From the NCBI GenBank assembly GCA_028714455.1, contig JAQTMG010000001.1:568-64567 (forward strand): a DNA stretch of 64,000 bases. Direction: 5' to 3'. A program made the position numbers and the translations under genes. This stretch comes from Patescibacteria group bacterium. Its GTDB lineage: Bacteria > Patescibacteriota > Patescibacteriia > CAIXNZ01. Position 1 is the stretch's first letter; the number at the start of each line of letters is the position of its first letter. Below are positions 1 through 64,000 of the stretch, in pieces. The notes below the pieces were generated by a model that saw only the letters and a list, made by a program, of their open reading frames with translations, was not told where the DNA came from and did not search any database.

Positions 1-475
1 AATAATTTTCCACAAAACTATGGTCCTGAAATCCCCACCAAACTCCGTCAGCATTAATCACCTCTTTTTGCCACTTGACTAAATTATCAAATAAAAATTT
101 TTTTAAATTATTTTCTTCAATAAACCGAATCTTTGGTACCGGATAAGCTTTTTCCGCGCTGATTAGACTTATTTCGCTGATGGCTTTTTTTATTAAAGTT
201 TCTTTTTCTGCCAACTCTCGCTTAGATTGCTCTAAGATTTTTTCCAAACTCTCTGGTGGCAGAGGCACAAACTGCAAAGTTTTTCCGCCAAAATCTTCGG
301 AGATCAAGCCTTTAGCCAGCAACCCTTTGGCAATATGATATAAAGAGGCGCGTTTAAGTTTGGTTAAATTCGCTAAAACAGACGGTTTGGTTTTCCCGCT
401 TTTTAATAGAGCCAAATAAACTTGAATTTCCTTGTCATTGAGCCCCAATTTTTTTAACGTTTGGTTAATAGCCAT
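1..475 (-). CDS. TrmB-like winged-helix transcriptional regulator, 5'-complete, truncated at window edge
   Basis: Minus-strand ORF MAINQTLKKLGLNDKEIQVYLALLKSGKTKPSVLANLTKLKRASLYHIAKGLLAKGLISEDFGG... runs off the window start; N-terminal HTH typical of TrmB family; preceded by a perfect TTGACA-N17-TATAAT promoter. Confidence 0.5.
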   Translation of the reverse strand, partial: MAINQTLKKLGLNDKEIQVYLALLKSGKTKPSVLANLTKLKRASLYHIAKGLLAKGLISEDFGGKTLQFVPLPPESLEKILEQSKRELAEKETLIKKAISEISLISAEKAYPVPKIRFIEENNLKKFLFDNLVKWQKEVINADGVWWGFQDHSFVENY

Positions 476-493
476 AAATTAAATCAATATTTA

Positions 494-522
494 CATTATA
501 CACTGTTGTTCATATTTTGTCA
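494..522 (-). promoter_or_regulatory. sigma70-like promoter TTGACA-N17-TATAAT (minus strand) for the TrmB-like gene
   Basis: RC of 517-522 is TTGACA, RC of 494-499 is TATAAT, spacer 17 nt. Confidence 0.45.
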
Positions 523-541
523 ACACTTGTCCAACAATAAT

Positions 542-570
542 TGACAAAATGTATAATTTATTTTATACTA
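542..570 (+). promoter_or_regulatory. divergent promoter TTGACA-N17-TATACT for ORF 639
   Basis: TTGACA at 542-547, TATACT 17 nt downstream; followed by strong SD aaaaaggagg before ATG 639. Confidence 0.35.
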
Positions 571-638
571 CCCCATTAGTTAAGGAGTGGCCTAAATCCT
601 AAAAAAATCGTTCTTCAAAAATTAAAAAGGAGGAAAAA

Positions 639-1232
639 ATGAATACACAAGGATGGTTTGGCACTATTTCTAAAGATGGTTGGGAAACAATCGAAAAACC
701 TGGCTGGTTCGGTGAGAGAAAAAGAAATGCTTTGGCTGAATATGATCGACTTTATGGACAAGGCAACTGGCGTATTCGCCATCGCTTAGGTTCACGCCTA
801 ATTGATTTCTCGGAAGCCGTGCGAATTTATGAATTATGTTATGAATTACATTTTCTTAATCCTCATAGCAGATACCTTTGGCTTCAACTTTTCAAAGAAG
901 CTAGGGATGTTTGGACTGAACTAGAATCTGATGTTGAATCTGGCACTGACTATTTAATCCAAAAAGCTCCGGCGCCACATTACGAAGATATTGCCATTCG
1001 TATCATTTTGCAACGATATGATAGAAAATTCACTGGCAATAAGATGATACGTGTGCGCGCTGACAGCCCGGATGTAATAGGAGTCGCCTTGAGCTCAATC
1101 CACATACCATTTATACTCCCGGACTTCATTGAACCTGAAGCTCACGGTGTGCAATGGTGGAATCGTCATAGAGGCTCATTAGAGCATTTCTGGCATGCCA
1201 ATAAAGAATTGCAAATCAGGAGAAAAAAATGA
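639..1232 (+). CDS. hypothetical protein (197 aa)
   Basis: ORF with strong SD AAGGAGG 8 nt upstream; Trp/His-rich, no family recognised. Confidence 0.6.
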   Translation: MNTQGWFGTISKDGWETIEKPGWFGERKRNALAEYDRLYGQGNWRIRHRLGSRLIDFSEAVRIYELCYELHFLNPHSRYLWLQLFKEARDVWTELESDVESGTDYLIQKAPAPHYEDIAIRIILQRYDRKFTGNKMIRVRADSPDVIGVALSSIHIPFILPDFIEPEAHGVQWWNRHRGSLEHFWHANKELQIRRKK

Positions 1233-1525
1233 AAAAGCCTGCGCATGAAGTAATCTTGCAAGAATTAAAAAGACAATTTCGAATTTCTATTGAGCTAGAT
1301 AAAAAAATGGCAGATTGTAGAAAACGATTTAGAAATGATTCGCCATATCAAACAGAATCTGTTATTTCTTCAACGAAAATTTTGTTGCTTTTCCAACTTC
1401 TGATGAAAATCTATATCCCTCGAAAAGAAATTTCAGAAATAATTAAGGAGCTTCAAGAACTGCACTCAAAAACTGAAACTTTCGGAACCTTATTTATAGA
1501 ACTTATAAGAAATTTGTCCGAATAA
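1229..1525 (+). CDS. hypothetical protein (98 aa), translationally coupled (ATGA overlap)
   Basis: 4-nt overlap with upstream ORF; followed by terminator. Confidence 0.5.
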   Translation: MKKPAHEVILQELKRQFRISIELDKKMADCRKRFRNDSPYQTESVISSTKILLLFQLLMKIYIPRKEISEIIKELQELHSKTETFGTLFIELIRNLSE

Positions 1526-1530
1526 ACACA

Positions 1531-1556
1531 AGACCCGCTTTCGCGGGTCTTTTTCT
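1531..1556. terminator. bidirectional Rho-independent terminator
   Basis: gacccgc-tttc-gcgggtc hairpin followed by T-run; convergent genes on both sides. Confidence 0.6.
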
Positions 1557-3482
1557 TTATCTTTTTAACTTTCTTATCTCATCCCTAATCTCAATCGCTT
1601 TTTCAAAATCAAGGTTTTCGGCCGCGATTTGCATTTGAGTTTCCAGCTCCACGATCAAATCTTCAAGTGAATTAACTTTCTTCAAGTCAAACTTCTCGAT
1701 TTCCTTTTCAATCGTGGCTGGTTTTTCTTTAATGGTTTTAATAATAGAAGCCGGAGTTATATTGTGCTTTTCATTATATTCAACCTGAATCTTGCGGCGG
1801 CGATTTGTTTCGTCAATGGCTTCCTTCATAGAACCAGTCATTACATCCGCGTACATTAAAACTTTGGAATCAACATTACGAGCGGCACGACCGATTGTCT
1901 GAATTAAACTTCGGGCATCGCGCAAAAAACTTTCTTTGTCAGCGTCCAAAATTGCCACCAAACCAACTTCTGGAATATCCAAGCCCTCGCGCAATAAATT
2001 AATACCGACTATCACATCATATTTGCCCCTTCTTAAATCATGGATAATTTCAGTGCGTTCCAGAGTATCGACTTCAGAATGCAAATAGGTCACCAAAATA
2101 TCTTTTTTTAATAAATATTCAGTCAAATCCTCGGCCATTTTCTTGGTTAGGGTTGTGACCAAGGTTCTGTTGCCCATTTCTTTTGTCTTGAGAATTTCAT
2201 TTACCAAATCATCGAGCTGGCCTTCTGATTTTCTGACAAAAATTTCAGGATCAATCAAGCCAGTCGGTCTGATAATCTGCTCGACCACTTGTCCCGAATT
2301 TCTAACTTCATAATCGCTAGGTGTGGCCGAAGTATAAACTACATGTTTCATGTATTTTTCAAATTCATCAAAACGCAAGGGACGATTATCATAAGCCGAG
2401 GGCAATCTAAAGCCGTTATCAATCAAATTTTTCTTTCTAGTTTTATCACCAGCATACATGCCATGAAGCTGGGGCAGGGCCTGATGCGATTCATCTATAA
2501 TCAAAAGAAAATCTTTTGGAAAAAAATCTAAAAGTGTTTTAGGCGGTTCGCCAACTGCGCGGCCATCAAAATGTCTTGAATAATTTTCAATGCCTTTGCA
2601 ATAACCAAGTTCGCGAATCATTTCCATGTCGTATCGAGTTCTTTTTTCCAAACGATGCGCTTCCAGCATGGGCAGAGTCGGCAAAACTTCTTTTAGCTCT
2701 GCTTCAATTGATTTCAAAGCGCGCTCAATTGAATCTTTTGAGGTCATAAAAGGCGAAGCTGGAAAAATATCCAATTTTTTAATTTCTTCCAAAACTTTCA
2801 AATTAACCGGCTCAATCACTTTAATCCCTTCGATCTTATCGCCAGAAAAATTTATTCTGTAGATATACCGACCATAACCTTGAACTAAATCCAAAGTATT
2901 TCCTCGTACTCTAAAGCGCCCCGAGCGCAAATCAGTGTCATTGCGTTCAAATTGAGTGTGAACCAAATGTTTAATTAAATTTTCTCTGCCAAATTCCTGA
3001 CCAACCTTAATGGTAAAAATACTTTTGCTATATTCTTTGGGATCTCCCAAGCCATAAATACAAGAAACAGAAGCCACCACAATTACATCTTCGCGTGAGA
3101 CAACTGAAGCTGCCGCTTCCAGCCGATATTCTTCAATTTTTTCATTAATCTTAATATCTTTTTCAATATAGGTATCTGTTGAGGGAACATAACTTTCTGG
3201 CTGATAATAATCATAATATGAAATAAAATAGCAAACCTTATTGTCCGGAAAATATTCTTTAAACTCTTCGTAAAGCTGACCAGCCAAGGTTTTATTGTGC
3301 GCCAAAACAAGCGTGGGTTTTTGCACGCTCTGAATTAAGTTGGCCATGGTAAAAGTTTTGCCAGAGCCAGTTACACCCAAAAGAGTTTGCTGGGGAAACT
3401 TTTTGTAACCAGTTTCAAGTTCTTTAATTGCCTTGGGCTGGTCGCCAGTGGGCTTATAAGTTGTTTTAAGTTTAAATTTCAT
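1557..3482 (-). CDS. uvrB: excinuclease ABC subunit B
   Basis: 641 aa; N-terminal MKFKLKTTYKPTGDQPKAI, Walker A GVTGSGKT, helicase motifs, C-terminal UVR domain AIEIRDEIRKL. Confidence 0.95.
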   Translation of the reverse strand: MKFKLKTTYKPTGDQPKAIKELETGYKKFPQQTLLGVTGSGKTFTMANLIQSVQKPTLVLAHNKTLAGQLYEEFKEYFPDNKVCYFISYYDYYQPESYVPSTDTYIEKDIKINEKIEEYRLEAAASVVSREDVIVVASVSCIYGLGDPKEYSKSIFTIKVGQEFGRENLIKHLVHTQFERNDTDLRSGRFRVRGNTLDLVQGYGRYIYRINFSGDKIEGIKVIEPVNLKVLEEIKKLDIFPASPFMTSKDSIERALKSIEAELKEVLPTLPMLEAHRLEKRTRYDMEMIRELGYCKGIENYSRHFDGRAVGEPPKTLLDFFPKDFLLIIDESHQALPQLHGMYAGDKTRKKNLIDNGFRLPSAYDNRPLRFDEFEKYMKHVVYTSATPSDYEVRNSGQVVEQIIRPTGLIDPEIFVRKSEGQLDDLVNEILKTKEMGNRTLVTTLTKKMAEDLTEYLLKKDILVTYLHSEVDTLERTEIIHDLRRGKYDVIVGINLLREGLDIPEVGLVAILDADKESFLRDARSLIQTIGRAARNVDSKVLMYADVMTGSMKEAIDETNRRRKIQVEYNEKHNITPASIIKTIKEKPATIEKEIEKFDLKKVNSLEDLIVELETQMQIAAENLDFEKAIEIRDEIRKLKR

Positions 3483-4111
3483 TTTTTATCAGCTATTAAA
3501 ATAATAAATTTGCTACTAAATCTATAAGGAATTTTTGCCTTAACAATTTCTGGGCGAACTTCGGATTCATAAATCTTAACCCTATAATTTTTAAAAAGTT
3601 TTTTAAGAATATTTTTGGCTTCCTGTAATTTATAAAGTGGTTCCTTGCCAATCTTAATAAATTTACCAGCAAAAGAGATTCTTTTTAAATCAGTAGCAAA
3701 ATCTATTATAACCCTTCCATTCTTATTTAAAACCCTGTCTATTTCTCTAAATACTTTCGGTAAAATTTTTCTTGGCAGAAGATGTAGGGTACCGGTGCAA
3801 AAGACACCATCAAAATAATTATCTTTAAAAGGAAATTTTTTAGTAATATCAAAAACCCTAATCTTTAATTTTGACTTATACTTAGTCGGGGTATTACTCC
3901 TCAATTTATTCAAAGCGCCCTTGTCAACGTCCGAAGCAATGACAAAATCTACCTTTTTCAATAGATTTAAATTGTAACGACCGTCGCCGCCTGCCAGATT
4001 AAGCCATCTACCTTTAATTTTAGTCTCTTCCAAAAACTTAAGGGTATCTTTATCACCCTTACCCCAAATGGATTTTCTTTTATTCTCAATTGTTTTAAGT
4101 TTAAATTTCAT
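3479..4111 (-). CDS. class I SAM-dependent methyltransferase
   Basis: 210 aa; motif LNLAGGDGRY, FDGVFCTG; start overlaps uvrB; shares 22-nt start-region duplication with uvrB. Confidence 0.75.
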   Translation of the reverse strand: MKFKLKTIENKRKSIWGKGDKDTLKFLEETKIKGRWLNLAGGDGRYNLNLLKKVDFVIASDVDKGALNKLRSNTPTKYKSKLKIRVFDITKKFPFKDNYFDGVFCTGTLHLLPRKILPKVFREIDRVLNKNGRVIIDFATDLKRISFAGKFIKIGKEPLYKLQEAKNILKKLFKNYRVKIYESEVRPEIVKAKIPYRFSSKFIILIADKK

Positions 4112-4855
4112 TTATTTTTTATTGTCATTCTTGCAAACCATAATATAATCTCCGTATTGTGATTCAATATCGGGCCAGGTCTTAACCACCTCGACATTGC
4201 CAAAATATTTATTAAAAATAGGCAACCGTTTTTTCAATGAAGTTTTATACTCGTTCTTCATCACATCATTATGCAAAATATCTACGGTGGCTGCAATGAC
4301 ATCATCTGGAGCGCCATTTTTGATAGTTTCCACTAAATATTCATATCCCAATTTAGCAGCTGCGATTTTTCTTTCTTTCTCGTTGGCATAATCATCAATA
4401 TGACAGTCGGAAATTATTACTAACCCGTCTGGCTTAACCATGTCCGCGATTCTGGCAATTGCCCGATCCTGTTTTTCGTATACAATATGATGAATTGAGC
4501 CCGTGCAGATAACTACATCAAAGAGTTGCTGCGGTTGCCATGAAAGAGTATCTCCTACTTCAAAACTAATCTTAGGATATTTCTCTTTAGAAAAACTGAT
4601 ATATCTTTCATCCAAATCAACGCCCACAAGTTTAAGGTCACCTCTCTTGTCTGATATTTGGCCAAGCAAATATCCTGGCCCGCACATTATGTCCAGCAAA
4701 GTGCCATTTTTCGGCGCTTGAGAATTTATAATTTCTAGCACTTTTTCAAGCGACTTTTTATAGGGCATATAGAGCAACTCCAGCTCATAAATTTTTGACT
4801 CGGGTAGTTCTTTCATATAATTTGGATTATTTATTTGACACCTCAATTTTACCAT
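4112..4855 (-). CDS. class I SAM-dependent methyltransferase
   Basis: Motif I LLDIMCGPGYLLGQ, DVVICTGSIHH; ORF-track N-terminal extension (to 5047) reads through two tRNA genes and is rejected; start at MVKLRCQ (4855) or MKELPES (4816). Confidence 0.7.
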   Translation of the reverse strand: MVKLRCQINNPNYMKELPESKIYELELLYMPYKKSLEKVLEIINSQAPKNGTLLDIMCGPGYLLGQISDKRGDLKLVGVDLDERYISFSKEKYPKISFEVGDTLSWQPQQLFDVVICTGSIHHIVYEKQDRAIARIADMVKPDGLVIISDCHIDDYANEKERKIAAAKLGYEYLVETIKNGAPDDVIAATVDILHNDVMKNEYKTSLKKRLPIFNKYFGNVEVVKTWPDIESQYGDYIMVCKNDNKK

Positions 4856-4867
4856 TTTACACCAAAA

Positions 4868-4898
4868 ACAAAAAACCGTCCAGATTGAACGGTTTGAA
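4868..4898 (-). terminator. terminator after tRNA pair (minus strand)
   Basis: accgttcaatctggacggt hairpin followed by TTTTTGTTTTT on minus strand. Confidence 0.5.
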
Positions 4899-4902
4899 TT
4901 TA

Positions 4903-4978
4903 TGGAGCGGGGAGCGGGAGTCGAACCCGCAACACCCAGATTGGAAGTCTGATACTCTGCCAATTGAGTTACCCCCGC
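4903..4978 (-). tRNA. tRNA-Gly (anticodon UCC), CCA encoded
   Basis: Manual cloverleaf: acceptor GCGGGGG/TCCCCGC, D-stem ACTC/GAGT, anticodon loop CTTCCAA, T-arm GCGGG-TTCGACT-CCCGC. Confidence 0.85.
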
Positions 4979-4998
4979 CCTAAAGAACGAATGTTTGT

Positions 4999-5075
4999 TG
5001 GTCGGGCTGGTGGGACTCGAACCCACGATCTCTTGGTCCCAAACCAAGCGCGATAGCCAGCTTCGCTACAGCCCG
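4999..5075 (-). tRNA. tRNA-Pro (anticodon UGG), CCA encoded
   Basis: Manual cloverleaf: acceptor CGGGCTG/CAGCCCG, anticodon loop TTTGGGA, T-arm GTGGG-TTCGAGT-CCCAC. Confidence 0.85.
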
Positions 5076-5220
5076 ACCCGTTAATTAAGGATTGTAGCAT
5101 AAATTAGTCAAGCTGTCAATGGGGCGGAATAGTAACTTTTAATTATTCACAAATTATTGACAAGAGAGAAAAAAGGCGCTAAGATAAAATATCAAAATAG
5201 AACCTTAACAAGGAGGTAAA

Positions 5221-5772
5221 ATGGCCAGCGAGAATAAAGAGCCTGTTAGCCTGCCAGTGTATAAGACCAAACCCGAATTCTTACTAACGTTATGGGACGT
5301 TAAATCCAGACATCTACAATTATTGCGTGATGCCGTACCCGTAGCGTTTCTCTCGCCCTCAAAAAGAAAAATACCGTTGTATAGTCGAGACCAATGCGAA
5401 CAAATCGATATAATCGGAGAACACGAGGGCTTACCCATCTATTGGAAAAAACCCGACGGACTATTTACCGAGTCAGATTTAAAGAAGATGGGATTTAAAT
5501 TAGTAGCCCAGGCCAAACCTACCGGCGTCATCAAATATGAGTTCGCACGAATGGGTAATTATCTCTACCCGATATCGCAATCAATCCCCAGGCTTAAACA
5601 TAAACATCTGACTAAATTCGAACGTATACTTTGGGCGGCGGATATCGAGTCGGATCTAAAAAATCTAAAACAGAGGGAAGTTGCAGAAAAATATGGCTGT
5701 TCTCTAAAGCTGGTGTCTAAACTGAAAAAAACATTTCAAAGGCTAAATCAAGGGAGAGAGGCTAGCGTTTAA
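5221..5772 (+). CDS. hypothetical protein with C-terminal HTH-like segment (183 aa), GC-elevated
   Basis: Strong SD aacaaggaggtaaaATG; C-terminal KQREVAEKYGCSLKLVSKLKK resembles an HTH; GC clearly higher than flanks. Confidence 0.6.
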   Translation: MASENKEPVSLPVYKTKPEFLLTLWDVKSRHLQLLRDAVPVAFLSPSKRKIPLYSRDQCEQIDIIGEHEGLPIYWKKPDGLFTESDLKKMGFKLVAQAKPTGVIKYEFARMGNYLYPISQSIPRLKHKHLTKFERILWAADIESDLKNLKQREVAEKYGCSLKLVSKLKKTFQRLNQGREASV

Positions 5773-5774
5773 AA

Positions 5775-5805
5775 CAAAATCCCTCCGCGCCGCGGAGGGA
5801 TTTTT
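5775..5805. terminator. bidirectional Rho-independent terminator
   Basis: ccctccgcg-ccg-cggaggg hairpin followed by T-run. Confidence 0.6.
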
Positions 5806-5820
5806 CTATTTTTAGAATTT

Positions 5821-6114
5821 CTATTTGTTCTCTAATTCGATGCCAATTCCGCCAATCCAGCCAGCCACTAGGTTATAAAGCCAAGCGACGATTGCGCCGG
5901 AAATAAAACCGCCAATGCCGTACATAATCGGCATAAGAATGATGGCAAACAAACCGCCTCCCATCATGCCCCAACCGCCCTGGTCACCCAGCATACCTGA
6001 AATGCCGGCACCGACTAAGGCGAAAAGGATTCCCAGGACAAGTCCCAGAATTACGCCCAGTAAACCTTCGACTTTTGCGACTGAAAGTACATCCAGACTT
6101 TTGATTTTTGTCAT
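5821..6114 (-). CDS. glycine-zipper small membrane protein (GlsB/YeaQ/YmgE-like?)
   Basis: 97 aa, Gly-rich hydrophobic repeats GxxxG; family assignment tentative. Confidence 0.55.
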   Translation of the reverse strand: MTKIKSLDVLSVAKVEGLLGVILGLVLGILFALVGAGISGMLGDQGGWGMMGGGLFAIILMPIMYGIGGFISGAIVAWLYNLVAGWIGGIGIELENK

Positions 6115-6202
6115 AGATTTTGGTTAATTATATTCCACCCCCATTATAACAAAAAAAGAAAAAACCGTCACTTTCGTGACGGTTTGAACGCTTAATCTTG
6201 TC

Positions 6203-6547
6203 CTATACATTGAGGTTGGTGATAACCTTCTCCTTTATGGGAACCTCTTTGGGAATTTCCTCGTCTGCATAATAGAATTCGAGTTCCTCTTGAGACAAGG
6301 ACTCTCTGATGCTCGGCGACAAAGAGGCGGGTTGAATTATCTCGCCTTTTTCCCTGGCCAACTCTGCTTCCTCACGCGATTCATAGACCTGGTTTCCAGA
6401 AGTACGCGGGATGCAAAAGCGCTTGAGAAACGGGCTGTTATCAGCAAACAGCTCAAACACAAAGTCTTTTGCTTCCTGACCATGAGGGAATATCTTCTCC
6501 AATTTTCCACCATCTCTGTACATCACCACGTAAGTGTAATCGGGCAT
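6203..6547 (-). CDS. hypothetical protein (114 aa), last gene of GC-rich small-protein operon
   Basis: Strong SD aaaaggaggccaaaATG; acidic C-terminus; YTYVVMYRDGG segment weakly resembles the IPH-motif paralogs upstream. Confidence 0.55.
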   Translation of the reverse strand: MPDYTYVVMYRDGGKLEKIFPHGQEAKDFVFELFADNSPFLKRFCIPRTSGNQVYESREEAELAREKGEIIQPASLSPSIRESLSQEELEFYYADEEIPKEVPIKEKVITNLNV

Positions 6548-6560
6548 TTTGGCCTCCTTT

Positions 6561-6722
6561 TCATTCAGCCCAAAGTCTGTACCAGTTTCCGTCTTTTGTC
6601 AACGCGTATCTTCTAAGTCCTTTTGTCAGTTTTGCCACCAATTCTTTACAAAACGGAGCTCCCACGCTTAATGCCCAGAAGCTCGGTTTTTGCAAATTCT
6701 CAAATTTGACCTTTCTGGCCAT
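6561..6722 (-). CDS. small ORF (53 aa) MARKVKFENLQKPSFWALSVGAPFCKELVAKLTKGLRRYALTKDGNWYRLWAE
   Basis: Not in ORF track (<60 aa); strong SD gaggagggtaaaATG; fills gap between flanking operon genes. Confidence 0.4.
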   Translation of the reverse strand: MARKVKFENLQKPSFWALSVGAPFCKELVAKLTKGLRRYALTKDGNWYRLWAE

Positions 6723-6723
6723 T

Positions 6724-7083
6724 TTACCCTCCTCTTCGCTGGCTCATGGCGATTGACAGAATTTCCTCGGGCTCCATGTCAAAGTCCGGCGGTAAGGGCT
6801 TGCCGTTTTGCGACATCATCACCTGTTCGAGCGAATCATGAGGAATCAACAAAATGGTGTACTCCCTTCCCGTTGACCTCTCAAAAGAGCAGACCTCGTC
6901 ATTCAGGCGGATGATCGTTCTCTCCACTTCTGAATCAATGTGCCAAGATCCAAATCTTGGCGGCGTAGTCTCGCCCTTACGCCTCGCTTTCATGGCCAAA
7001 GCCAAGATTTGTTCGGCAGGCGTGGAATTATCATTGGCCAAAAACGCCGTTGACCGACATAACGATTCTTTCATCGGCCGCAT
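6724..7083 (-). CDS. small hypothetical protein, paralog B (IPH-motif family); true start probably 6993 (MKARRK..., 89 aa)
   Basis: Core HIDSEVERTIIRLNDEVCSFERSTGREYTILLIPHDSLEQVMMSQNG aligns with paralog A; 5' part of the long ORF overlaps paralog A in another frame. Confidence 0.5.
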   Translation of the reverse strand: MRPMKESLCRSTAFLANDNSTPAEQILALAMKARRKGETTPPRFGSWHIDSEVERTIIRLNDEVCSFERSTGREYTILLIPHDSLEQVMMSQNGKPLPPDFDMEPEEILSIAMSQRRGG

Positions 7084-7207
7084 GAGGAATAAAAAGAACT
7101 GCGTACTCGTTACCTGATTTCCCAGAAAACTTTTTGATTCCTTCGTTCAGCTCAAGCAACGCCCCGCTCACGCCTTCATCAATATGCAACGAATCATTTT
7201 CTCCCAT
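7031..7207 (-). CDS. small hypothetical protein, paralog A (58 aa; MGENDSLHIDEGVSGALLELNEGIKKFSGKSGNEYAVLFIPHAADERIVMSVNGVFGQ)
   Basis: Start at internal ATG 7207 with SD aaaaaggagggttcaaaATG; the ORF-track start 7264 lies inside the promoter. Confidence 0.5.
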   Translation of the reverse strand: MGENDSLHIDEGVSGALLELNEGIKKFSGKSGNEYAVLFIPHAADERIVMSVNGVFGQ

Positions 7208-7236
7208 TTTGAACCCTCCTTTTTGTATTTGTTGAC

Positions 7237-7264
7237 ATTTTATAAGTTTATGGCAAAAAGTCAA
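7237..7264 (-). promoter_or_regulatory. promoter TTGACT-N16-TAAAAT for the small-protein operon
   Basis: RC of 7259-7264 is TTGACT, RC of 7237-7242 is TAAAAT. Confidence 0.4.
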
Positions 7265-7339
7265 GAAAAATCATTTGTCACAGCCAAAAAATTATCATAT
7301 AATTAAATAAGGGATTTCGCCCTCTTTTATTTTTACTAT

Positions 7340-7395
7340 GAGCCATGAGCTCGAAGCACGGAGCTCTAAGCCCTAAGCCCAGAGCTCGAGGCCTT
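7340..7395. repeat. tandem heptamer array, 8 units (GAGCCAT GAGCTCG AAGCACG GAGCTCT AAGCCCT AAGCCCA GAGCTCG AGGCCTT)
   Basis: Strict 7-nt periodicity directly upstream of the smc start codon; member of dispersed RAGCYCN family. Confidence 0.65.
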
Positions 7396-7400
7396 CCAAT

Positions 7401-10085
7401 ATGTTTTTAAAAAAATTAGAAATTCAGGGTTTCAAATCTTTTGCCAATAAGATTGTTTTGGAATTTCCAGAAAAAGCCAAAAACACCAGGGGTATCACGG
7501 CTGTGGTCGGTCCAAATGGCTCGGGCAAGTCAAATACGGCCGATGCCATCCGCTGGGCTTTGGGCGAACAGAGCATCAAGATGCTGCGCGGCAAAAAAAG
7601 CGAGGATGTCATCTTTACTGGTTCTGACAAGAAAGCGCGCATGGGTTTTGCCGAGGTTTCTTTATTTTTGGATAATCACGATAAATCGGCTGACATTGAT
7701 TATGAAGAATTAATTATTACGCGCCGCGTCTACAGAAACGGCGACAGCGGATATCTTATCAATAACGCCAAGGCGCGTCTGGCTGACATTCAGTTGCTTT
7801 TAGCCAAAGCCAATTTTGGCCAGCGCAGTTATTCCATCATCGGCCAAGGCATGGCTGATTCTGTTTTGTCTGCTTCACTCCAAGAGAGAAAAGAACTTTT
7901 TGATGAGGCAGTCGGTGTTCGCCAGCTGCAGATTAAACGCGAACAGGCGCTCAATAAATTTAAAGCAACCCGAGACAATCTGGCGCAGACGGCAGTTACT
8001 CTGTCAGAAATAGAACCGCGAATAAGATCGCTTACCAGACAGGTAAAAAAACTGGAGAAGCGCGAAGAGTTTGAAAAAGAGCTAAAAGTCATTCAGCTTG
8101 ATTACTTCGCCCAGATCTGGCAGCGGCTGGAAAAAAACCAAAAAGACATAGAAATTAAAAAAAATGAGCTGGATAAAACCGCGTCTTCTTTAAGTGAGAA
8201 AATTCAGATCATCGAAAGCAAAATTAATGAATCATCGGCAGAGAGTTCGCGCCAGGTTCTTTTTGAAAAAATCCAGAACGAATATAATAATTTGATTTTG
8301 CAAAAAAATTCTCTTTTACGCGACCAGACGATTTTGAAAGCCAAGTTGGATGTGGAATTTGAGAAGCAGGGCCAGGGCAATGTGGTCTGGCTCAAAAACA
8401 GAGTCGAGGAAATCCAAAATCAGATTACCAATCACAAGCAGCAACTTTCGGAGATTGAAGACCTGATCAAAAAAGAACAAACCAATTTAAAAAATAAAGA
8501 AAACAATTTTGAATCAATCAACAAGCGCTTGGAAAATGTTAGAACAGAATTAAACCAAATCAAGGGTTCTGACAGTCAGCCTTTTGAGGGAGAAAAAGAG
8601 CTGGAAGCGATTTTTGAGCTGCAACAAGATCTGGTCAACAAACTTCTGAAGGTTGAAAATATTGAAGAACTGAAAGAGCTAAAAAATCAGGCGCGAGAAG
8701 TTTCGCAAAAACTTTCTGTCTACCTGGAAAAATTAAAAAGTGTAAAAAAACAAGGTGCTGATAATCTTTTTAATCTGCAAAACCAGCTGGAAGCCTTGAG
8801 CAAGGAAAAAAATGACTTGAGCTTGGAAATTTCCCAGTTCAAATTAAACCTGAATATAAAAAATGAAAAAATCACCTCGCTCAATCAGGAAATCACCAAG
8901 CTAAATTCGGAAATTGAAAAAATCAATCAGGAAATTTCCTTGAGCCAGGTTAAAAATGACAAAAAAGAATTTACCAGCCAGGTTGAAAAACAAATTAAAG
9001 AAGCCGAGACAAAAATTTCTGATCTAGACAAAAAAATCAGCGAACAGGCAGCCAAAATTTCTGACTTTAACAAAGATGAACAGGGTAAAAAAGAAAAATT
9101 AATTGAATTGCAGAAGGAATTTCAGGAAAAACTTAATCAGCTTAGCCAGCTTAACCAAAAAATTAGTCAGTTTGATATTGAGCTGGCCAAATATTCAACT
9201 CGCAAGGAGGATATTGAAAGCGAAATCAGGCAGGAAAAACTGGAGTTAGCCACAATTTCAAAACATCGAGCCGAAAAAGAGCTGGATGAGAATGCCGCCA
9301 GCGAACAGATTCAATATCTCAAGAGGCAAATGGAAATAATCGGCGGCATTGATGAAGAGACTCAAAAAGAATACACGGAAATCAAAGAGCGCTATGACTT
9401 TTTAAAAACGCAGTCCGAAGATCTGGAAAAAGCCATTAGTTCGGCTGAAAAAATCATTGAAGAACTCGATCGCACAATCAAGGAACAGTTTGACAAAGCC
9501 TTTAAAGAAATCAACAAGGAATTCCAAAAATATTTCCGAGTACTTTTCAACGGCGGTCAAGCCGAATTGATTAAAGTTAGCGTGGATGAAATAAAAAAAG
9601 AAGAGAAAGAAGAGAAAGAGGGGGAAGAAGGCAAAGAAGGAGCAGAGGAAGAGTCGGGCGTTTTGGCCCAGGCCGAAAAATTTGTGGAAAAATTAAAGCA
9701 AAAAGAAAAAGAGAGTTACGCGGGTATTGAAATTAAAGCCGTGCCGCCTGGCAAAAAAGTAAAGTCAATAAATATGCTTTCTGGCGGCGAGCGAGCCCTC
9801 ACTTCAATCGCCTTAATTTCGGCTATTATCGCCAATAATCCTTCGCCCTTTGTCGTGCTTGATGAAGTTGACGCGGCTCTGGACGAAGCCAATTCGGAAA
9901 GGTTTAGTTATATTATTGAAGAGCTGGCCCAAAAAACTCAATTCATTGTCATTACTCATAACCGTGTGACCATGCACAAAGCCGATGTACTTTACGGCGT
10001 GACTATGGGCGACGACGGCGTTTCTAAATTACTTTCAATCAAACTGGCCGACGCCGAGGATATGGTTGGCTCGGTCAGAGGTTAA
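7401..10085 (+). CDS. smc: SMC-like chromosome segregation ATPase (894 aa), apparently hinge-less
   Basis: N-terminal Walker A VVGPNGSGKSN, long coiled coils, C-terminal signature LSGGERALTSIAL, Walker B VVLDEVDAALD, D-loop; no recognisable glycine-rich hinge in the middle. Confidence 0.85.
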   Translation: MFLKKLEIQGFKSFANKIVLEFPEKAKNTRGITAVVGPNGSGKSNTADAIRWALGEQSIKMLRGKKSEDVIFTGSDKKARMGFAEVSLFLDNHDKSADIDYEELIITRRVYRNGDSGYLINNAKARLADIQLLLAKANFGQRSYSIIGQGMADSVLSASLQERKELFDEAVGVRQLQIKREQALNKFKATRDNLAQTAVTLSEIEPRIRSLTRQVKKLEKREEFEKELKVIQLDYFAQIWQRLEKNQKDIEIKKNELDKTASSLSEKIQIIESKINESSAESSRQVLFEKIQNEYNNLILQKNSLLRDQTILKAKLDVEFEKQGQGNVVWLKNRVEEIQNQITNHKQQLSEIEDLIKKEQTNLKNKENNFESINKRLENVRTELNQIKGSDSQPFEGEKELEAIFELQQDLVNKLLKVENIEELKELKNQAREVSQKLSVYLEKLKSVKKQGADNLFNLQNQLEALSKEKNDLSLEISQFKLNLNIKNEKITSLNQEITKLNSEIEKINQEISLSQVKNDKKEFTSQVEKQIKEAETKISDLDKKISEQAAKISDFNKDEQGKKEKLIELQKEFQEKLNQLSQLNQKISQFDIELAKYSTRKEDIESEIRQEKLELATISKHRAEKELDENAASEQIQYLKRQMEIIGGIDEETQKEYTEIKERYDFLKTQSEDLEKAISSAEKIIEELDRTIKEQFDKAFKEINKEFQKYFRVLFNGGQAELIKVSVDEIKKEEKEEKEGEEGKEGAEEESGVLAQAEKFVEKLKQKEKESYAGIEIKAVPPGKKVKSINMLSGGERALTSIALISAIIANNPSPFVVLDEVDAALDEANSERFSYIIEELAQKTQFIVITHNRVTMHKADVLYGVTMGDDGVSKLLSIKLADAEDMVGSVRG

Positions 10086-10099
10086 TAAAAATATAAAAA

Positions 10100-10128
10100 A
10101 GAGAGCCGACATTCAGCTCTCTTTTGCT
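10100..10128. terminator. bidirectional terminator
   Basis: agagagc-N9-gctctct hairpin followed by T-run. Confidence 0.6.
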
Positions 10129-10132
10129 TTAT

Positions 10133-10528
10133 CTATTCGACTTTACTCCCAAATTCCTCATCGGCCGTGTCTCTTTCAGCCGCTTTCTTGGTTTTGTGAA
10201 TAACTTTGTCAATGTGATTGGCTGGAGCATAAATAGTAAAAAGCTTCATTGAGCTTTTACCAGTGTTCACAAAGTTGTGTCTGGTGCCCGGAGTAACCAC
10301 CACCACATCACCTTTTACTACTGGCGATTCCACGCCATCCAAAATCGCCTTGCCCTCGCCCTTTAAAAAAATCAAAGTCTGTTCAACATGGGCATGTGTC
10401 TCTTCGCCGATATCCCCGCCCTTAGGGATACTCATGACGACCAACTGGCTCTTGGCACCGGTAAAAAGAACCTGTCTGAAAAATTTATTCTTCTTGGTCG
10501 CGCTGATAATGTTTGTCTGGAAAGACAT
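10133..10528 (-). CDS. cupin domain protein
   Basis: 131 aa; G(X)5HXH-like motif EETHAHVEQTLIFLKGEG, PGTRHNFVN. Confidence 0.75.
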   Translation of the reverse strand: MSFQTNIISATKKNKFFRQVLFTGAKSQLVVMSIPKGGDIGEETHAHVEQTLIFLKGEGKAILDGVESPVVKGDVVVVTPGTRHNFVNTGKSSMKLFTIYAPANHIDKVIHKTKKAAERDTADEEFGSKVE

Positions 10529-10576
10529 AAAAATTTTTTAATAATTAAAGGCGCGACCAAAGCCGCGCCTTTTATA

Positions 10577-10789
10577 TTATGATTGTATTGTCGTTTCCTT
10601 TTTGCTTCGGCTAAAAACGTAAAGGTAAAGAATATCCAGAATGCCAATTGTATTGACTACCAGCAAAACGATAAACCACCACTCCTCTTTGCGTCTGGCT
10701 GATTTCCAAAGAGCCAGGCCTTTCCAAATCGTTGACCAGATTAGCACGAGAACTAAAACCCACTGGTTTTGTAATAAAAATTGTTCCAT
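10577..10789 (-). CDS. small membrane protein (70 aa)
   Basis: Two hydrophobic helices, Trp-rich; hairpin terminator aaggcgcg...cgcgcctt at 10536-10562. Confidence 0.45.
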   Translation of the reverse strand: MEQFLLQNQWVLVLVLIWSTIWKGLALWKSARRKEEWWFIVLLVVNTIGILDILYLYVFSRSKKETTIQS

Positions 10790-10812
10790 AAATTTTTTTA
10801 ATTAATTATTTG

Positions 10813-12810
10813 TTAAAGTAATAATCCCACTATCAGTAATGCCACGATATTTAAAATCTTAATCATCGGGTTTATAGCTGGACCAGCCGTATCTTTATAA
10901 GGATCGCCGACTGTATCGCCGGTAACCGCGGCCTGATGGGCGAGTGAACCTTTGCCGCCAAAATTTCCTTCTTCAATATATTTCTTGGCATTATCCCAGG
11001 CACCGCCGCCGCTGGTCATGGAAATGGCCACGAAAATGCCGGTGATGATCGAACCGAGAAGCAAGCCGCCGAGAGCTTTGATACCTAAGAATGGAGTGAA
11101 GCCAACTATAATTGGCACTAAAATAGGAATGAGAGCAGGCACGATCATTTCCTTAATGGCTGATTTCGTCACGATATCAACGGCCTTGCCATAATCCGGC
11201 TTTTGCGTGCCCTGCATGATGCCAGGCATTTCTCTGAATTGACGCCTGACTTCTTCCACGACTTTGCCGGCCGCGCGTCCAACCGCCTGCATGGCAAAAG
11301 CGCCGAAGTAATAAGGCAAAAGACCGCCAATCAGCAAGCCGATTAAAACTTTGGGGTCATCAATCAAAAACTTTGCCCCCTCGCCAATGGCATGAGTGTA
11401 ATCGGCAAATAAAACTAAAGCGGCCAAAGCAGCCGAAGCAATGGCATAGCCCTTGGTCACGGCTTTTGTAGTATTACCAACCGCATCAAGAGGATCAGTC
11501 ACGTTTCTGACTTCCTCTGGCAATTCTGCCATTTCAGCGATACCTCCAGCGTTATCAGTAATTGGTCCGTAGGAATCAATTGTCACTATAATACCGGCCA
11601 TTGAAAGCATGGCCATGGCGGCGACAGCGATACCATAAAGTCCGGCAAAAGAATAGGCGCCCAAGATAGCAGCTGAAATAACAATGATTGGCCAGGCCGT
11701 AGATTTCATGGAAACGGCCAAGCCTGCGATTATATTTGTGCCGTGTCCGGTTACCGAGGCCCTAGCAATATCTTGCACCGGCTTATAAGATTTTGAAGTG
11801 TAATATTCGGTAATTATCACGATCGCCGCCGTAACCAAGAGACCAATCAAAGAACAAAAATATAAATTATTGACCGAATATTTATCATTGGTGCCGAGCA
11901 ACCATTTTGTCACGGGATAAAACACGACAGCGGAAATTAGACCAGCCGAAATTAGACCTTTGTACAAAGCGCCCATGATATTTTTTTTGCTGCCCAGCCG
12001 GATAAAGAAACTGCCGATAATAGAAGCAATAATAGAAACAGCGCCCAGAGCTAATGGATAATAAATAACGCTTGAGATATTGCCGAAAATCAACGAGCCC
12101 AAAAGCATGGCGGCAATAGCCGTCACGGCATAAGTTTCAAAAAGATCAGCGGCCATGCCAGCGCAGTCGCCAACATTGTCTCCAACATTATCAGCGATCA
12201 CGGCTGGATTTCTCGGATCATCTTCCGGAATCCCCGCTTCGACTTTACCGACCAAATCAGCTCCCACGTCAGCGGCCTTAGTGTAAATACCGCCGCCGAG
12301 CCTGGCAAAAATGGAAATAAGCGAACCGCCAAAAGCCAGACCGATCATGGGTCTGACGTCGTTAGTGAAAAGATAAAAAATAACCAAACCCAAAAGTCCG
12401 AGGCCGACAACCAAAAAACCCGTTACCGAACCTCCCATGACAGCGACTTTAAGCGCTGATTTAAGTCCTGACTTGGCCGCTTCGGCCGTTCTGACATTGG
12501 CTCTGACCGAAACATTCATGCCGATATAACCGGCTAACGCCGACAAAACCGCGCCCAGTAAAAAACCAAGGGCCGTAATAATTCCCAGGCCAGGAGTTAC
12601 TGAAATCAAAATAAATAAAACTGCTGCCACGATGGCGATGGTCTTATACTGTCGATTTAAATAGGCCTTGGCGCCCGACTGGATCGCCTTAGCTATTTCT
12701 TTCATTTTATCACTGCCTTCTGGCATTTTAATGATCAATCTCACAAGGATCAGGCCATAAGCAATGGCCAAAATCGCCGAGACCAAAACAAAAATCACGG
12801 TCAAGTTCAT
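10813..12810 (-). CDS. hppA: membrane-bound H+/Na+-translocating pyrophosphatase
   Basis: 665 aa polytopic; [40 protein letters not shown] motifs. Confidence 0.95.
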
Positions 12811-12923
12811 AGTTTTCTTAATTAATTCTTATTAATATTTAATGGTTGAATTTGTTTTTAGCTAAGATAAGGTCTATTACAGTAATATTTTATCTTTTTG
12901 CCGATTTTCTGTCAATTTAATGG

Positions 12924-12952
12924 GTTGACCGAGCTCGACTCCTTTGTTATAA
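12924..12952 (+). promoter_or_regulatory. promoter TTGACC-N17-TATAAT
   Basis: Exact spacing 17; drives ~110-nt structured leader of the LysM/M23 gene. Confidence 0.55.
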
Positions 12953-13065
12953 TGTTTCTATATTAACTTCGTCTGTTTTTAGGCGTTTTTGGCCGACTGC
13001 ATGCAAAAACGTTCGGCAGACGAGGGGAGTAGAAAAATATTAAAAAATCAATAAAACAATTATCA

Positions 13066-14361
13066 GTGCGCGCTCTGCTTACTGTTATAAAAGGCTTTAC
13101 CCTAATCATAAAGTCCTTTTTTAATTTGCTTCAGCCCCTGGCTGCTCCGTTGCGCTGGTTCTTCGGAATATTTTTTAAATTCATCATAGTCGGCATTTAT
13201 CGCTTATATTTTTATATAAAAAAAATATTTAGAAAAATTTTGCCCGAAAACGTATCGAGGCCAATTTATGTTTTTATAAATAAATACAGCCCCCACATCT
13301 TTATAGTGATTCTGACTGTCGCGGTCAGCTTCTCCAACCTTTTCGCCACGAACACCGGAGCACAAATTTTTGGCGAAAAAAGTATTCTTTATGCCATGGC
13401 GACTGGCAGCGACTACGAAGATCAGTATATAGAAGAAAGCATTGATTCTGCCGCGCCACAAATACAAACTAATTATATGGGGACCGAAAAAAACGCTGTC
13501 TCGGGCAGCCAAAATATATCGGCGGGCACGGAACCCGAAAGCATCGCTTCAATCAGCGGTCTGGGCGCCATTCTAAAACCAGAGATTTCCTCGATGGAGG
13601 CTGCCCAGAGATTTCGCGATCAACCAATTGAATATATCGTTAAGGCCGGCGACACGGTCAGCACCATCGCTGAAGAATTTGAAATTACGGACGAGACGAT
13701 TATGTGGCAAAACAATTTGAGTGCCACTAGCTTGATCAGACCGGGGCAAAAATTAGTGATCCTGCCGATCAATGGCGTTGCTCACACCGTTGTCAAAGGC
13801 GACACGCTGGCCAGTATCGCCAAGAAATATAAGGCGGATCAGCAGAAAATTATTGATTATAACAAATTAGCCGACGTAAATGACATCTCAATTGGAGAAC
13901 TTTTGGTTATTCCAGAGGGACAACCCTATCGTCCGCCGATCGCTCCCACTCGCCTTGCTCCAATTCAACAAATCTTTGAGCAACCGGCTCCGGTCGTACC
14001 GGGCCAGATGGTCTGGCCAAACGGCTGCCACCGCATAACCCAATACTTTAAGTGGAATCACACGGGCGTTGACATCGCCTGCCCATTAGGCACGCCGATA
14101 CGCGCGGCAGAAGATGGAGTTATTAAGGCTGTTCACTATTTGAATACGGGCTACGGCCATTCTGTGGATATTGATCATGGTAACGGCAAAATGACCAGAT
14201 ACGGCCACATGACAACCATCTACGTTAAAGAGGGCGAAAGCGTGAAAGCCGGACAAGCCATCGGTTTGGAGGGCTCAACTGGCAAATCAACCGGCCCCCA
14301 TCTGCATTTTGAAGTACGTTTCTGGGGCAAGGTCTACAATCCACTCAACTATGTAAAATAA
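13066..14361 (+). CDS. LysM-repeat M23 family peptidase (GTG start)
   Basis: N-terminal TM segment, two LysM domains (YIVKAGDTVSTIAEEF, HTVVKGDTLASIAKKY), M23 motifs HTGVDIA, GSTGKSTGPHLHFEV. Confidence 0.85.
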   Translation: MRALLTVIKGFTLIIKSFFNLLQPLAAPLRWFFGIFFKFIIVGIYRLYFYIKKIFRKILPENVSRPIYVFINKYSPHIFIVILTVAVSFSNLFATNTGAQIFGEKSILYAMATGSDYEDQYIEESIDSAAPQIQTNYMGTEKNAVSGSQNISAGTEPESIASISGLGAILKPEISSMEAAQRFRDQPIEYIVKAGDTVSTIAEEFEITDETIMWQNNLSATSLIRPGQKLVILPINGVAHTVVKGDTLASIAKKYKADQQKIIDYNKLADVNDISIGELLVIPEGQPYRPPIAPTRLAPIQQIFEQPAPVVPGQMVWPNGCHRITQYFKWNHTGVDIACPLGTPIRAAEDGVIKAVHYLNTGYGHSVDIDHGNGKMTRYGHMTTIYVKEGESVKAGQAIGLEGSTGKSTGPHLHFEVRFWGKVYNPLNYVK

Positions 14362-14364
14362 AAA

Positions 14365-14392
14365 AGAAGAGGTCGCCCCCGGCCTCTTTTTT
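14365..14392 (+). terminator. Rho-independent terminator
   Basis: agaggtcg-cccc-cggcctct followed by T6. Confidence 0.6.
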
Positions 14393-14404
14393 AATTGGAT
14401 AAAA

Positions 14405-14464
14405 GTTGAGGGTTTAGAGTTGAGAGCTCGGCTAAAATTTAACTCCCAACTCTCGACTCTCAAC
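14405..14464. repeat. heptamer-family repeat / inverted repeat (GAGGGTT TAGAGTT GAGAGCT ... CTCCCAA CTCTCGA CTCTCAA)
   Basis: 7-nt periodicity on both arms; arms are reverse complements (agagttgagag / ctctcaactct). Confidence 0.5.
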
Positions 14465-15974
14465 GATTAAACCTGTATTGCAGCGCCTCGGCGACATTTT
14501 GAATTCTTATTGCTTCGCTGCCCTCTAAATCGGCAATTGTCCTGGCCAGTTTTAAAATCCTGTGATAGGCTCTCGCCGAAAGATGAAATTGATTAACGGC
14601 ATTTTTGAGAAGTTCCGAGCACTGATTGTCTACAACACAAAATTGTTTAATCTCCTGCGGCCGCATTTCGCTGTTATACATTATTTTAAAATCTTTAAAT
14701 CTTTCTTTTTGTTTTTCTCTGGCCGCCTCAATCCTTTTTCTAATTTGCTCCGACTCCTCGGCGACCTTTTCCGTGGTCAATTTTTCAAAACTCAAACGCG
14801 GCACCTCAACGTGCAAATCAATACGATCCAAAATCGGACCAGAAACTTTTTTTTGATATTTAATTATCTGATAAGGCGTACAGGTGCAGTGCCTTTCCGA
14901 ATCGCTGGCGTAACCGCAGGGGCAGGGATTTTGGGCGGCGATCAAAATAAAACGCGCCGGATAACCTAGAGTTCCGGATGCTCTGGAAATTACTACTGAA
15001 CCGTCTTCCATGGGCTGGCGCAAATTTTCCAAAACCAGGCGCGAAAATTCGGAAAACTCGTCAAGAAACAAAACTCCCCGATGAGCCAAGCTGATTTCTC
15101 CCGGCCTCGGTATCCTGCCGCCGCCAACCAACGAAACTGCCGAAGAAGAATGATGCGGAGAACGAAAAGGACGCTTTTTTATGAGCGACTGATTGTGCGG
15201 CAAAAGTCCGGCCACACTGTAAATCTTGGTCACCTCTAAAATTTCCTCCAAAGTCATTTTGGGCATAATCGAAGAGGCCGCCTTAGCGAGTAGTGTCTTG
15301 CCAGAACCTGGCGGGCCGCTCATCAAGACGTTGTGTCCGCCAGCCATGGCGATTTCCAGCGCCCGCTTAACATGCTCTTGGCCCGCGATATAAGCCATGT
15401 CATATTCAATCTCATCCTCATTAAAATCAATCGGATTCTCTCTTTTATAAGAGCTAATCAATTCTTTGCCCAATAAATGGTTCATCACTTCCATGAGATT
15501 TCTGGCCGGCAAAACATTGATTCCTTCAATTAAAGCCGCCTCTTCAGCATTGATCCATGGCAAAAAAACATTTTTAAACTTATTTTCTTTGGCAAAAATA
15601 ACCGCCGGCAAAATTCCATTGGTATGCCTCAAATTCCCATCAAGTGAAAGTTCTCCAATAAATAAACAATCGGCAAGGTTTAGATTTGATTCAAAAGAAT
15701 TAAGCAGGATGCCAACCGCCATGGCCAGATCAAAGGCCACGCCTTCTTTTTTTATGTCAGCGGGTGCTAAATTAACCACAATTTTTTTTAAATACGGATA
15801 ATCATAGCCGCAATTTTTTATGGCCAGACGCGTTCTTTCTCTCGCCTCTTGAACTGCCGTATCACCCAGACCAACAATAAAAAAATCCGGCTTGCCATTA
15901 GAGACATCCGTCTCTACCTCAATCAATTTGGGATTCAGGCCGATGACCGCGCACGAATTTAATTTAGTTAACAT
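14460..15974 (-). CDS. comM: YifB/ComM family Mg-chelatase-like AAA+ ATPase
   Basis: 504 aa; Walker A GPPGSGKT, C-terminal Mg-chelatase ChlI domain. Confidence 0.9.
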   Translation of the reverse strand: MLTKLNSCAVIGLNPKLIEVETDVSNGKPDFFIVGLGDTAVQEARERTRLAIKNCGYDYPYLKKIVVNLAPADIKKEGVAFDLAMAVGILLNSFESNLNLADCLFIGELSLDGNLRHTNGILPAVIFAKENKFKNVFLPWINAEEAALIEGINVLPARNLMEVMNHLLGKELISSYKRENPIDFNEDEIEYDMAYIAGQEHVKRALEIAMAGGHNVLMSGPPGSGKTLLAKAASSIMPKMTLEEILEVTKIYSVAGLLPHNQSLIKKRPFRSPHHSSSAVSLVGGGRIPRPGEISLAHRGVLFLDEFSEFSRLVLENLRQPMEDGSVVISRASGTLGYPARFILIAAQNPCPCGYASDSERHCTCTPYQIIKYQKKVSGPILDRIDLHVEVPRLSFEKLTTEKVAEESEQIRKRIEAAREKQKERFKDFKIMYNSEMRPQEIKQFCVVDNQCSELLKNAVNQFHLSARAYHRILKLARTIADLEGSEAIRIQNVAEALQYRFNR

Positions 15975-16035
15975 ATTTAAATTCTATCATCTTCCTGCAA
16001 ATAAAAAAATCGCACAATAATTCTGTGTATTCGAA

Positions 16036-17118
16036 TTAACCGATCTTTTGTGCGACCAAAATGATTATATCGTGTTTATGAGGTTTCCCGTGATAATCTT
16101 GCTTAATATAATTTTTGTATTCCAATATTCTCCACCCTTTATAAAAATTCTTTAATTCCTCGGGCTCGAAAAAATGTAACTGGCGGTTTTTCTTAAAAGC
16201 ATAGTCCTTGGTAGTAAAAACAGAAATTAAATTTATTCCATTTATTGCAGTGTGCGATTGAATCTTCAAAATCAATTTTGATAAATCTTCTCTCTTAATA
16301 AGATGCAAAACGGCCGTGCTTATAATAACATCGTAATTTTCATTAAACTCAAAATTGTTTGCGTCTACGGTAAATGTTTTTATTTGTAGATTTCTTTCGT
16401 GGGCGGAATTTTGTAGTCTGACGATTGCTTCTTCTGAAATATCGATGCCCGTTACCTCAAATCCTTCCTCGGCTAAAAATATAGCATTTCTCCCTTCCCC
16501 ACAACCAACATCCAGCACCCTTCCTTTTTTTATATAACCCGGAATCTTCACAACGTATTCATTGGGTACATTTCCCCACAAACATTTATTAAGCCTGTAG
16601 GCAGAGTTAATTTTGTTTTGATCTAAAAAAATTGATTCTCGATTTGTTTTAAATCCTTCGACAAAAAATATTATTACTCCAACAACAATCATGGCATCGG
16701 CCAGATTAAAAACAGGCCAGATAAATACATTGATATAGTCAATCACAAACCCAAAAATCAAACGGTCAATAAAATTACTCAAAGCACCCAAAATAATTAA
16801 GGAGACAGAAAATACTTGCCAAAGATTGCCCAAAATTAAATCGCGCCACCAAAGGTAACCCAAGACAATCAGGATTAAAAAAATAAAAACCATAATTACT
16901 GATTGGGGCAGCGGCAAACCGAAAGCTAAATTTAAATTAGTAAAAAAACCAATCTGCAGCAAACCATTAAAAAAATAAAATCCCGACTGCGGGATTTTAT
17001 TTAATATCAAATAATATTTTATAAATGATTCGAGGGCAAAAAATATTGTCGGAATTAAGAGGATTAAAATTATCTTTTTTGCCCCTTTCATTATTGGCTG
17101 CTTAATTTTTCTTTGCAT
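16036..17118 (-). CDS. lspA: fusion: lipoprotein signal peptidase II (N-term) + class I SAM-dependent methyltransferase (TehB-like, C-term)
   Basis: N-terminal ~160 aa polytopic with LspA signature FIDRLIFGFVIDYINVFIWPVFNLADAMIVVG; C-terminal VLDVGCGEGRNAIFLAEEGFEVTGIDISEEAI methyltransferase motif I. Confidence 0.75.
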   Translation of the reverse strand: MQRKIKQPIMKGAKKIILILLIPTIFFALESFIKYYLILNKIPQSGFYFFNGLLQIGFFTNLNLAFGLPLPQSVIMVFIFLILIVLGYLWWRDLILGNLWQVFSVSLIILGALSNFIDRLIFGFVIDYINVFIWPVFNLADAMIVVGVIIFFVEGFKTNRESIFLDQNKINSAYRLNKCLWGNVPNEYVVKIPGYIKKGRVLDVGCGEGRNAIFLAEEGFEVTGIDISEEAIVRLQNSAHERNLQIKTFTVDANNFEFNENYDVIISTAVLHLIKREDLSKLILKIQSHTAINGINLISVFTTKDYAFKKNRQLHFFEPEELKNFYKGWRILEYKNYIKQDYHGKPHKHDIIILVAQKIG

Positions 17119-17459
17119 TCAACGCAAGAACTGGAAGCGGGTCGCGCCAGTAAGCGTTCTTCGGGAATTTCATTGCCGCAATAATTGCACTTGCCGTATT
17201 TTCCCTTCTCGATTTTTTCCAGCGCCTTATTAATATCGCGCAAAGTTGTTTCCAGGGAAAATTCGATTGATAAATTATCAGTGTATTCTGCGATCTCGCC
17301 AGCATTTTCATCTTCTTTATCGCCATAGTCAGGAAATTCCGAACGATAATTATCTTTAATGTGTTCGTCTTTTTTAGCAAAACCAGCCAATTCGTTTTCG
17401 ATTTGGCTTTTTCGTTCCAATAAATCCTTCTTTATTTTTTCTAAAATTTCTTTCTTCAT
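17091..17459 (-). CDS. DksA/TraR family C4-type zinc finger protein
   Basis: 122 aa; C-terminal CNYCGNEIPEERLLARPASSSCVEC. Confidence 0.75.
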   Translation of the reverse strand: MKKEILEKIKKDLLERKSQIENELAGFAKKDEHIKDNYRSEFPDYGDKEDENAGEIAEYTDNLSIEFSLETTLRDINKALEKIEKGKYGKCNYCGNEIPEERLLARPASSSCVECKEKLSSQ

Positions 17460-17559
17460 AAATATGCCTAATCAATCATAAATTAAGTATACGATAAGTA
17501 ATATTTATTATAAAGACAATATTAAAATAAATCAAGAGTTCGTGTCAAGGCAAATAAAA

Positions 17560-17755
17560 AAGGTCGACTAGATCCAATTATATTTTAATTTATGATCTGT
17601 CGACCTTTATGTCGACTTATCTGGTTGGTGTCGCCCTAGGCGAGCAGCCAACACGTATGAAAAAGTCGTGTTGATTCTCGTGGAGCAATGTAGAATCATA
17701 CTTCTCACCGTTCTTTGGTTAGTTTGGCTAACCAATGTTGTTTTGTTTTTGTTTT
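17560..17755 (+). ncRNA. candidate structured ncRNA (SRP-RNA-like domain IV motif?) ending in intrinsic terminator
   Basis: No ORF across a 570-bp gap; nested perfect hairpin AAAGGTCGAC...GTCGACCTTT; hairpin CGACT-...GTTGG-TGT-CGCC-CTAG-GGCG-AGCAG-CCAAC-...AGTCG whose 3' side AGCAGCCAA matches SRP RNA helix-8 motif; terminator ttggttag-tttgg-ctaaccaa plus T-run at 17715-17755. Confidence 0.3.
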
Positions 17756-18031
17756 ATGGAACACTCCAAGTTGTTCCTTAAAAACAGTGGGAAGCGAGGA
17801 AATATAGCCAATCTTAGCCAATTAGCTAGATGTCCTCATAAATTCTTTTTTATTGTACATCATCATTATACCATTATACATAAATTTCGTCAACCTTAGG
17901 CTGGGTATAAGTACAAAAAATAGCTAATTATAGCCATTAAATTAGCAGAGATGTATTGAGTGGCGACAAATTCTATTTTCTTAAATTAAGTAATAATCGA
18001 ATTATTATCCCCACATTATCCCCATAACATT

Positions 18032-19522
18032 TTATTCTAATATTAGCGAAAATAAACCACTTTGCTCACCTAAATTTAGGCTATTTATTAGGCCAGAAAA
18101 ATCACCATAATAAGACAATAATTTATCGCTAATTGTTATATTTGTGCTTAGATTAGCTATTTTATCAACATCTGCGCTTACTAGGCCCATTCCCGAACCT
18201 AAATTATTTAATAATTCCAAAGAATTAGACAAAATTAATCTCTTTCCGCTTATATAATAGCCAAATTCAATCTTACTATTGCTTAATACTCTCGTTTTAT
18301 TATCTTCGCCAGCATTCTCAAATTGCTGATTAGCCGTTCTGAAGATTTGCGTAATGTAAGTGCCATCAACTAAACGCTTCTGAACCTCTTTAGAGCCCTC
18401 GACGGCAAAGGCGTTAATAACTATCTCCTCAAGCTTGCTCAATTTCGCTGGCAGATCAGCCACCCTCTCTATTTCCGTGGCCACCAGATATTTATTGCCA
18501 GGGTAAGAGACAATTTGGGTACGCTGGTTAAACAGGGGTAAAATGTCATTTTGCCAGTCCATATTCAATATGCCTTTTGAATATTCCATGTTCTTAAAAA
18601 TCTGGCTGTAAAAATCAGGCGCTAGGCTATTTAAGCTGTTAAGCGTCTTAATCAGCTTGTTGCTGCCTGATTCAAATTCCAGGTTATAAAAAAAATCAGC
18701 TGGCACGTTGGCAAGCAAAGCTTGCCTGGAAAAATTATTGCTGCCAAAATTACTCAAGACGATTTTTCGGCCAGCGCTATTTATGCCCAGATACAGATCC
18801 GCCGCCTTGCCCTCTCTCAAGGAAAGCAGGAGTAATTTAAATCTTAAATCGGTTAGCTGGCTGTAGTGACTGGCCAATTTTTCTAAATTTACATACATCT
18901 TGCCGATGTTTGGCTTGAGTTTATCCAAATTCATTGACACGCCAAGACTTTGGGCCAATGAATTTTCTTCCTGATTTCGAACGCTAATCACTTTTGTAAT
19001 CGCATCGGCAGAAGAGGCTAGGACTAAAATATTTTTATTTAAAAAATCATTTTCTAAATACGCGTAATTTAAGTTTTGCGCACTTAGCCAGGCTTCATCC
19101 GGCTTTTTGCTTAAGTCAAAGAATATTAGATAGTCAAAATTGTAAAAATCATCATCGCTTTTGGGAATAATAGCCAGTGCCATGTTTTCTCCCACCCATT
19201 TATTCAAAATGTTTGTATCCAGGTTGGCCAGACCGTATTTTTGTTTCAAGGCTGTTAAAATATTCTCAATAAACCCCTGGTCATTAAAACGCGCTGTATT
19301 AAATGACGCGTACAAAATCGCCTCGCCCGGCACATATCTGATCATCCGGTCTTTATTAAAATAAAAATTAAAATATAAAATGATGGCAACTAAAACCAGC
19401 AAAATTAAAATTATGCCAAAAATCGAACCGATGATTTTAATCGATCGAGCGTTCATTTTTATCTTGGCTAAAATTAGAAGCCAAATTTGCCTAAATTTGA
19501 ATTGCCAATTATTCATATACAC
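18032..19522 (-). CDS. hypothetical membrane-anchored protein (496 aa)
   Basis: N-terminal TM helix then large extracytoplasmic domain; no family recognised. Confidence 0.6.
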   Translation of the reverse strand: MYMNNWQFKFRQIWLLILAKIKMNARSIKIIGSIFGIILILLVLVAIILYFNFYFNKDRMIRYVPGEAILYASFNTARFNDQGFIENILTALKQKYGLANLDTNILNKWVGENMALAIIPKSDDDFYNFDYLIFFDLSKKPDEAWLSAQNLNYAYLENDFLNKNILVLASSADAITKVISVRNQEENSLAQSLGVSMNLDKLKPNIGKMYVNLEKLASHYSQLTDLRFKLLLLSLREGKAADLYLGINSAGRKIVLSNFGSNNFSRQALLANVPADFFYNLEFESGSNKLIKTLNSLNSLAPDFYSQIFKNMEYSKGILNMDWQNDILPLFNQRTQIVSYPGNKYLVATEIERVADLPAKLSKLEEIVINAFAVEGSKEVQKRLVDGTYITQIFRTANQQFENAGEDNKTRVLSNSKIEFGYYISGKRLILSNSLELLNNLGSGMGLVSADVDKIANLSTNITISDKLLSYYGDFSGLINSLNLGEQSGLFSLILE

Positions 19523-19612
19523 ATTCTATCATAAATCTATTATAATTATGCTATAATCCAATTTAACCGATAAATCCATTAAAATATTTTTACTAATAAT
19601 TAAGTAGATTTT

Positions 19613-20392
19613 ATGAAAAAAAGATTAGTTACTTATCTGGCCCTAATTCTAATTTTGTTTCCTTTAATTTCTGCGAGTGCCCAGACTGCCGCGACTTACA
19701 AGCAAGATTGGTTCAGCGCCCAGCAGTCAAGAATAGCAGGTGAAAAAGCGCACAACCAGGCCGTGCTCGACTACGCCGCGAATAAAACACCGGAAAATGA
19801 TCAGAGGGTTATTGAAACGACTAAAGCCCTGCTTAACTCGGCTCTTGATGAAGCCGCCGCCTGGCTAAATTGGAAAAATTCAGAAGCCAAAGAAAGCCCG
19901 GAAGTCCCCGACTCAATTAAAGCCAGCATCCAAGCTGATGTCAACACGAATCTCGCCAAGATTAACAGCTTGCGCACCGAAGTGAACGCCATAAAAAACA
20001 GGCTTGACGCCGGTGTTGTCTTTTTAAAAATGGTTGGCGCCTATGCGGGCTTATTGGCTGACGTGGCCAGAAACACCGGCGCCATGTGGGTTTATATTGG
20101 CAACGAGCGAATCAACACGGCCTCGAATTTTGAAACCCAGCTTCGGGCAGCCGCTGAAAAAATAGGAAATAATTCTGATATCATAAGCAAATTGGATTTA
20201 GCCAAATCAGAAATAAATCTGGCCAAAAGTAAAGTTGACCTGGCCGAAGCGGCCTATAAAAAAGTGGCTGTGCCTGGCACACCCTTAATCAAATTCGCCG
20301 AGGGCAATAATGATCTGACGCAGGCTAAAACAAACCTGCTCAACGCGCAAGCCCAGCTCCTGGCTGCTTTTAATTTAATAATCGCTAAATAA
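19613..20392 (+). CDS. secreted hypothetical protein (signal peptide)
   Basis: MKKRLVTYLALILILFPLISASAQ signal peptide; Ala/Asn-rich helical; extended -10 TGcTATAAT upstream at 19549-19557. Confidence 0.6.
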   Translation: MKKRLVTYLALILILFPLISASAQTAATYKQDWFSAQQSRIAGEKAHNQAVLDYAANKTPENDQRVIETTKALLNSALDEAAAWLNWKNSEAKESPEVPDSIKASIQADVNTNLAKINSLRTEVNAIKNRLDAGVVFLKMVGAYAGLLADVARNTGAMWVYIGNERINTASNFETQLRAAAEKIGNNSDIISKLDLAKSEINLAKSKVDLAEAAYKKVAVPGTPLIKFAEGNNDLTQAKTNLLNAQAQLLAAFNLIIAK

Positions 20393-20397
20393 AATCT

Positions 20398-20652
20398 ATG
20401 AAAAAAATATTAATAATTTCAACGCTGACACTGCTTGTGGCGATAATTTTAAGCGGCTGCGCTCCTCAAACAAACCAAACCAATACAAATAATTCTGCTG
20501 TGAATAAAAATGCTCCAACCACCAATCAGGAAGTTAACACGAATGAACCAACGCAGAAAACCGAACTCAACATAAATAAAGCGGATCTGGACAAATTAAA
20601 AGCCGATATCAACAAAATGGAATTTGAAAATATAAATGGATTTTCACAATAA
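20398..20652 (+). CDS. small lipoprotein (84 aa)
   Basis: Signal peptide with lipobox LSGC; terminator ggcga-tcgtaag-tcgcc plus T-run at 20654-20690. Confidence 0.6.
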   Translation: MKKILIISTLTLLVAIILSGCAPQTNQTNTNNSAVNKNAPTTNQEVNTNEPTQKTELNINKADLDKLKADINKMEFENINGFSQ

Positions 20653-20795
20653 TCAAAAAGGGGCGATCGTAAGTCGCCTCTTTTTTTATTGACAAATTTT
20701 TCTGTAGTGTTAAGGTATAAGCGATTGGCAAACGCCAATCTTGTCCCTGAAAAGGGATAAAAAATTCTTTGAAAAAAGAAAAAGGAGGCAGGAAG

Positions 20796-21563
20796 ATGGG
20801 AAAGGAAACGAGAGGCGAGGCTATGTCAAGGATACTGGAAAGATATTCGGGCAAAAAAATCGAATGGGCGCTCAAGGATTGCATCCAATCCGTGTTGGAC
20901 AAGAAAGATAACTACCTTAGGCAAATCGTCCAACGTATGTGCGGGCCTGACATTAACACGGTCTCCGAAATAACATTGGCCATATTTATCTTGGACGTTG
21001 CCAACAGAAAAGAGTGGCTGGATCTTTTGATGCGGATACTTGAATCTGAAGATGGCTCGATTTTCATAGAAATGAATCTTGAACACATCAGCCAGAACTT
21101 TTATTTCGGGGTATGTCTGGGCATATTTAAGATCGCTAACGAACTGACAGAACATCATGCCAATAAAGAAGAGGATGATTTTTTAATCGCCATACCTGAA
21201 ATAATCTACGAGATAATTACTTCTCATGGTTGTCTTCTTAACAAGACACGACGTGTACTTTCAAACATAAACAGCTGCTTTTCGCCTGGAGAGAGCAACG
21301 AGTTCAGAAGCGCTCTGACAAAGGAAATCTATAGGTATATGCGGTGGTATAGGCAATATAAAGATGAGGGGGGATTGATACAAAGTAAGATGGACCCGCG
21401 AAGAATCATGGAAAAAATGGGAAACCCTGACAAGCTCTGGAGAGAGGTAGACAAGTACAACATCGGAGGTTTAATCCTGGACCAAATCTGCTATGCCATC
21501 TTTGGGGATTCAGATCTCGAAGAGCGCGTGCAGGCGATTCACTGTCTGGTCATGCATAAGTAA
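20796..21563 (+). CDS. hypothetical protein (255 aa from ATG 20796), GC-elevated
   Basis: Perfect SD aaaaaggaggcaggaagATG; ORF-track TTG start at 20769 rejected; followed by terminator. Confidence 0.6.
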   Translation: MGKETRGEAMSRILERYSGKKIEWALKDCIQSVLDKKDNYLRQIVQRMCGPDINTVSEITLAIFILDVANRKEWLDLLMRILESEDGSIFIEMNLEHISQNFYFGVCLGIFKIANELTEHHANKEEDDFLIAIPEIIYEIITSHGCLLNKTRRVLSNINSCFSPGESNEFRSALTKEIYRYMRWYRQYKDEGGLIQSKMDPRRIMEKMGNPDKLWREVDKYNIGGLILDQICYAIFGDSDLEERVQAIHCLVMHK

Positions 21564-21565
21564 AA

Positions 21566-21600
21566 AACGCCAAGAGGCGATCAGCTGATCGCCTCTTTTC
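21566..21600. terminator. bidirectional terminator
   Basis: agaggcgatc-agc-tgatcgcctct hairpin flanked by A/T runs. Confidence 0.6.
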
Positions 21601-21620
21601 TATTTATAACAATTTGTAAC

Positions 21621-23855
21621 TTAATATCTTTTTCTGCCAAAACCACCATGGCCGCCGCGGCCGCCTCGATCTTCTCTTGGTCGGCGCGGACCTCGGTCGT
21701 CAAAACCGCCGCCTGGAGCTGGGACTGGTTTTTTGCCGCCTTCGATCAGAGAAAGATTGACTCGGCCCTGTGAATCAATTTCATCAACTTTAACTTTTAC
21801 CTCATCGCCGAGGTTCAGGACATCTGTAACTCTGGCGATTCTAAACGGCGCCATTTTTGAAATATGAATCATGCCGTCTTTGCCAGGCAAGACCTCCACA
21901 AAAGCGCCAAAGTCCATGATGCGCACAACTTTGCCATTATAAATTTCACCAACCTCAACCTCTTTCACAATATCCTTAATCCACATGACGGCTCTGGTTG
22001 CCATTTCAGAATTATTGGAAGTGACCATAACCTGACCGGTTTGTTCAACATCTATTGTTACGCCTGTCTCATCAATAATTTTATTGATCATCTTGCCGCC
22101 TGGGCCAATAACATCCTTGATTTTTTCAGGGTCGATAAAGAAACTGGTAATACGCGGCGCAAATGGCGATAAATCAGGTCTTGGTTTATCAATAACTTTG
22201 GACATCTCTTCAAGCACCTGGTTCAAAGCCTTTCTGCCCTGGCTCAAAGTTTCTTCAACCATTTTAATTGTTAAACCATCTGACTTGGTATCCATTTGAA
22301 TAGCTGTAATACCGTCTTTGGTGCCAGTGATTTTGAAATCCATGCCACCCGGACCATCTTCAAGATCTTGAAGATCGGTAATAATCTTGTATTTGCCGCT
22401 GCCATCAGTAGCTAAACCGAGAGCAATGCCAGCGACTGGATTTTTTATTGGCACGCCAGCATCCATCAGAGCCAGAGTTGAACCGCAAGTAGAAGCCATT
22501 GAGCTGGAACCATTTGAGCCCAGCGTTTCAGAAACAACTCGGATCGTATATGGAAAATTTTCTTTACTTGGTAAAACCGAAACCAAGGCTTTTTCAGCTA
22601 AGGCGCCGTGGCCAATTTCTCGACGACCCAATCCACGCATTGGCTTTACTTCTGCGACAGCAAAGGGCGCGAATGTATAATGATGCATGTATCTTTTTTC
22701 ACCGACTTCTTCCATACTTTCCAGAACCTGCGCTTCACCTGGCCCGGCCAAAGTCACGACCGAGAGAACCTGGGTTTCGCCTCTCTGAAATAAACCGCTG
22801 CCATGCAGGCGTTTAAAAATTCCTACCTCAAATGAAAGCGGCCTTATCTGATCAACTTTGCGTCCATCAACGCGAGCGCCAGTTTCCACAATGGCAGCTG
22901 AAGTTTTTTGCTCAATCATTTTTACCGACTCGATAATAACCTGATCAATCAACTCATCCTCATAACCTTTTTCAGTCAGCATCTTATGAAGTTCATTGGT
23001 CAATTCGTGCAAACCGTGTTTGCGTAATGCTTTGGTTGGCCGAACTTCATCAAGCAAATATGGCTTAACTTTTTCGCTGACAAATTTTTCAGCGATATCA
23101 AGCATTTCTTTTCTAATTTTCAATGTCTCTTCTGTTTCGTGAGGCATTAAATCCAAAACATTTAATTTATCCCTGCCTGCTTCTCTGACAACTTCATTGA
23201 TTAATCCAACAATGTCGCCCAGGGCTTTTTGGCCAAATTTAAAGGCCTCAAAAACGGTCTTATCTGGTACCTGTTTGGCTTCGGCTTCGATCATAATGAT
23301 TTTGTCTTTTGTGCCAGCCAATGTCAGTTCCAAATCACCTTCATTCAATTGAGCTACGGTTGGGTTCAAAATAAACTCGCCGTCTTTTTGGCCGATATTA
23401 ATTCCAGCCAACGGACCATTCCAGGGAATATTAGAAATAGCCAGTGCGGCTGAAGCAGCAATCAAGCCAACAATCTTTGATGGATTTTCTCCATCAACTG
23501 AAAGCACGGTCAAAATAACCTGCACTTCATTTCTAATCTCTTCGTTAAAAAGAGGTCTAATGGCGCGATCAATCATGCGTCCGTTTAATACTGCTTCATC
23601 GCCAGGTCTAGTATCTCTTTTAATAAACTTAGAACCTTTGATGCGACCTGCCGCATAAAGTCGTTCTTCAAATTCCACGGTCAATGGGAAGAAATCAATG
23701 CCCTCTCTAGTTTCCCGCGAAATTACGGCCGTAGCCAAAACAACCGTATCGCCATATGATACGGTCACGCTGCCATTGGCCTGATTAGCCAATTTGCCTG
23801 TCTCTATTTTGAGAGTCCGGCCAGCGATTTCCTTTTCAAATCGTAAAACTTCCAT
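21621..23855 (-). CDS. pnp: polyribonucleotide nucleotidyltransferase
   Basis: Two RNase PH domains, KH and S1 domains, Gly/Arg-rich C-terminal tail; start taken at MEVLRFEKE with SD AAGGA. Confidence 0.95.
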   Translation of the reverse strand: MEVLRFEKEIAGRTLKIETGKLANQANGSVTVSYGDTVVLATAVISRETREGIDFFPLTVEFEERLYAAGRIKGSKFIKRDTRPGDEAVLNGRMIDRAIRPLFNEEIRNEVQVILTVLSVDGENPSKIVGLIAASAALAISNIPWNGPLAGINIGQKDGEFILNPTVAQLNEGDLELTLAGTKDKIIMIEAEAKQVPDKTVFEAFKFGQKALGDIVGLINEVVREAGRDKLNVLDLMPHETEETLKIRKEMLDIAEKFVSEKVKPYLLDEVRPTKALRKHGLHELTNELHKMLTEKGYEDELIDQVIIESVKMIEQKTSAAIVETGARVDGRKVDQIRPLSFEVGIFKRLHGSGLFQRGETQVLSVVTLAGPGEAQVLESMEEVGEKRYMHHYTFAPFAVAEVKPMRGLGRREIGHGALAEKALVSVLPSKENFPYTIRVVSETLGSNGSSSMASTCGSTLALMDAGVPIKNPVAGIALGLATDGSGKYKIITDLQDLEDGPGGMDFKITGTKDGITAIQMDTKSDGLTIKMVEETLSQGRKALNQVLEEMSKVIDKPRPDLSPFAPRITSFFIDPEKIKDVIGPGGKMINKIIDETGVTIDVEQTGQVMVTSNNSEMATRAVMWIKDIVKEVEVGEIYNGKVVRIMDFGAFVEVLPGKDGMIHISKMAPFRIARVTDVLNLGDEVKVKVDEIDSQGRVNLSLIEGGKKPVPAPGGGFDDRGPRRPREDRGGRGGHGGFGRKRY

Positions 23856-23940
23856 AAGTTTTCCTTTCTTGCTGGCCAACATACTTCTGAATTGTTTGTG
23901 AAAAACAATTTCAGCTTGTCTGCCGGTCAGCTTATAATAA

Positions 23941-24621
23941 TTATTTTATAAATTTAAAGCTTTTTTCCATTTCGGGGTCATATCCCACAATAGTCATGCC
24001 AGTTGAATCTAATAATTCTGCACTTTTTGAAAATGAATAATCCATTCCCATATTCCATGTTGCAACTTTTTTGACTCCAGGATTATAAATAAAGCCCATT
24101 GCCCAATTGATATAGCATTTTGATTCATCTAGATCTTTCCCATCGTACTTGTAAGTTACATCAAAGTCATCATTACCTCTGGGTATCAATTTTTCTATCT
24201 CACAAGTATCATAAAAATTTTCTTTAAAAATATTTTGCAGCTGATCAAGCGTTTCCACATTTTGATAAATACTTATTTCCCAGATACCGTCCCAGTATTT
24301 AAATTCGCCATTGCAAAAATGACCAATTGCTATTTTATTGCCGATTTCTTCAACTCTTACTTCGGCCATACCGTCATATTTGCACTGCCATTCCCATGTG
24401 CGCGATTCTTCGGGCAAATCAATAGAAAATCCTAATTTATTATTAACATATCTTTGCCAGCCATTTCCTAGCTTAATTATTTGAGTTTCTGGTTTAACTG
24501 AATTATCATCTGATTTGGCGAATTGTATTTTAGGTAATAAATTGGTAAAAAAATAATATCCAAATATGCCAATCAAAATAACAATTATTAAAATTGCGCG
24601 ATAAATATTTACTTTTTTCAT
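23941..24621 (-). CDS. hypothetical membrane-anchored protein (226 aa)
   Basis: N-terminal TM helix; Trp/Tyr-rich extracytoplasmic domain. Confidence 0.6.
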   Translation of the reverse strand: MKKVNIYRAILIIVILIGIFGYYFFTNLLPKIQFAKSDDNSVKPETQIIKLGNGWQRYVNNKLGFSIDLPEESRTWEWQCKYDGMAEVRVEEIGNKIAIGHFCNGEFKYWDGIWEISIYQNVETLDQLQNIFKENFYDTCEIEKLIPRGNDDFDVTYKYDGKDLDESKCYINWAMGFIYNPGVKKVATWNMGMDYSFSKSAELLDSTGMTIVGYDPEMEKSFKFIK

Positions 24622-24630
24622 AAAACAAAT

Positions 24631-25149
24631 TTATCTTCTTCTTTTACCTGTAGTCATCAGATACTTACTCGGACTTGCTCCCAAATCAGTGTAATCATCA
24701 GCTACTTCAATAAGCTTGCTTGATGTACTCTTGGCAAAAGATATCACTTCAACAAGACAACCTTTATTTTCTCGCAAATAATTAACGAGCGAAATAAAAT
24801 CGCCATCGCCAGTCACCAAAACAACTACATCTAATTTGTCAGCCATTTTAATGGCATCAACGGCCATGCCTACGTCCCAGTCGGCCTTCTTGGCGCCGCC
24901 TGGAAAAATCTGCAAGTCCTTTACTTTAACTTCAAAACCCTGTTTCTCCAGTGTCTCCAAAAACTTTTTTTCTTCTCCACTTGGAGAAATGATAGCGTAA
25001 ACAACCGCTCTAATTAATTTTCTGCCAAAAACTGCGGTTTTCAAAAGTTCCTGAAAATTAACATTGGCCTTGTACAAATTCTTGGCCGAGTGATACATGT
25101 TTTGGACGTCGACGAAAATGCCGACTCTTTGTTCTTTGTGTTTTATCAT
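24631..25149 (-). CDS. NYN domain (LabA-like, PIN-like) protein
   Basis: VGIFVDVQNMYHS ... VLVTGDGDF motifs. Confidence 0.75.
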   Translation of the reverse strand: MIKHKEQRVGIFVDVQNMYHSAKNLYKANVNFQELLKTAVFGRKLIRAVVYAIISPSGEEKKFLETLEKQGFEVKVKDLQIFPGGAKKADWDVGMAVDAIKMADKLDVVVLVTGDGDFISLVNYLRENKGCLVEVISFAKSTSSKLIEVADDYTDLGASPSKYLMTTGKRRR

Positions 25150-25162
25150 ATTTTTACTGCTT

Positions 25163-25199
25163 TGAGCTTAGAGCTCTGAGCTCAGGGCTCATAGCCCAT
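25163..25199. repeat. tandem heptamer array (GAGCTTA GAGCTCT GAGCTCA GGGCTCA TAGCCCA)
   Basis: 7-nt period, lies in the 5' leader of the NYN gene (minus strand). Confidence 0.6.
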
Positions 25200-25207
25200 T
25201 ACCAAAC

Positions 25208-25232
25208 TAAAACCCCGGCGGGCGGGGTTTTA
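25208..25232 (-). terminator. rpsO terminator
   Basis: aaaaccccgcccgccggggtttt on minus strand. Confidence 0.6.
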
Positions 25233-25235
25233 GTG

Positions 25236-25511
25236 TTATTCTGCGACTTTAAGTTTTAAACTTTTTAATAGTTTTTCGTAACCTTCTAAATTTTCCCTCT
25301 TCAGATAAGTCATTAATTTTTTTCTCTCCTGGACTTTTTTTATCAAGCCAAGGCGAGATGAATAATCATGCTTGTGATTTTTCATGTGTTCGGTCAACGA
25401 TTTAATTTCCTGCGTCAGAATCGCGATCTGCACCTCGGCCGAACCAGTGTCCTTGTCGTGCAGCCGAAACTTTTTAATAATTTTGTCCTTCTCTTCCTTT
25501 GTTAATGCCAT
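25236..25511 (-). CDS. rpsO: 30S ribosomal protein S15
   Basis: MALTKEEKDKIIKKF...GLIKKVQERKKLMTYLKR; start at ATG 25511 with SD. Confidence 0.9.
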   Translation of the reverse strand: MALTKEEKDKIIKKFRLHDKDTGSAEVQIAILTQEIKSLTEHMKNHKHDYSSRLGLIKKVQERKKLMTYLKRENLEGYEKLLKSLKLKVAE

Positions 25512-25729
25512 AAAGCATCCTTTCAATTGCGCTTATCCAAGATAGATTTGGCAAATCTAACCGAGAAAACGCCTTACTTTGTTAATTATTAGCATAATAA
25601 CACTCAAAAGTAATGATGTCAAGGCAAGGTAAGATACTAATATACTAATACTATACTAATTTACGAATTTTCTTCCCTGGACAATTCGTATATTCGTAAC
25701 TCTAAAAATTTGTTAAACTCAATTAAGTA

Positions 25730-25758
25730 TTGACGTGTTTCTATTAATTTGTTTAAAT
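25730..25758 (+). promoter_or_regulatory. promoter TTGACG-N17-TTAAAT for ncRNA candidate
   Basis: Exact 17-nt spacer; no ORF downstream. Confidence 0.45.
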
Positions 25759-25764
25759 GCGAAC

Positions 25765-25987
25765 AAGCGTAGAAACAGTACGGCGACTCGTGCCCATCTA
25801 AACACGAGGAAAGGGTTCGACTCCCTTTGACTGGCTTTACAAGGAGCTTTTATCTGCCGAGAATAGTTGGGAGGCAATGAATCCCGGTTTTCGGACTGGG
25901 TGGAGCCGAATCTGGAATACCAACCGGATAAAAGACCTTGGCAAGTTCTGCGCTAGGGGGAGAGTGCCACAACCTCTCCCTTTTTTC
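25765..25987 (+). ncRNA. candidate ~220-nt structured ncRNA (identity unresolved; short RNase P / tmRNA-like motifs)
   Basis: 630-bp gap without ORFs; promoter upstream; strong terminator GGGGAGAG-N9-CTCTCCC plus T6 at 25957-25987; hairpin GTTTCTA...TAGAAAC; motifs CGAGGAAAGGGTTCGACTCCC (cf. RNase P CR-I GAGGAAAG; tRNA-like T-arm) and GAATCCCGGTTTTCGG (cf. RNase P P4 3' strand GAACCCGGCTTATCGG). Confidence 0.4.
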
Positions 25988-25999
25988 TTTTCTAAAAAT

Positions 26000-26028
26000 T
26001 TGTCAAAATTGCTTAAGTGTCGTAAAAT
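26000..26028 (+). promoter_or_regulatory. promoter TTGTCA-N17-TAAAAT upstream of xerC/D
   Basis: Hexamer spacing 17. Confidence 0.4.
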
Positions 26029-26062
26029 AATGACTATAAGATAATAAGAGCTACAAGAGCTA

Positions 26063-26150
26063 AATGCCCATAGGCCTAAATGTTTCTCTCGGCCTATTAG
26101 CCTATAGTTCTTCTAGTCGTATAGCTCTTATAGCTCCTATATAACAAAGA
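26063..26150. repeat. degenerate AGAGCT / TAGCTC repeat block in xer 5' leader
   Basis: aagagctacaagagctaaatgcccataggcct...tatagctcttatagctcctat; related to heptamer family. Confidence 0.4.
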
Positions 26151-26156
26151 GTTTAA

Positions 26157-27101
26157 ATGGAAAAATCAAAGTTACAAAATTTAATCCGCGAGTTTCTCGA
26201 ATATCTCGAGATCGAAAAAGGCCGTTCCCGGATGACCATCAGAAATTATGAATTTTATTTACTGCGTTTTTTAACTTGGTCAAATTTTAAAAATCCAGAA
26301 CAAATCACCAGCGACACGGTGCGCAATTATCGGCTCTGGTTAAATCGCCAGAAAGATTCGACTGGACAATTTTTAAAGAAAAATACGCAAAACTATCACT
26401 TAATCGCCTTGCGCGCCTTTTTAAAATATCTGGCTAAGCGCGATATTAAGACTTTGCCGCCGGAAAAAATTGAATTAGCCAAAATGCCAGACCGCCAGAT
26501 TGAATTTTTAGAAGGTTTTGATTTGGAAAACTTTATGGAAGCGCCAATGAAAGTTGAAGAACCGGAAATAATAAGATTGCGTGACAAATCAATTTTAGAA
26601 ACCTTGTTTTCAACCGGACTTCGTGTGTCAGAACTTTCCAATTTAAAAAAAGAGGTTGTTAATTTAAATAAAGATGAATTCACGGTCCGCGGCAAGGGTT
26701 CAAAGCTGCGCGTTGTTTTTCTTTCCAACCAAGCTAAATATTGGCTGAAAAAATATCTGGAAGCGCGAAAAGACATGTCGCAATTTCTATTTACCAATCA
26801 CGACAAAGCCGGTAACAAAAGAAATAAAAAGGGTGATGACAAACCTTTGACGCCGCGCAGTATTCAAAGAATCGTGGAAAAATATGCCAAGGTCGCGGGC
26901 ATCACCAAAAAAATCACGCCCCATGTCCTGCGACATTCTTTTGCCACTGATTTATTAATCAACGGCGCGGATATTCGTTCTGTCCAATCAATGCTGGGCC
27001 ATTCCAGCATCACCACGACTCAAATTTATACGCACATTACAGACAGGCAACTACGCGAAGTGTATAAAAATTTTCACGGCAAGAGAAGAAGAAAGGAATA
27101 A
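26157..27101 (+). CDS. xerC: tyrosine recombinase XerC/XerD family
   Basis: N-terminal core-binding domain; C-terminal RHSFATDLLINGADIRSVQSMLGHSSITTTQIYTHI with catalytic Y. Confidence 0.85.
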   Translation: MEKSKLQNLIREFLEYLEIEKGRSRMTIRNYEFYLLRFLTWSNFKNPEQITSDTVRNYRLWLNRQKDSTGQFLKKNTQNYHLIALRAFLKYLAKRDIKTLPPEKIELAKMPDRQIEFLEGFDLENFMEAPMKVEEPEIIRLRDKSILETLFSTGLRVSELSNLKKEVVNLNKDEFTVRGKGSKLRVVFLSNQAKYWLKKYLEARKDMSQFLFTNHDKAGNKRNKKGDDKPLTPRSIQRIVEKYAKVAGITKKITPHVLRHSFATDLLINGADIRSVQSMLGHSSITTTQIYTHITDRQLREVYKNFHGKRRRKE

Positions 27102-27149
27102 TACAATCTATCACATAATACAGACCGTACCCTGGGGTGCGGTTTTTTA

Positions 27150-27191
27150 AAAAAGAAAAACCCCTCACCTTTTCTTTGAAAAGGTGAGGGG
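27150..27191 (-). terminator. terminator of the short RFLAIRK paralog (minus strand)
   Basis: cccctcacctttt-N5-aaaaggtgagggg followed by T-run on minus strand. Confidence 0.55.
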
Positions 27192-27207
27192 TAAGTGTTC
27201 AAATACC

Positions 27208-27456
27208 TTACTTGCGAATGGCCAGGAACCGCCAACTGCCAAGCCACTTACTGTCAACATTGTTCCAGTAGAGGTTGAGCTTGCGCTTGCCATCATTGAA
27301 GACCAGGCACGGACAGTTACGATTGCCGTTGTCATTGACCCAGACCGAGCCGAGATTATACAGAATACCGCCAAAGCCACTGCCCATTGAGTACTCTCTG
27401 GACTGTATTTTATGCGGGAGCATCCTCCCTTGATATTCTGTACCAAGTATTTTCAT
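27208..27456 (-). CDS. short paralog (83 aa; possible pseudogene/remnant) of the C-terminal Cys/Trp-rich domain, ...WRFLAIRK
   Basis: GSVWVNDNGNRNCPCLVFNDGKRKLNLYWNNVDSKWLGSWRFLAIRK aligns with C-terminus of 27682..28296; GC-rich; own extended -10 promoter and ~150-nt leader. Confidence 0.45.
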   Translation of the reverse strand: MKILGTEYQGRMLPHKIQSREYSMGSGFGGILYNLGSVWVNDNGNRNCPCLVFNDGKRKLNLYWNNVDSKWLGSWRFLAIRK

Positions 27457-27581
27457 TTTTAGAAATACCAAATGTATGCTAAGCCAAGACGTGTCCTGAC
27501 CTATTCTAACGAATTTAGTATTCTAGATTTCAACCGCCCAAAGCCGTGACCGTGGGCTGATTCGTTTACTATCCATAAAAA

Positions 27582-27626
27582 ATTATAGCACAAAAAAAAC
27601 ACCGCGCAGATATTATCCACGCGGTG
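27582..27626 (-). promoter_or_regulatory. terminator of upstream paralog (caccgcg-N13-cgcggtg + T8) overlapping extended -10 TGcTATAAT
   Basis: Seen on minus strand between the two paralogs. Confidence 0.45.
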
Positions 27627-27681
27627 ATATGATTTGCAAGTGTCCAAGTGCCAAGAGCTCAAGGTTCCAAGAATCCAAGAA

Positions 27682-28296
27682 CTACTTGCGGACGGCCAAG
27701 AAACGGCAACAGGCACCCCAATGACCGTCACCACCGAACCAATAGAGGAAGAGCTTGCGCTCGCCATCAGTGAAGTTCAGGTACGGACAGCTACGATTGC
27801 CGAAGGCATCGACCCAGACCGAGCCGAGAGCGACGATCGGAAACTCCCGTTGAACATCCGGGTTGGCCGCTCCAAAGGCGAGCAGGTGTTCAATGCTAGC
27901 CGGCTTAAGACCCAGACCGTCAAGATGCGCCAGCGCTTCTTTGGTCGTAGCGTCTTTGTTGAGATGAACCAGAACCAATTCGGCTTCTTGCTGACCGACG
28001 CCCTGGACAGGAAAGTGCTTGTCGCTGATGTCGTCATTGACCCAGGCATATTTGCCGAGCTTGATCATCTCGGTGAGCGTCTTGCCGTAGTCCACGACCA
28101 CTCTGTAGGTGTCGCTGGCTTTTTGCCGGCCGAACATGATCAGTTCGGCAACCTGCTTGACCAACTTGCTGTCAGTGAGCAGGCGGTGCAGATCGTCGTC
28201 GCCGCCGCCCAATTCCAGGACGGCATTTGTGATCGCTTGCATTATGGACCACATTTTGCCGGCGGCCTTCAAAAACTCGCTTTTCTTTCTTGCCAT
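27682..28296 (-). CDS. hypothetical protein (204 aa) with C-terminal Cys/Trp-rich domain ...HWGACCRFLAVRK, GC-rich
   Basis: Strong SD aaaggaggatttgacaATG; the mirror-image plus-strand ORF 27634..28323 lacks ATG/SD and is rejected. Confidence 0.6.
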   Translation of the reverse strand: MARKKSEFLKAAGKMWSIMQAITNAVLELGGGDDDLHRLLTDSKLVKQVAELIMFGRQKASDTYRVVVDYGKTLTEMIKLGKYAWVNDDISDKHFPVQGVGQQEAELVLVHLNKDATTKEALAHLDGLGLKPASIEHLLAFGAANPDVQREFPIVALGSVWVDAFGNRSCPYLNFTDGERKLFLYWFGGDGHWGACCRFLAVRK

Positions 28297-28532
28297 TGTC
28301 AAATCCTCCTTTGTCGCGCTTAGCGACTCCAGTGGCTTGCCCCTTGCTTTGACTTTCAAGGCCTAAGGCTTGCCAAGTATGCTTTCATACTATCATACTT
28401 TTATAATTTTGTCAATGATAACGATTCAAAAATTAGCTAATATTAAATAAATAAATTTTTTAGCTATCTTTAGACAATAAATCCAGGCAAAGTTGACTAA
28501 GACCAAAATTTTTGCTAAACTATATTATAATA

Positions 28533-28567
28533 TAGCTCTGGGCTCGGAGCTTTGAGCTTAGAGCTTT
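28533..28567. repeat. tandem heptamer array (TAGCTCT GGGCTCG GAGCTTT GAGCTTA GAGCTTT)
   Basis: 7-nt period. Confidence 0.6.
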
Positions 28568-28650
28568 TTAAATAAAACATTCTAAAATTGTTCCGAAGGG
28601 ATGCCTTTGGCATAAATTGTAAATTGAGAATTGTAAATTGTTTCAGACTC

Positions 28651-28729
28651 CGTAGTTTCCGCCAGAGGCGGACCACGAATCGAGCTTTGCTCTGGTTCGT
28701 GGCAATGGATATCAAAAAATTAACACCTG
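28651..28729 (+). repeat. tRNA-Arg-associated leader element, copy A (identical to copy B at 60670-60752)
   Basis: CCGTAGTT + TCCGCCAGAGGCGGA hairpin + CCACGAA-N16-TTCGTGG hairpin + CAATGGATA (tRNA D-loop sequence) + TCAAAAAATTAACACCT, directly abutting tRNA-Arg 5' end. Confidence 0.7.
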
Positions 28730-28801
28730 TCCTCGTAGTTCAATGGATAGAACAAGAGCCTTCTAAGCTCTGGATTGGGGTTCGATTCCTCACGGGGACA
28801 T
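28730..28801 (+). tRNA. tRNA-Arg (anticodon UCU), no encoded CCA
   Basis: Acceptor GTCCTCG/CGGGGAC, D-arm GTTC-AATGGATA-GAAC, anticodon arm AGAGC-CTTCTAA-GCTCT, T-arm TGGGG-TTCGATT-CCTCA. Confidence 0.85.
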
Positions 28802-28906
28802 CAGTGGTTCTCGGCCAAAGGCTGATCCGCCTCTGGCGGAGATTCCTGGCGGGGTCATAAGGAGATTCGAGTTTCGTGCAAGAGCAAGAGAAATAAAAAT
28901 AAAAAT

Positions 28907-29251
28907 ATGTTTGATTTTGAAAAACTTGAAGTTTATAAAAAAGCCAAAAATATAAATGTTGAAATTTCGGAATTTTTAAAATCTGCAAATGTAGATATTT
29001 TCCTGAATAATCAGTTGAAAAGAGCTTCGTTAAGCATATTATTGAATATTGCGGAAGGTAGCGGTAGATCAACAAAAAGAGATAAAAGAAATTTTTTTGT
29101 CATTGCTCGCGGTTCGGTCTTTGAGTGCACTTCAATTTTTGATCTATTATTCACAGAGAAAGAAATTGAAATTGAAAAATATAATTATTTTTACAATCAG
29201 CTTGAAGAGATTTCAAAAATGCTATACGGTCTAATCAAAACTCATGAATAA
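28907..29251 (+). CDS. four-helix-bundle protein (23S rRNA intervening-sequence / Avd-like family)
   Basis: 114 aa; KLEVYKKA...LKRASLSILLNIAEGSGRSTKRDKRNFFVIARGSVFECTSIFDLL pattern of TIGR02436-type proteins; flanked by inverted GCAAGAG-rich repeats (28883-28895 / 29256-29280). Confidence 0.75.
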   Translation: MFDFEKLEVYKKAKNINVEISEFLKSANVDIFLNNQLKRASLSILLNIAEGSGRSTKRDKRNFFVIARGSVFECTSIFDLLFTEKEIEIEKYNYFYNQLEEISKMLYGLIKTHE

Positions 29252-29288
29252 ACTCTTGCTCGTATCTCTCGTCTCTTGCTGATATCAT

Positions 29289-29360
29289 GGCGGGTATAGT
29301 TTAACGGTAGAACAGCGGGTTGTGGTCCCGTTGGCCTGGGTTCAACTCCCAGTACTCGCC
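29289..29360 (+). tRNA. tRNA-His (anticodon GUG) with encoded G-1, no CCA
   Basis: G-1 pairs with discriminator C73; acceptor GCGGGTA/TACTCGC; anticodon loop TTGTGGT; T-arm CTGGG-TTCAACT-CCCAG. Confidence 0.85.
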
Positions 29361-29444
29361 CTGTACAATTCACCTCTAAGGAAAAAAGAGTCGAATTTCC
29401 GACGGGGATAAAGTTTTGACAATTTAATTCACTTATCAAAAAAC

Positions 29445-29645
29445 ATGAACGGAAAAATCAAAAGATTGACTGATAAAGGTTTTGGCTTCATCGCTTCCGA
29501 TGAAACTCCAGACAAAGATGTCTTCTTCCATTCCAGCGCGCTGGTCGGAGTCGGTTTCGCCGACTTGAGAGAAGGCGACGCCGTGACATTTGACACCGAG
29601 GATTCGGAAAAAGGTCCTCGCGCCGTCAACGTGAAACGCGTCTAA
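29445..29645 (+). CDS. cspA: cold-shock protein (CSD)
   Basis: MNGKIKRLTDKGFGFIASDETPDKDVFFHSSAL (RNP1/RNP2 motifs); terminator cccgtataaatgcggg at 29661-29690. Confidence 0.9.
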   Translation: MNGKIKRLTDKGFGFIASDETPDKDVFFHSSALVGVGFADLREGDAVTFDTEDSEKGPRAVNVKRV

Positions 29646-29774
29646 GATTATCGTCAAATGTAAAACCTCCCGCATTTATACGGGAGGTTTTATAGTAAAA
29701 AAATCGGCACATTCTCTAATTTTTTTATTTTGAATAGTTTGCTATAATTTAAATGTTAAATATTAAATAAATCT

Positions 29775-30263
29775 ATGAAAAAATTCTTATTCATCGCTGT
29801 TCTTTTAGCCACGCTCACGGCGGGTTGCAGTCTTACTCCAACAAATCAGAACCAACCGCCAGTGAACCAAGTTAGCGAAACTACTGTCAGTTTCCTGGTG
29901 TCGCCAGATGCCTACACAAAATACTGTAACGGCGCTGACATGGATAGCGCTGGTTATAAGAAATCATTGACTAAACTCGAGACGCAAACTGTGCCGGGAA
30001 ATTTAACAACTGCGGAAATCGCCAAAGAGGCGGTTATTTTGGCTTCGAAAGAATCAACTCTTGAAACCATAACGGGCAATCAGCCCGATTTTATAAAAAT
30101 AGTAGATGATACCGCTTACATTATACCGATTGAGGGCTGGGCAGGAGTTTCAATCTTTATGTGCGCCTGGCAACCGCTCGTGGAAACGAATCTTTTGCAA
30201 TTTTCCGAAATTAAAAATGTTGTCTGGGTAAATAATGCGCAACAATGGGCCGCTTTGAAATAA
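29775..30263 (+). CDS. lipoprotein, hypothetical (162 aa)
   Basis: Signal peptide with lipobox LTAGC; terminator ggggctcgcttcgcgagcccc at 30284-30312. Confidence 0.6.
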   Translation: MKKFLFIAVLLATLTAGCSLTPTNQNQPPVNQVSETTVSFLVSPDAYTKYCNGADMDSAGYKKSLTKLETQTVPGNLTTAEIAKEAVILASKESTLETITGNQPDFIKIVDDTAYIIPIEGWAGVSIFMCAWQPLVETNLLQFSEIKNVVWVNNAQQWAALK

Positions 30264-30378
30264 TTAAAAATTGATAAATAGAAAAAGGGGCTCGCTTCGC
30301 GAGCCCCTCTTGATTTAAAATCCTATTTTTTTAAGTATCTAGTCTTTTATCAGCTAGAACGAAGCGGAACTAACCGAT

Positions 30379-32247
30379 TTGAAAAAAATCAAAAAATGTT
30401 TCATAATTGTATATATGAATTATCTATTACTCATAATTTCAAATCTGCTCGATTTGATCTTGCTAATCTTGCTGATTGTCTTGATAATCGGCATTTTTCA
30501 ATTGACAAAATCTCTTAAAAGAGAGTATGGGCTTATTCAGAAATTGAGAGTTGCCCCGAAGCTGATTGCGGCAAAACCGGATAAAATTTTCGAACAGCAC
30601 GTTGACCGAGATCTCAACGGCACGTTTTTGGCTTCCTACAACAAACATAAAGAGTCTAGCAAATTAATTAAACGCTTAATGGCCGGCACCGCGGCTTTTT
30701 TGGCCATCAAGCTAGTGGTGGTGAGTTTAATCTTTCTCCAGATCCCGAAGCCGAGCGATGCCCAGTCAAAATACTATTCCGCGCTTTACATGGCCAGCAC
30801 CTTTAACACGTTTACTAAAGGAACTTATACGCTTGCTCAATGGGATAACGATGGAATTGATTTAAAACCGGGCCAGCTTGATGGAAATTACATATCCGTA
30901 CCCATCGGCAGCGCAAATGCCATCAGTCAGTGGAAAAATCTTTCTTTCAAAACAGACCGCCCTTATGGACAGGCGCCGATTCTGAAAAATCTGATTGCGA
31001 CCTGGCCGCTTAACTCGCTCAACCAGTGTGCGGAAGCAAAATCCAAGTACACGTGCGCGGTCCAGGACGTCGTCCTAGCTGACGGGATATATGAAACCGA
31101 CGCTTACCGTTTCGATGGCTTCAGGTCAACAGTCAAAATAGAACAAAATGTTTCTCCCGCTGGTTCTTTCACTGTCGCGGCCTGGATCAGACCCGCCCAG
31201 TTTATTTTAAACGGCAATGAAAACCAAAACTATACGATTTTCGCCAAGGCTTACGGCGATTACACGGCCAAAACACCTTATGCTTTCAGATATCAATTAT
31301 TTTTCGGCATCAGAAACGGCAGTCTAACACTGCAATATTGGTCCGATACTAACCCCGAGCATTGGGTCAAGGTTCAAAACAACAAATTTAATTTTGACGC
31401 CGACCGCTGGTATCACGTTGCCGGGATTTACGACGCTACCAATAAGTCGCTTGAACTTTATATAGACGGCATTGAGCAATCCAATGTGCTCATAGACTAC
31501 GATGGAGGCAAAATCGACCATGCCCCCAACTTTAAAGAAAATCTGCCCAGCTGGATCGGCAGTTCCGCTTTCAGATGGACTGACGGGCAAGAAAAATCCG
31601 TCGATGTTTTTAATGGCACGATCGATCACGTTGTACTTGCTAATTCTGTCATGCCGCTAAACGACATCAGAAATCTGGTATATTCGGCCGGAAGAATAAT
31701 ATTTCAAGTACGTACCGGCGATACTCTGCCGCTGAACGGAATATTTTTTGGTCCAAAAGGCGACCCAACCCAATTTTTCACTAATTCAACTGCCAACGAC
31801 TTATCTTTCTTGCCTTCGAGCAAATACCTGCAGTATATGTGCTATTTAAGCAGACCCGATACGAATTTTAATCCTAAACTGGTTAATATCTACATTGATT
31901 ACTTGACGATGGAACAAGAGTCCGATTTCCAAATTTCTTCGGTTAACGGAGTAAATAACGGCTCAAATATTTCACGCGACCCCGTTAAAGAAAAGGAGGC
32001 TAACGATTTATTTTACAAATTCTTTGGCTATAAGCCGAAAAGCGAAGCCGATCAACAATTCGTTAATCTGCTCGCCTACGGGCAAGTGAGCAGTCGTAAT
32101 CTCACCCTGGAACAAAGCGGTCTGTCTGCTTTTGTTAAACATTACAAGCGCTTGCCAAAATCAGATCTGGACTGGCGCCTCGTCAGGGCGCTGGCTTATT
32201 GCCCGAAGGGAACAGAGCTCCTAAACGCCTGGCTCGGCAAAAAATAA
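30379..32247 (+). CDS. membrane-anchored LamG-like (concanavalin A-like lectin) domain protein
   Basis: N-terminal TM; central FTVAAWIRPAQ...NYTIFAKAYGD...WYHVAGIYDATNKSLELYIDGIEQ resembles LamG jelly-roll. Confidence 0.55.
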   Translation: MKKIKKCFIIVYMNYLLLIISNLLDLILLILLIVLIIGIFQLTKSLKREYGLIQKLRVAPKLIAAKPDKIFEQHVDRDLNGTFLASYNKHKESSKLIKRLMAGTAAFLAIKLVVVSLIFLQIPKPSDAQSKYYSALYMASTFNTFTKGTYTLAQWDNDGIDLKPGQLDGNYISVPIGSANAISQWKNLSFKTDRPYGQAPILKNLIATWPLNSLNQCAEAKSKYTCAVQDVVLADGIYETDAYRFDGFRSTVKIEQNVSPAGSFTVAAWIRPAQFILNGNENQNYTIFAKAYGDYTAKTPYAFRYQLFFGIRNGSLTLQYWSDTNPEHWVKVQNNKFNFDADRWYHVAGIYDATNKSLELYIDGIEQSNVLIDYDGGKIDHAPNFKENLPSWIGSSAFRWTDGQEKSVDVFNGTIDHVVLANSVMPLNDIRNLVYSAGRIIFQVRTGDTLPLNGIFFGPKGDPTQFFTNSTANDLSFLPSSKYLQYMCYLSRPDTNFNPKLVNIYIDYLTMEQESDFQISSVNGVNNGSNISRDPVKEKEANDLFYKFFGYKPKSEADQQFVNLLAYGQVSSRNLTLEQSGLSAFVKHYKRLPKSDLDWRLVRALAYCPKGTELLNAWLGKK

Positions 32248-32352
32248 CTTTGTCGCCAAACACTTTTTTACGTTTACCTCGCTGATTGACAGGCGTCTTT
32301 TTTTAATGTAAAATAAACTAACGACAAAAAATAAATAACCCAAATTGAATGT

Positions 32353-34179
32353 ATGAGTAAAACAATTTTAAAAAATTTTTTAGTATTTTTGATAATCTTT
32401 CTAGTCATCGCTGTGCTTTTTAGCACTTACTACGTGACAGCCGAAAAGCCGACCACCATCGGCCTTGAAAAAGTTGTCCAACAGTTAAACAACGGGGAAA
32501 TTTCACAAATCATTGTTAAGGGTGATCAGCTGGAAATAACCCAAACCAACGGCAAAAAGGAAGTCTCCAGCAAGGAAAGCACTGAATCGTTAAGCACGCT
32601 TTTAAAAAATTTCGGTGTCGAGGCGAATAAACTTCAAAATGTAAATATAGAGATCCAAAGTGGCGGTGACTGGAGCTTCTGGCTAACCACGATTTTGCCG
32701 TTTTTGATTCCTTTTATTTTAATCGTACTTTTTGTTTACTTCATGATGCGGCAGCTCCAAGGCGCCAACACCAAAGCTCTCTCCTTTGGCCAGAGTCAGG
32801 CAAGAGAAATTCAGCAAAAAGGAAAAGCAAAAATTACTTTTAAAGACGTAGCCGGTTGCAAAGAAGCCAAAGAAGAACTGACCGAGATAGTTGAATTTTT
32901 AAAAAACCCCCGCAAATTTACGCAGCTCGGCGCTAAAATACCCAAGGGCGTTCTTTTGATGGGCGCGCCTGGGACGGGCAAAACTCTACTGGCCAAAGCA
33001 GTGGCCGGCGAAGCCGACGTGCCGTTTTTTTCAATTTCAGGCTCTGAATTCGTGGAAATGTTTGTCGGTGTCGGCGCTTCCCGCGTACGTGATCTTTTCA
33101 AAAGAGCAAAAAAATCAGCGCCCTGTATAATTTTTATTGATGAGATTGACGCCGTCGGCAGACAAAGAGGAGCCGGCCTAGGCGGTTCGCATGATGAAAG
33201 GGAGCAGACACTCAACCAAATCCTGGTGGAGATGGACGGCATGGAGACAAAAATTAATGTCATTGTCATGGCCGCCACCAACAGGCCAGATGTTTTAGAC
33301 CCGGCGCTCTTAAGGCCAGGACGATTTGATCGTCGCGTTATTCTTGATCTGCCTGACATTAACGACAGAGAAGCGATTCTAAAAGTGCACGCCGAAAATA
33401 AACCGATTTCCAGAGAAACAGACCTGCGAAGAATCGCCGAAAGAACTCCTGGTTTTTCCGGCGCTGACTTAGCCAACCTGCTTAACGAAGCCGCGATTTT
33501 ATCGGCCAGACGCAATAAAAAAATAATTGAACAGGCGGAAATTTTTGAAAGTGTTGAAAAGGTTATGCTCGGCCCCGAAAGAAAAAGTCATATCTTAAAC
33601 GAAGCGGAAAAGAAAATAACCGCCTTCCATGAAGCGGGTCATGCCTTGGTCGCTCATGAACTGCCTCACGTCGACAGGGTACAGAAGGTTTCAATTATTT
33701 CACGCGGCCAGGCAGCCGGTTACACGCTCAAATTGCCCATAGAAGACAGGCATCTTCATTCGAGGTCAGAATTTATCGAAGAGCTGTCTGTCTTACTCGC
33801 CGGCTTTGTCGCCGAAAAAGAAATCTTTGGCGAAGTCACCACTGGCGCTTCCAGCGACTTGAGAACCGCCACCGAGTTGGCCAAGAGCATTGTCACGGAA
33901 TACGGCATGGACGAAAATATCGGTCCGCGCACCCTGGGCGAGCGCGAAGAACTAATCTTTTTGGGTAAGGAGATTCACGAGCAGAGGGACTACAGCGAAA
34001 AAACAGCCGAGAGGATTGACCAGAGCATAAGCGCGCTTATCTCTTCGGCCCAGCTCACCGCCAAAAACATCATAATTAAAGACAGAAAGCAGCTAGAAAA
34101 AATCGTCAACGAACTCATCAAGAAAGAGACTCTGGAGAAAGAAGAATTCGAAGCGCTTTTCCCCAAAACCAAAAAATAA
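32353..34179 (+). CDS. ftsH: ATP-dependent zinc metalloprotease FtsH
   Basis: Two N-terminal TM helices, AAA Walker [19 protein letters not shown] zinc motif. Confidence 0.95.
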
Positions 34180-34225
34180 AGAAAATAACTTATTTTTAAA
34201 ACCCCCGCGGCGCGGGGGTTTTAGA

Positions 34226-34254
34226 TTGAGTAAGAAAGCGAAATATTGTATAAT
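34226..34254 (+). promoter_or_regulatory. promoter TTGAGT-N17-TATAAT followed by 24-bp operator-like palindrome (34280-34303)
   Basis: Perfect palindrome AATTTATCAAT-ct-ATTGATAAATT between -10 and RBS of the 34319 gene. Confidence 0.45.
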
Positions 34255-34318
34255 ACTAATAGGCAAAATCAAAATAAAAAATTTATCAATCTATTGATAA
34301 ATTAGAAAGGGAAAAAAT

Positions 34319-35374
34319 ATGGACATCACCTACAGAGCAATTTTAAAAAATGCTCTACGCGTTGTTTGGAAAAATAAAATTCTCTGGTTTTTCGGCATCT
34401 TCGCCTCGTTCCTGACTTTCGGCGGAGTCTACGAAATAATCATCGGCCAGATCAACCTGTTCAGAAACAGAGAGATTTTATATAACTCCGTTTTGAATCT
34501 CTATTCCAATCAGAGCTTGTTTTTAAACAAAAATATCTATTTTCTCAATCTGCTTTCCTCTGACAGCAGTGCCTATATATATTTTATTTTAGCCGCCGTT
34601 TTGGTGCTGTTTTTTTTCTGGTTTGCCTTCGTCTCCCAGATTTTTATCATAAAGTCTTCTTATCTGCTGTACAGAAAAAAAATCATGGAGACCAAAAAAA
34701 TATTTCATCAGAGCACGACAAAATTCTGGCCGGTCCTGGGGATTAACATCATAGTTAAACTGATTCTGTACGCCGGCTTTATCGCCTTCAGTTTGCCGCT
34801 CTTCTTCTCGCTTTATACCAATCAAATAAATAACGTGACGGCGGCCAGTATTTTTCTCTTTGTGCTTTTTACTCTGTTGGCGATCTTTCTGGAATTTATA
34901 AACGCCTATGCCACCAACTTTGTGGCCGTTAAAAATCATCCGATGATCGAGGCTGTAAAAGAGAGCTGGCGGCTTTTTGCCAAAAACATCACGATCAGTC
35001 TTGAAATCGCGCTAATACTTTTTGTCTTGAAGATAGTTGCTCTCATTATTATTTTTTCTCTCTTTTTCTTATTGCTAATGCCGCTTTCTTTATATCTATT
35101 CGCTTCGCTGGGCCTGAATTCACCGGCTAATTTCGTACTGGCCATCTCGCTCATCGTGCTGGCCTTTACCCTCATTTCTGTTTTTATAAATTCATTTTTT
35201 GCCGCTTTTTCTCTCTCTACCTGGGCGATTACTTTTGCTAAACTGTCCGAGGAATCAATGATGAGCAAACTGGCTCGCGTGGCCAGAAAAATCCCCGCTA
35301 TCTTAAGAAGAAGCGCGATAAACAAAATCAACGGTGTGAAGAAGCTAGGTGCTAGAAAAAAAATAAAAAAATAA
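34319..35374 (+). CDS. polytopic integral membrane protein, hypothetical (351 aa)
   Basis: 6-8 hydrophobic helices; basic C-terminal tail. Confidence 0.6.
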   Translation: MDITYRAILKNALRVVWKNKILWFFGIFASFLTFGGVYEIIIGQINLFRNREILYNSVLNLYSNQSLFLNKNIYFLNLLSSDSSAYIYFILAAVLVLFFFWFAFVSQIFIIKSSYLLYRKKIMETKKIFHQSTTKFWPVLGINIIVKLILYAGFIAFSLPLFFSLYTNQINNVTAASIFLFVLFTLLAIFLEFINAYATNFVAVKNHPMIEAVKESWRLFAKNITISLEIALILFVLKIVALIIIFSLFFLLLMPLSLYLFASLGLNSPANFVLAISLIVLAFTLISVFINSFFAAFSLSTWAITFAKLSEESMMSKLARVARKIPAILRRSAINKINGVKKLGARKKIKK

Positions 35375-35394
35375 CGTCTCGTTATTGACTAATT

Positions 35395-37140
35395 ATGGCT
35401 GACCAAAAAGAGGAAAACGAAGTAAAGGGAATCGAGGAATTGATTTCTGAAAGTAAAAAAAACGCCACCCCAAAAATTTCTGAAAAAAAGGTGGCGGAAG
35501 TGTTTGAAGAGAAAATGGGGAAAATCAGGATTCAAGAACTTGAGGCGGTCGCTCAAAAAGAAGCGGCTTCTCTTGGCTATTCCTACATAAACCTAGTCGG
35601 TTTTCCAATCAACAGTGAATCAATAAACAGTATTCCCAAAGATACGGCGCTTAAACAAAAAGTTGTCTGTTTCGTTAAAACCGATGAGGGGGTGAAAATC
35701 GCTTCCACTAATCCTGCCAACCCCAAACTCAAAGAAATTCTCGACACTCTAATCAAAGACACCTTCACCGGCAAGGGCGAAATTTTTCTTACCTCGGAAA
35801 ATAGCTTGCAGAGTGCCATAAAATTATATGAAAAATTTCCACCAGCCCGAGAATTCGTGGCCGGCGTGCAGATTACCGGGGAAGAGCTAACTGCTCTTAA
35901 AAAAGAGCTCAAAAATTTCGGCATACTCAACGCCCGACTCAACGAAGAAAAAAATATTACTCAAGTTATCAAGATATTGCTGGCCGGCGCCCTGCAGTCA
36001 GAGGCCTCGGACATCCATATCGAAACAGAGGAGAACAAAATAACGATTCGCTACAGAATTGACGGCGTTTTGCACGTTGTCGCCACCATGCCGAAAAAAA
36101 TCTGGGACTTGCTTGATTCTCGAATCAAGACAATCGCCGGCCTGATGATAAACGTTACTGAAAAACCGCAGGACGGGCGCATCACCATGATCATGAAAGA
36201 GACGGGCAATCTCGAAATCCGCGTTTCTACTCTGCCGACCGCCTACGGTGAAAGTATTGTCATGCGTTTATTAAGTTCAAAAATCGCCAGTCTGAAATTT
36301 GAAGATCTGGGCCTGCGCGGCAAATCTTATGAGGATCTAAAAAAACAAGTCGAGCGGCCGACTGGCATGATTATCACGACCGGTCCGACCGGTTCTGGCA
36401 AAACCACCACTCTTTACGCTATCTTGAGCAAGCTAAATAATCCCGAGACAAAAATCATTACGCTCGAAGACCCCATTGAATATAAACTCGAGGGCATTGC
36501 CCAGAGCCAGATCGACCACGATAAAGGCTACTCATTTGCCTCGGGCTTGCGTTCAATCTTAAGACAGGACCCTGACATTATCATGGTTGGCGAGTTGCGC
36601 GACCTGGAGACGTGCGAGGTCGCCGTTCAAGCGGCCCTGACCGGTCACGAAGTTGTCTCCACGTTGCACACCAATGACGCGGCCGGCGCCATTCCCCGCT
36701 TTCTTTCAATGGGCGTTAAACCATATTTATTAGCCCCATCGTTAAACGCCGTCATCGGCCAGCGCCTGGTCAGGAAGATCCATGATAAATGCAAAATAGA
36801 AGCCAAGCCAGAACCCGAACAGCTGGCCAAGATCAAGGAAATTCTGGAAAAACTGCCGCCAAATTCTGGCTACAAAATAGATCTCAATAAATTGAAATTT
36901 TACCGCGGCCAGGGTTGCGATGGATGCAATCACATTGGCCTAAAAGGCAGAATCGGTATTTATGAAATATTCACTCTTAACGCTGACATAGAGAAAGAAA
37001 TACTCGGTGGCAAAACTTCCGAATACAGGATGGCCGAACTCGCCTTTGCCGAGGGCATGATCACCATGGCCCAGGACGGCTTGCTCAAGGCCCTTGACGG
37101 CATCACCACAATCGATGAGGTCTTTAGAGTCGCCGAATAG
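35395..37140 (+). CDS. pilB: type II/IV secretion system ATPase (PilB/GspE family)
   Basis: N-terminal GSPII_E N domain, Walker A TGPTGSGKTTT, Asp/His boxes, tetracysteine CDGCNHIGLKGR. Confidence 0.9.
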   Translation: MADQKEENEVKGIEELISESKKNATPKISEKKVAEVFEEKMGKIRIQELEAVAQKEAASLGYSYINLVGFPINSESINSIPKDTALKQKVVCFVKTDEGVKIASTNPANPKLKEILDTLIKDTFTGKGEIFLTSENSLQSAIKLYEKFPPAREFVAGVQITGEELTALKKELKNFGILNARLNEEKNITQVIKILLAGALQSEASDIHIETEENKITIRYRIDGVLHVVATMPKKIWDLLDSRIKTIAGLMINVTEKPQDGRITMIMKETGNLEIRVSTLPTAYGESIVMRLLSSKIASLKFEDLGLRGKSYEDLKKQVERPTGMIITTGPTGSGKTTTLYAILSKLNNPETKIITLEDPIEYKLEGIAQSQIDHDKGYSFASGLRSILRQDPDIIMVGELRDLETCEVAVQAALTGHEVVSTLHTNDAAGAIPRFLSMGVKPYLLAPSLNAVIGQRLVRKIHDKCKIEAKPEPEQLAKIKEILEKLPPNSGYKIDLNKLKFYRGQGCDGCNHIGLKGRIGIYEIFTLNADIEKEILGGKTSEYRMAELAFAEGMITMAQDGLLKALDGITTIDEVFRVAE

Positions 37141-37141
37141 C

Positions 37142-37170
37142 TTGACATAATACTTAACGCGTGCTAAGAT
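37142..37170 (+). promoter_or_regulatory. promoter TTGACA-N17-TAAGAT
   Basis: Consensus -35, exact spacing; precedes SD GGGAGG and ATG 37200. Confidence 0.5.
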
Positions 37171-37199
37171 TTTTTATCAAGGACAGAGGGAGGTAAAAA

Positions 37200-37391
37200 A
37201 TGACAAAGGCAGTTGCGGAAGATCTGCACGAAAGAAGGGTAAAAAAAATAATCAAAAAAGGAGTAGCCGAGATGAAGGATGGGAAGACAGCCGTCTTCCG
37301 AGTGAGCGAGCTTATCGCGGCCGAAACAAATCATCTCAAGGCGAAAGATGACGCAAGAAGAAGGAAACAAAAAAAAGAAGCTCTTAGCTAA
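37200..37391 (+). CDS. small basic protein (63 aa), hypothetical
   Basis: Strong promoter + SD; perfect palindromic terminator AAGAAGCTCTTAGCTAAGAGCTTCTT at 37370-37398. Confidence 0.5.
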   Translation: MTKAVAEDLHERRVKKIIKKGVAEMKDGKTAVFRVSELIAAETNHLKAKDDARRRKQKKEALS

Positions 37392-38175
37392 GAGCTTCTT
37401 TCTTTATTCTGTTTAATATTTCTTGGTATCTATCTTGAAAATCTTTATATTTTTCTTTTTTAAACTTGGACTGCTTTGCCAACAAATCAATATTGTCAAT
37501 AATCTTCTGGAGCTGGTCCGTAACTTCTTTCTCCACCGATTCCCTGACTTTTTCTAATTCCGTTTCCTCTGTCAGACTTAATTCTTTATGCTCCTTGATT
37601 TTTAGCATAAGATCCTGCATCTTGAGCGCGGCCTCGGAGCTCAAAACAACGGCGATTTTCGGCAGTTCAATTCTGCCCTTAATATCGCTGGCCTGATCTT
37701 CGAAATATTTTAAGCGGCCGAGTTCGCCTCGGCGCAAAAAATTCAGGATATTTTCGCGCTTAGCATTTATCACCTCGTAATCAGTCGAGGTCGTAACGTC
37801 AACGCCCAGATACAGCGGCTTGTCTTTCTCGTCAAGACGCAGAACAAAATCAATGCCATTTTTTATGTCGTCATATTCGCTGGTCGGCAAAACTTCAATC
37901 CCCTCGGCTATCCATTCAGCCTCATAAATTCCCTCCATAATCACTGATTCGCCGACAATGGCCGTCTCGCCTCGGGCCGCAAATTTCTCCTTAAGCTTTT
38001 CAATCTCCTCGGAATCAGCCGCGATTTCCTTGGCCGGATAAACATCAGAGAAATTTTTTATCTTGGGTTTTAATTTGTTCCATTCCGCCTGAATTTTTTC
38101 TAAAAAATCAGGGTTGTTGCTCGCACCTTCTTTTCGATTTATTTCACCGATGGCTATTTCCTCTATATTTTTCAT
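37384..38175 (-). CDS. hypothetical protein (263 aa), acidic/coiled-coil
   Basis: ORF with typical codon usage; no family recognised. Confidence 0.55.
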   Translation of the reverse strand: MKNIEEIAIGEINRKEGASNNPDFLEKIQAEWNKLKPKIKNFSDVYPAKEIAADSEEIEKLKEKFAARGETAIVGESVIMEGIYEAEWIAEGIEVLPTSEYDDIKNGIDFVLRLDEKDKPLYLGVDVTTSTDYEVINAKRENILNFLRRGELGRLKYFEDQASDIKGRIELPKIAVVLSSEAALKMQDLMLKIKEHKELSLTEETELEKVRESVEKEVTDQLQKIIDNIDLLAKQSKFKKEKYKDFQDRYQEILNRIKKEALS

Positions 38176-38227
38176 ATCATTTTATAGAATAATTTATAAT
38201 TAATCATAGCATTTTTTTAGCCAAAAG

Positions 38228-38668
38228 TCAATGCCTAACTACTAAAAATTCTCTGCCGTTTCTTGTCGTTTTTATTTTTAGCCAGATAACTTTTTTAAAT
38301 TTTTTTAAATAATTTTTAATCTTATCCGCCCATTCAATCACCACGACGCTATTTGGGTTATTTAAATATTCTTCAAGCCCTAAATAAAATAATTCCTGCG
38401 GCTCATCAAGCCGATAACAATCTACGTGAATTAAGGCTCTGAGCCCCGAGCTCTGAGCCCCGAGCTCGTATACCTTCATCAAAACAAAAGTCGGGCTGGT
38501 GATGTGTTTTTTAATTCCAAACGCATGACCAAGAGCTTGCGCAAAAGTCGTCTTGCCCGCGCCCAAATCGCCTTCCAGCGCCAAAATCTCCCCGCCCTTC
38601 AACTTTTCGGCAATCTTGGCGGCGATCTTGGTAGTATCTTGTTCTGATTTTGAAATGATTGTTTTCAT
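38228..38668 (-). CDS. tsaE: tRNA t6A biosynthesis ATPase TsaE
   Basis: P-loop GDLGAGKTTFAQ, SPTFVLMKVYE...HVDCYRL; contains in-frame heptamer array (ELGAQSSGLRAL). Confidence 0.85.
   Translation of the reverse strand: MKTIISKSEQDTTKIAAKIAEKLKGGEILALEGDLGAGKTTFAQALGHAFGIKKHITSPTFVLMKVYELGAQSSGLRALIHVDCYRLDEPQELFYLGLEEYLNNPNSVVVIEWADKIKNYLKKFKKVIWLKIKTTRNGREFLVVRH
38435..38467. repeat. heptamer array inside tsaE coding sequence (GGCTCTG AGCCCCG AGCTCTG AGCCCCG AGCTCGT)
   Basis: Same RAGCYCN family; encodes a short insertion relative to canonical TsaE. Confidence 0.55.
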
Positions 38669-38696
38669 AATAGTTCATGAGAAAGAGGGGATGATG

Positions 38697-38803
38697 GGCG
38701 AAAAAAGCCTTTGTCTCGTACTGTCATCCTGAGCATAGTCGAAGGATCCATAACATCATGGATTCCTCTCTGCGCTCGGAATGACAAAGGCTTTTTTCGC
38801 CCT
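38697..38803. repeat. 107-bp intercistronic hairpin element with perfect 20-bp inverted arms GGGCGAAAAAAGCCTTTGTC
   Basis: Arms 38697-38716 and 38784-38803 are exact reverse complements; 67-nt spacer is itself near-palindromic; lies between tsaD and tsaE (same strand). Confidence 0.6.
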
Positions 38804-38956
38804 ACCAAAATTCTCAATTCTATATTCTATGTCTATATTCTAAGATTCCAAATAACAAACAAATAGTAATTTCCAAGCACTAAATTATAAACGCGTTTAT
38901 TATTTATAATTTATTATTTTGAATTTGTTTGGGTTTTGGTGCTTGCGATTTGGTCA

Positions 38957-39997
38957 TTATAGTTCTAGATTTGGTTCCACTTTAATCGTTTTCCACGCCT
39001 CATAAAAATTCTTCGGTTTATCTTTATATTCGAAGTAAGCGGAAATGGCCACCATCAAGGCATTGTCAGTTGTCATATTTAATTCTGGTTGAAAAAATTT
39101 TACGCCTTTTAATTCCAAATCAATCTTTTCTGCCAATTGTTTTCTTAATTCCTTGTTCGCTGCCACACCACCGCCCAACAAAATAGATTTGACCCCATAT
39201 TTTTTAGCGGCCTCAATTGTTTTTTTCACTAAAACATCGACGCAGGCCTGCTGAAAAGACGCGCACATTTTTCTCACATTTTCTTTGTCTTTGAATTGCT
39301 CCCACTCCCACTCATTTTTCACAGCCGTTTTTAAACCAGAAAAAGAAAAATCAAAATCGCCCGAGTTAATCATGGGTCTAGGCAGCTTATAAAATTCTTT
39401 GTCTGCATTTTCTGCTTTTTCTGAAATAATTGGACCGCCTGGATAACCAAGCCCTAAAATTTTCGCCACCTTATCAAAGGCCTCACCCACCGCGTCATCT
39501 CTTGTCTGACCAACTGTTTTAAAATTATTTTCATCTTTCATGGAAACTAACATGGTGTGCCCGCCCGAAACAACCAGGCACATAGCTGGATATTTTATTT
39601 TAACTAAACTACCCGATTCGCCCTCAACCAAATTTGCCAAAATATGCGCCTTCATATGATCAACCGGAATCAGGGGCTTTTGCCAAACCAAAGATAGGGT
39701 TTTGGCAGTTTCAATGCCGACAATCAATGAAGTAATTAAACCCGGACCATAAACCACGCCAATGGCCTCAATATCTTTTGGACTAACTTTTGCCTTGACC
39801 ATGGCTTTTTCCAAAAGTGGCAAAAGATTATCCAGATGTTTTCTGGCTGCGATTTCCGGCACCACCCCGCCATATTTTTTAAATATGTTGACTTGCGAAG
39901 AAACTAAATTCGCCAAAACTCTAAACTTATCGCCTTTAATTTCTAATAAAGCGACTCCGGTCTCGTCACATGAACTTTCAATGCCTAAAATTAACAT
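38957..39997 (-). CDS. tsaD: tRNA N6-adenosine threonylcarbamoyltransferase TsaD
   Basis: MLILGIESSCDETGVALLE..., HxxGH-like metal site, Kae1/Gcp fold. Confidence 0.95.
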   Translation of the reverse strand: MLILGIESSCDETGVALLEIKGDKFRVLANLVSSQVNIFKKYGGVVPEIAARKHLDNLLPLLEKAMVKAKVSPKDIEAIGVVYGPGLITSLIVGIETAKTLSLVWQKPLIPVDHMKAHILANLVEGESGSLVKIKYPAMCLVVSGGHTMLVSMKDENNFKTVGQTRDDAVGEAFDKVAKILGLGYPGGPIISEKAENADKEFYKLPRPMINSGDFDFSFSGLKTAVKNEWEWEQFKDKENVRKMCASFQQACVDVLVKKTIEAAKKYGVKSILLGGGVAANKELRKQLAEKIDLELKGVKFFQPELNMTTDNALMVAISAYFEYKDKPKNFYEAWKTIKVEPNLEL

Positions 39998-40145
39998 AAT
40001 TGGTTTATTGGTATATTTGTTTATTAGTTAAATGGTATCGTTAAAATGCTATTTTTTCAAGATTGCGGAAAGAGTGAAATCAAGGTAGAATTAAATTACG
40101 AAACATTAAGACGTTCATTTCTACTTTAAATATTATGATAATAGA

Positions 40146-40610
40146 ATGGAACATATCTCTAAAAAAACGACGCAGAATATTAGTGATGCCTTGAGAGAAA
40201 TTGGCGAACTTTCAAGTGTATTCTATTTATACTATTATTTTAACGACAAAGGCTGGTCAGTATACAGAAATTATGACGAGAAGGGTTATGATATATTGTT
40301 GTTTAATGAAAAAACGGGCGAAAAAAGAAAGATAGAAGTAAAGACCAGGCAAAGACTAATCAGCTCTGCAAGTAACAAAAATAAAAATACACATTTTACT
40401 TTAACAGAATTGGAAAAAAATGAAGCAGATTTTTTAATAGGATTCTGGTTTGAATACAATATGTTTTTCATAGTTCCAACTTCAAAATTAATGGAAACCA
40501 AATCAAATGACAAAAAACTATATAAATTCATAGTATCACTTGATAAAGATAATAAACCCGATGAAAACTCCGGGAAATATCTGGGTAATTGGGGGGATGT
40601 AATAAAATAA
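40146..40610 (+). CDS. hypothetical protein, possible PD-(D/E)xK nuclease fold; very AT-rich
   Basis: GYDILLFNEKTGEKRKIEVKTRQ fits D...E.K pattern; weak. Confidence 0.5.
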   Translation: MEHISKKTTQNISDALREIGELSSVFYLYYYFNDKGWSVYRNYDEKGYDILLFNEKTGEKRKIEVKTRQRLISSASNKNKNTHFTLTELEKNEADFLIGFWFEYNMFFIVPTSKLMETKSNDKKLYKFIVSLDKDNKPDENSGKYLGNWGDVIK

Positions 40611-40615
40611 TAAAT

Positions 40616-41095
40616 ATGGATGATGAAAATTTTATGGAAGAAGCGCTCAAAGAGGCAAAAGTCGCTTTGAGCGAAGGTAACTGGCCGATAGGCTGTGTTA
40701 TTGTGCTTGATGGTAAAATTATCTCTCGTGCGCATAATCAAGTTTATTCAAAAAAAGATAAGTTGGCTCATGCAGAAATGATCGCGCTCCAGCAGGTCAA
40801 GGAAATTTTACACGAAAATAAAGGTAAAGCGATTTTGTACACAACCTATGAACCATGCCCGATGTGTTTTGGCGCTTCGGTTTTAAACAGGATAAAAAAA
40901 GTTGTTTGCGGAATTGATTTAGATAATAGCGGCGCCATGTATTTTCGAGATAATCTTCCGCTTCTTTTCAAACAAGAAAAATTTTCATTAGAATTTAAGA
41001 CCGGCGTTCTTGCGAAAAAGTGTCATGAAGTTTTTATTCAAGGCGAGCCTACTAAAAAATTAATTGCGAATGATTTAATCAAAAAAGTTTTATGA
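40616..41095 (+). CDS. tadA: tRNA-specific adenosine deaminase (CDA family)
   Basis: HAEMIAL and PCPMC zinc-binding motifs; start at ATG 40616 (ORF-track upstream extension rejected). Confidence 0.85.
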   Translation: MDDENFMEEALKEAKVALSEGNWPIGCVIVLDGKIISRAHNQVYSKKDKLAHAEMIALQQVKEILHENKGKAILYTTYEPCPMCFGASVLNRIKKVVCGIDLDNSGAMYFRDNLPLLFKQEKFSLEFKTGVLAKKCHEVFIQGEPTKKLIANDLIKKVL

Positions 41096-42366
41096 ACAAA
41101 AATTCAAATTCAAACGGCCAAAATTTTTCTGGCCTCGGAATCGCACCTGCTTTACTAGATACAATCGCCAGATTAAATTTTAAAACTCCCACACCAATAC
41201 AACGCCAGGCCATCCCAATCGCCTTGCAAGGAAAGGATTTGGTTGGCGTGGCACAGACAGGCACGGGCAAAACCATGGCCTTTGGTCTACCAATGATTCA
41301 GCGCTTGCAACAAGTGAGCGGCCAGGGATTAATTGTTTTACCTACTCGAGAACTAGCAGCCCAAGTTGATGAGGCCTTGCGTAAAGTTGGCGGCAGGGCG
41401 GGCTTACGCACAGCACTCTTAATCGGCGGCGCTTCAATTTATATTCAAATCCAGACGCTTAAACGCCAACCTCACATCATTATTGCCACGCCAGGCCGTC
41501 TCAATGATCATCTTCAGCAAAAAACTCTGTCGCTTAAAAATGTTAAAATTGTTGTCCTTGATGAAGCCGACCGCATGCTGGATATGGGCTTTGCGCCGCA
41601 GATAAAAAAAATCTTTCAAGAACTGCCTGCCCAAAGACAAACCATGCTTTTTTCCGCCACCATTCCGCCGGAAATTATGAAAATGGCCACCAATTACATG
41701 AAACTGCCCATCAGAATAGAAGTCGCGCCAACCGGCTCAATTGCCGAACACTTAACTCAAGAAATTTTTATTATTCCCAAACCCGATAAGACTCGCTTGG
41801 TGGATAAACTTTTACAGCAATATCTTGGCCCCACACTTATTTTTACCAGGACAAAATATGGCGCCAGGAAATTAACACGAGCCATTCGCGACATGGGCCA
41901 TGCGGCAGCCGAGATTCATTCTGACCGCACTCTTTTTCAGCGCAAAGACGCACTGGCTGGATTTAAGTCTGGCAAATATCGTGTTTTAGTCGCCACTGAC
42001 ATTGCTTCGCGCGGCATTGATGTCAGTAATATTGAACTGGTAATTAATTATGATTTACCAACTAATACCGAAGATTATGTTCATCGCATTGGTCGCACAG
42101 CTAGAGCCGGGGTGAGCGGGCATGCTATTTCTTTAGCGACCCCAGACCAGCGCAAAGAATTGCACGCCATTGAACGACTAATCAAAAAAAATATACCAAT
42201 CTCCCCCGTACCAATTCTTCCTCCAGTGCGACAACCTAAATTCAAACCAATCAGCCAGCCAAGTCCTGAAAAATGGGCGCGGCCACAGGGCTCGAATTTC
42301 GCCCGTCCCAGACGCCCATTTCGCCATCAGAGGCAGAGAAATAGACAAAGACAAAATTTTCGATAA
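41092..42366 (+). CDS. DEAD-box ATP-dependent RNA helicase
   Basis: Q motif, AQTGTGKT, DEAD (VLDEADRMLDMGF), SAT, HRIGRTAR; basic C-terminal tail. Confidence 0.9.
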   Translation: MNKNSNSNGQNFSGLGIAPALLDTIARLNFKTPTPIQRQAIPIALQGKDLVGVAQTGTGKTMAFGLPMIQRLQQVSGQGLIVLPTRELAAQVDEALRKVGGRAGLRTALLIGGASIYIQIQTLKRQPHIIIATPGRLNDHLQQKTLSLKNVKIVVLDEADRMLDMGFAPQIKKIFQELPAQRQTMLFSATIPPEIMKMATNYMKLPIRIEVAPTGSIAEHLTQEIFIIPKPDKTRLVDKLLQQYLGPTLIFTRTKYGARKLTRAIRDMGHAAAEIHSDRTLFQRKDALAGFKSGKYRVLVATDIASRGIDVSNIELVINYDLPTNTEDYVHRIGRTARAGVSGHAISLATPDQRKELHAIERLIKKNIPISPVPILPPVRQPKFKPISQPSPEKWARPQGSNFARPRRPFRHQRQRNRQRQNFR

Positions 42367-42381
42367 ATAAAATTAAAATTT

Positions 42382-43227
42382 ATGTCCAAACCAGAAAAAA
42401 TTAAATCAGCACTAAATCAGCCCGAGGGCCTGGAAATGTATTTTGCGCCTGAAGTGGCGAAAAAGTTTGCCGAATTGGAACAAAATGAAAAAAATTTCAG
42501 AGTCGCGCAAATCGTAGACAAAATCTTGATGACAGAAACTGCTGAAATGAAGAATCCTCTTCGTGCCGTTGAGCTTGGCGCCGGCGCCCATCCTGACAGA
42601 TATGATGAATTTTTCAAAAAATTACTTTCAGAACCAAAAGGCCAAATTGATTGGGTTGATGTCTCCCCCCATATGCTAGACCTGGCTAAAAAATATATTG
42701 GTAATGAAAAATACAAAGATAGAAATGAAGTGGTTAAATTTATTCAGAGTGATGTCTTTGAGTATCTGCGCAATTTGAAAGACGATGAACTTGACCTGGC
42801 GATTATAAAATATACTCTGGATTATCTCAAAGATCTTAAATCGTTATTTGAACTATTGGCTAAAAAATTAAAACAAGGCGGCAAGCTCGTGGCCACGGTC
42901 GGTAAACTAAATCCTGAACTTAAAAGTTTCTCAACCAATGCCAGATATTTATATAATGGCAGACAATTTCCAGATGACGAGATGCGGATTCTAAAAGACG
43001 GCGATACTTACACAGTCAAATTTTTTAAAGTCTCGGGCGACCCAAAATCAGGTTATCTGGAAGGCGCCGAAGCACTTGAATATTTTCACTCGGCAGAAAA
43101 AATAAAAGAATATGCTGAAAATGCGGGTCTTGAAATATTTCTTGGAGATTGGAAGGATTTTGTCGATAAAAATAAACAGGGCAGTGAAAAAATGGATCAA
43201 GATATATTGGTGCTGACGAAAAAATAA
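42382..43227 (+). CDS. class I SAM-dependent methyltransferase
   Basis: Motif I VELGAGAHPDR; acidic motif II. Confidence 0.65.
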   Translation: MSKPEKIKSALNQPEGLEMYFAPEVAKKFAELEQNEKNFRVAQIVDKILMTETAEMKNPLRAVELGAGAHPDRYDEFFKKLLSEPKGQIDWVDVSPHMLDLAKKYIGNEKYKDRNEVVKFIQSDVFEYLRNLKDDELDLAIIKYTLDYLKDLKSLFELLAKKLKQGGKLVATVGKLNPELKSFSTNARYLYNGRQFPDDEMRILKDGDTYTVKFFKVSGDPKSGYLEGAEALEYFHSAEKIKEYAENAGLEIFLGDWKDFVDKNKQGSEKMDQDILVLTKK

Positions 43228-43487
43228 AAAGGGCTTTTAAACAAGCCCTCAATTATCAGTGGCGTGGACCCATATATCTCCAGGTCTGGAATGAACCTTT
43301 GGAGAAACGGCGCTAGCGTAAATAACCAGATGGTTAATTTATCTTTGCGCCAACCCTGTCTTATGACGGGCGCCGACATTCCTTGCTATGGAATCTAAAC
43401 CACTGACAAAATTAACTTACCAAAGACTCATTAAACTGTCAAGAATAAAAAAGTCCTTTGATATTATCGCGGGACTTGGGCGGCTTA

Positions 43488-43628
43488 GGGCCGATAGAGA
43501 CCGGCCGTGAGCAAATAGGTATAATCGCACAGAACGGACTGCCACAGCGGCCTTGGCCAATGAGACCCGAAAGAGGTTATTGATGGAGCCGTCGCAAAAC
43601 CCTTGAACCGTTGCCACAGTTTTTTCAT
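43488..43628 (-). CDS. small ORF (46 aa, Trp-rich) in GC-rich non-coding block
   Basis: Strong SD aaaggaggacttttcATG; terminator agtcc-N15-ggact + T-run downstream (minus strand); not in ORF track. Confidence 0.3.
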
Positions 43629-43995
43629 GAAAAGTCCTCCTTTACTTTGTTGATGTTAATATATTGAAATTAATTCGATAAGTCAAGCTTGACTTTTGTT
43701 ATATTTTAGCTTATTATAATAGTAATCCCGAAAGGGATTTTGTTTTTTGAGAATAGGTATTAGGTAATAGTTATTAGGAAATGGAATAAATTTCTTATCG
43801 CCAATACCTATTGCCAAATACCCAATATCCAGCACACCGCCTTCGTCCCGAACTATATCTCGCTTTGCTCAATAAGTTCGGGATAAATCTAATGGTTAGC
43901 CATAGTCCGCCGAAGCACGAAGTGCGAAGGCGGAGACACCGCGCTTTTCCGCCAGAGGCGGACCCGCCTACGGCGGGCAATGCGGTTAAATAAAT

Positions 43996-44250
43996 ATGTA
44001 TTATTTATATATTTTAAAAAGTTTAAAAGACGAAGGATATTATATTGGAATTACAGATAGCACCCTAGATCGACTCAAGGAACATAATCAGGGCAAGGTA
44101 AGATCGACAAAAAGTCGCAGACCATTTATCCTAAAATATTCTGAAAATTATAATACAAAAACTGAAGCAAGAGAAAGAGAGATTCAGCTGAAAAGAAACT
44201 GCAAAATCCGCAAAGAACTTTTACTAAAACTGAAATTTAGTGTTAAATAA
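43996..44250 (+). CDS. GIY-YIG nuclease family protein (84 aa)
   Basis: MYYLYILKSLKDEGYYIGITDSTLDRLKEHNQG — GIY-YIG motif. Confidence 0.8.
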   Translation: MYYLYILKSLKDEGYYIGITDSTLDRLKEHNQGKVRSTKSRRPFILKYSENYNTKTEAREREIQLKRNCKIRKELLLKLKFSVK

Positions 44251-44257
44251 ATATCAC

Positions 44258-44329
44258 GCCGCCATCGTCTAATGGTTAGGACACCGCGCTTTCAATGCGG
44301 TAATCGGGGTTCGATTCCCCGTGGCGGTA
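44258..44329 (+). tRNA. tRNA-Glu (anticodon UUC), no CCA
   Basis: Acceptor GCCGCCA/TGGCGGT (G1.U72), D-arm GTCT-AATGGTTA-GGAC, anticodon arm CCGCG-CTTTCAA-TGCGG, T-arm CGGGG-TTCGATT-CCCCG. Confidence 0.8.
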
Positions 44330-44578
44330 CTTGTCCACAGTTGTCATTCTTTCAGTTGAATTTTTCCCCCGAAAAATTCTAACATCATTTGCCAGGCAGT
44401 ACTATTAAAAACCCCGCGACTATCTCGCGGGTTTTTTATTCTTGACAAAATTAAAAAATTTTGTTAAAATAATCTATCGTTCATTGATAAAAAAGACTGT
44501 TTAAACAGTTTTAATAAATATAAATAAAAGATTTTGTGATGGGTGCCAAAACGCATTCCTAGCCATAAGGAGGAACTG

Positions 44579-46933
44579 ATGCTGAATTTAACTGCCAAAT
44601 CCGAAGGTAACAGACCGCCCTTACCTATTGCCGATTTCAGACAAAAAATAATTCGGACCGTTACCGAAAATCAAGTCACGATCATTACGGCCGAGACAGG
44701 CGCCGGCAAAAGCACGCAAGTACCCCAATATCTGTTAAGCCAGGGTCTTTCAGTAATCATCACCCAGCCACGGCGCATAGCCGCACGCACTATTTCCGCC
44801 CGAGTAGCCCAAGAATACGGCTGCGAACTCGGCACGGTCATCGGCTACCGCACCGCCTTTGAGCGACGCGATTCGCCGGAGACCAGATGTCTCTTTTGTA
44901 CTGATGGCCTAGAACTCGTGCGCGAACTCCACTATTCCAGACTGCCCGATGTTCTGATTATTGATGAGGTGCACGAGTGGAATCTCAACATCGAGACGCT
45001 GGCGGCCTGGTCAAAGAAGCAACTGGCTGAAAATCCCGGCTTCAGGGTCGTGATTATGAGCGCGACGCTTGAAGCGAAACGACTCTCGGAATTCTTTAAC
45101 AACGCCCCAGTCATCTCCGTGCCTGGCGTGCTCTACCCGATTGAGGTTAGATTGCCCAAATTTGGCGACCTAATCGGCGAGATAGCCGATCTGGCCGGAG
45201 AAAAACGCAACGTGCTGGTCTTTCTACCCGGCAAGCAAGAAATTCGCAAAATGATCGAGGAGCTCGAGCAGCTGAATCTTGAGGCAATTATTCTGCCCTT
45301 GCACGGCGAATTGGAGCCGGACGAACAGGACAAAGTATTCAAAAAATATCCCTTGCCTAAAATTGTCGTCGCCACTAACGTGGCTCAAACCAGCCTCACT
45401 ATTGAGGACGTCGACGCAGTCGTTGATTCTGGGCTTGAGCGACGTATCGAAACAAGGGACGGCATTGAGGGCCTCTATTTAAGAAGGACTTCCGAAGCCG
45501 ACGATACCCAGAGAAAGGGTCGCGCCGGCCGCTGTCGCCCTGGCATCTACATCAACTGCTACGACGGCCAAGATGAACAGCTTGAATTCCCAAAGGCGGA
45601 AATACAACGCGTCCGACTTGATCAGATGGTTTTGCGTCTGGCCATCATCGGCTTTGACGCAACCGAGCTGGAATTTTTTCACCAGCCGAAAAAAGCCATG
45701 CTGCTTGAAGCCAAAAAGTGTCTACACGCACTAGGTGCGATTGACGCAAACGAGAAAGTAACGCGCATCGGCCGAGAAATGGCTCATCTACCAGTCTCGG
45801 TCAATTTCGCGCGCATGATCATCGAAGCCGTCAACCTGAACGTGGTCGGCCCGGTGATTACCATTGCCGCCTGTCTCGAAGTTGACGGCATCACCGACAG
45901 CAAAAAGTTGGCCCTCTGGCAATCGCTCACCGAAGAAAATGAATCAGATTTACTCGCGCAACTTGATGTCTATAACAAAGCCATCAATTTCAGCGACAAA
46001 GAAGAACTGGCAGCCAGAGGCATTCGCGTGAAATCGTTTTATCGAGCCATAGAGATTCGCAGAAAGCTTTGCGAGACTCTAATTAACATGGCCAGGGGCA
46101 AAAGGATCTTTATTGATTTCAACTCTCCCGGCGACAAGCAAAAAATCTTGAACGCCTGCATCCCTGGACTGGTCGACCACCTCTATCGGATCAACGACTA
46201 TGGCCTGTGCAAAAACGGCGATCAGATAAATAGAGTTCTTAACCGAAATTCAGTGCTTGGCGGAAAAGGGGGCTGGATCGTCGGTCTTCCTCTGGACCTA
46301 GAAACCAGAAACAGGGACGGCATCGTGACCAAAAATCTGGTTACCATGGCCACCCGAGTTGATCCTTCGGTTCTGGCTGACCTGGCTCCGCACCTTTTCA
46401 GCGTCAGAAAGGAGATTTGTCTTTCGCCTTACGGAGGATTTTTGGTAATCGAACACTTAAACTTCGGCTCCCAAGAATTACCGCCAAGGGAAAAGCAAAT
46501 TTTTGACTGGAACGAACTAATAAGAGAACATCTGCCCGCGGACATGACGGCAGAGCAGCTAAAGAACCAATTCATCAGAGAACAACTAGAATCGGAAAAC
46601 TACTTTAGAACACGCCGTTTTGAAGAAAGACCGATTCAAGAAACCTTGGACATAATCAAGCCATTTGAATTTGGCAGGGATCCCACAACCGGCGAAGCGC
46701 TTAAGGCGTTTCCTGGCTTTGCGAGAAAATTCGATTCCGCCGTTTATTATGAATTGAAATATTATTTATCAAAAGAAGAGGCGGACAAATCTACTGCCGA
46801 AGCGCTTGGTTCCGGCAAATGGACCAAAAAGGATAAACGCTGGTGGGAATGTCCGGATGGACACACCACCAGAGCGTCCAAAAACGCCCCCGAAGTCGTC
46901 TGCGATACCTGCAGAGCACGACACAAGATCTAA
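44579..46933 (+). CDS. DEAH-box (HrpA/HrpB-like) ATP-dependent helicase with C-terminal zinc ribbon; GC-rich
   Basis: Walker A TAETGAGKST, DEVHEW, SAT, HA2/OB regions; C-terminal CPDGH...CDTCRARH; start at ATG 44579 with SD ataaggaggaactgATG. Confidence 0.85.
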   Translation: MLNLTAKSEGNRPPLPIADFRQKIIRTVTENQVTIITAETGAGKSTQVPQYLLSQGLSVIITQPRRIAARTISARVAQEYGCELGTVIGYRTAFERRDSPETRCLFCTDGLELVRELHYSRLPDVLIIDEVHEWNLNIETLAAWSKKQLAENPGFRVVIMSATLEAKRLSEFFNNAPVISVPGVLYPIEVRLPKFGDLIGEIADLAGEKRNVLVFLPGKQEIRKMIEELEQLNLEAIILPLHGELEPDEQDKVFKKYPLPKIVVATNVAQTSLTIEDVDAVVDSGLERRIETRDGIEGLYLRRTSEADDTQRKGRAGRCRPGIYINCYDGQDEQLEFPKAEIQRVRLDQMVLRLAIIGFDATELEFFHQPKKAMLLEAKKCLHALGAIDANEKVTRIGREMAHLPVSVNFARMIIEAVNLNVVGPVITIAACLEVDGITDSKKLALWQSLTEENESDLLAQLDVYNKAINFSDKEELAARGIRVKSFYRAIEIRRKLCETLINMARGKRIFIDFNSPGDKQKILNACIPGLVDHLYRINDYGLCKNGDQINRVLNRNSVLGGKGGWIVGLPLDLETRNRDGIVTKNLVTMATRVDPSVLADLAPHLFSVRKEICLSPYGGFLVIEHLNFGSQELPPREKQIFDWNELIREHLPADMTAEQLKNQFIREQLESENYFRTRRFEERPIQETLDIIKPFEFGRDPTTGEALKAFPGFARKFDSAVYYELKYYLSKEEADKSTAEALGSGKWTKKDKRWWECPDGHTTRASKNAPEVVCDTCRARHKI

Positions 46934-46939
46934 AACAAG

Positions 46940-46978
46940 GCCCCACCTGGTTTAAATGACTGGGTGGGGCCTTTTACT
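46940..46978 (+). terminator. Rho-independent terminator
   Basis: ggccccacc-N12-ggtggggcc + T-run. Confidence 0.6.
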
Positions 46979-47065
46979 ATCAATATTGGCCAAATCGCTA
47001 AAATTTTGTTAATATTTCATTTATTTACAAAAGCCTGTCAGTAAAAAGCTGGCAGGCTTTTAATA

Positions 47066-47094
47066 TTGACAATATCGTTAAAATGTGCTATAAT
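47066..47094 (+). promoter_or_regulatory. consensus promoter TTGACA-N17-TATAAT (with TGc extension)
   Basis: Both hexamers perfect. Confidence 0.6.
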
Positions 47095-47123
47095 CGAAGT
47101 TCTAGAATTAATAAATTGAATTT

Positions 47124-47618
47124 ATGACGCTTAACACAATATTAGTAAAATTAGCCAAAATCAGCCAAAAATTTATTGAAAAATCTGTTTTAATCGCACT
47201 TATTTTTGCTATATTATGGCAGTTTGCCCTCCCGAGATTAACATCTTTGGCCGCTTTTAGTCAGGCCGAAGCAGCCAATCAGCAGATTCAGGGCTTAATC
47301 GCCGAGCTAGGCAAACCAAGGGTAGTTACTGTGCCTGTGACGGCTTACAATAGCTTGCCAAACCAGACAGACAGCACCCCGTGTGAAACCGCCAACGGCT
47401 TTGATCTCTGTGAAAATAACAGACAAAACGTCATCGCCGCCAACTTCTTGCCTTTTGGCACAAAAGTCAGATTTCCCGATTACGACCCAAATACCATCTA
47501 TACTGTTCAGGACAGAATGAACGCGCGCTACGCTTATCGCGCCGATATCTGGATGAAGACTAAGGGCGAGGCATTTACCTTTGGCTTTCGCAATCTGAAA
47601 ATGGAAATTTACGAATAA
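47124..47618 (+). CDS. 3D-domain (MltA/YuiC-like) cell-wall protein
   Basis: N-terminal TM; TAYNSLPNQTDSTPCETANGFDL...FGTKVRF...TVQDRM...ADIWM. Confidence 0.7.
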   Translation: MTLNTILVKLAKISQKFIEKSVLIALIFAILWQFALPRLTSLAAFSQAEAANQQIQGLIAELGKPRVVTVPVTAYNSLPNQTDSTPCETANGFDLCENNRQNVIAANFLPFGTKVRFPDYDPNTIYTVQDRMNARYAYRADIWMKTKGEAFTFGFRNLKMEIYE

Positions 47619-47669
47619 AGATAATCACAGGACCGCTCTTTCCGAGGGCGGTTTTGTGTTATAATGTAA

Positions 47670-48185
47670 TTGATGATAAAGATAAATCAAACGGCTCTTG
47701 TCTATCTTTTATCTAAAAATCTTAAAGTTAAAAGACCATTATTTATTTTCGTTGCAATTTACATTGCAATTTTTTGTTGCCCGTTTGTGACTACTCACGC
47801 TGACTACTTTCCGACCTCTGAAAGCGACCTGACCAGGATCCAAAAAGAAGTCTCTTTTTCACTAAAACAAACGCCAGAAATTAAAAAAGTTTTTGTCACG
47901 GCCTATTCCAGCACCGTGGGTGAGACAGACGACACGCCCTGCATTAGCGCTAACGGTTATGATTTATGCAAGCATAATTCTGAAAATGTGGTCGCCTGTA
48001 ATTTCTTGCCCTTTGGCGCTAAAGTCATCTTTCCGCAACTTGATCCAAACAAATATTACACCGTTGTCGACCGCATGCAAAATATATTTGACGACAGAAT
48101 TGATATCTGGAAAAAAACGCATAAAGACGCGGAAAAATTTGGTATCAAATATTTAAAAGTTGAAATTTACAGAGACAATCAATGA
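47670..48185 (+). CDS. 3D-domain protein, tandem paralog
   Basis: VTAYSSTVGETDDTPCISANGYDL...FGAKVIF...TVVDRM...IDIWK. Confidence 0.7.
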   Translation: MMIKINQTALVYLLSKNLKVKRPLFIFVAIYIAIFCCPFVTTHADYFPTSESDLTRIQKEVSFSLKQTPEIKKVFVTAYSSTVGETDDTPCISANGYDLCKHNSENVVACNFLPFGAKVIFPQLDPNKYYTVVDRMQNIFDDRIDIWKKTHKDAEKFGIKYLKVEIYRDNQ

Positions 48186-48925
48186 AACTGCGCTACAAAA
48201 GTAAAGCGTTTTTAAAGGGACTGATTGTTTTTATCGCTGTTTCCTTTTTTATGCTCTCACAGATTGTTTCTGTGATTTTTTATAATAAGCCGGCGCAAAG
48301 CTTACTGGTGGATTTTGTCCTGGCGATAATCGGCTCGATAATCATCGCCGAGATTGTCTTGAATCTGATTGGCAAGAAAGAAAAACAACTGGACAAAGAA
48401 GTTGAGCAACTGATTGACGCCTACCAATACATCGGCAACGTCAATCGTAAGATTGATTCCCTGCTAGAGATGGACATCTCCTATCTGGATCACTCAAAAA
48501 ATCACTCAAAAAATGAAACGGCCATGGATATTTTTCGCCGTCTAGCCTCTTTGCTCTCGCCAGAGTATGGCTGTCTTAATCTCACCGAGCCATTCAATCT
48601 AAAATATTGCATCGGTACAAAAAATAATAATGAGTTGGGCCGACCCGTTGAGATTTTAAAAAACGTTAATGGTTCGACTTTCAAATATAGCGAGAGAACC
48701 GAAGACCAGGAATATTTTAAAGAGCAATTCGGAGATAATGTTTTAAAAAAATATTCCTTTCTGATTAAACCAGTCTACATGCATGACAAAGATATCGGTT
48801 TTATGTTTTTAATTTTTCGCAAAAATCAGCGCCTAGAAGAAAGGGACTTCAATATTATCAAAATCTTCTCCTTCTACATCGCGCTCAACTACACCTTCAA
48901 GCCCGATTTCTCCATGCTTAAATAA
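48182..48925 (+). CDS. hypothetical membrane protein (247 aa)
   Basis: ATGA overlap with upstream gene; two N-terminal TM helices. Confidence 0.55.
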   Translation: MKLRYKSKAFLKGLIVFIAVSFFMLSQIVSVIFYNKPAQSLLVDFVLAIIGSIIIAEIVLNLIGKKEKQLDKEVEQLIDAYQYIGNVNRKIDSLLEMDISYLDHSKNHSKNETAMDIFRRLASLLSPEYGCLNLTEPFNLKYCIGTKNNNELGRPVEILKNVNGSTFKYSERTEDQEYFKEQFGDNVLKKYSFLIKPVYMHDKDIGFMFLIFRKNQRLEERDFNIIKIFSFYIALNYTFKPDFSMLK

Positions 48926-49100
48926 CTTGAATTTTTAAAAAAATTAAGCTAAAATAAAGAAAACTTACCATTGGTAAGTTTTTCTATTGCAACATTGGGT
49001 TCGGCTTGAAAGCCCAGCCTAAGTAAGCATCGCACTGATCGTATTTTTAGCATAATCTAATTTTCACGAAATGAAGCATGAATACATAAACTTGCAACTG

Positions 49101-49133
49101 GGCCACTTAGCCAAGCAGTAAGGCAAGGATCTG
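49101..49133 (+). pseudogene. degenerate 5'-half copy of tRNA-Cys
   Basis: GGCCACTTAGCCAAGCAGTAAGGCAAGGATCTG vs genuine GGCCTGATAGCCAAGTGGTAAGGCGAGGGTCTG 20 nt downstream. Confidence 0.5.
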
Positions 49134-49153
49134 TCTGCCTACGCAATTTCTGC

Positions 49154-49225
49154 GGCCTGATAGCCAAGTGGTAAGGCGAGGGTCTGCAAAACCCTTATTC
49201 GTGGGTTCGATTCCCACTCAGGCCT
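49154..49225 (+). tRNA. tRNA-Cys (anticodon GCA), no CCA
   Basis: Acceptor GGCCTGA/TCAGGCC, anticodon arm AGGGT-CTGCAAA-ACCCT, T-arm GTGGG-TTCGATT-CCCAC. Confidence 0.85.
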
Positions 49226-49344
49226 AATTCAATTCCTTGCCCAGCACCTCTTTGGTGCTAGGCCATAGTGGCCTCAAGAAAGCCCCGCGGTGCGGGGTTT
49301 TTTGATGGTAAATTAACCAAAAAAGTGATAAAATTAAGAAAAAC

Positions 49345-49989
49345 ATGGCTAAAACAAATCCAAACATTACAACCATTTACTTTGTCAGGCACGCCAAAAC
49401 CAATAACCCGCACCGTATCGTTAAGGGCTGGTTGCCTGGCTTTAAATTGACCAGCATAGGCAAAAAAGAAGTCGCCAGGCTGGCTAATTATCTACGGAAT
49501 AAACCCATTAAATATATTTTCTGCAGCCCGCTTCTTCGAGCCAAACAAACCGCGCAAGTCATTCATAAAAGTTTACCGAACGCAAAATTGATTCCAGATA
49601 AGCGACTAATAGAATGGCTGACTGCCTGGCAAGGCAAGACAATCAAACAAGTTCAAGCCGACCCAAAAATGCAGTGGTCAGTATATTATTCTAACCCTTT
49701 AAAATTCTGGACTGGCCAAGGTCAGACGGCCCAACAAATAGTTAAGAATCTGCTTTCATTCACAAAAATGACAATCAAAAAATATCCTAACCAGGAAATC
49801 GTCGCCGTCTCCCACGGCGACCCGATTAAACTGTTGCGCTGTTATTTAGAGACTGGGAAAATAAGTAAAAAATTCGTTGGCTATAAATGCAGCCAACCTT
49901 CAATCACGGCCTTTATTTTTAATAATGGAAAATATAAAAAAACGCTTTACAAAAGTTATATCAAAAATCAACCTTATTTCACCCAATAA
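49345..49989 (+). CDS. histidine phosphatase family protein (phosphoglycerate mutase-like)
   Basis: IYFVRHAKTNN catalytic RHA/G motif, C-terminal SHGDPI. Confidence 0.7.
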   Translation: MAKTNPNITTIYFVRHAKTNNPHRIVKGWLPGFKLTSIGKKEVARLANYLRNKPIKYIFCSPLLRAKQTAQVIHKSLPNAKLIPDKRLIEWLTAWQGKTIKQVQADPKMQWSVYYSNPLKFWTGQGQTAQQIVKNLLSFTKMTIKKYPNQEIVAVSHGDPIKLLRCYLETGKISKKFVGYKCSQPSITAFIFNNGKYKKTLYKSYIKNQPYFTQ

Positions 49990-52757
49990 TGCCAAAAGCT
50001 AAACAAAAATTTATTCTCATTGACGGGAACGCCATTGTTCACCGCGCTTTTCACGCTCTGCCGCCTTTTAAAACTAAGGAAGGCGAATTAGTCAACGCGG
50101 TTTATGGTTTCACCACCATATTTTTAAAAGCCCTGCGCGAAATCAAACCGCAATACGCGGCTGTCACTTTTGATAAGGCTAAAAAAACCTTTCGCAACGA
50201 TTTATATCCCGAGTACAAAGCCACCCGAGTTAAGGCACCGCAGGAACTTTATGATCAGATTCCTAAAATAAAAGAACTGCTCAAACTTTTTAACATACCG
50301 ATTTATGAAATCGAGGGGTTTGAGGCTGACGATGTCATCGGCACCATCAGTCATCTCAAGGGCGTTGACCGGCCAGACATTAAAACCGTAATCGTCACCG
50401 GCGACCTGGACACGCTCCAGCTAGTTGATGACAACACCGAAGTTTTCTCGCTCAAGCGCGGCGTTTCAGACACAATTATCTATGACGAAAAAACCGTTTC
50501 CCAAAGATACGAAGGTTTAAAACCCGACCAACTTATTGATTTTAAAGCGCTCAAGGGCGATCCTTCTGACAATATCCCGGGGGTAAAAGGCATCGGCGAC
50601 AAAACTGCCATCACGCTTCTCAACGAATTTAAGACCCTGGAAAATCTTTACAAAAATATCAACAGCCAAAAAATAACGGAATCTGTCAGAAAAAAATTGA
50701 TTGAACACAAAGATGAGTCCTTTTTGAGTAAAAAATTGGCCACCATTGTACTGGATGTGCCCATCAAATTTGAATTGGAAGACGCAAAAATTAAAAGTTA
50801 TGACAAGCAGGCAGTCATGGAACTTTTTAGAAAGTTTGCTTTCACCAGTTTGATCAATAAATTACCTCCCGAACTCGGGCGACCCGAGGCTGTTATGGTG
50901 AGCTTAGTCGAACCATCAGCCGAGGATAAAATCGTAAAGTTCAATTATCGACTAATAAAAACCGAAGTAGAGCTTGATAAACTAATCGCCGATTTAAATA
51001 AACAAAAAATAATCGCTTTTGACACCGAAACAACGGGATTAGATCCTTTTAGTGTTCAGATTCTGGGCGTTAGCTTTTCCTGGAAGGGTGGCGAGGCTTA
51101 TTACGTACCCGTCGCCGAAATTAAGGGCGAAGGCTTGTTTGAAAATATAAAAATCAAAGAAGACTGGCTTAATAAATTAAAGCCTATTTTAGAAAATCAA
51201 AATATTAAAAAAATCGGCTTTAACGTCAAATACGATTCAGAAGTCATGAGTAATTATGGAATCGAGGCCAAACCTCTATCCTTTGACCCCATGGTCGCTG
51301 ATTATTTATTAAGTCCGGGCATCAGGTCGCACGGCATTGATAATCTCTCCTTCACCGAATTCGGCCATCAAAAAATATCTTTTGACCAGCTCACTGGCGA
51401 AGGCAAAAATAAAATTTCCATTACCCAGGTGCCCCTAGAAAAATTATCTTATTATTCTTGTGAAGACGCTGATTTCGCTTTTCGTCTCTACGAAGTTTTA
51501 GAAAGTAAGCTAAAAAAAGAAAAGCTGGCAGAACTGTTTGAAAAAATAGAAATGCCGCTAATTCCGGTTCTGATTGAAATGGAAAAAAACGGCGTCTTGA
51601 TTGATTCTGCCTATCTCAAAAAATTTGACAAAGAATTAAAAGAGAAAATAAATCAGGTCTCCAAAAAAATCCACAAACTGGCTGGCGATAAATTTAACAT
51701 CTCCTCACCCAGTCAGCTGAAAGAAATTCTGTTCACCAAGCTTCAAATCTCAACCCAGGGCATTGGCCGAACCAAGACTGGCTTTTCCACGGCGGCCGGC
51801 GAATTGGAAAAATTAAAAGGCAGGCACGAAATAATTGATTATATCTCCAAATATCGCGAGCTGACTAAACTGCAAACGACTTACGTTGATTCACTGCCGC
51901 AACTGGTCAATAAAAAAACCGGCCGCGTGCACACCAGTTTTAATCAGACAATTACTGCCACGGGCCGTTTATCTTCTTCAAATCCAAATCTGCAAAATAT
52001 TCCCATCAAAACTAAATTGGGCAACAAAGTGCGCCGCGCTTTTATCGCCGAGAAGGGCAATAAGATTCTCTCGGCCGATTATTCGCAAATCGAATTAAGA
52101 ATCGCGGCCTCCATCTCCGAAGATAAAAATATGATTGACGCTTTTAAACGCGGCGATGACATTCACACCATTACCGCGGCCAAGATAAATGACGTAAAGC
52201 CGGAAGAAGTAACCAAAGAAATGCGCAGCCGCGCCAAGGCCGTTAATTTTGGCGTGCTTTATGGTATGGGCTCGAATGGCCTAGCTCAAAGAACGGGCAT
52301 CTCTCGCGAACGCGCCCAGGATTTTATCGCTAAATATTTTCAGGCCTTTCCCAAAATCAGAGAATATGTAAATGAAACAAAAGATTTTGTTTATAAAAAT
52401 GGCTATGTGGAAACTTTATTTGGTCGCAAGCGCTATTTGCCTGATATTCATTCTGGCGTGCCCAATATCGCGGCCACGGCCGAGCGCATGGCCATCAACA
52501 TGCCTATCCAAGGCACGGCCGCTGACTTGCTTAAACTGGCCATGATAGAAATCCACAAAAAACTTGCAGATGTTTCACCCAGATCAAAATTGATTATTCA
52601 AGTTCACGATGAATTGGTCTTTGAAGTGCCTGAAAAAGAAATAAAAAAAGTCGCCGGCTTTGTCAAAGAGACCATGGAAAGCGTCCATAAATTCAAATGT
52701 CCAATTTTAGCAGAAGTGGAGGTTGGAGACAATTGGGGTGAATTGGAAAAAATATAA
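49989..52757 (+). CDS. polA: DNA polymerase I
   Basis: 5'-3' exonuclease, 3'-5' exonuclease and polymerase domains (motifs A DYSQIELR, B, C QVHDEL). Confidence 0.95.
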   Translation: MPKAKQKFILIDGNAIVHRAFHALPPFKTKEGELVNAVYGFTTIFLKALREIKPQYAAVTFDKAKKTFRNDLYPEYKATRVKAPQELYDQIPKIKELLKLFNIPIYEIEGFEADDVIGTISHLKGVDRPDIKTVIVTGDLDTLQLVDDNTEVFSLKRGVSDTIIYDEKTVSQRYEGLKPDQLIDFKALKGDPSDNIPGVKGIGDKTAITLLNEFKTLENLYKNINSQKITESVRKKLIEHKDESFLSKKLATIVLDVPIKFELEDAKIKSYDKQAVMELFRKFAFTSLINKLPPELGRPEAVMVSLVEPSAEDKIVKFNYRLIKTEVELDKLIADLNKQKIIAFDTETTGLDPFSVQILGVSFSWKGGEAYYVPVAEIKGEGLFENIKIKEDWLNKLKPILENQNIKKIGFNVKYDSEVMSNYGIEAKPLSFDPMVADYLLSPGIRSHGIDNLSFTEFGHQKISFDQLTGEGKNKISITQVPLEKLSYYSCEDADFAFRLYEVLESKLKKEKLAELFEKIEMPLIPVLIEMEKNGVLIDSAYLKKFDKELKEKINQVSKKIHKLAGDKFNISSPSQLKEILFTKLQISTQGIGRTKTGFSTAAGELEKLKGRHEIIDYISKYRELTKLQTTYVDSLPQLVNKKTGRVHTSFNQTITATGRLSSSNPNLQNIPIKTKLGNKVRRAFIAEKGNKILSADYSQIELRIAASISEDKNMIDAFKRGDDIHTITAAKINDVKPEEVTKEMRSRAKAVNFGVLYGMGSNGLAQRTGISRERAQDFIAKYFQAFPKIREYVNETKDFVYKNGYVETLFGRKRYLPDIHSGVPNIAATAERMAINMPIQGTAADLLKLAMIEIHKKLADVSPRSKLIIQVHDELVFEVPEKEIKKVAGFVKETMESVHKFKCPILAEVEVGDNWGELEKI

Positions 52758-52834
52758 TCGAAAAAAGCTGGCTCCGATAAGCCAGTTTTTGATTTGAAAA
52801 ATAAAGGCCCCGTACGTGGTACGGGGCCGTTTGA

Positions 52835-53902
52835 TTATTTATTCAGTTCATCATAAAAAGCTCTCAGCACGAGAACGCCGCCGGAATTGTAATTCAATTC
52901 GCCGGGGCCCGCGAAGCTGGACGGTATTCCTGGCGCGTGCTCTTCCAAAAACCAATCGCGAGCTAAGCCGAACCACAAGCCATAGCCATTGGAAATATTA
53001 TTTGATAAATGGCCATTGGATGGCTTGAACTTTTTCATGTTTTCTGGGTAAAGAACAAGTTCCAAGTGGTTCGATCGCGGCGTGTTCTGCCACACATTCC
53101 TATTGTTCAAAATGTATTTCCAATGATAAGTAGGAATAGCAACCGACCAACAGGCCATATTCTCCTGTTCTTTTCTGCTAAAGTACTTCATGGATTCGTT
53201 CGGCTGACCAGAAAACTTCAACAGAAAATCGCACAAGACAAAATCTTTATGGCTTTCTCCGGCGTAAGGATTATGAAATCCTTCACATAAACAGTGGTAA
53301 CGTCCTGGGTCACCACAAAATCCAGCTGACTGGATCTTTGAAAAATCATTTTCACGTTTAAATAACGACCCGAGAGAATGCCTAACGAGCATTTCCCTAT
53401 CCATCCTGAACCTTCGTCCAGCGAAAGAGGACTCTGATTTTTCTGTCATAAAGCACGGCACAGAAGTAAAAACATCTGGCGCATATTCGGCATCCCAGTC
53501 GCAACAATGCGTGTATTCCACAAACCTGAGAAGAAGCAGAGTTTTTTTCGCCTCCATCATGACAAAGGTAAAATGCTTCAAATCAGTTATCGGCTCTTTT
53601 TCGCCAGGCAACGGGATTCCCCTAGTCAGCGATGCCGTGAGTGTTTGCAATGCATAAAGATGTCCATCTCGCTTTAGCTTAGCCATCAGGTTGCCGACAA
53701 TTCTCCAATCAGCGTGATAACCATCAAGATGCCGACAAAAATCACTGGGATTTTCAGACAATTCAACAAAACGCAGGGGTCCCAGATTGGCATTACCCTG
53801 TGTTTTTTCACCTCTTTGCCTTAGCCGCGCAAAGGCTTGATTACCTGCCAGTTTCTTCAAAAGCATCTCGTACTGTTTCCCTTCGGGCAATTGTTCGGTC
53901 AT
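52835..53902 (-). CDS. hypothetical Cys/His/Trp-rich protein (356 aa), GC-rich singleton
   Basis: SD aaaaggaggattaaaATG; flanked by hairpin terminators (52760-52800, 52804-52830); no family recognised. Confidence 0.6.
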   Translation of the reverse strand: MTEQLPEGKQYEMLLKKLAGNQAFARLRQRGEKTQGNANLGPLRFVELSENPSDFCRHLDGYHADWRIVGNLMAKLKRDGHLYALQTLTASLTRGIPLPGEKEPITDLKHFTFVMMEAKKTLLLLRFVEYTHCCDWDAEYAPDVFTSVPCFMTEKSESSFAGRRFRMDREMLVRHSLGSLFKRENDFSKIQSAGFCGDPGRYHCLCEGFHNPYAGESHKDFVLCDFLLKFSGQPNESMKYFSRKEQENMACWSVAIPTYHWKYILNNRNVWQNTPRSNHLELVLYPENMKKFKPSNGHLSNNISNGYGLWFGLARDWFLEEHAPGIPSSFAGPGELNYNSGGVLVLRAFYDELNK

Positions 53903-53963
53903 TTTAATCCTCCTTTTAACCAAACTCTCCGAAGCACATGCTCCAAGGAGCATGCTGTATCAT

Positions 53964-54007
53964 CAGGCAAACCATTTGCCTGAAAATGTTTCCCTGGGGA
54001 AACATTT
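53964..54007. promoter_or_regulatory. two adjacent perfect hairpins/palindromes (CAGGCAAA-cc-ATTTGCCTG; AAATGTTTCCC-tgg-GGAAACATTT) in the leader of the 53902 gene
   Basis: Seen directly; possible operator or attenuator. Confidence 0.3.
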
Positions 54008-54118
54008 AACACATTTTAGTGCTGATACGATTTCAAGGAACTCTAATTTAATAAATTACACTCTATTCTAAATTTTGTCAAGAAAAAAACTGATCAATGA
54101 CCAGTCAAATTAAGTTGC

Positions 54119-54175
54119 GCGGGAAGAAATCCACATTTGTTTTTTCGGGATTCTTCCCGCACGCTTTTTTGTCGA
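54119..54175 (+). terminator. orphan Rho-independent terminator (gcgggaagaat-N22-attcttcccgc + T6)
   Basis: No annotated plus-strand gene upstream; may end an sRNA. Confidence 0.4.
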
Positions 54176-54426
54176 AACCTCCATTCCGACATATTTCAGT
54201 ATAGCATATTTTTATGGTCTTGTCAACACTTTCATTAGTGCTATATTTGAGATAAAATAAAGATACTACTTAAGCGGTTTTTTACATTTTGTGCATATTC
54301 AAACGATATCCTACAAAATTACGAAACCGCTACAAATTTACGAAAAAGTTATTTTGTATATTTTGTAGATTAATTTGAAGTTTCGTTTAGTATTTAAAGA
54401 ACAACGCACCAAGCGCAAATACTCGT

Positions 54427-55398
54427 ATGATCATATTCCTATTCGGTGAAGATACTTACCGCTCAAGTCAAAAACTGGAAGAGCTGAAAGCCAAGTTTAA
54501 TCGCGAAGTTGATTCAAGTGGCATGAACCTCGTCTCGCTGGACGGCGCTAAACTTAAATTTGAAGAATTTAATCAGCAAGTCAAGGCCTCGCCTTTTTTG
54601 GCGCGCAAAAGAATGGTTATCATTAAAAATTTAATTTCAGAAAATAAATCAAAAGAAATTCAAAAAGAAATAGTGGAATTACTCAATGAGGAATGGAAAA
54701 ATAATAAGGATGATAATATTATAATTTTTTGGGAAAATATCTCGGCGCCAAGGTCAGCTTCGAAAGACGCGCTCTGGAAACGTCTGGCCAAAGAAAAATA
54801 TGCGCAGGAATTTGAGCCGTTAAAACCGAATCAAATCAGCGCCTGGGCGGAAAAAGAGATTAAGGAGCGCGGGGGAAAAATCGACAGAGCAGCCGCCAAT
54901 TTAATAGGCGCGCTGGTCGGCAATGATTTGTGGCAGCTATCCAACGAGCTGGAAAAATTACTCAATTATTCTTCGGCCAAAAATATCACCAGTAAAGACG
55001 TGGAAAACTTGGTCAAGGCCAAATTTGACGACAATGTTTTTAATCTGGTTGACGCGCTGGGTAATAAAAATAAAAAGCTCGCCTTAAAACTAATGTCAGA
55101 CCAATTCAGTCTGGGCAGTAACGAGCTGGAACTGCTGGGCATGCTCATCTGGCAATTTCGGATTTTGCTGCTCATCAAAGATCAACAGCGAGGAAAGCCA
55201 AACCTCTCCCAGGCCGAGGCCGCCAAAAAACTAGGCATTCATCCTTTTGTGGCGCTAAAATCTTTAGAACGAGCCAGAAATTTTACCCTGGAGCAATTGA
55301 AAAATATTTACAGCCAGCTTCTAAATATCGATTTAAAAATCAAAACCAGCGCCACTAAACCTCGGTTACTTTTCGATTTACTAATCGCTCAAATTTAA
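54427..55398 (+). CDS. holA: DNA polymerase III delta subunit
   Basis: 323 aa; N-terminal IIFLFGED..., C-terminal helical domain typical of HolA. Confidence 0.75.
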   Translation: MIIFLFGEDTYRSSQKLEELKAKFNREVDSSGMNLVSLDGAKLKFEEFNQQVKASPFLARKRMVIIKNLISENKSKEIQKEIVELLNEEWKNNKDDNIIIFWENISAPRSASKDALWKRLAKEKYAQEFEPLKPNQISAWAEKEIKERGGKIDRAAANLIGALVGNDLWQLSNELEKLLNYSSAKNITSKDVENLVKAKFDDNVFNLVDALGNKNKKLALKLMSDQFSLGSNELELLGMLIWQFRILLLIKDQQRGKPNLSQAEAAKKLGIHPFVALKSLERARNFTLEQLKNIYSQLLNIDLKIKTSATKPRLLFDLLIAQI

Positions 55399-55410
55399 AA
55401 GAAAAGGCTC

Positions 55411-55791
55411 TCATAAGAGAGCCTTTTTGATTGCGTTAGAAAGTTCCTGGGTTTCGAACGGTTTGTCCAGGAAGATTACTCCTTCCGGCAACGACGGTCT
55501 TCCTGCTCCTGAAGTCAAAATCACCTTCAGATCCGGAGCGATTTTTTTTACTTCTTCAACCAGCCCCAACCCGGTCAGGCCAGGCCTTGTCCTGGTTCCC
55601 AAAATGTTCCCGGTGATTAAGAGGCTGAAAAAAGACGGGTCCGACTCGATTAGCGTCATGGCTTCCTTGGCGCTGTTGACAGAGATAATCGAATTCGAAC
55701 CGATCCCCAGTATCAGCCTCAACAACCTTGAAACGGCCGAGCAGATGTCTTCTCGATCGACTAAAAGGACCTTCAGATTCTTTTTATCCAT
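55411..55791 (-). CDS. single-domain response regulator (CheY-like receiver)
   Basis: 126 aa; LKVLLVDRED..., conserved T/K positions; bidirectional terminator 55398-55435. Confidence 0.65.
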   Translation of the reverse strand: MDKKNLKVLLVDREDICSAVSRLLRLILGIGSNSIISVNSAKEAMTLIESDPSFFSLLITGNILGTRTRPGLTGLGLVEEVKKIAPDLKVILTSGAGRPSLPEGVIFLDKPFETQELSNAIKKALL

Positions 55792-55878
55792 TTTCCCTCC
55801 TTTATCGTTTGATAATTTAGCTTATCACCAAAATCCAAAACTGTCAAGCAATAAAACACCCCGCTACGCGGGGTTATT

Positions 55879-56163
55879 TTATTTCTTTTCAACCACCTGA
55901 CTGCCCCTCTTGTGATACTTAATCAATCGTGAAAGCTTGCGCGCGGCCGTGTTTTTCTTAATCACGCCTTTTTGGGCTGCCTTATCAATGCTTTTTTGCG
56001 CTTGTCTAATTAAGGTTTCGACATCTTTAGCGGCTTTTTTGCTATCAATATCTTTTCTAATTTTCTTTAATAGAGTTTTTAAATCCTCGCGGATTTTGGT
56101 ATTGCGCTCTAGATGTCTTTTAGTCTTTCTTAGGGCTTCTTTGGCTTGCTGTTTAATTGGCAT
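55879..56163 (-). CDS. rpsT: 30S ribosomal protein S20
   Basis: MPIKQQAKEALRKTKRHLERNTKIRE...; terminator caccccgctacgcggggtt at 55851-55878. Confidence 0.9.
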   Translation of the reverse strand: MPIKQQAKEALRKTKRHLERNTKIREDLKTLLKKIRKDIDSKKAAKDVETLIRQAQKSIDKAAQKGVIKKNTAARKLSRLIKYHKRGSQVVEKK

Positions 56164-56208
56164 ACTATTTAATTATGAAATATGAATTATGAATTAGATT
56201 TGATTTAA

Positions 56209-56236
56209 AAAGCTCTAAGCTCATGGCTCAAAGCTA
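56209..56236. repeat. tandem heptamer array (AAAGCTC TAAGCTC ATGGCTC AAAGCTA) in rpsT leader
   Basis: 7-nt period. Confidence 0.55.
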
Positions 56237-56278
56237 AATATATAAAAATGATAGCAAATAATAATTCCTTGGTCAAGC

Positions 56279-57310
56279 TCAAGCCTGCGGCTTATCAATT
56301 TCCAGTGTTTCTATTTTGCTTTCTTTACCCGTAATTTTAGTCACGTCCTTATCAACCTTCTTAAATTCTTTGTAGGCCGTGTTATACATATTTACCGTGG
56401 TAGACAAGTTATCCCCCATTTTCTGCATATACTGGTCATAGGCCATGAGATGTTTTTGCAAATCTTCGACTCGCTCCCTAATCTCCTGCGCCGATTTTTC
56501 AATCTGTAACGCTTTCAGGCCCTGTAACACCGTCTGCAGATAGGCGAAAAATGATGTTGGCGAAGTTATAATCACGTGTTTGTCCTTGAAAGCATATTCG
56601 ATCAAATCCCTAGTATTAACTTTGACGGCGCCAACTTGGTTAATAAGCAAATCATAGTAAATACCCTCTGACGGAATAAACATAAAAGCAAAATCCATTG
56701 TTTTCTCGCTTGGCCTGATATATTTAGCCGTCTCGTCAATTCTATTTTTTAAATCCTGCTTAAATTGTTTTTCCAATCTTTCGCGCGCAACCGCGTCTTT
56801 TTCTTCCACGATTTTGTTATAATTTTCCAATGAAAATTTGGAGTCGATGGGGATTATTTTATCTTTGACAAAAATAACCGCGTCAACGATTTCCCCGTCC
56901 TTAAATTTATATTGCATCTGATAAGAAGCCGGCGGCAAAACATTTTTCAACAATGTGTCCAGAAAATATTCTCCCAAAATACCGCGTTGTTTGGGATTGG
57001 TTAAGATATTTTCCAGGCCCTGCATCTGCTCGGCAAAGCTCACGATCTGCTTATTGGTTTCTCCCAGTTTGGTTAATTTATCGGTTACCTCGGAAATAAT
57101 TTTGGCGCTCTGGCCAAATTGCTGCTGAATCGTTTGATGAGTATTGGCCAAGCCATCGCCAAGCGATTTTTGAATCTCATTGATTTGATTTTGCAGCATT
57201 AACATGGCCTGATCGTCCCTTTTCCCGCCAGAAACTTTATTCAGCATAAAAAACACGGCCGCAAAGCCGGCAATGACCAAAATCAAAATTATAACTAAAA
57301 ATATTTCCAT
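56279..57310 (-). CDS. rmuC: DNA recombination protein RmuC
   Basis: N-terminal TM, coiled coil, C-terminal RmuC nuclease-like domain. Confidence 0.85.
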   Translation of the reverse strand: MEIFLVIILILVIAGFAAVFFMLNKVSGGKRDDQAMLMLQNQINEIQKSLGDGLANTHQTIQQQFGQSAKIISEVTDKLTKLGETNKQIVSFAEQMQGLENILTNPKQRGILGEYFLDTLLKNVLPPASYQMQYKFKDGEIVDAVIFVKDKIIPIDSKFSLENYNKIVEEKDAVARERLEKQFKQDLKNRIDETAKYIRPSEKTMDFAFMFIPSEGIYYDLLINQVGAVKVNTRDLIEYAFKDKHVIITSPTSFFAYLQTVLQGLKALQIEKSAQEIRERVEDLQKHLMAYDQYMQKMGDNLSTTVNMYNTAYKEFKKVDKDVTKITGKESKIETLEIDKPQA

Positions 57311-57355
57311 AATTCTTGTTGAATTATTTTAACACCAAGAAGCTAAAAGCACAAA

Positions 57356-57637
57356 TTATTCAGTCAGCTCCTTGACCTCTTTCTCGCCTTTGATCAGCTC
57401 CGCCGCCTGTTCCTCGTCTAGGCGCACCAAAAGCGCTTGAAACTCGCCGACATGCGTCTTCTCCTCTTTGGCAATGTCTTGTAACACGGCTTTTACCTTA
57501 TCGCTCTGCGCCAGCTCGGCCATCTGCTCGTAAAGATTGACGGCGTCGAGCTCGGCAATCAGACCGGCGCGCAAAATCTCCCGATCAACCGCGTCCTGGT
57601 TGACTTTAGCCAAATTGATTGGAATTTGTGACATCAT
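57356..57637 (-). CDS. ferritin-like (EncFtn / rubrerythrin-like) small protein
   Basis: 93 aa; AELDAVNLYEQ ... DIAKEEKTHVGEFQALLVRL di-iron ligand pattern. Confidence 0.55.
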   Translation of the reverse strand: MMSQIPINLAKVNQDAVDREILRAGLIAELDAVNLYEQMAELAQSDKVKAVLQDIAKEEKTHVGEFQALLVRLDEEQAAELIKGEKEVKELTE

Positions 57638-57643
57638 AAATTT

Positions 57644-60223
57644 TTATATATCAAATTTTTTATAAAGTATTCTTTTGGCGATCTCGGCCGCTGCGTAATA
57701 GAAAATCAGCACAAAGAAAATCATGATCAAAACGCTTATCGGCATATTGGTGAAGCCGAAAAAACTTCGACCAAAGCTCGTATAGGTAATAAACAAGGCA
57801 AAGGCGACAACCAGAAACACCGCGATAAACAAAGATTTGCTCGGCCGGCTTTTGTAAAACGGTAATTTGCTGCGCAAGAAAAAAATCACGATGATTTGAG
57901 AAAATGTCGATTCGACAAACCAAGCCGTCCTGAACAAATCAATACTGGCTCTAAAAATAAAAATCAGAAAACCGATCGTGATCAAATCGAAGATTGTACT
58001 GATGGGTCCGAAATAAAGCATGAATCGCGAAATAAGTTTGATGTTCCAGCGCTTTGGCTTTCTGACAAATTCATCGTCAACATTATCAGTGGAAATGGTC
58101 AGCATCGACATGTCGCTCAAAAAATTATTTAACAAAATCTGCGAAGGCAATAAGGGCACGAAAGAAAACCAGAAAGAAGAAAGCGCAACAGTCATCATGT
58201 TGCCATAATTAGAACTCACGGTGTTCAAAATATATTTGGTGATATTGCCAAAAGTTTTTCTGCCTTCGGTTATACCTTCGGCCAAAACCCTCAAGCTTTT
58301 TCGCAGCAAAATAATATCAGCCGCCTCTTTGGCAATACTGGTGCCGGTGTCAACTGAAATGCCCACGTCCGCGGCCTTAAGAGCTGGCGCGTCATTAACA
58401 CCGTCGCCTAAAAACCCAACAATGCGGCCTTCCTTGTTCAGACTCGTAACTATTTTAAATTTTTGTTCGGGCGTGGTACGCGCGAAAATATTATATCTAT
58501 GACTATATTCTTCAAACTGCTGCGGATTTAATTTATCAAGATCTTCGCCCAAAATTATTTTATTTTCAACAATCGACAAGCCAACTTCCGAACATATCTT
58601 TTGAGTCACGACGGCGCTATCGCCGGTGATAATTTTTATGTCCACGCCCAGCTCGTTAAATTTACGCAAAGCCTCCTTGGCCGTCTGCTTGGCCGGGTCC
58701 AAAAATAACAGGAAGCCGACCAATGTTAAGTCCTTTTCATCAACAACTTCGGCCGCCTCTTTTTTTATTTGTTTTTTGGCCACGGCAATCACGCGATAGC
58801 CGCTCTTTTCATAATTTACCACTCGTTCATTAAATTCCGCTTTTAGCTTGGCATCTAGGCTTCTCTTCTCGCCTGATATCTCAATATTAGTGCTTACTGA
58901 TAAAACTGACTCGGGCGCGCCTTTGACTAAAAGATCTAGTCTATCCCCGTCTTTGGTCACAGAACTCTGCCTCTTTCTCTCAAAATCAAACTCTATTTTA
59001 TCCAGACAAACCATTTTACCCAAAACCAGCTCCAGTTGCTTTACGCCTTCGTTATCCCAGATAGCTTTATCGAGTGGGTTGGTGAAAACCTTGTGCTTGG
59101 CTTTTATATCAGCTGAATTGCAAATAAGTCCGTAGAGTAAAATCTTACTATCCCGCTGGCCATTCCAATCTATGTAATCAATTAAAGAAATTTTCCCTTC
59201 GGTCAAGGTGCCTGTCTTGTCACAGCAAAGTGTATCAATGTTGCCAAGATCTTCCACGGAAATCAAACGCTTAATAATTACCATTTTTTTGGACATTCTC
59301 ACGGCGCCGGAAGAAAGAGCAATCGTAATAACCAGAGGTAGTAATTCTGGCGTTATGCCGACGGCCAGGGCCAGGGAAAAAAGTAAAAAATCAATTATAC
59401 TTTTTCCTAAAAGCACATTGCCCAAAAAAATAAAGACGGCCATTGATAAAATGACCTTGAGTAAAAAATTACTAAATTTTTTGATATTTTTTTGAAAGTC
59501 CGTTTCGTTTTTTTCCTGCAGATATTTTGAGGTCTCGCCAAAAAAAGTATTCTTGCCTGTTGCCACGACCACGCCGTTGCCAGAACCGCTGGAAACAGAA
59601 GTCCCCATAAAAGCCATGTTATGCAAATACTGCGGCACGGAATATTGTTTAGAGACCACAGTCACCTCTTTTAAAACTGGCAATGATTCTCCAGTTAAAA
59701 CCGATTCATCTGTTGTCATGTCCTTTAATTCAATCAATCTAATATCAGCCGGGATTACATCGCCGATATCTAGATAAACAATGTCGCCGGGTACTAACTC
59801 TTTTGAATCAATTTCAGCAACCTGCCCGTTTCTTAAAACACGCACTTTTAGAGTTAAATATTTTTTCAACGCCTGTAAAACTTTTTCAGCTCTATATTCT
59901 TGAAAAAAACTTAAACCCGCGCCAAGAAAAACCATCAGCAAAATAACCGCCGCGCTAAGATGTTCTCCCAAAAAAAAGCTGACTACCGCAGCCACGGCCA
60001 GAATCAGCACTAATGTACTTTTAAATTGTCTAGCAAATATTTCCCAGACTCTTATCTTCTCTCTTTCTTCAATCGCATTTTTGCCATAGCTTAAAATTCT
60101 GGCCTGGACATCTTTTGTGGTCAGCCCGCTCGTACTCGTATTTAAAAAACTAAGCACTTCCTTTATTGGCAGCGCCCAGATTATCGGTTTTTCTTTAGCT
60201 ATTTGTACCTTGTCATCCGCCAT
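57644..60223 (-). CDS. cation-transporting P-type ATPase (MgtA/Ca-ATPase-like, type II/III)
   Basis: LCCDKTGTLTEGK phosphorylation motif, TGES, GDGVNDAPALKAADVGIS, 10 TM helices. Confidence 0.9.
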   Translation of the reverse strand: MADDKVQIAKEKPIIWALPIKEVLSFLNTSTSGLTTKDVQARILSYGKNAIEEREKIRVWEIFARQFKSTLVLILAVAAVVSFFLGEHLSAAVILLMVFLGAGLSFFQEYRAEKVLQALKKYLTLKVRVLRNGQVAEIDSKELVPGDIVYLDIGDVIPADIRLIELKDMTTDESVLTGESLPVLKEVTVVSKQYSVPQYLHNMAFMGTSVSSGSGNGVVVATGKNTFFGETSKYLQEKNETDFQKNIKKFSNFLLKVILSMAVFIFLGNVLLGKSIIDFLLFSLALAVGITPELLPLVITIALSSGAVRMSKKMVIIKRLISVEDLGNIDTLCCDKTGTLTEGKISLIDYIDWNGQRDSKILLYGLICNSADIKAKHKVFTNPLDKAIWDNEGVKQLELVLGKMVCLDKIEFDFERKRQSSVTKDGDRLDLLVKGAPESVLSVSTNIEISGEKRSLDAKLKAEFNERVVNYEKSGYRVIAVAKKQIKKEAAEVVDEKDLTLVGFLLFLDPAKQTAKEALRKFNELGVDIKIITGDSAVVTQKICSEVGLSIVENKIILGEDLDKLNPQQFEEYSHRYNIFARTTPEQKFKIVTSLNKEGRIVGFLGDGVNDAPALKAADVGISVDTGTSIAKEAADIILLRKSLRVLAEGITEGRKTFGNITKYILNTVSSNYGNMMTVALSSFWFSFVPLLPSQILLNNFLSDMSMLTISTDNVDDEFVRKPKRWNIKLISRFMLYFGPISTIFDLITIGFLIFIFRASIDLFRTAWFVESTFSQIIVIFFLRSKLPFYKSRPSKSLFIAVFLVVAFALFITYTSFGRSFFGFTNMPISVLIMIFFVLIFYYAAAEIAKRILYKKFDI

Positions 60224-60464
60224 ACATATCCAAATAATTGTAAAAGTGAATTATTTCTGTTATTATTAACTAAAAATTACGGGAATATTTTGTATTCCGC
60301 AGCTGCTATACTAATTATATACGTTTATTGATAGGTAATAAAGTTAATAAGTTCCAGTATCATCATGGAATTAAATGCGCATATTTCTGTTTTATGTTTA
60401 TATAGCGACACATATTTTTAACTAAAATTAGATAAAAATTGTAATTTAGGCATATTTTAATCAT

Positions 60465-60488
60465 AAATTGTTTCACGTGAAACAATTT
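60465..60488. promoter_or_regulatory. 24-bp perfect palindrome AAATTGTTTCACGTGAAACAATTT
   Basis: Seen directly; candidate operator upstream of tRNA cluster. Confidence 0.35.
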
Positions 60489-60548
60489 TCATGTTTTTGA
60501 AAACAATATATATAAATTTCCCGACTGGATTTGAACAATATCAAATTC

Positions 60549-60600
60549 GAGGGCCAAGAAATATATAGCCCTCGGGCAGATACAAGTTTATGTATAATTA
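60549..60600. repeat. ~50-bp repeat unit (GGCCAAGA...GGGCAGATACAAGTTTATGTATAATT), copy 1
   Basis: Paralogous to 60852-60890 and 60897-60935; inverted copies at 60655-60676 and 60990-61008. Confidence 0.6.
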
Positions 60601-60669
60601 GCAATAATCGTATTTAACGTTAAATCGATAAGTGCGATTATAATTCAGGCCTTACGCAGACTTGTATCT

Positions 60670-60752
60670 GCCCTCGTAGTTTCCGCCAGAGGCGGACCAC
60701 GAATCGAGCTTTGCTCTGGTTCGTGGCAATGGATATCAAAAAATTAACACCT
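60670..60752 (+). repeat. tRNA-Arg-associated leader element, copy B (100% identical to copy A core)
   Basis: GCCCTCGTAGTT (tRNA nt 1-12) + 45-nt double hairpin + CAATGGATA (D-loop) + TCAAAAAATTAACACCT, then the complete tRNA. Confidence 0.7.
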
Positions 60753-60824
60753 GCCCTCGTAGTTCAATGGATAGAACAAGGGACTCCTAAGCCTTAGATG
60801 GTGGTTCGATTCCTCCCGAGGGCA
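60753..60824 (+). tRNA. tRNA-Arg (anticodon CCU), no CCA; two stem mismatches
   Basis: Acceptor GCCCTCG/CGAGGGC perfect; D-arm identical to tRNA-Arg(UCU); anticodon loop CTCCTAA; A31.G39 and T51.T63 mismatches. Confidence 0.6.
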
Positions 60825-60851
60825 TTAAATTGTGTATAATTGGCCAAGATA

Positions 60852-60935
60852 AAAAAGGGGCCAGCCCAGATACAAGTTTGTGTGTAGGCCTAAGAAAATG
60901 GGCCTGCCCCGATAAAAGTTTATGTGAAAAATAGT
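60852..60935. repeat. repeat units 2 and 3 (..CCCAGATACAAGTTTGTGTGTAGG.. / ..CCCCGATAAAAGTTTATGTG..)
   Basis: Direct repeats after tRNA-Arg; unit 3 is inverted partner of the sequence abutting tRNA-Ala. Confidence 0.55.
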
Positions 60936-61002
60936 TTTATGCATTGTTTGTATTGCGTACGAAAAAATACGCTTCAAACATTGAGCACACAGACTTTTAT
61001 CG

Positions 61003-61075
61003 GGGCCGCTAGCTCAGCTGGTAGAGCGCTTCCATGGCATGGAAGAGGCCAGGGGTTCAAGTCCCCTGCGGTCCA
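61003..61075 (+). tRNA. tRNA-Ala (anticodon GGC), no CCA
   Basis: G3.U70 identity pair; D-arm GCTC-AGCTGGTA-GAGC; anticodon arm CTTCC-ATGGCAT-GGAAG; T-arm AGGGG-TTCAAGT-CCCCT. Confidence 0.8.
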
Positions 61076-61140
61076 AAGCGAAATTAACATAAAATTGCTC
61101 AAAGTATAAACGGGCCTGCCCGCCAAAGCTTTGCGAAGGC

Positions 61141-61214
61141 GGGCAATTAGCTCAGCTGGTTAGAGCGTACGATTCACATTCGTAAGGTCACTGGTTCAAT
61201 TCCAGTATTGCCCA
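61141..61214 (+). tRNA. tRNA-Val (anticodon CAC), no CCA
   Basis: Acceptor GGGCAAT/ATTGCCC; anticodon arm TACGA-TTCACAT-TCGTA; T-arm ACTGG-TTCAATT-CCAGT. Confidence 0.8.
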
Positions 61215-61216
61215 AT

Positions 61217-62290
61217 ATGTCATTATCAATAGGCATTGTCGGTTTGCCCAATGTTGGCAAGTCCACAATATTCAATTCATTAACGCGCCAAAAGGTGGAT
61301 AGCGCCAATTATCCATTTTGCACCATCAACCCCAATGTTGGCTGTGTTAAGGTACCGGATTCTCGTTTAGATCAGCTAACAGTGATGTCAAAATCCGAAA
61401 AAACCATTTATTCGACCATGGAGTTCATTGATATCGCTGGCCTAGTACGAGGAGCTCATAAAGGCGAGGGGCTTGGCAACCAATTCTTGACTAATATTAG
61501 AGAAACTAGTGCTATTTGTCATATTTTGCGACACTTCGTTAACCCAAATATCGTCCATGTTGAGAATAGAATTAACGCCAAAGACGACTTGGACATTATA
61601 AATATTGAATTAATAATGGCTGATTTGCAGCAGATCAATAAAAAGCTGGAGTCTCGAAAAGACACTGATTTATCAGAACTCAAGCCGTTATTACAAAAAG
61701 TTAAAATTAACCTTGAGAATAATGCGTTAATAAAAGATCAGGATCTTACCGAAGATGAGTTAACCTTGCTTAAGCAATTCAATTTTTTAACTTCTAAGCC
61801 CTGTCTTTATGTTTTTAATGTAGCCGAAATTGATATAAACAAAACTCCGGAACAAATTTTAAAAGAAGCTAATTTGAATCTAGACCCCAAAAAAGTTATT
61901 ATAGTTTGTGGCAAAATGGAAGAAGAACTTTCGCAACTTCCAGAGAATGAAGTGAAAGAATATTTACAAAATTTAAATATTTCACAGACCGGTCTGGAAA
62001 AAATGATTATTGCCGGCTATAAATTATTGAATTTGATTTCCATGTTAACGACTGGGCCGAAAGAAACCAGGGCCTGGGAACTGATAAATGGCCTGAAAGC
62101 GCCTCAAGCGGCCGGCAAAATCCACACGGATTTTGAAAAAGGTTTTGCGCGAGTAGAAGTAATCAACTGGAAAACATTATTGGATTGCGGCAGCTGGACC
62201 AACGCCAAGGAAAAAGGATTGATTAGAATTGAAGGCAAAGAATATCTGATGAAAGACGGCGACACTGTTGTTTTTCATTTTTCCGATTAA
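61217..62290 (+). CDS. ychF: ribosome-binding ATPase YchF (Obg family)
   Basis: MSLSIGIVGLPNVGKSTIFN, C-terminal TGS domain; start at ATG 61217 (ORF-track TTG 61208 overlaps tRNA). Confidence 0.9.
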   Translation: MSLSIGIVGLPNVGKSTIFNSLTRQKVDSANYPFCTINPNVGCVKVPDSRLDQLTVMSKSEKTIYSTMEFIDIAGLVRGAHKGEGLGNQFLTNIRETSAICHILRHFVNPNIVHVENRINAKDDLDIINIELIMADLQQINKKLESRKDTDLSELKPLLQKVKINLENNALIKDQDLTEDELTLLKQFNFLTSKPCLYVFNVAEIDINKTPEQILKEANLNLDPKKVIIVCGKMEEELSQLPENEVKEYLQNLNISQTGLEKMIIAGYKLLNLISMLTTGPKETRAWELINGLKAPQAAGKIHTDFEKGFARVEVINWKTLLDCGSWTNAKEKGLIRIEGKEYLMKDGDTVVFHFSD

Positions 62291-62422
62291 ACACAAAAAG
62301 TAATCTGAACGCATAGAATATATCTCGAGAGAATAAAATTTTAAAAACAGCAGCGACAATCAGTTTTTTATTAAAAAATACCGCCACCTTTGTGACGGTA
62401 TTTATATTTAGAAAAATTTAAA

Positions 62423-63604
62423 TTATTTTTTCATAAATACGCAAATTTCCCTGTAAATATGCTGTTTTTCGCGTGAGTAAATAAGTTGTTCTTTGTTGAC
62501 TTTTTCAAAACCCAGATCAAATAATTCATCAAAAATATTTAATTCCGCTAAGTTGCTGCCTAATTTAAAAATTGGAAACACAATTACAATCTTGCCTGAT
62601 GGTTTTAAAATTTTAGCAAATTGTTTAAAAGCATCTAAATACAATTGTTTCAAGCTATTTATAATTTTATTTATTTCGTTTTGATTTTCTCTACCGTTTA
62701 AAGCTGGCCCGAGATATGGTTCCGTAATAATGGCATCGATAACAGGGGATTCAAATTCGGCTGATAGATTTTTCACATCAACTTTACTTATTTTTATATT
62801 ATCAATATCCAAACCAAATCTTTCTTTTAACCAATTTATATTTGTGATTGAATTTTCAACTGCTTTATCGTTCGAATCAAAACCAAATAATTTTTTATAA
62901 CCGAGAAATAATGCTTCTTGTAAAATAGTTCCGGAACCGCAAAACGGATCGACAATAATTGCTTCGCTTTTTAATTCAGCCAAGTTTATCATCATGCGCG
63001 CCAGTTTTGGCGGCAACATGCCCGAGACATCGTCGCGGCCTGGCCGCGTAAAATCTCTGGCGCCAAATTCTTCAAATTCTTGCACGGCCATCGTCTGACC
63101 AAAAATAATCTCATCTTTTTTTATAAAAAAACAAATTTCCGCGCCATTTTGTAAAAGCTTATTTTTTTTGACAATCACTGATGAAAGCTCTTTTTCTTTG
63201 GAGACAACATATCTGGAGCTGATATCTTTTTCCTTTAGCTTTCTCTTGATTTCCATAGCAATCGGCAATAATTGCCTCTGGTATGTGCCCAAATGAACTT
63301 CAGGCGATAGGGAATATAAGCTAAAGCCATAATAGGCTTTGCCTTCTTCGACCTTAAATAAATCTATGAATTTATCCTCAAATCTGGCCAAATTTGATAT
63401 TTTACCTAAAATTAGCCCAATTTTGATAGTTCCCCCCAGTCGCTTATTAACCGTTTGTACATCAAGTTCCTTATCTGTCTCAATTATATATATATTATCT
63501 CTAAATTCTATGTTCTTTATTCTATATTCTAAAAACTCCGAGACGGCGTTAATCTCGGCTTTGGATAAAATCGGATTTTTACCTAATATGAAAAAGTATT
63601 GCAT
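62423..63604 (-). CDS. THUMP-domain RNA (guanine-N2) methyltransferase (Trm14/RlmL-like)
   Basis: Motif I DPFCGSGTILQEA, motif IV ITEPYLG; start at ATG 63604 preceded by TTGAAA-N17-TATGAT promoter; ORF-track TTG extension rejected. Confidence 0.75.
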   Translation of the reverse strand: MQYFFILGKNPILSKAEINAVSEFLEYRIKNIEFRDNIYIIETDKELDVQTVNKRLGGTIKIGLILGKISNLARFEDKFIDLFKVEEGKAYYGFSLYSLSPEVHLGTYQRQLLPIAMEIKRKLKEKDISSRYVVSKEKELSSVIVKKNKLLQNGAEICFFIKKDEIIFGQTMAVQEFEEFGARDFTRPGRDDVSGMLPPKLARMMINLAELKSEAIIVDPFCGSGTILQEALFLGYKKLFGFDSNDKAVENSITNINWLKERFGLDIDNIKISKVDVKNLSAEFESPVIDAIITEPYLGPALNGRENQNEINKIINSLKQLYLDAFKQFAKILKPSGKIVIVFPIFKLGSNLAELNIFDELFDLGFEKVNKEQLIYSREKQHIYREICVFMKK

Positions 63605-63825
63605 ATATATATTATCTAAATCATATCGTAAAAATCTGTACTTTTCAAGGATTGCTTTAGGACGATTTTTTGCTATAATTAAGGCAAACGGAACTATATC
63701 ACGCAACTCATTTCTAATACTAAATCATGTGTCAAATCAGCAAAGTATGTGCTAGAAATGAGTTATATGGAATGCTGAAACTACGGCTACACTTTTAAAA
63801 AACATTTTAAATTTATTTAAATTTT

Positions 63826-64000
63826 ATGATAAAAAATTATTGCCGACACGAGTGGGAAAAACACACTAACGTAAAAGCTGGCGGTATACCATCTACTTAC
63901 TTATGCAAAAAGTGCAATTCCATCATGACTGCGGCTGAGGTTTTCCAACTCGAGGCGCTTGAAAATCTAACCGGTTTTCAAAGGTGGTTGTCAATCTTAG
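63826..64000 (+). CDS. partial ORF at window edge (MIKNYCRHEWEKHTNVKAGGIPSTYLCKKCNS...), possible zinc-ribbon protein
   Basis: Open to window end; CxH...CKKC; no SD. Confidence 0.2.
   Translation, partial: MIKNYCRHEWEKHTNVKAGGIPSTYLCKKCNSIMTAAEVFQLEALENLTGFQRWLSIL

Follow-up and report, generated by a model that had tools for sequence, protein, structure and literature searches.

A frameshifted tandem-domain gene in a Patescibacteria operon and a new protein domain family found on chromosomes and predicted viral contigs

The co-oriented minus-strand gene block at 6203-7264 of the window (the whole stretch of 64,000 nucleotides that was analysed) is a single transcription unit on a Falkowbacteria-like Patescibacteria chromosome, with four cistrons, A to D, delineated from the list of open reading frames and the sequence. 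Comparison with relatives indicates that A and B are the halves of one gene of ~160 aa encoding two tandem copies of a ~75-aa domain; A is now an N-terminal fragment in which domain 1 is truncated, and B still holds the intact second domain. The domain family and its apparent fold are new, as no match was obtained in the curated family or structure libraries searched.

The minus-strand operon that had been read from the sequence alone is real. Its predicted sigma70-like promoter (7237..7264, minus strand) has the -35 element TTGACT at 7264-7259, a 16-nt spacer and the -10 element TAAAAT at 7242-7237, with 10/12 matches in the consensus scan, and the operon ends at an intrinsic terminator detected by a terminator scan (6185-6162) and delimited at 6152..6185 on the same strand, with a 10-bp stem (AAACCGTCAC/GTGACGGTTT) and a T-run; an equivalent hairpin lies 3' of D at the related locus L001. 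Cistron A (7031..7207, minus strand, 58 aa, PHC97_00075) starts at ATG 7207 downstream of the Shine-Dalgarno site AAAGGAGGG and stops prematurely at TGA 7033-7031, and a protein identical to it is already on public record. Cistron C (6561..6722, minus strand, 53 aa, pI 10.1), preceded by the Shine-Dalgarno sequence GGAGGG, starts at ATG 6722, 1 nt past the stop of B; it had been taken for an unannotated frame, but the public record carries it as PHC97_00065. Cistron D (6203..6547, minus strand, 114 aa, pI 4.7) starts at ATG 6547 and is PHC97_00060, annotated as 106 aa. Strong Shine-Dalgarno sites had been claimed before each cistron, and GGAGG sites do precede A, C and D, but B has none at any of its candidate starts (ATG 7083, 7074 and 6993). 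The tRNA-Gly and tRNA-Pro genes noted nearby are present at 4903-5075, and Rfam found no RNA element in the block, the two tRNAs being the sole matches.

ORF B (7083-6724) corresponds to PHC97_00070, annotated as 116 aa from ATG 7074, and includes domain copy 2 (6724..6951, minus strand; 75 aa, GSWHID...SQRRGG, then the stop), which matches the family HMM with 109 bits and is the best-conserved part, with 89% amino acid identity and a dN/dS of 0.11 against L001. Of domain copy 1, cistron A supplies helix 1 and the strands, and its match to the family HMM (E=8.7e-16) covers profile positions 3-51 only. The C-terminal helix of this copy and the inter-domain linker are found in the frame-B segment LANDNSTPAEQILALAMKARRKGETTPPRF (6952..7041, minus strand), in which no start codon with its own Shine-Dalgarno site was read. 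What had been described as tandem paralogs is a true repeat (BLASTP of A against the downstream ORF, 41% identity over 49 aa, E=3e-14), but it belongs to a single gene that the loss of 2 nt relative to L001 has split. The switch from frame A to frame B lies at 7039..7045 on the minus strand, where the DNA alignment sets GGCGTTTTTGG of the window against GGTGTGATTTTGG of L001, the deletion falling in the T-run at 7044-7040. P0002, the relative encoded at L001, is in frame across this junction (...VMSVNGVILDKDNKTPPEQIL...), where the window lacks 2 nt, and A and B are one gene by origin. On conceptual repair, A+B gives two full-length matches to the family HMM, the first covering residues 6-78 with 68.6 bits and spanning the frame-B segment. 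Counting this repaired protein and the partial P0002, there were 16 two-domain proteins among the matches (e.g. P0005, 157 aa), and the C-terminal domain scored higher with the HMM in 12 of them.

The frameshift is also present in an independent Logan assembly of identical sequence, and L001 has a frameshift of its own, from the loss of 1 nt 61 columns further upstream in alignment A1; the reading frame is broken in each of the two-domain sequences of this sub-lineage (window and L001). Against L001, dN/dS is 0.07-0.24 over all segments on both sides of the shift (0.24 in the frame-B segment), and since such values persist downstream of each shift, the shifts are either recent or artefacts. 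Programmed ribosomal frameshifting was rejected, as L001 keeps its frame where the window shifts and is itself shifted elsewhere, intact two-domain relatives are single ORFs, and the A-to-B shift is +1 with no known +1 motif in the sequence. The C-terminal domain could be produced by re-initiation at ATG 6993, 38 nt past the stop of A; as ORF B has no Shine-Dalgarno site, the split gene is possibly inactive in the source genome. For annotation this means that PHC97_00070 and PHC97_00075 should be treated as parts of a single frameshifted gene.

Homologs of D follow the domain gene at L001 (37% identity, E=1e-16) and in a Falkowbacteria relative, L010 (36%, E=1e-15). A D-HMM run over 108 loci found D nowhere outside the window, L001 and L010, and D stands beside the domain gene in 3 of ~90 loci. 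With a dN/dS of 0.19 against L001, D appears to be a fast-evolving acidic partner protein restricted to the window's sub-lineage. A weaker version of the domain motif had been seen in D, but comparison gave BLASTP E=13, no domain-HMM match and an hhalign probability of 0.1%, and D was rejected as a divergent domain copy; its AlphaFold2 single-sequence model (pLDDT 40.6) was too low for use. Cistron C is missing from L001, and in L010 a non-homologous 66-aa ORF takes its place. It is an orphan ORF, a cluster of one, that is plausibly coding, and kinship to the domain or to the middle ORF of L010 was rejected on comparison. No relatives of D or C were found on viral contigs.

The profile search gathered 208 clusters at 50% identity, made up of single-domain or tandem two-domain proteins of 72-161 aa with the signature W/Y-H-x-D ... 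L-x-D-x-L-C-x-W-E-R-x-T-G-R ... L-I-P-H-x-x-D-E ... G-K-P. Members are acidic (median pI 5.35, with 77% under pI 6), the repaired protein of the window carrying a charge of -10. The metagenome scan used the pattern L[LN]D[AE]L[CK]x[WF]ER, which repeat 2 of the window (LNDEVCSFER) does not fit, so the closest two-domain relatives are probably under-sampled. The AlphaFold2 model of domain copy 2 is confident (pLDDT 93.1; H7-27, E32-35, E45-48, H61-74) and predicts a fold of helix, three-stranded sheet and helix. Searches of Pfam, NCBIfam, PHROGs and PADLOC with A, B, C, D and the repaired A+B gave nothing near threshold, and those of Pfam with 110 members and PHROGs with 58 gave scattered single chance-level matches only, such as Anti-RecBCD_p2 in 1/110 members (E=0.077); the C-terminus of P0093 matched the excisionase-type HTH_17 below threshold (E=0.029). 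The family profile matched nothing in NCBIfam, PADLOC or the PDB sequences (0 hits with the PDB sequence profile), and Foldseek with the domain model found no match at E<0.3 in PDB and BFVD. Its top matches, none significant, were the MADS domains of MEF2, SRF and MCM1 (TM 0.38-0.48, E>0.4), with a dsRBD lower in the list, and the MADS and dsRBD matches overall ranged over TM 0.29-0.48 at E>0.4. A literature search returned nothing specific. The suggestion of a small-protein family without assigned function is therefore borne out by the curated libraries and solved structures, Foldseek included.

All named members are from Patescibacteria, and relatives were located on 10 viral contigs of IMG/VR and on another three contigs of phage-like character, in keeping with the phage connection that had been suspected. 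By Pfam, the neighbourhoods on phage contigs are early blocks for replication, recombination and methylation (ERF/YqaJ, DNA methylase, DUF5131, DnaB); at L026 the member has an ERF annealase gene on one side and a YqaJ exonuclease gene on the other, and ERF was a neighbour in 2/89 loci. One member on a viral contig shares 69% identity with a member whose contig was binned with a Saccharibacteria MAG. Four different queries against 50,697 deposited phage genomes returned zero domain relatives, and the phage link accordingly rests on the predicted viral contigs. Many chromosomal copies lie amid housekeeping genes with no sign of mobile elements: the domain gene is beside smc in the window and L010, in the latter also beside uvrB, it is divergent from radA and near a DNA glycosylase gene at L110, and tRNA synthetase genes surround other copies. 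At L110 the intact two-domain gene also has beside it a third paralog that is transcribed separately, and a HicA toxin gene is adjacent at L007. A search for co-occurring partners found none constant among 89 unique loci, where no family reached more than 3-4 loci when neighbours within four genes were clustered all-against-all; nor did a Pfam census of 150 neighbours show a conserved partner, and no recurrent HTH gene stood beside the domain gene. In L010, whose SMC is 82% identical, the domain gene and the D homolog occupy the same place beside smc, with 56% identity for the domain and 36% for D; architecture and middle ORF differ between close relatives. The conserved position beside smc marks it as an accessory locus of long residence that evolves fast, rather than a fresh island. 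It comes close to what the sequence-only reading had set against itself, ordinary core genes of typical GC: the locus is conserved in its lineage, but it evolves fast and is not typical core.

The base composition had been given as ~50% GC against a background of ~37%, but the window as a whole has 40.8% and the block 46.1%, a value reached or exceeded by 11% of segments of the same size. Among the cistrons ORF B alone stands out (51% GC, ~1.6 SD over the gene mean). The GC of the domain gene is a little above that of its flanks in the window and L010, and as it exceeds that of its surroundings in 25/32 low-GC loci, the excess appears to be a family trait. The repeat search found no tRNA-derived repeat, the tRNA genes sharing no exact match of at least 11 nt with the 11 kb that follow, and the ORF list shows no integrase-like ORF in 4000-9500. 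Neither a tRNA-associated island or prophage remnant nor the freshly acquired GC-rich island that had been proposed at the tRNAs is supported: tRNA repeats and an integrase are missing, the locus is syntenic in L010, and the GC of the block lies inside the normal range of the window.

We hold the anatomy and the evolutionary description with considerable confidence. The mechanism, a dimer-forming, protein-binding modulator of phage type, is doubtful when taken by itself, and the whole package of anatomy, evolutionary description and mechanism is given a little better than an even chance. The domain would act as a dimer, and the recurrent tandem fusions, whose C-terminal copy is usually better conserved, would be covalent pseudo-dimers. 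It would bind another protein and not nucleic acid, and its likely role would be to modulate, as a phage-type protein, some widely conserved function of the host or the phage, perhaps one in defence or in DNA transactions. In its fuller form, with an unseen fold family of phage-borne (pseudo-)dimeric inhibitors or adaptors that act on a conserved part of the machinery for DNA metabolism or defence, pass between phages and Patescibacteria and are kept in the latter as a hypervariable locus, here with D, the proposal is a speculative one that we think unlikely. Phage anti-defence proteins such as AcrIIA4, AcrIF13 and the DNA mimic Ocr are likewise of 70-160 aa, acidic, fast-evolving and devoid of enzymatic motifs, and are encoded among small early phage genes like the members on phage contigs; AcrIF13 is among the weak Foldseek matches to the domain model (E=0.68). 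The family is small, acidic and phage-encoded as Acr proteins are, but these features are generic and not diagnostic; it shows no significant sequence or fold match and no consistently adjacent aca-type HTH gene, and most members reside in Patescibacteria chromosomes amid housekeeping genes. The lambda gam and P22 abc genes sit at the same kind of position in recombination modules as the member at L026, which recalls the anti-RecBCD proteins Gam and Abc1/Abc2, but that position recurs in just 2/89 loci, and the lone Anti-RecBCD_p2 match is at chance level.

The housekeeping surroundings without mobile elements fit equally well a cellular accessory factor specific to Patescibacteria, for example an adaptor in chromosome maintenance or DNA repair whose phage copies are host-derived and have no role in conflict. 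The copies beside smc, uvrB, radA/DNA glycosylase and tRNA synthetase genes, the restriction of named members to Patescibacteria and the purifying selection (dN/dS ~0.1) speak for such a factor. We nevertheless consider it improbable, as there is no constant neighbour in the 89 loci, genomes of Patescibacteria are dense in information-processing genes, which makes adjacency weak evidence, the domain and D diverge far faster than SMC, architecture and middle ORF vary among close relatives, and frameshifts interrupt both two-domain sequences of the sub-lineage. These independent frameshifts (2 nt in the window and 1 nt in L001), the one in the window being reproduced in a second assembly, together with the lack of a Shine-Dalgarno site at any start of B, could also mean that the two-domain gene is a pseudogene in both genomes and the operon a decaying, functionless remnant. 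This is distinctly unlikely in our judgement, as dN/dS stays low in every segment, downstream of the shifts too, the promoter, Shine-Dalgarno sites, terminator and D are all intact, and domain 2 is complete with re-initiation possible.

That the domain is a DNA- or RNA-binding dimeric regulator is less credible again, although its topology recalls MADS/SRF-type and dsRBD folds. The MADS-box proteins MEF2, SRF and MCM1, the most frequent among the weak Foldseek matches, have a similar order of elements, namely a long N-terminal helix, a beta hairpin or sheet and a C-terminal helix, and the HTH_17 match of P0093 points the same way. MADS domains are dimeric, and we infer as much for the new domain. 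However, every Foldseek match has E>0.4 and TM<0.5, MADS domains are basic and DNA-binding while this family is acidic and has no basic helix, and there is neither sequence similarity to MADS domains nor a match to any Pfam DNA- or RNA-binding family. The horizontally acquired toxin/immunity or toxin-antitoxin island beside tRNA-Pro, which the sequence-only reading had favoured, is largely refuted and very improbable. Small genes near tRNA genes, the GC excess of the domain gene over its flanks in the window and L010, the phage relatives and the HicA gene at L007 had suggested it, and the abutting or overlapping cistrons of small proteins resemble type II toxin-antitoxin operons. Against it stand the missing tRNA repeats and integrase, the synteny in L010 and a GC content inside the range of the window; moreover, neither toxin, antitoxin or defence families (PADLOC included) nor a DNA-binding antitoxin domain were matched, no toxin-like or DNA-binding partner was present, and no gene pair is conserved over the 89 loci.

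Patescibacteria (CPR) have small genomes in which about half of the genes lack an assigned function, and to our knowledge the phages of these bacteria are almost unknown. The novelty here is limited to a protein family and its apparent fold and does not extend to a biological system, and many such families exist. As a compact domain with a confident model and ~200 clusters, common to Patescibacteria chromosomes and viral contigs, it offers a handle on possible phage-host exchange. If the phage-type inhibitor or adaptor reading is true, its members would be among the first experimentally tractable phage-host interaction factors in this uncultivated episymbiotic phylum.

The four ORFs at 6203-7264 belong to a compact transcription unit on the minus strand (7264 to 6152), in which consensus scans placed a sigma70-like promoter (TTGACT-16 nt-TAAAAT, 7264-7237) and an intrinsic terminator with a T-run after it (6185-6162) on the same strand. 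These are ORF A (58 aa, 7207-7031), ORF B (119 aa counted from the first ATG, 7083-6724), ORF C (53 aa, 6722-6561) and ORF D (114 aa, 6547-6203). GGAGG-type Shine-Dalgarno sites were located upstream of A, C and D, and none at the candidate starts of B (7083, 7074 and 6993). In the public record, a 193-kb contig of a Patescibacteria MAG, each of the four is annotated as a hypothetical protein (PHC97_00060 to 00075), the 53-aa ORF included, which the sequence-only reading had called unannotated.

That reading had described an operon of four small genes with tandem paralogs; both the operon and the repeat hold up, but A and B are the two parts of one gene split by a frameshift. A aligned with the C-terminal part of B at 41% identity (49 aa, E=3e-14). 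The nearest relative, P0002 on contig L001 (repeat 2 89% identical), continues uninterrupted across the position of the stop of A (...IVMSVNGVILDKDNKTPPEQILALAMKERHKG...WHIDSEVERT...), and the DNA alignment with L001 has a 2-nt gap in the window at GGCGT--TTTTGG (7045-7039), which shifts translation from frame A to frame B. Repairing the shift in silico gave a 161-aa protein with two full-length matches to the family HMM (residues 6-78, 68.6 bits; 87-159, 108.6 bits), and the C-terminal helix of domain 1, missing from A, was found to be encoded in frame B, upstream of repeat 2. With dN/dS against L001 of 0.12 for repeat 1, 0.24 for the frame-B linker and 0.11 for repeat 2, protein-level selection acted on all parts for most of the divergence from L001. 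A conserved programmed frameshift is ruled out by L001, which carries a separate 1-nt deletion within repeat 1; as this deletion differs from the shift in the window, both are recent or artefactual. Run SRR22315509, assembled independently in Logan, has the shift of the window identical base for base, hence this shift is no assembler artefact, with the proviso that these reads may be the same as those of the MAG.

Two-domain proteins with the reading frame intact, 139-181 aa long, turn up repeatedly in the family. Of 16 two-domain proteins, 12 have a C-terminal domain that matches the profile of the family better than the N-terminal one does; repeat 1 of the window has lost the ER-x-x-GR motif (KKFSGKSGNE vs CSFERSTGRE). 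One of the intact proteins, P0005 (157 aa; L110, 5001-5474), is divergent from radA and is followed by a terminator, a promoter-like region and a divergent single-domain paralog of 91 aa (5617-5892), an arrangement also seen in L111. As L110 thus has a third, separately transcribed copy, local paralog clusters do occur in the family.

The domain family appears to be undescribed. A profile search over 1.84 billion representative proteins retrieved 208 clusters at E<=1e-3, of which 76 remained at E<=1e-10, with members mostly 70-95 aa long and the consensus xxxHxDxxVxxALxxLxDALCxxERxTGRxxTLxLIPHxxDE......GKP....A...R. No member matched Pfam or PHROG above chance, NCBIfam and PADLOC gave no match to the window proteins, nor did PDB sequences to the family profile. 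For repeat 2, AlphaFold2 with a 58-sequence alignment gave a confident model (pLDDT 93.1, pTM 0.77), predicted as a helix of 21 residues followed by a small sheet of three strands and a second helix at the C-terminus. Foldseek returned nothing significant against PDB (best E 0.46, TM<0.5; mostly MADS-box domains, also AcrIF13 and one dsRBD) or BFVD (best E 0.31). The family is acidic, with a median pI of 5.35 and values <6 in 77%. P0093 (189 aa) has a C-terminal extension (residues 106-154) with a full-length, sub-threshold match to the excisionase-type HTH_17 (E=0.029, 15 bits vs a cut-off of 27) and may be a rare case of the family domain fused to a DNA-binding one.

All organism-named members are from Patescibacteria (Falkow-, Wolfe-, Zambryski-, Wildermuth- and Saccharibacteria), where the domain gene has ordinary chromosomal neighbours that differ from locus to locus: tRNA synthetase genes on either side in L003, greA nearby in L005, hicAB adjoining in L007 and radA divergent in L110. 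Across 89 unique loci, sequence clustering and a Pfam census of 150 neighbours revealed no neighbour family in more than 3-4 loci, the commonest being a class-I SAM methyltransferase (4 loci). Relatives are also carried by 10 IMG/VR viral contigs (GC 37-68%) and three further phage-like contigs, in runs of small early-type ORFs. Pfam confirmed ERF and YqaJ directly flanking the member in L026 and, flanking or nearby, DUF5131 (L019, L023, L017), C5 and N6/N4 DNA methylases (L019, L027, L016), DnaB (L022), a small terminase (L021), a Mu transposase (L028), and ThyX with DNA polymerase III alpha (L016). A viral-contig member shares 69% identity with a member whose contig was binned with a Saccharibacteria MAG; among 50,697 deposited phage genomes, four different members used as queries found no relative. 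On the 2.1-kb contig L002 (1-2138), the single-domain P0003 (88 aa) comes after GTP cyclohydrolase I and PTPS/QueD genes. Such genes of the 7-deazaguanine pathway are employed in DNA modification by some phages.

The weaker version of the motif once read into D was not borne out: BLASTP gave E=13, hhalign a probability of 0.1% and the HMM no match, the sole likeness being FPHGQEA vs IPHDSLE. The domain gene is followed by a homolog of D in L001 (37% identity) and L010 (36%), and none was found in the other loci or the viral contigs, D being a partner restricted to this lineage. D is acidic (pI 4.7), and its L010 homolog bears a long Asp/Glu-rich tail with a net charge of -24. The basic ORF C (pI 10.1) has a Shine-Dalgarno site of its own and fits tightly into the space between B and D. 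L001 lacks it, the B stop there abutting the D start, and L010 has an unrelated 66-aa ORF in its stead; C had no relatives on viral contigs and formed a 90%-identity cluster of its own. Since its Shine-Dalgarno site and start align with those of D in L001, we infer that C arose through insertion at the 5' end of D. The 14-nt GGTAAAATGGCCAG, which spans the end of a Shine-Dalgarno site, the ATG and five bases beyond it, occurs in identical form at 5215-5228 and 6715-6728, the starts of a plus-strand 183-aa gene and of C (chance expectation about 0.1 in the 5.7-kb region).

Nucleotide identity with L001 is mosaic: ~75% in repeat 1 and linker, 84-98% in repeat 2 with a peak at 6874-6815, and ~50% in D. 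Comparing 6815-6951 (repeat 2) with 6952-7207 and 6203-6547, dS was 0.47 against 1.5-3 in the flanks (1.5-2 in repeat 1 and linker), the synonymous sites of repeat 2 being conserved to an unusual degree. In this comparison of two sequences, the pattern could reflect recent exchange of the repeat 2 segment alone or an overlapping nucleic-acid constraint.

The locus had been suspected to be a horizontally acquired toxin/immunity or phage-derived module, or else a small-protein family. A small-protein family with phage relatives is what the searches support; the toxin/immunity island is not. No tRNA-derived repeat, integrase or Rfam element marking an island boundary was found. In L010, a Falkowbacteria MAG contig whose SMC is 82% identical to that of the window, the genes divergent from smc are a member with one domain, at 56% identity, a small ORF and a D homolog, with uvrB following; with the module in the same place beside smc, it predates the split of the two genomes. 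Taken together with the quick changes between them (one domain vs two, a replaced middle ORF, D at 36% identity), this conserved position fits a long-resident, fast-evolving accessory locus, and neither a recent island nor a standard core gene. The contrast of ~50% against ~37% GC had been overstated, at 46.1% for the block vs 40.8% for the window; genes of the window range from 27.5% to 54.9% (mean 41.4%, SD 6.1), and 11% of same-size windows equal or exceed the block. Among 53 family loci, the domain gene was richer by a mean of 3.8 GC points where the background was <45% (25 of 32 loci richer) and poorer by 1.7 points on average where it was higher. Because the modest excess recurs across low-GC loci, it would belong to the gene family as such and not point to a recent import of the locus.

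The operon is separated from the tRNAs by two further hypothetical genes, which share a bidirectional terminator (5776-5804). The 183-aa gene (5221-5772, plus) had only sub-threshold C-terminal HTH/sigma-70-region-4-like matches (HTH_23 E=0.041, TIGR02937 E=0.024), and the 97-aa glycine-zipper membrane protein (5821-6114, minus) matched DUF3566 just below threshold (21.6 vs 22.2 bits). Neither occurs at the L010 syntenic site, where uvrB comes after the D homolog. The listed 311-aa ORF at 4112-5047 (minus) crosses tRNA-Gly and tRNA-Pro (4903-5075), so its N-terminal ~80 residues are an ORF-calling artefact; the gene proper starts further downstream and encodes a class-I SAM methyltransferase, and a similar enzyme is encoded beside the domain gene in 3-4 other loci, L005 and L008 included. 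Two 29-nt cassettes (4852-4880 and 6141-6169, 79% identical), one after the tRNA pair and the other after the operon, each join an intrinsic-terminator tail (GACGGTTTTTT) to a TATAAT-like -10 box serving the minus-strand gene that follows. In the smc upstream region (7330-7395), GAGCTC and GGGCTTAG motifs abound in short, degenerate repeats (TRF, 7362-7380: period 7, 2.7 copies).

As tandem two-domain versions and adjacent paralogs arise repeatedly and independently, the functional unit may be a dimer, and the fused forms would be pseudo-dimers whose N-terminal copy is free to degenerate. Acidic charge, together with the lack of catalytic or nucleic-acid-binding signatures, points to a role in protein binding. 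Rival readings of low probability are a purely cellular accessory role, a decaying remnant in the genome of the window, and a nucleic-acid-binding regulator. A toxin/immunity function is the least supported reading. Since the phage copies sit among recombination, replication and DNA-modification genes, the most economical guess, albeit a doubtful one, is that the domain would be a dimeric, protein-binding modulator of DNA transactions or host defence.

Follow-up and report, generated by a model that had tools for sequence, protein, structure and literature searches.

GAGCTCN tandem heptamer arrays, a probable unit family of heptanucleotide repeats in Falkowbacteria-like Patescibacteria

Five loci in the 64,000-nucleotide stretch of patescibacterial DNA analysed here (the window) carry strictly 7-nt-periodic arrays of RAGCYCN units with an RGCYY core, four to eight units each. 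With somewhat better than even confidence, these GAGCTCN arrays are taken to be heptanucleotide repeats of the STRR/long-SSR type and to form one unit family in the lineage-wide array population of Falkowbacteria-like Patescibacteria. The host genome is that of a Falkowbacteria-like Patescibacterium, a CPR bacterium of the ~1-Mb class. Arrays of this kind lie between genes, in a few coding loops that tolerate them and in rRNA/tRNA spacers, and would arise, and then be homogenised repeatedly, by slipped-strand mispairing in 7-nt register, which we infer as the generating process; homogenisation of this sort would leave an array at its orthologous site while its unit drifts (concerted evolution). 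Coding arrays would require steps of three units (21 nt). The effect of an array would be set by its unit and its place, and since the GAGCTC core is self-complementary, the GAGCTCN family is predicted to fold into RNA hairpins. On this reading the arrays are not mobile elements.

The comparison took in 80 relatives, which together with the window amounted to 1.24 Mb, about 13% of it intergenic. Arrays were scored with a column-conservation scan, which replaced a strict run-length scan (mismatch penalty 3) and a pooled intergenic autocorrelation; the run-length scan returned one period-7 array only, missing others because the units are degenerate, and in the autocorrelation lags 7 and 14 stood out only weakly. 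Two independent read-set assemblies (Logan SRR22315508, SRR22315509) agreed base for base with the window at the rpsT, NYN and xer sites, so these sites are not artefacts of one assembly. Logan contigs from the same organism were 100% identical to the window, and the nearest match in a metagenome scan with SMC for close strains had 72% identity. In the Rfam scan of the window, nine tRNAs alone reached gathering scores and no array matched a curated covariance model. The features of the window are collected in table 1.

Table 1. Heptamer arrays, promoters and associated elements of the window, with predicted RNA folds.
Feature	Position	Strand	Fold (kcal/mol; z)	Remark
Sigma-70-like promoter TTGTCA-N17-TATAAT, 5' of smc	7276..7304	+		read from sequence
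Small hairpin and T-run (AGGGATTTCGCCCT CTTTTATTTTT), right after smc promoter	7312..7335	+		kept in relatives
GAGCTCN array, 8 units, smc leader	7340..7395		-23.1; -2.6	ends 5 nt before ATG at 7401
Inverted heptamer pair, GAGTTGA / TCAACTC	14400..14464	-	-28.5; -5.7	hairpin overlaps comM-like stop (14460-14462), then TTTTA
GAGCTCN array, 5 units	25163..25199			between rpsO terminator (25206-25234) and NYN start (25149, minus strand)
Period-9 repeat TATAGCTCT x4.4, xerC-like leader	26103..26141			TRF; AGCTC core in common, not heptameric
Promoter TTGACT-N17-(TGC)TAAACT, directly 5' of array	28493..28521	+		conserved in four genomes
GAGCTYN array, 5 units	28533..28569	+	-20.4; -4.8	14-bp hairpin (28534-28565), then T-tract; tRNA-Arg(TCT) 160 nt downstream
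Second heptamer array, TAAATTG x4	28613..28641			between GAGCTY hairpin and tRNA; conserved in L001, L002
GAGCYCN array, 5 units, in frame in tsaE	38434..38468	-		codes ELGAQSSGLRA in TsaE loop
Heptamer array TATTCTA (reverse complement TAGAATA), tsaD-tsaE spacer	38817..38842			unit family as 63495-63539
Inverted heptamer pair, TAGGTAT x5, 11-nt gap, ATACCTA x5	43744..43835		-24.1; -3.4	GIY-YIG gene leader
AT-rich heptamer array (AATTATG / reverse complement TAATTCA), adjoining rpsT start	56162..56205			TRF and column-conservation scan
GAGCTYN array, 4 units	56207..56236	-	-12.6; -3.2	10-bp hairpin and T-tract; between rmuC stop (56279) and rpsT start (56163)
Promoter-like TTGACC-N17-(TGC)TATCAT, directly 5' of 56236 array	56248..56276	-		aligns with tRNA-Arg leader promoter
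Heptamer array TATTCTA	63495..63539			N-terminal part of ORF 62423..63706, start codon uncertain

Chains of at least three RGCYY cores at 7-nt steps were recovered at five loci per strand, the same loci on both, against 0.02 arrays expected from mononucleotide shuffles. The histogram of RGCYC spacings peaked solely at 7, 14 and 21 nt (13, 10 and 8 pairs), all other spacings being represented by 0-2 pairs. The sequence-only reading was thereby borne out in its central claim of a real, dispersed, 7-nt-periodic repeat family with an underlying palindromic GAGCTC core, alike on both strands. Five of the seven sites that it listed stand (7340-7395, 25163-25199, 28533-28567, 38434-38468 and 56209-56236). 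The array at 14405-14464 is a 7-nt-periodic inverted pair, as had been said, but its unit is GAGTTGA/TCAACTC with a single GAGCTC near the loop, and 26063-26150 falls away as a heptamer array, TRF giving a period of 9. Heptamer arrays with other units, at 28613, 38817, 38894, 43744/43797, 56162 and 63495, had been overlooked.

The window genome holds at least five further unit families besides GAGCTCN; dispersal of one family within the 64 kb was seen for the five GAGCTCN loci and for two TATTCTA loci. TRF match levels of the window arrays were 72-91%, save for a 14-mer in tsaE. Units differed by 2.51 mismatches between different window arrays and by 2.33 within one array (permutation p = 0.11). 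Slippage acting only locally does not predict this likeness between arrays, which is suggestive of dispersal, of gene conversion or of a constraint on the unit that the arrays have in common. The idea of a restriction site (GAGCTC is that of SacI, GRGCYC that of BanII) was dropped: GAGCTC occurs 18 times in the window, where composition gives an estimate of ~10, and about half of these copies lie inside arrays, leaving neither avoidance nor excess elsewhere.

Classified by period, the window contained nine arrays at 7 nt as against 4, 3, 1 and 0 at 5, 6, 8 and 9 nt (shuffles, about 0), and the window plus its 80 relatives contained 151 as against 45, 50, 22 and 11. The repeat family, too, is present in relatives. 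Dozens of very diverse unit families were represented in the clade, and 107 of the 151 period-7 arrays were intergenic, in the ~13% of the DNA that is so; arrays were also seen inside a 16S rRNA insertion and between tRNAs. On the crude longest-ORF gene calls from which the class statistics were taken, array density per kb was 0.81 in co-directional, 0.48 in divergent and 0.39 in convergent spacers. The clade arrays showed no strand bias in A/T or G/C when set against the direction of transcription. The period-7 class looks like a symmetric DNA-level process, not a gene-linked signal.

Most copies had been placed 0-50 nt upstream of start codons. That holds for four window sites but not for the arrays at 28533 (160 nt before a tRNA), 38434 (coding) and 14405 (after stop codons), and as a property of the class it is not sustained, starts and stops each being the nearer for 35 clade arrays. 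A start-linked binding module or translational enhancer is not supported as the general explanation, given the arrays in convergent spacers, the lack of orientation bias, the coding and 16S copies and the differing units of orthologous arrays.

Two candidate properties of the class were rejected. Self-phased promoters, in which three units would approximate the -35/-10 spacing, gave scores of at least 9/12 at 0.14 in sense orientation and at 0.11 with permuted units. Hairpin formation as a property common to all arrays was set aside since z was below -2 for 13% of arrays and 13% of control spacers when folded alone; with flanks the shares were 37% and 31%, and as a class the arrays showed no excess of RNA structure over other spacers. 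Neighbouring arrays were inverted complements of one another in 15 of 28 cases, compared with 5.9% of random pairs, an excess for which an extra process is needed, for example one that forms palindromes or expands the two arms of older hairpins. Self-complementary units were not enriched (26 observed, 22.2 +/- 3.0 expected), and hairpin-assisted slippage is therefore no general driver.

Unit turnover is clearest for the array in tsaE. The loop that it encodes is equal in length among orthologues, which rules out the array as an insertion; the units are GAGCTCN in the window and L108, AATAGAG in L107 and L111, CCGAAAT in L082, AAAATTT in L117 and AAAATCN in L118. Pooled over these loops, DNA identity at lag 7 was 0.73, and 0.17-0.36 at other lags. 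Among 92 orthologous TsaE proteins with a 12-residue loop, identity at a lag of seven residues was 43.7% (other lags, 1-10%), and within-protein matches were counted in 43 of the 92 as against 11.7 +/- 3.0 in column shuffles. Most orthologues have the same copy number, and the array was identical in three samples of the P0003 species; a rare allele longer by seven residues (P0024) agrees with a three-unit step. In the window TRF resolves it into 2.3 copies of a perfect 14-mer, a sign of recent block duplication.

At the orthologous rpsO-NYN spacer, too, the unit was GAGCTCN in the window, TATAGCT in L001, TNATGGC in L008 and TTAACAA in L005. The smc-leader array reads GAGCCAT, GAGCTCG, AAGCACG, GAGCTCT, AAGCCCT, AAGCCCA, GAGCTCG and AGGCCTT, and its predicted fold partly pairs a GAGG Shine-Dalgarno-like motif. 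The TTGTCA...TATAAT element upstream of smc was also present in L081-L089 and L093; the slot of the array was occupied in relatives by other hairpin-forming inserts, in L088 by an inverted TGAGCTT/AAGCTCA array pair. No T-tract follows the arrays at 7340, 25163 and 38434, and the arrays of the smc and NYN leaders are best explained as structured spacers. The xerC-like leader has a promoter-like site at 26000-26028.

A stem-loop containing G+C and followed by a U-tract was present at 28534-28569 (+), 56235-56207 (-) and 14396-14470 (-), and it is at these three places only that the attenuator role suggested earlier appears plausible, as attenuator or terminator. The consensus terminator scan picked out 28534-28565 as terminator-like. 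The pair at 14400..14464 resembles a terminator for the comM-like gene, whose product is a Mg-chelatase/ComM-like ATPase; in the relatives no heptamer arrays were found downstream of comM, that position being taken by ordinary terminator hairpins. In the leaders of tRNA-Arg (28493-28569, +) and rpsT (56276-56207, -) a conserved sigma-70-like promoter is followed within ~5-12 nt by the predicted array hairpin and T5, an anatomy that suggests a promoter-proximal intrinsic terminator or attenuator, or else a 5'-terminal stem-loop. The two modules align over about 85 nt, and the exact 20-mer GAGCTTAGAGCTTTTTAAAT is common to the 56207..56236 array and 28554-28573. The tRNA-Arg site had five units in the window, L001 and L004, three in L003 and at most one in L002, where the array is absent; hairpin and T5 were retained in L001, L004 and L003. 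Among the array sites, this one alone keeps its unit (GAGCTY) in relatives. It would be odd for a tRNA or ribosomal-protein gene to have a terminator just past its conserved promoter, and this counts against the main reading, as do the exact 20-mer and the alignable promoter that the two cassettes have in common.

Operator- or centromere-like arrays, in which each 7-bp unit would be the site for one dimer of a small DNA-binding protein that binds cooperatively and represses the adjoining promoters, are considered quite unlikely. The omega repressor binds WATCACW heptads and MetJ binds tandem 8-bp metboxes. The tandem units with their palindromic core and 7-bp step would suit such a protein, as would, by analogy with the omega heptads, the presence of both direct and inverted arrangements; three window arrays lie ~5-40 nt from sigma-70-like promoters, the tRNA-Arg array and promoter are kept in four genomes, and units are equally similar between and within arrays. 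Against this, there are at least five other unit families in the same genome and dozens in the clade, the unit changes at orthologous sites, and the tsaE unit differs from the tRNA-leader unit in genomes L004/L117 and L006/L118, so that the arrays do not fit one factor genome-wide. Arrays also lie in convergent spacers, coding sequence, the 16S insertion and between tRNAs, and no ribbon-helix-helix or similar protein was seen among the Pfam-scanned ORFs of the 64-kb window. Just as improbable in our estimate is an RNA-level 5'-leader module, a platform on which an oligomeric or ssRNA-binding protein (HutP-like on NAG-N4, TRAP-like, S1 or cold-shock) would tune translation initiation. Four window arrays do lie 5-46 nt 5' of start codons, several of the genes being without a clear Shine-Dalgarno sequence, and to the eye a NAG-N4 pattern runs along the sense strand of many arrays; such a role has been proposed for the heptamer repeats of Beggiatoaceae (MacGregor 2015, PMC4679880), and a Nostoc preprint reports that heptamer repeats affect recF/recO expression (doi 10.1101/2022.06.06.494920). 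The class, however, has neither orientation bias nor a preference for starts over stops and extends to convergent spacers, the 28533 array precedes a tRNA and not a coding sequence, orthologous units differ, and the array is missing at the tRNA-Arg site of L002. None of the window ORFs scanned against Pfam showed a HutP or TRAP domain.

A REP/REPIN- or MITE-like cassette, its promoter, GAGCTY hairpin and TTTTTAAAT spread by transposition or gene conversion, would account for the ~85-nt alignment and exact 20-mer of the tRNA-Arg and rpsT modules. True MITE-like inverted-repeat elements occupy the same slots in relatives (one lies at 38696-38802 of the window), L118 has beside tsaD a gene for a Y1 transposase, a family to which RAYTs and IS200 belong, and a 33-nt hairpin element is inserted twice in the L111 tsaE array. 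The arrays themselves, however, lack terminal inverted repeats and target-site duplications, differ in unit number from site to site and mostly sit at orthologous positions in relatives; the flanks in question are common to two copies only, and the tsaE array equals its orthologues in length. This reading is held to be distinctly improbable, and the REP/MITE-like identity proposed from the sequence is not supported. Antisense action is very improbable: the cassettes would make RNAs of ~40-45 nt whose GAGCUY stretches pair in trans with the GAGCUC arrays of the smc, NYN and tsaE mRNAs, which is possible because the unit is self-complementary. The two cassettes, with promoter, a hairpin starting at about +1 to +12 and a U-tract, do have the anatomy of small-RNA genes, and elsewhere arrays of this unit are found within mRNAs and have no U-tract; but the proposal is a structural one alone, such an RNA would be trapped by its own 10-14-bp hairpin, the hairpin is missing in L002, and in relatives the tsaE and NYN arrays change unit while the tRNA-leader array stays GAGCTY. 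Hardly credible, finally, are phase-variable contingency loci, at which changes in copy number would switch or grade expression as do the 7-bp repeats 5' of Haemophilus hmw1A (PMC8262952, PMC12721329). Tandem 7-bp units do stand in leaders, and the tRNA-Arg unit number runs 5, 5, 5, 3 and at most 1 between species; the units are degenerate, however (72-91% TRF matches), the arrays were identical in two read sets and in three P0003-species samples, and what adjoins them has housekeeping roles (smc, rpsT, tRNA, tsaE) rather than surface or virulence functions. The suggested variation in copy number between samples was likewise not seen in the two read sets, a small sampling.

For the main reading, repeats generated by slippage, the identity of the arrays in two read sets and the steady five units of tRNA-Arg (three species) and of most tsaE arrays mean that turnover is slow or length selected. 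The replacement of units at orthologous sites and the homogeneity of units within an array are nevertheless plain. It is unlikely, though worth stating, that the 7-nt periodicity is maintained rather than tolerated, through an active process or reader peculiar to the lineage and acting in steps of 7 nt. Positions are kept across a large Patescibacteria clade while the unit is replaced (tsaE, 16S insertion, tRNA spacers), and neighbouring arrays form matched inverted pairs. Candidate maintainers would be a repeat-homogenising repair or template-switch pathway and a unit-indifferent, filament- or ring-forming nucleic-acid-binding protein; the arrays might also serve as landing pads for very small mobile hairpin elements (compare L111 tsaE and the smc-leader slot).

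The host is a streamlined CPR bacterium, very poor in non-coding DNA, in which neutral clutter is least expected, and no paper on heptamer arrays in Patescibacteria was found, within an incomplete coverage of the literature. The tsaE array, with more than 90 orthologues, is a natural experiment on unit turnover and length change, and on slippage versus selection. For the annotation of CPR genomes it matters that heptamer arrays make up many spacer hairpins, some putative terminators and at least one rRNA insertion, and that such arrays can pass wrongly for regulatory motifs.

Intergenic heptamer families were recognised in cyanobacteria by 1990 and afterwards in Xanthomonas, Burkholderia and Beggiatoaceae, with no accepted origin, function or reason for the number seven. 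The cyanobacterial STRR (short tandemly repeated repetitive) heptanucleotide sequences were reportedly described by Mazel in 1990. The present arrays resemble STRR in that multiple tandem heptamer families are scattered through the non-coding DNA of one genome, and differ in unit sequence and phylum, STRR arrays often being longer; we know of no documented link between STRR and promoter/T-tract cassettes. Three sites share with intrinsic terminators a G+C-containing hairpin of 10-14 bp followed by a T-tract, but unlike in ordinary terminators the stems are made of heptamer repeats, and two lie directly 3' of a promoter, not after a gene. The omega (pSM19035) and MetJ operators also consist of short tandem units (7 or 8 bp) by promoters, direct and inverted; they keep one unit per protein, whereas here the unit varies between sites and between orthologous sites.

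The repeat is not of a new type, as had been supposed, but belongs to the known class of intergenic heptanucleotide SSRs (Xanthomonas, Nostoc, Beggiatoaceae, cyanobacterial STRR). GGGAATC in Xanthomonas and GGGGAYT in Nostoc are intergenic heptameric SSR families (Rehm et al. 2015, PMC4692102, where STRR are also mentioned for Calothrix); they are dispersed, mostly of about 4 units, with many inverted pairs and no strand preference (PMC4692102). Orthologous heptamer sites vary in length and sequence, and polymerase slippage has been proposed (PMC4692102; PMC4679880, citing Mrazek 2007). Degenerate tandem heptamers, mostly of 4-8 units, a mostly intergenic location, the lack of strand preference, possible stem-loops from inverted pairs and sites kept between species are common to those families and to the arrays described here; the palindromic GAGCTC core, the lack of G-quadruplex potential, the CPR host, the many unrelated unit families per genome and the one array at a conserved coding position set the latter apart. 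The TAACTGA repeats of Beggiatoaceae, for which a regulatory role was proposed (PMC4679880), are similar as arrays of 2-6 units just 5' of starts, those of ribosomal-protein genes included, with a few in ORFs (MacGregor 2015, PMC4679880), but have a single dominant unit in fixed forward orientation over the ribosome-binding site, where the present population has many families and no orientation or start bias. The 7-bp SSRs of Haemophilus influenzae hmw1A/hmw2A (PMC8262952, PMC12721329) are likewise tandem heptamers in a promoter/5'-UTR, where they interact with 5'-UTR RNA structure; they are perfect, long, hypervariable between isolates and control adhesins, whereas the arrays of the window are short, degenerate, invariant in the few samples compared and found by housekeeping genes.

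Seven sites of a heptamer family with the palindromic core GAGCTC had been listed in the sequence-only reading; 7-nt-periodic RAGCYCN-type arrays were recovered at five of them, and the other two were reassigned, the 14405-14464 pair by its units and the xer leader by its period of 9 (table). In the window, 13, 10 and 8 pairs of RGCYC motifs lay 7, 14 and 21 nt apart, each other spacing up to 28 nt having 0-2, and at least three RGCYY cores were chained at 7-nt steps at precisely those five loci on both strands (0.02 in shuffles). The consensus of 27 units was G/A, A, G, C, T/C, C, N, units were as alike between arrays as within them, and the rpsT, NYN and xer sites were base-for-base identical in contigs from two read-set assemblies. 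The GAGCTCN family is real and statistically solid. At the orthologous xerC-like leader of L008 (L handles denote MAG contigs of relatives), a 7-nt-periodic hairpin-forming array stands in place of the period-9 repeat.

Positions in the window of heptamer arrays and neighbouring elements
Feature	Position	Unit or sequence	Detail
Small hairpin, long T-run	7312-7335		immediately 3' of conserved smc promoter
smc leader array	7340-7395	GAGCCAT GAGCTCG AAGCACG GAGCTCT AAGCCCT AAGCCCA GAGCTCG AGGCCTT	ends 5 nt before ATG
Inverted pair	14405-14464	GAGTTGA/TCAACTC	7-nt periodic
Fold of this pair	14400-14464 (-)		predicted, -28.5 kcal/mol, z -5.7
NYN leader array	25163-25199	GAGCTCN	5 units
xerC-like leader	26103-26141	TATAGCTCT	period 9, 4.4 copies, AGCTC core as in heptamer family
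tRNA-Arg leader array	28533-28567		5 units
tRNA-Arg leader hairpin	28534-28565		predicted, 14 bp, -20.4 kcal/mol, z -4.8, then T-tract
Heptamer array	28613	TAAATTG	generic scan
18-mer	28657-28674 (+), 28824-28841 (-), 43947-43964 (+), 60681-60698 (+)	TTCCGCCAGAGGCGGACC	4 copies
PF05635 ORF	28907-29251		23S rRNA intervening-sequence protein family
tsaE array	38434-38468		5 units
MITE/REP-like element	38696-38802	arms GGGCGAAAAAAGCCTTTGTC / GACAAAGGCTTTTTTCGCCC	core GTCATCCTGAGC...GAAGGATC
Heptamer arrays	38817 and 63495	TATTCTA	generic scan
Inverted array pair	43744-43835	TAGGTAT/ATACCTA	generic scan
G+C-rich leader	43840-43995		~150 nt
Heptamer array	56162	AATTATG	generic scan
rpsT leader array	56209-56236		4 units

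In a generic scan (five units, at least 80% column conservation, low-complexity sequence excluded), the window held nine period-7 arrays, against 4, 3, 1 and 0 at periods 5, 6, 8 and 9, and the shuffled window held about none. The window comes from a Falkowbacteria-like Patescibacterium, whose XerC-like protein shares 93% and 90% identity with those of two Candidatus Falkowbacteria MAGs. When 80 related loci, all MAG contigs in which assembly can collapse repeats, were surveyed with the window (1.24 Mb), arrays were found in relatives: 151 had period 7, against 45, 50, 22 and 11 at periods 5, 6, 8 and 9, and 107 of the 151 fell outside crude ORF calls, in a fraction amounting to ~13% of the DNA. 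Units were extremely diverse across the clade, those of GAGCTY type being confined in this comparison to the closest relatives (L001, L003, L004, L008, L010 and L088).

With genes called by longest-ORF heuristics, array density per kb was 0.81 in co-directional, 0.48 in divergent and 0.39 in convergent spacers. Within co-directional spacers, 35 arrays lay closer to the downstream start and 35 closer to the upstream stop. The family is not specifically a module linked to start codons. Relative to transcription, clade arrays had neither an A/T nor a G/C strand bias, their tandem consensus was no more promoter-like than permuted units, their RNA structure was not in excess over control spacers, and self-complementary units were not enriched (26 observed, 22.2 ± 3.0 expected). 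That the arrays lack positional and strand bias speaks against a gene-linked signal as their general cause.

Orthologous sites kept the periodicity and not the unit. The rpsO-NYN spacer carries five GAGCTCN units in the window, eight TATAGCT-like units in L001, nine of TNATGGC/CATTTGC in L008 and five of TTAACAA in L005; within tsaE, the unit at the DNA level was GAGCTCN in L108, AATAGAG in L107 and L111, AAAATTT in L117 and AAAATCN in L118. Pooled tsaE arrays had a DNA identity of 0.73 at lag 7 versus 0.17-0.36 at other lags, and in 92 TsaE orthologues with a 12-residue loop the identity at a seven-residue lag was 43.7% (1-10% at the other lags from 4 to 9), with within-protein matches far above column shuffles, for example 43/92 versus 11.7 ± 3.0. 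Because a 7-nt period crosses all three reading frames, protein selection cannot produce it; the tsaE array is a DNA-level repeat, homogenised within each lineage. In the window it contains a perfect 14-mer block repeat. Its length is nearly constant among orthologues, rare variants being an allele of seven additional residues, equal to three units, and small hairpin elements inserted in frame within the array. An origin of the array by insertion was rejected, since the loop of the L082 orthologue (CCGAAAT CTGAAAT CCGAAAT CCGTAAT) has identical length.

Two in-frame copies of a 33-nt hairpin element, CCTGCCTACCGAAGCTCGAAGAGCGAATGTAGG, were seen inside the coding array of the TsaE orthologue P0038 (L111 78-602, L112 1259-1783), and orthologues P0036 and P0046 carry a different insert, of 11 residues, in this position; very small elements may use heptamer arrays as insertion targets. 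Directly upstream of tsaD in L118 (8174-8788) lies a Y1 transposase gene of PF01797, the family to which REP-associated RAYTs and IS200 belong.

GAGCTC-family arrays fold because their core is palindromic. The tRNA-Arg leader hairpin was selected by a consensus terminator scan and stands directly downstream of a TTGACT-N17-(TGC)TAAACT promoter, whose -35 and extended -10 do not vary among four genomes; hairpin and T5-6 are kept in L001 and L004 (five units each), the hairpin being shorter in L003 (three units) and absent from L002. The rpsT leader, on the minus strand, is a second copy of this module (TTGACC-N17-(TGC)TATCAT, a predicted 10-bp array hairpin of z -3.2, then TTTTTAAAT). The two cassettes have an exact 20-mer in common and can be aligned over ~85 nt; in both leaders an AT-rich heptamer array separates the cassette from the gene. 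The 14400-14464 hairpin, with TTTTA following it, overlaps the stop codon of a comM-like gene; at this site relatives have ordinary terminators. Predicted folds of the arrays in the smc and NYN leaders are moderate (z about -2 to -3), and neither array has a T-tract. In the smc leader, a hypervariable slot follows a conserved promoter and a small conserved hairpin with T-run; in relatives it is filled by an inverted GAGCTT-type array pair in L088 (-33.6 kcal/mol), MITE-like inverted-repeat elements in L081, L083 and L087, other hairpins in L082, L093 and L089, and AT-rich repeats in L085 and L086. The hairpin and T-run, a terminator-like element near the promoter and upstream of an essential gene, are conserved in L081-L089 and L093 (SMC identity 65-72%). 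Relatives of the MITE/REP-like element, whose 20-nt inverted arms are perfect, occupy the smc-leader slot of L081, L083 and L087, and another lies 3' of a GAGCTY array in L004.

Neighbouring arrays (up to 150 nt apart) were inverse complements in 15 of 28 cases and same-sense copies in none, each relation holding for ~6% of random array pairs. Such inverted pairs flank a G+C-rich terminator in L018, make up an entire 96-nt spacer in L057, precede a T-run ahead of a tRNA in L010 and fill the whole 102-nt tRNA-tRNA spacer of L070 (15447-15548). The 16S rRNA gene of L070 (Falkowbacteria; 16289-17323, minus strand) has an insertion of ~170 nt consisting of inverted heptamer arrays (16670-16821). 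The concertedly evolving tsaE array in a large clade, with the arrays inside rRNA and tRNA spacers, is the most interesting by-product of the analysis.

Further observations concern the tRNA loci. The 18-mer TTCCGCCAGAGGCGGACC was expected 0.04 times by chance; two copies in inverted orientation flank tRNA-Arg(TCT), one lies ahead of tRNA-Arg(CCT) and one ahead of a GIY-YIG gene. GACTCCGTAGTT, which duplicates a tRNA 5' end, precedes the copy at 28657, and in L001 the tRNA begins at the matching point; the 18-mer could represent a small element or insertion associated with tRNAs. The apparently highly structured G+C-rich leader, which separates the inverted TAGGTAT arrays from the start of the GIY-YIG gene, had no Rfam match. 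The PF05635 ORF sits between tRNA-Arg and tRNA-His, outside any rRNA gene. Cumulative GC skew (1-64000) fell steadily to -2.13 despite many plus-strand genes at 26-53 kb.

On the best-supported reading, the window's arrays belong with the heptanucleotide simple-sequence repeats already reported from other phyla, for which the standing hypothesis is polymerase slippage favouring 7-nt steps (Mrazek 2007, as presented in PMC4679880). Slippage with homogenisation would account for the replacement of units while the site stays fixed, for the perfect block repeat of a 14-mer within tsaE and for 21-nt length steps in coding sequence. Any function would be local and secondary, with the palindromic GAGCTC family supplying hairpins: three show the anatomy of a terminator or attenuator, and the remainder would be structured leader spacers.

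Slippage leaves unexplained the likeness of GAGCTCN units between arrays, the flanks common to the two cassettes, the high frequency of inverted pairs and the near-constant tsaE array length. These features keep four other explanations alive, each of which faces specific contrary evidence. Arrays serving as operator-like sites for a protein, no candidate for which was recognised among a subset of the window's ORFs (64 kb of genome) scanned against Pfam, are unlikely, and RNA-level binding or translation control is just as doubtful; copying of whole cassettes is slightly less probable again, and a small-RNA role is very improbable. Phase variation, which a copy-number comparison had been suggested to reveal, is also unlikely, as the units are degenerate, the neighbours are housekeeping genes and array lengths were alike in the few samples at hand.

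Heptanucleotide repeats of the STRR type occur in cyanobacteria. Xanthomonas and Nostoc have dispersed heptamer families of about four units, with many inverted pairs and no strand preference, and their orthologous sites vary in length and sequence (PMC4692102); Beggiatoaceae have TAACTGA repeats (PMC4679880). No account of heptamer arrays in Patescibacteria turned up in a literature search of incomplete coverage. The earlier suggestion of a repeat of new type gives way to membership of the class known from these bacteria: the GAGCTCN family represents no new kind of element; it adds a new unit, in a new phylum, to a known but unexplained repeat class.

Follow-up and report, generated by a model that had tools for sequence, protein, structure and literature searches.

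What, if not a protein, is encoded in the 630-bp gap between rpsO and xer (25527-26156 of the window, i.e., of the whole 64,000-nt stretch of DNA that was analysed)? All ORFs of the gap have 55 aa or fewer, and none is preserved in the indel-rich homologs; the genes in the immediate neighbourhood are pnp, NYN, rpsO and xer. A sequence-only reading had described the gap as ORF-free, bounded a structured RNA within it by a promoter and a strong intrinsic terminator, and left open whether this is 6S RNA, a reduced RNase P RNA or a novel sRNA. Gap, promoter and terminator were confirmed by the sequence, and the last of the three identities is the one that stands. On the plus strand, to which all coordinates below refer, positions 25730-25987 hold a conserved promoter and a structured, GC-rich RNA of about 221 nt, together with an intrinsic terminator. 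The promoter is of the sigma-70 type (25730..25758), with the -35 element TTGACG (25730-25735), a 17-nt spacer and the -10 element TTAAAT (25753-25758); a TG at 25750-51 makes the latter an extended -10 (TGnTTAAAT), and the predicted RNA start lies at ~25765-25766. Homologs of the RNA were found in two other contigs, L002 and L032, at the same locus only and within a narrow clade labelled Falkowbacteria, the window and L002 copies being full-length and the L032 copy ending at the contig end. Both homologs keep TTGAC-N17-TTAAAT, followed by 8 nt and GCGYAGAAACAGU, and all three sequences agree in TTGAC, in ATTTGYTTAAAT and in the 8 nt that separate the promoter from the closing helix P1. The terminator (25957..25987) consists of GGGGAGAG (25957-64), a 9-nt loop, CTCTCCC (25974-80) and T6 (25981-86), and is kept in L002 with an unchanged stem and differences confined to the loop. 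Neither element appeared in the scanner output, since the promoter scanner demands an A at position 2 of the -10 element and the terminator scanner limits loops to 8 nt. Because the promoter-P1 spacing and the terminator are conserved, and because xer has its own promoter downstream (TTGTCA-N17-TAAAAT at 26000-26028), ~25766-25987 is an independent small-RNA gene. The GC content at 25750-25950 is 0.47-0.49, compared with 0.26-0.35 in the flanks, and in a comparison with shuffled sequence the plus strand was the more stably folded (z -2.9), which did not hold for the minus strand (z -1.1).

The MFE and comparative folds yield a three-way junction, in which the closing helix P1 carries two arms. 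The 5' arm forms a small tRNA-like junction of three helices and ends in a T-arm; the 3' arm consists of a long helix, at the tip of which the structure of the 23S rRNA L1 stalk (H76-H77-H78) is copied completely. In the MFE fold the 5' strand of P1, GCGUAGAA (25767..25774), pairs with UUCUGCGC (25946..25953) and thereby closes the whole RNA. The 3' strand is the same in L002, where P1 reads GCGCAGAA/UUCUGCGC, so that a G-U pair becomes G-C. A hairpin GTTTCTA...TAGAAAC that had been pointed out before does exist, yet it extends across the promoter and lacks conservation, and its TAGAAAC half belongs to P1. The tRNA-like 5' domain (25776..25833) is a small three-way junction built from helix P2 (CAGU 25776-79 / ACUG 25830-33), a conserved CGG (25781-83), a variable hairpin (25787-92/25803-08) and the T-arm (stem 25810-15/25823-28, loop UUCGACU 25816-22). 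The T-arm-like AAAGGG-UUCGACU-CCCUUU at 25810-25828, likewise noticed earlier, proved to be real and conserved: among the window, L002 and L032, the T-stem occurs as AAGGG/CCCUU, GAAGG/CUUUC and GAAGG/CCUUC, with two compensatory positions, and the architecture of P2, variable arm and T-arm recurs in the folds of both homologs, with a longer variable arm. Against Rfam the T-arm gave weak matches to mascRNA (11.3 bits) and the TYMV TLS (10.9 bits), and neither ARAGORN nor Rfam found a cloverleaf tRNA at 25766-25846, where the T-arm alone scores. Automatic MAFFT/RNAalifold alignment of the two full RNAs misaligned their 5' ends, and the helices were compared via hand-anchored blocks.

The 3' arm starts with an extension of helix 76, whose 5' strand CUUUACAAGG (25835..25844) pairs with CCUUGGCAAG (25936-25945) in both the MFE fold and the comparative model; L002 has a different, also self-complementary sequence at this place, AUUCUAG.../...CUAAGAAU. 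The extension leads into the L1-stalk domain (25847..25934), which cmscan matched to model positions 2127-2214 of LSU_rRNA_bacteria (RF02541) with 49.7 bits (E 2.8e-14) and all helices formed. The match surfaced in a 241-nt search and was lost to filters in a 701-nt search, which at E<=10 returned noise alone; at gathering thresholds, Rfam finds nine tRNAs alone and no rRNA in the whole window. With the E. coli 23S rRNA as query, nhmmer matches were restricted to positions 2072-2179. The elements follow each other in the order GAGAAUAG-UUGGGAGGC-AAUGAA-(H78)-GGAGCC-GAAUCUGGAAUACCAACC, so that the L1-stalk structural domain is there with H76, H77 and H78, its conserved internal loops and its two T-loop motifs, and the invariant model positions are kept except for one (UGA to UGG). 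It is not a full 23S rRNA gene, for the match covers 88 of 2925 model positions and the genes on either side are rpsO and xer. Compared with the bacterial L1 stalk (E. coli nt ~2093-2196), the domain has the same secondary structure and nearly all of the universally conserved nucleotides, namely GAG.AUAG, GGGAGGC, GAA, GGAGCC, AAUACC and the closing of H77; those of the two interdigitated T-loops are among them. Unlike the stalk, however, it lies outside an rRNA gene, is flanked by the tRNA-like domain, P1, promoter and terminator, has an H76 that is longer by about 10 bp, and carries C:G in place of the tertiary platform pair G2112:A2169.

Free-standing copies of the same module were found in five phage-like IMG/VR contigs (L034/L037, L035, L036, L038 and L039). 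Like the window RNA, these are H76-78 hairpins outside rRNA genes with covarying H77/H78 and the same invariant core; unlike it, they are bare hairpins of 80-95 nt, with no fused P1 or tRNA-like domain, and sit after a gene or near tRNA arrays. Over the window, the phage copies and E. coli, H77 covaries as GUUGG/CCAAC, GAUGG/CCAUC, GGCGG/CCGCC, GUGGG/CCCAC and GGUGG/CCACC. In an alignment of eight sequences that includes E. coli and the phage copies, 95% of the cells are paired and the covariation is 0.65, compared with 0.23 in shuffles, with none of 500 shuffles reaching the observed value. The platform pair 2112:2169 varies among the copies (C:G, U:A, G:G or A:G). The phage-like contig copies show an L1-stalk module that is apparently used outside ribosomes. 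Viral scans for the combined pattern of T-arm and stalk returned none, and among cultured phages the E. coli stalk and the flanks of the phage mimics, used as queries, matched contaminating 23S records alone.

As a whole, the structured, non-coding RNA of ~220 nt matches no curated family and is a novel sRNA. The sequence-only reading had seen RNase P in two strings, GAGGAAAG and GAATCCCGGTTTTCGG, both of which are present as described. In bacterial RNase P RNA (RF00010/RF00011), helix P4 is formed from CR-I (GAGGAAAGUCC...) and CR-V (ACAGAAxCCGGCUUA). Yet GAGGAAAG, the supposed CR-I, is not conserved and becomes GGAGGCAAAGAAGG in L002 and GAGAACAAGGGAUAAGAAGG in L032, and the supposed 3' strand of P4, GAAUCCCGGUUUUCGG, is the start of helix 78 in the copy of the L1 stalk. 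The putative 5' strand forms the T-hairpin, which is supported by compensatory changes and therefore has no role as a long-range P4 strand. As for 6S RNA, this mimics an open promoter by means of a large central bubble in a long rod, whereas the fold found here is a three-way junction. In cmscan searches of 85-701-nt stretches of the window and L002, neither RNase P, 6S, tmRNA nor SRP appeared at E<=10, a listing in which scores below about 10 bits would not appear; the proposed Rfam search did, however, return a strong match, to the LSU rRNA fragment. With this match and with conservation in two related contigs, the lack of any Rfam hit and of conservation that would have spoken against the candidate is not what was found. 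ARAGORN detected no tmRNA, in line with the earlier remark that a tag frame and a CCA end are missing, and the ends of the RNA pair as P1, followed by the terminator. The size, the own promoter and terminator, the GAGGAAAG string and the T-arm-like hairpin had spoken for a reduced RNase P RNA, 6S RNA or tmRNA, and divergent RNase P RNAs of CPR bacteria are indeed found at low scores, about 5 bits and above (PMC8172020). Nevertheless, these identities are practically refuted, also because an essential RNA would not be missing at the syntenic locus of near-identical relatives. A T-box riboswitch was rejected as well (no Rfam match; xer, which follows downstream, has its own promoter), and so was a uL1 leader of an L11/L1 operon, since a tyrosine recombinase with its own promoter follows and a terminator lies between. 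Among the 10 window ORFs of suitable size, none belongs to the L1 family.

The comparison of related loci shows how the RNA is distributed and what is retained in it. Xer and S15 are 91-97% identical among the genomes of the window, L002 and L032, and the window Xer shares 93% identity with the Xer of a MAG that carries the label Falkowbacteria, while the intergenic DNA is otherwise unalignable. As the promoter, P1, P2, the T-loop and the core blocks of the L1 stalk are kept in all three amid such DNA, the RNA appears to be under selection. GGAGC-N9-AAUACCAACC is kept in both full-length copies; H76, H78 and the T-stem vary through compensatory substitutions and large indels, and the indels in H78 and the variable arm keep the pairing. 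In L002 the conserved A of GGGAGGC is lost and H77 is weakened. Neither homolog scores against the LSU model, the L002 copy having a long H78 and a degenerate core and the L032 copy being truncated; the loss of the score in L002 would fit a relaxed constraint there. In a synteny walk via Xer and S15 homologs, the RNA was absent from L003/L004, L005, L006, L017-L021, L026/L027 and L028. Three equally close relatives (L003/L004, L028 and L026/L027) lack exactly the ~290-bp cassette (window ~25697-25990), indicating that the RNA is dispensable, and its presence or absence among near-identical loci suggests an accessory, cassette-like gene, not a core one. The left boundary of the cassette is a 28-nt direct repeat, TCTAAAAATTTGTTAAACTCAATTAAGT (25701..25728), a degenerate duplicate of the xer promoter region; the right boundary is the downstream copy (25991..26028), which lies outside the RNA and overlaps the xer promoter. 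The repeats share 82% identity at a spacing of 290, the same three relatives possess one copy instead of two, and wherever the RNA is missing in relatives the xer promoter comes directly after the rpsO upstream region. In L005 and L006, faint resemblances to the T-arm on the downstream side of xer were traced to normal genes for tRNA-Arg and tRNA-His. Further homologs were found neither among GTDB genome contigs, where the narrow pattern GGTTCGANTC..GAATCC..ATACCAAC gave 10 chance or tRNA-related matches, nor among JGI metagenome contigs, where the equally narrow GGTTCRANTC..GGAGC-N9-AATACCAAC gave two chance matches in coding DNA and where the collection scanned evidently excludes the sample of L002. 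Blast of the RNA against phage and plasmid collections gave no match.

What could such an RNA do? The H77/H78 junction is the recognition site of uL1, which controls the L11 operon via an mRNA mimic of that site. Since the LSU match is confined to 2127-2214, the invariant nucleotides are kept and H77 covaries, we tentatively propose that the RNA imitates the ribosomal L1 stalk and acts in trans, binding uL1 and/or tRNA elbows, with a likelihood that we put just short of even. The L1-stalk head would bind uL1 like the stalk of the ribosome and, in cis, the L11-operon leader; this binding is predicted because the nucleotides of the H77/H78 junction are conserved. The RNA may thus titrate or store free uL1, whose presence in the host we assume, and it might in addition dock an elbow, either that of a tRNA or that of its own tRNA-like arm. 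The interdigitated double T-loop of the stalk counts among the three modules known to dock tRNA elbows (PMC4810234) and is shared with T-box Stem I and the S-domain of RNase P, all of which use it to this end (PMC4810234, PMC4919913); the window RNA, by contrast, has no specifier loop, T-box sequence, antiterminator or catalytic core, and no Rfam match to either. Against the mimic reading speaks that the homologs are few and come from one narrow clade and one locus, as do the absence from three equally close relatives, the eroded stalk core of L002 and the altered platform pair 2112:2169.

The elbow interaction might also be the whole function, with the double T-loop head capturing the elbows of cellular tRNAs (e.g., deacylated ones) or of its own tRNA-like arm, which would make the RNA a tRNA sponge, sensor or chaperone rather than a uL1 decoy. 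Both T-loop motifs of the stalk are retained, and not just the H77/H78 junction, which binds uL1 and is enough for mRNA mimics; the module has the docking role described above, and the same molecule contains a tRNA-like domain, whose T-arm is accompanied by a conserved CGG that might be an analogue of G18/G19. Furthermore, two of the phage stalk copies (L035 and L038) adjoin arrays of tRNA genes, but three of the five are located away from tRNAs. The platform pair 2112:2169 is not conserved among the copies, and the L1 arm of about 21 bp, compared with about 10 bp for the tRNA-like arm, probably makes intramolecular docking geometrically awkward. On balance a pure elbow binder is unlikely, while binding of tRNA elbows and of uL1 would be compatible and could act together. 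Alternatively, the locus could be a non-functional or selfish relic, i.e., a 23S fragment and a tRNA fragment, captured between duplicated promoter sequences or brought in as a small cassette, and now decaying, which would explain the absence from relatives. The presence/absence polymorphism at a single locus with 28-nt direct repeats on both sides, the very narrow distribution and the degenerate L1-stalk core of the L002 copy are consistent with such an origin. A relic, however, should hardly have kept promoter, terminator, P1, T-loop and stalk core in three lineages whose surrounding intergenic DNA is beyond alignment, nor should its helices show compensatory substitutions, or its indels in H78 and the variable arm preserve the pairing, so that we regard decay as decidedly doubtful.

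A bolder variant of the stalk idea is that of a detached L1 stalk, in which the 23S rRNA of the host is devoid of helix 78 and the RNA, together with uL1, supplies the stalk head in trans. It would act as a loosely associated component of the ribosome or else as a free particle, removing deacylated tRNA from the E site. The stalk-type functions could include the capture of deacylated tRNA elbows or docking to the E-site region, and the phage stalk modules would exploit the same interaction. A deletion of helix 78 has been reported in Falkowbacteria, Magasanikbacteria and Uhrbacteria, with loss of L1 mapping to other lineages than those with the deletion (bioRxiv 10.1101/2022.01.07.475337). The window lineage is labelled Falkowbacteria, and the RNA combines a complete H76-78 with a tRNA-like arm, which might in principle sit in a tRNA site. 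Yet H76 is closed internally and P1 joins the ends, leaving no strand free for the 23S rRNA, unlike in known fragmented rRNAs, and the closest relatives, a Falkowbacteria MAG among them, lack the RNA at this locus, making a detached stalk improbable; if true, it would be the first known case of a functional domain of the bacterial ribosome that is encoded, and works, as a small RNA of its own. Finally, the RNA lies on the xer strand immediately upstream of the gene and ends in a terminator, as would a cis-acting leader in which binding of uL1 or tRNA controls read-through into the recombinase. But the conserved xer promoter comes after the terminator and on its own serves xer in relatives without the RNA, an alternative antiterminator pairing is not evident, and the recombinase and uL1 have no functional link, so that a leader of this kind is very improbable.

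For the preferred reading of a trans-acting L1-stalk mimic, the closest precedents are the uL1 sites in mRNAs. Mimicry of rRNA is known from short cis-acting sites in ribosomal-protein mRNAs, and the E. coli L11-operon leader and the Methanococcus L1-operon mRNA likewise provide a site outside the ribosome that imitates rRNA for the same likely partner. These are, however, minimal mimics of the H77/H78 junction in the 5' region of rplK/rplA mRNA, whereas the window RNA has the full stalk with both T-loops, forms a separate terminated transcript and is not located beside rplKA. New here is therefore a whole ribosomal domain, the mobile L1 stalk that handles the E-site tRNA, in the form of a stand-alone small RNA with a tRNA-like arm. 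Together with the phage-contig stalk copies it suggests a so far unrecognised class of trans-acting mimics of rRNA domains, and, as the host belongs to a CPR lineage whose 23S rRNA reportedly lacks part of the L1 stalk, it bears on how CPR ribosomes cope with a truncated stalk and on the role of uL1 outside the ribosome. The tRNA-like arm has its counterparts in the tRNA-like domain of tmRNA and in YrlA/Y RNAs, in which a T-arm with a UUCRACU loop is stacked on a short acceptor-like helix, a GG-containing linker replaces the D-arm, a variable arm replaces the anticodon arm, and the module is embedded in a longer RNA with paired ends. The window RNA differs from them in having no acceptor end, CCA or tag ORF, and no Ro/Rsr context among the immediate neighbours, and its resemblance to YrlA and bacterial Y RNA is confined to the tRNA-like module; to our knowledge, a partner domain that mimics rRNA occurs in none of these RNAs. 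The proposed logic, a stable sRNA that imitates a nucleic-acid ligand and titrates an abundant protein, would be shared with 6S RNA and CsrB/RsmZ, although protein and fold are different, the mimicry is that of an rRNA domain, and sequestration is in this case putative.

In this Patescibacteria (CPR) genome, the RNA gene lies in a 630-bp gap between rpsO (25236-25511, minus strand) and the gene of an XerC/D-type tyrosine recombinase (xer; 26157-27101, plus strand), while a NYN-domain gene (24631-25149, minus strand) and pnp (21621-23882, minus strand) are located on the rpsO side, separated by a hypothetical gene. The sequence-only reading had described the gap as ORF-free and as containing a promoter, a T-arm-like hairpin and an intrinsic terminator, all of which are present: the longest ORF spans at most 55 aa, TTGACG-N17-TTAAAT is found at 25730-25758 with a TG two bases ahead of its -10, and the hairpin and terminator are positioned at 25810-25828 and 25957-25987, respectively. 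The region forms a GC-rich island (0.47-0.49 GC vs 0.26-0.35 in the flanks), and, compared with shuffled sequence, folding is better on the plus strand (z = -2.9) but not on the minus strand (z = -1.1). The conservation in related genomes that had been proposed as a check was found by a synteny walk via Xer and S15 homologs, which revealed a full homolog at the same locus in the relative L002 (Xer 91%, S15 97% identical to the window's; RNA of ~320 nt with a variable arm ~90 nt larger) and another, cut by the contig end, in L032 (S15 95% identical). The remaining intergenic DNA is unalignable among the three, but TTGAC-N17-TGnTTAAAT, followed after 8 nt by GCGYAGAAACAGU, is kept, as are the closing helix P1 (GCGYAGAA/UUCUGCGC), the 4-bp stem P2 (CAGU/ACUG), the T-loop UUCRACU, the blocks GAGAAUAG.YGGGAGGC, GAA and GGAGC-N9-AAUACCAACC, and the terminator stem. 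The T-stem reads AAGGG/CCCUU, GAAGG/CUUUC and GAAGG/CCUUC, with two compensatory positions, and the helices corresponding to H76 and H78 of the 23S rRNA differ wholly in sequence and length between homologs, with pairing retained. Such conservation of promoter, helices and blocks, together with compensatory changes amid unalignable DNA, indicates that a structured RNA, probably transcribed on its own, is under purifying selection.

Rfam at gathering thresholds gave no match for the RNA, nor did a first E-value scan of 701 nt. When the scan was limited to the 241-nt transcript, window 25847-25934 matched positions 2127-2214 of LSU_rRNA_bacteria (49.7 bits, E 2.8e-14), which comprise helices 76-77-78, that is, the L1 stalk. 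Nearly all model-invariant stalk positions are kept, the sole change being UGA to UGG, and the blocks common to the window and L002 are exactly the conserved stalk nucleotides. Since the nhmmer match of E. coli 23S rRNA to the RNA is confined to positions 2072-2179, the stalk copy is an isolated domain rather than part of an rRNA gene. In each of the three sequences, the 5' third (25776-25833) folds into P2, the variable arm and the T-arm, and a conserved CGG separates P2 from the variable arm. A comparative model with P1, the tRNA-like junction, an extended H76 and the stalk head reaches -59.5 kcal/mol (MFE, -64.1). The RNA, which is structured, under selection and probably transcribed independently, has a full L1-stalk domain as one arm and a tRNA-like module as the other, and this structural identification is very probably correct. 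No Rfam family covers the RNA.

Free-standing stalk copies also occur in phage-like contigs. In IMG/VR, the stalk core GGGAGGC-N3-GAA...GGAGCC-N8-AATACC was found at seven loci, one of which is a genuine 23S gene. The others contain only an 80-95-nt stalk copy (H76-78) each: L034 (645-722, plus) and L037 (6497-6574, minus), which are the same phage from two metagenomes, L035 (1720-1800, plus), L036 (6908-6993, plus), L038 (31-119, minus) and L039 (9-80, minus). The adjacent genes are phage genes, e.g. baseplate wedge; the L034/L037 and L036 copies sit between a gene end and a terminator, that of L038 comes after two tRNA genes, and that of L035 lies within 2.6 kb of ORF-poor DNA that precedes an array of 8 tRNA genes. 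When the copies were aligned together with the window, L002 and E. coli, pairing in the stalk helices was 95% and the covariation score 0.65 (0.23 in shuffles), which was reached by 0/500 shuffles and compares with at most 0.11 in slid controls; H77 and H78 covary in the phage-like copies. No Rfam family covers these copies, and scans of viral contigs revealed none that combines a T-arm with the stalk. The ORF-poor part of L035 (1-2600 of a 221-kb viral contig) additionally encodes a tRNA-like hairpin RNA ~130 nt upstream of the stalk copy (GGAAGATG...ACCGG-TTCGACT-CCGGT...CATCTTCC) and, at 976-1013, shows a weak match to 23S 1056-1093 (L11/GTPase-centre region); rRNA and tRNA mimics may be clustered here.

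In close relatives whose S15 is 95-97% identical to that of the window (L003/L004, L028 and L026/L027; Xer of L026, 93%), the same locus has a gap of only ~260-350 bp, and the segment matching window ~25697-25990 is missing. In the window, this cassette has a copy of a 28-nt direct repeat on either side (25701-25728 and 25991-26018; 82% identity, spacing 290), the downstream copy of which overlaps the xer promoter, while relatives without the RNA have a single copy. Either insertion of the cassette duplicated this site, or recombination between the repeats removed the cassette more than once; conceivably, its origin is dif-like and Xer-mediated. Because the upstream flank of the window is closer to RNA-less relatives than to L002 or L032, presence and absence of the RNA are interleaved among relatives.

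An identity as RNase P, 6S, tmRNA, SRP or T-box can be practically dismissed. CPR RNase P RNAs are divergent (PMC8172020), and the features hinting at RNase P have other explanations: helix 78 of the stalk copy begins with the proposed "P4 strand" GAAUCCCGGUUUUCGG, and neither L002 nor L032 retains the proposed "CR-I" GAGGAAAG. The suggested cmscan check yielded no match at E<=10 to models of RNase P, 6S, tmRNA or SRP, nor of T-box; the fold architecture is wrong for each, and ARAGORN found no tmRNA. Moreover, an essential RNA would not be missing from the syntenic locus of near-identical relatives, which argues against these identities. The 5' third is not a tRNA; only its T-arm scores in Rfam (mascRNA and TYMV TLS, ~11 bits).

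As to function, the H77/H78 junction of 23S rRNA is a binding site of uL1, which for autoregulation also binds, more weakly, an mRNA mimic of this site. The interdigitated T-loops of the stalk dock tRNA elbows, as do T-box Stem I and RNase P (PMC4810234). On the favoured reading, the RNA would act in trans as a stalk mimic, binding free uL1 as a decoy or store and possibly a tRNA elbow too, a proposal we hold tentatively, as falling just short of an even chance; the uL1-decoy function taken by itself is slightly more doubtful. A tRNA-elbow binder is the first-ranked rival, if an unlikely one. A strong functional claim is weakened by the small sample (three sequences from one narrow clade), by the dispensability of the RNA in relatives, by the partly degenerate core of L002 (A of GGGAGGC lost, H77 weak, no LSU match) and by the platform pair 2112:2169, which is not conserved; a decaying relic or selfish cassette ranks next, being a little less likely still. 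A detached stalk could also complement a ribosome without H78. According to Tsurumaki et al. (bioRxiv 10.1101/2022.01.07.475337), some Parcubacteria, Falkowbacteria among them, have a deletion of 23S helix 78 ("23Gap3"), and a different Parcubacteria group lacks uL1, so that "the L1-stalk is absent or incomplete" in part of the CPR ribosomes. The closest named relative of the window is a MAG labelled Candidatus Falkowbacteria, and none of the 10 window ORFs scanned is of the L1 family; the link to the reported helix-78 loss is circumstantial, and complementation seems improbable. A cis leader of the downstream xer is more improbable again. There are known precedents both for sRNAs that titrate proteins and for rRNA mimics that act in cis on ribosomal proteins. 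We found no description in the literature of a free-standing sRNA in which a whole functional domain of rRNA is joined to a tRNA-like module. Should the RNA cooperate with the ribosomal stalk or substitute for it, it might, with low probability, be categorically new.

The surrounding DNA has further features. The rpsO 5' leader (ctttcaattgcgcttatccaagata.atttggcaaatctaaccgagaaaacgc; 25527-25600, minus strand), with a promoter TTGACA-N17-TATTAT at 25622-25594, shows 94-98% conservation in L002, L031 and L032, in contrast to the diverging remainder of the gap, and is likely an S15 autoregulatory leader, with no Rfam match. Between this promoter and the cassette, a short run of three ATACTAAT-type direct repeats (25634-25668) is found, and such repeats also occur in the RNA-less L003 and L028. 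The xer 5' UTR (26030-26150) carries a 19-nt inverted repeat (26044-62/26122-40) with AGCTC/GAGCT-rich units and is a hypervariable insert, since it is absent in L003 and L028 and replaced by ~190 nt of CCTAT-type repeats in L002. Downstream of xer, two opposite-strand candidate ORFs of ~225-229 aa overlap (27634-28323, plus; 27682-28359, minus, no Pfam match). In relatives, small 23S_rRNA_IVP-family genes (PF05635) are dotted through the neighbourhood (L029/L030 533-907, L031 452-826, L026 8-352), in L029-L031 as one gene inserted between rpsO and the NYN gene, and the 114-aa window ORF 28907-29251 corresponds to the L026 gene in position; the neighbourhood appears to be a hot spot of small insertions. 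In L005 (80% Xer identity), the rpsO-xer gap lacks the RNA and holds two small cysteine-rich (zinc-ribbon-like) ORFs at 1993-2420, again showing that this gap takes different small cargo.
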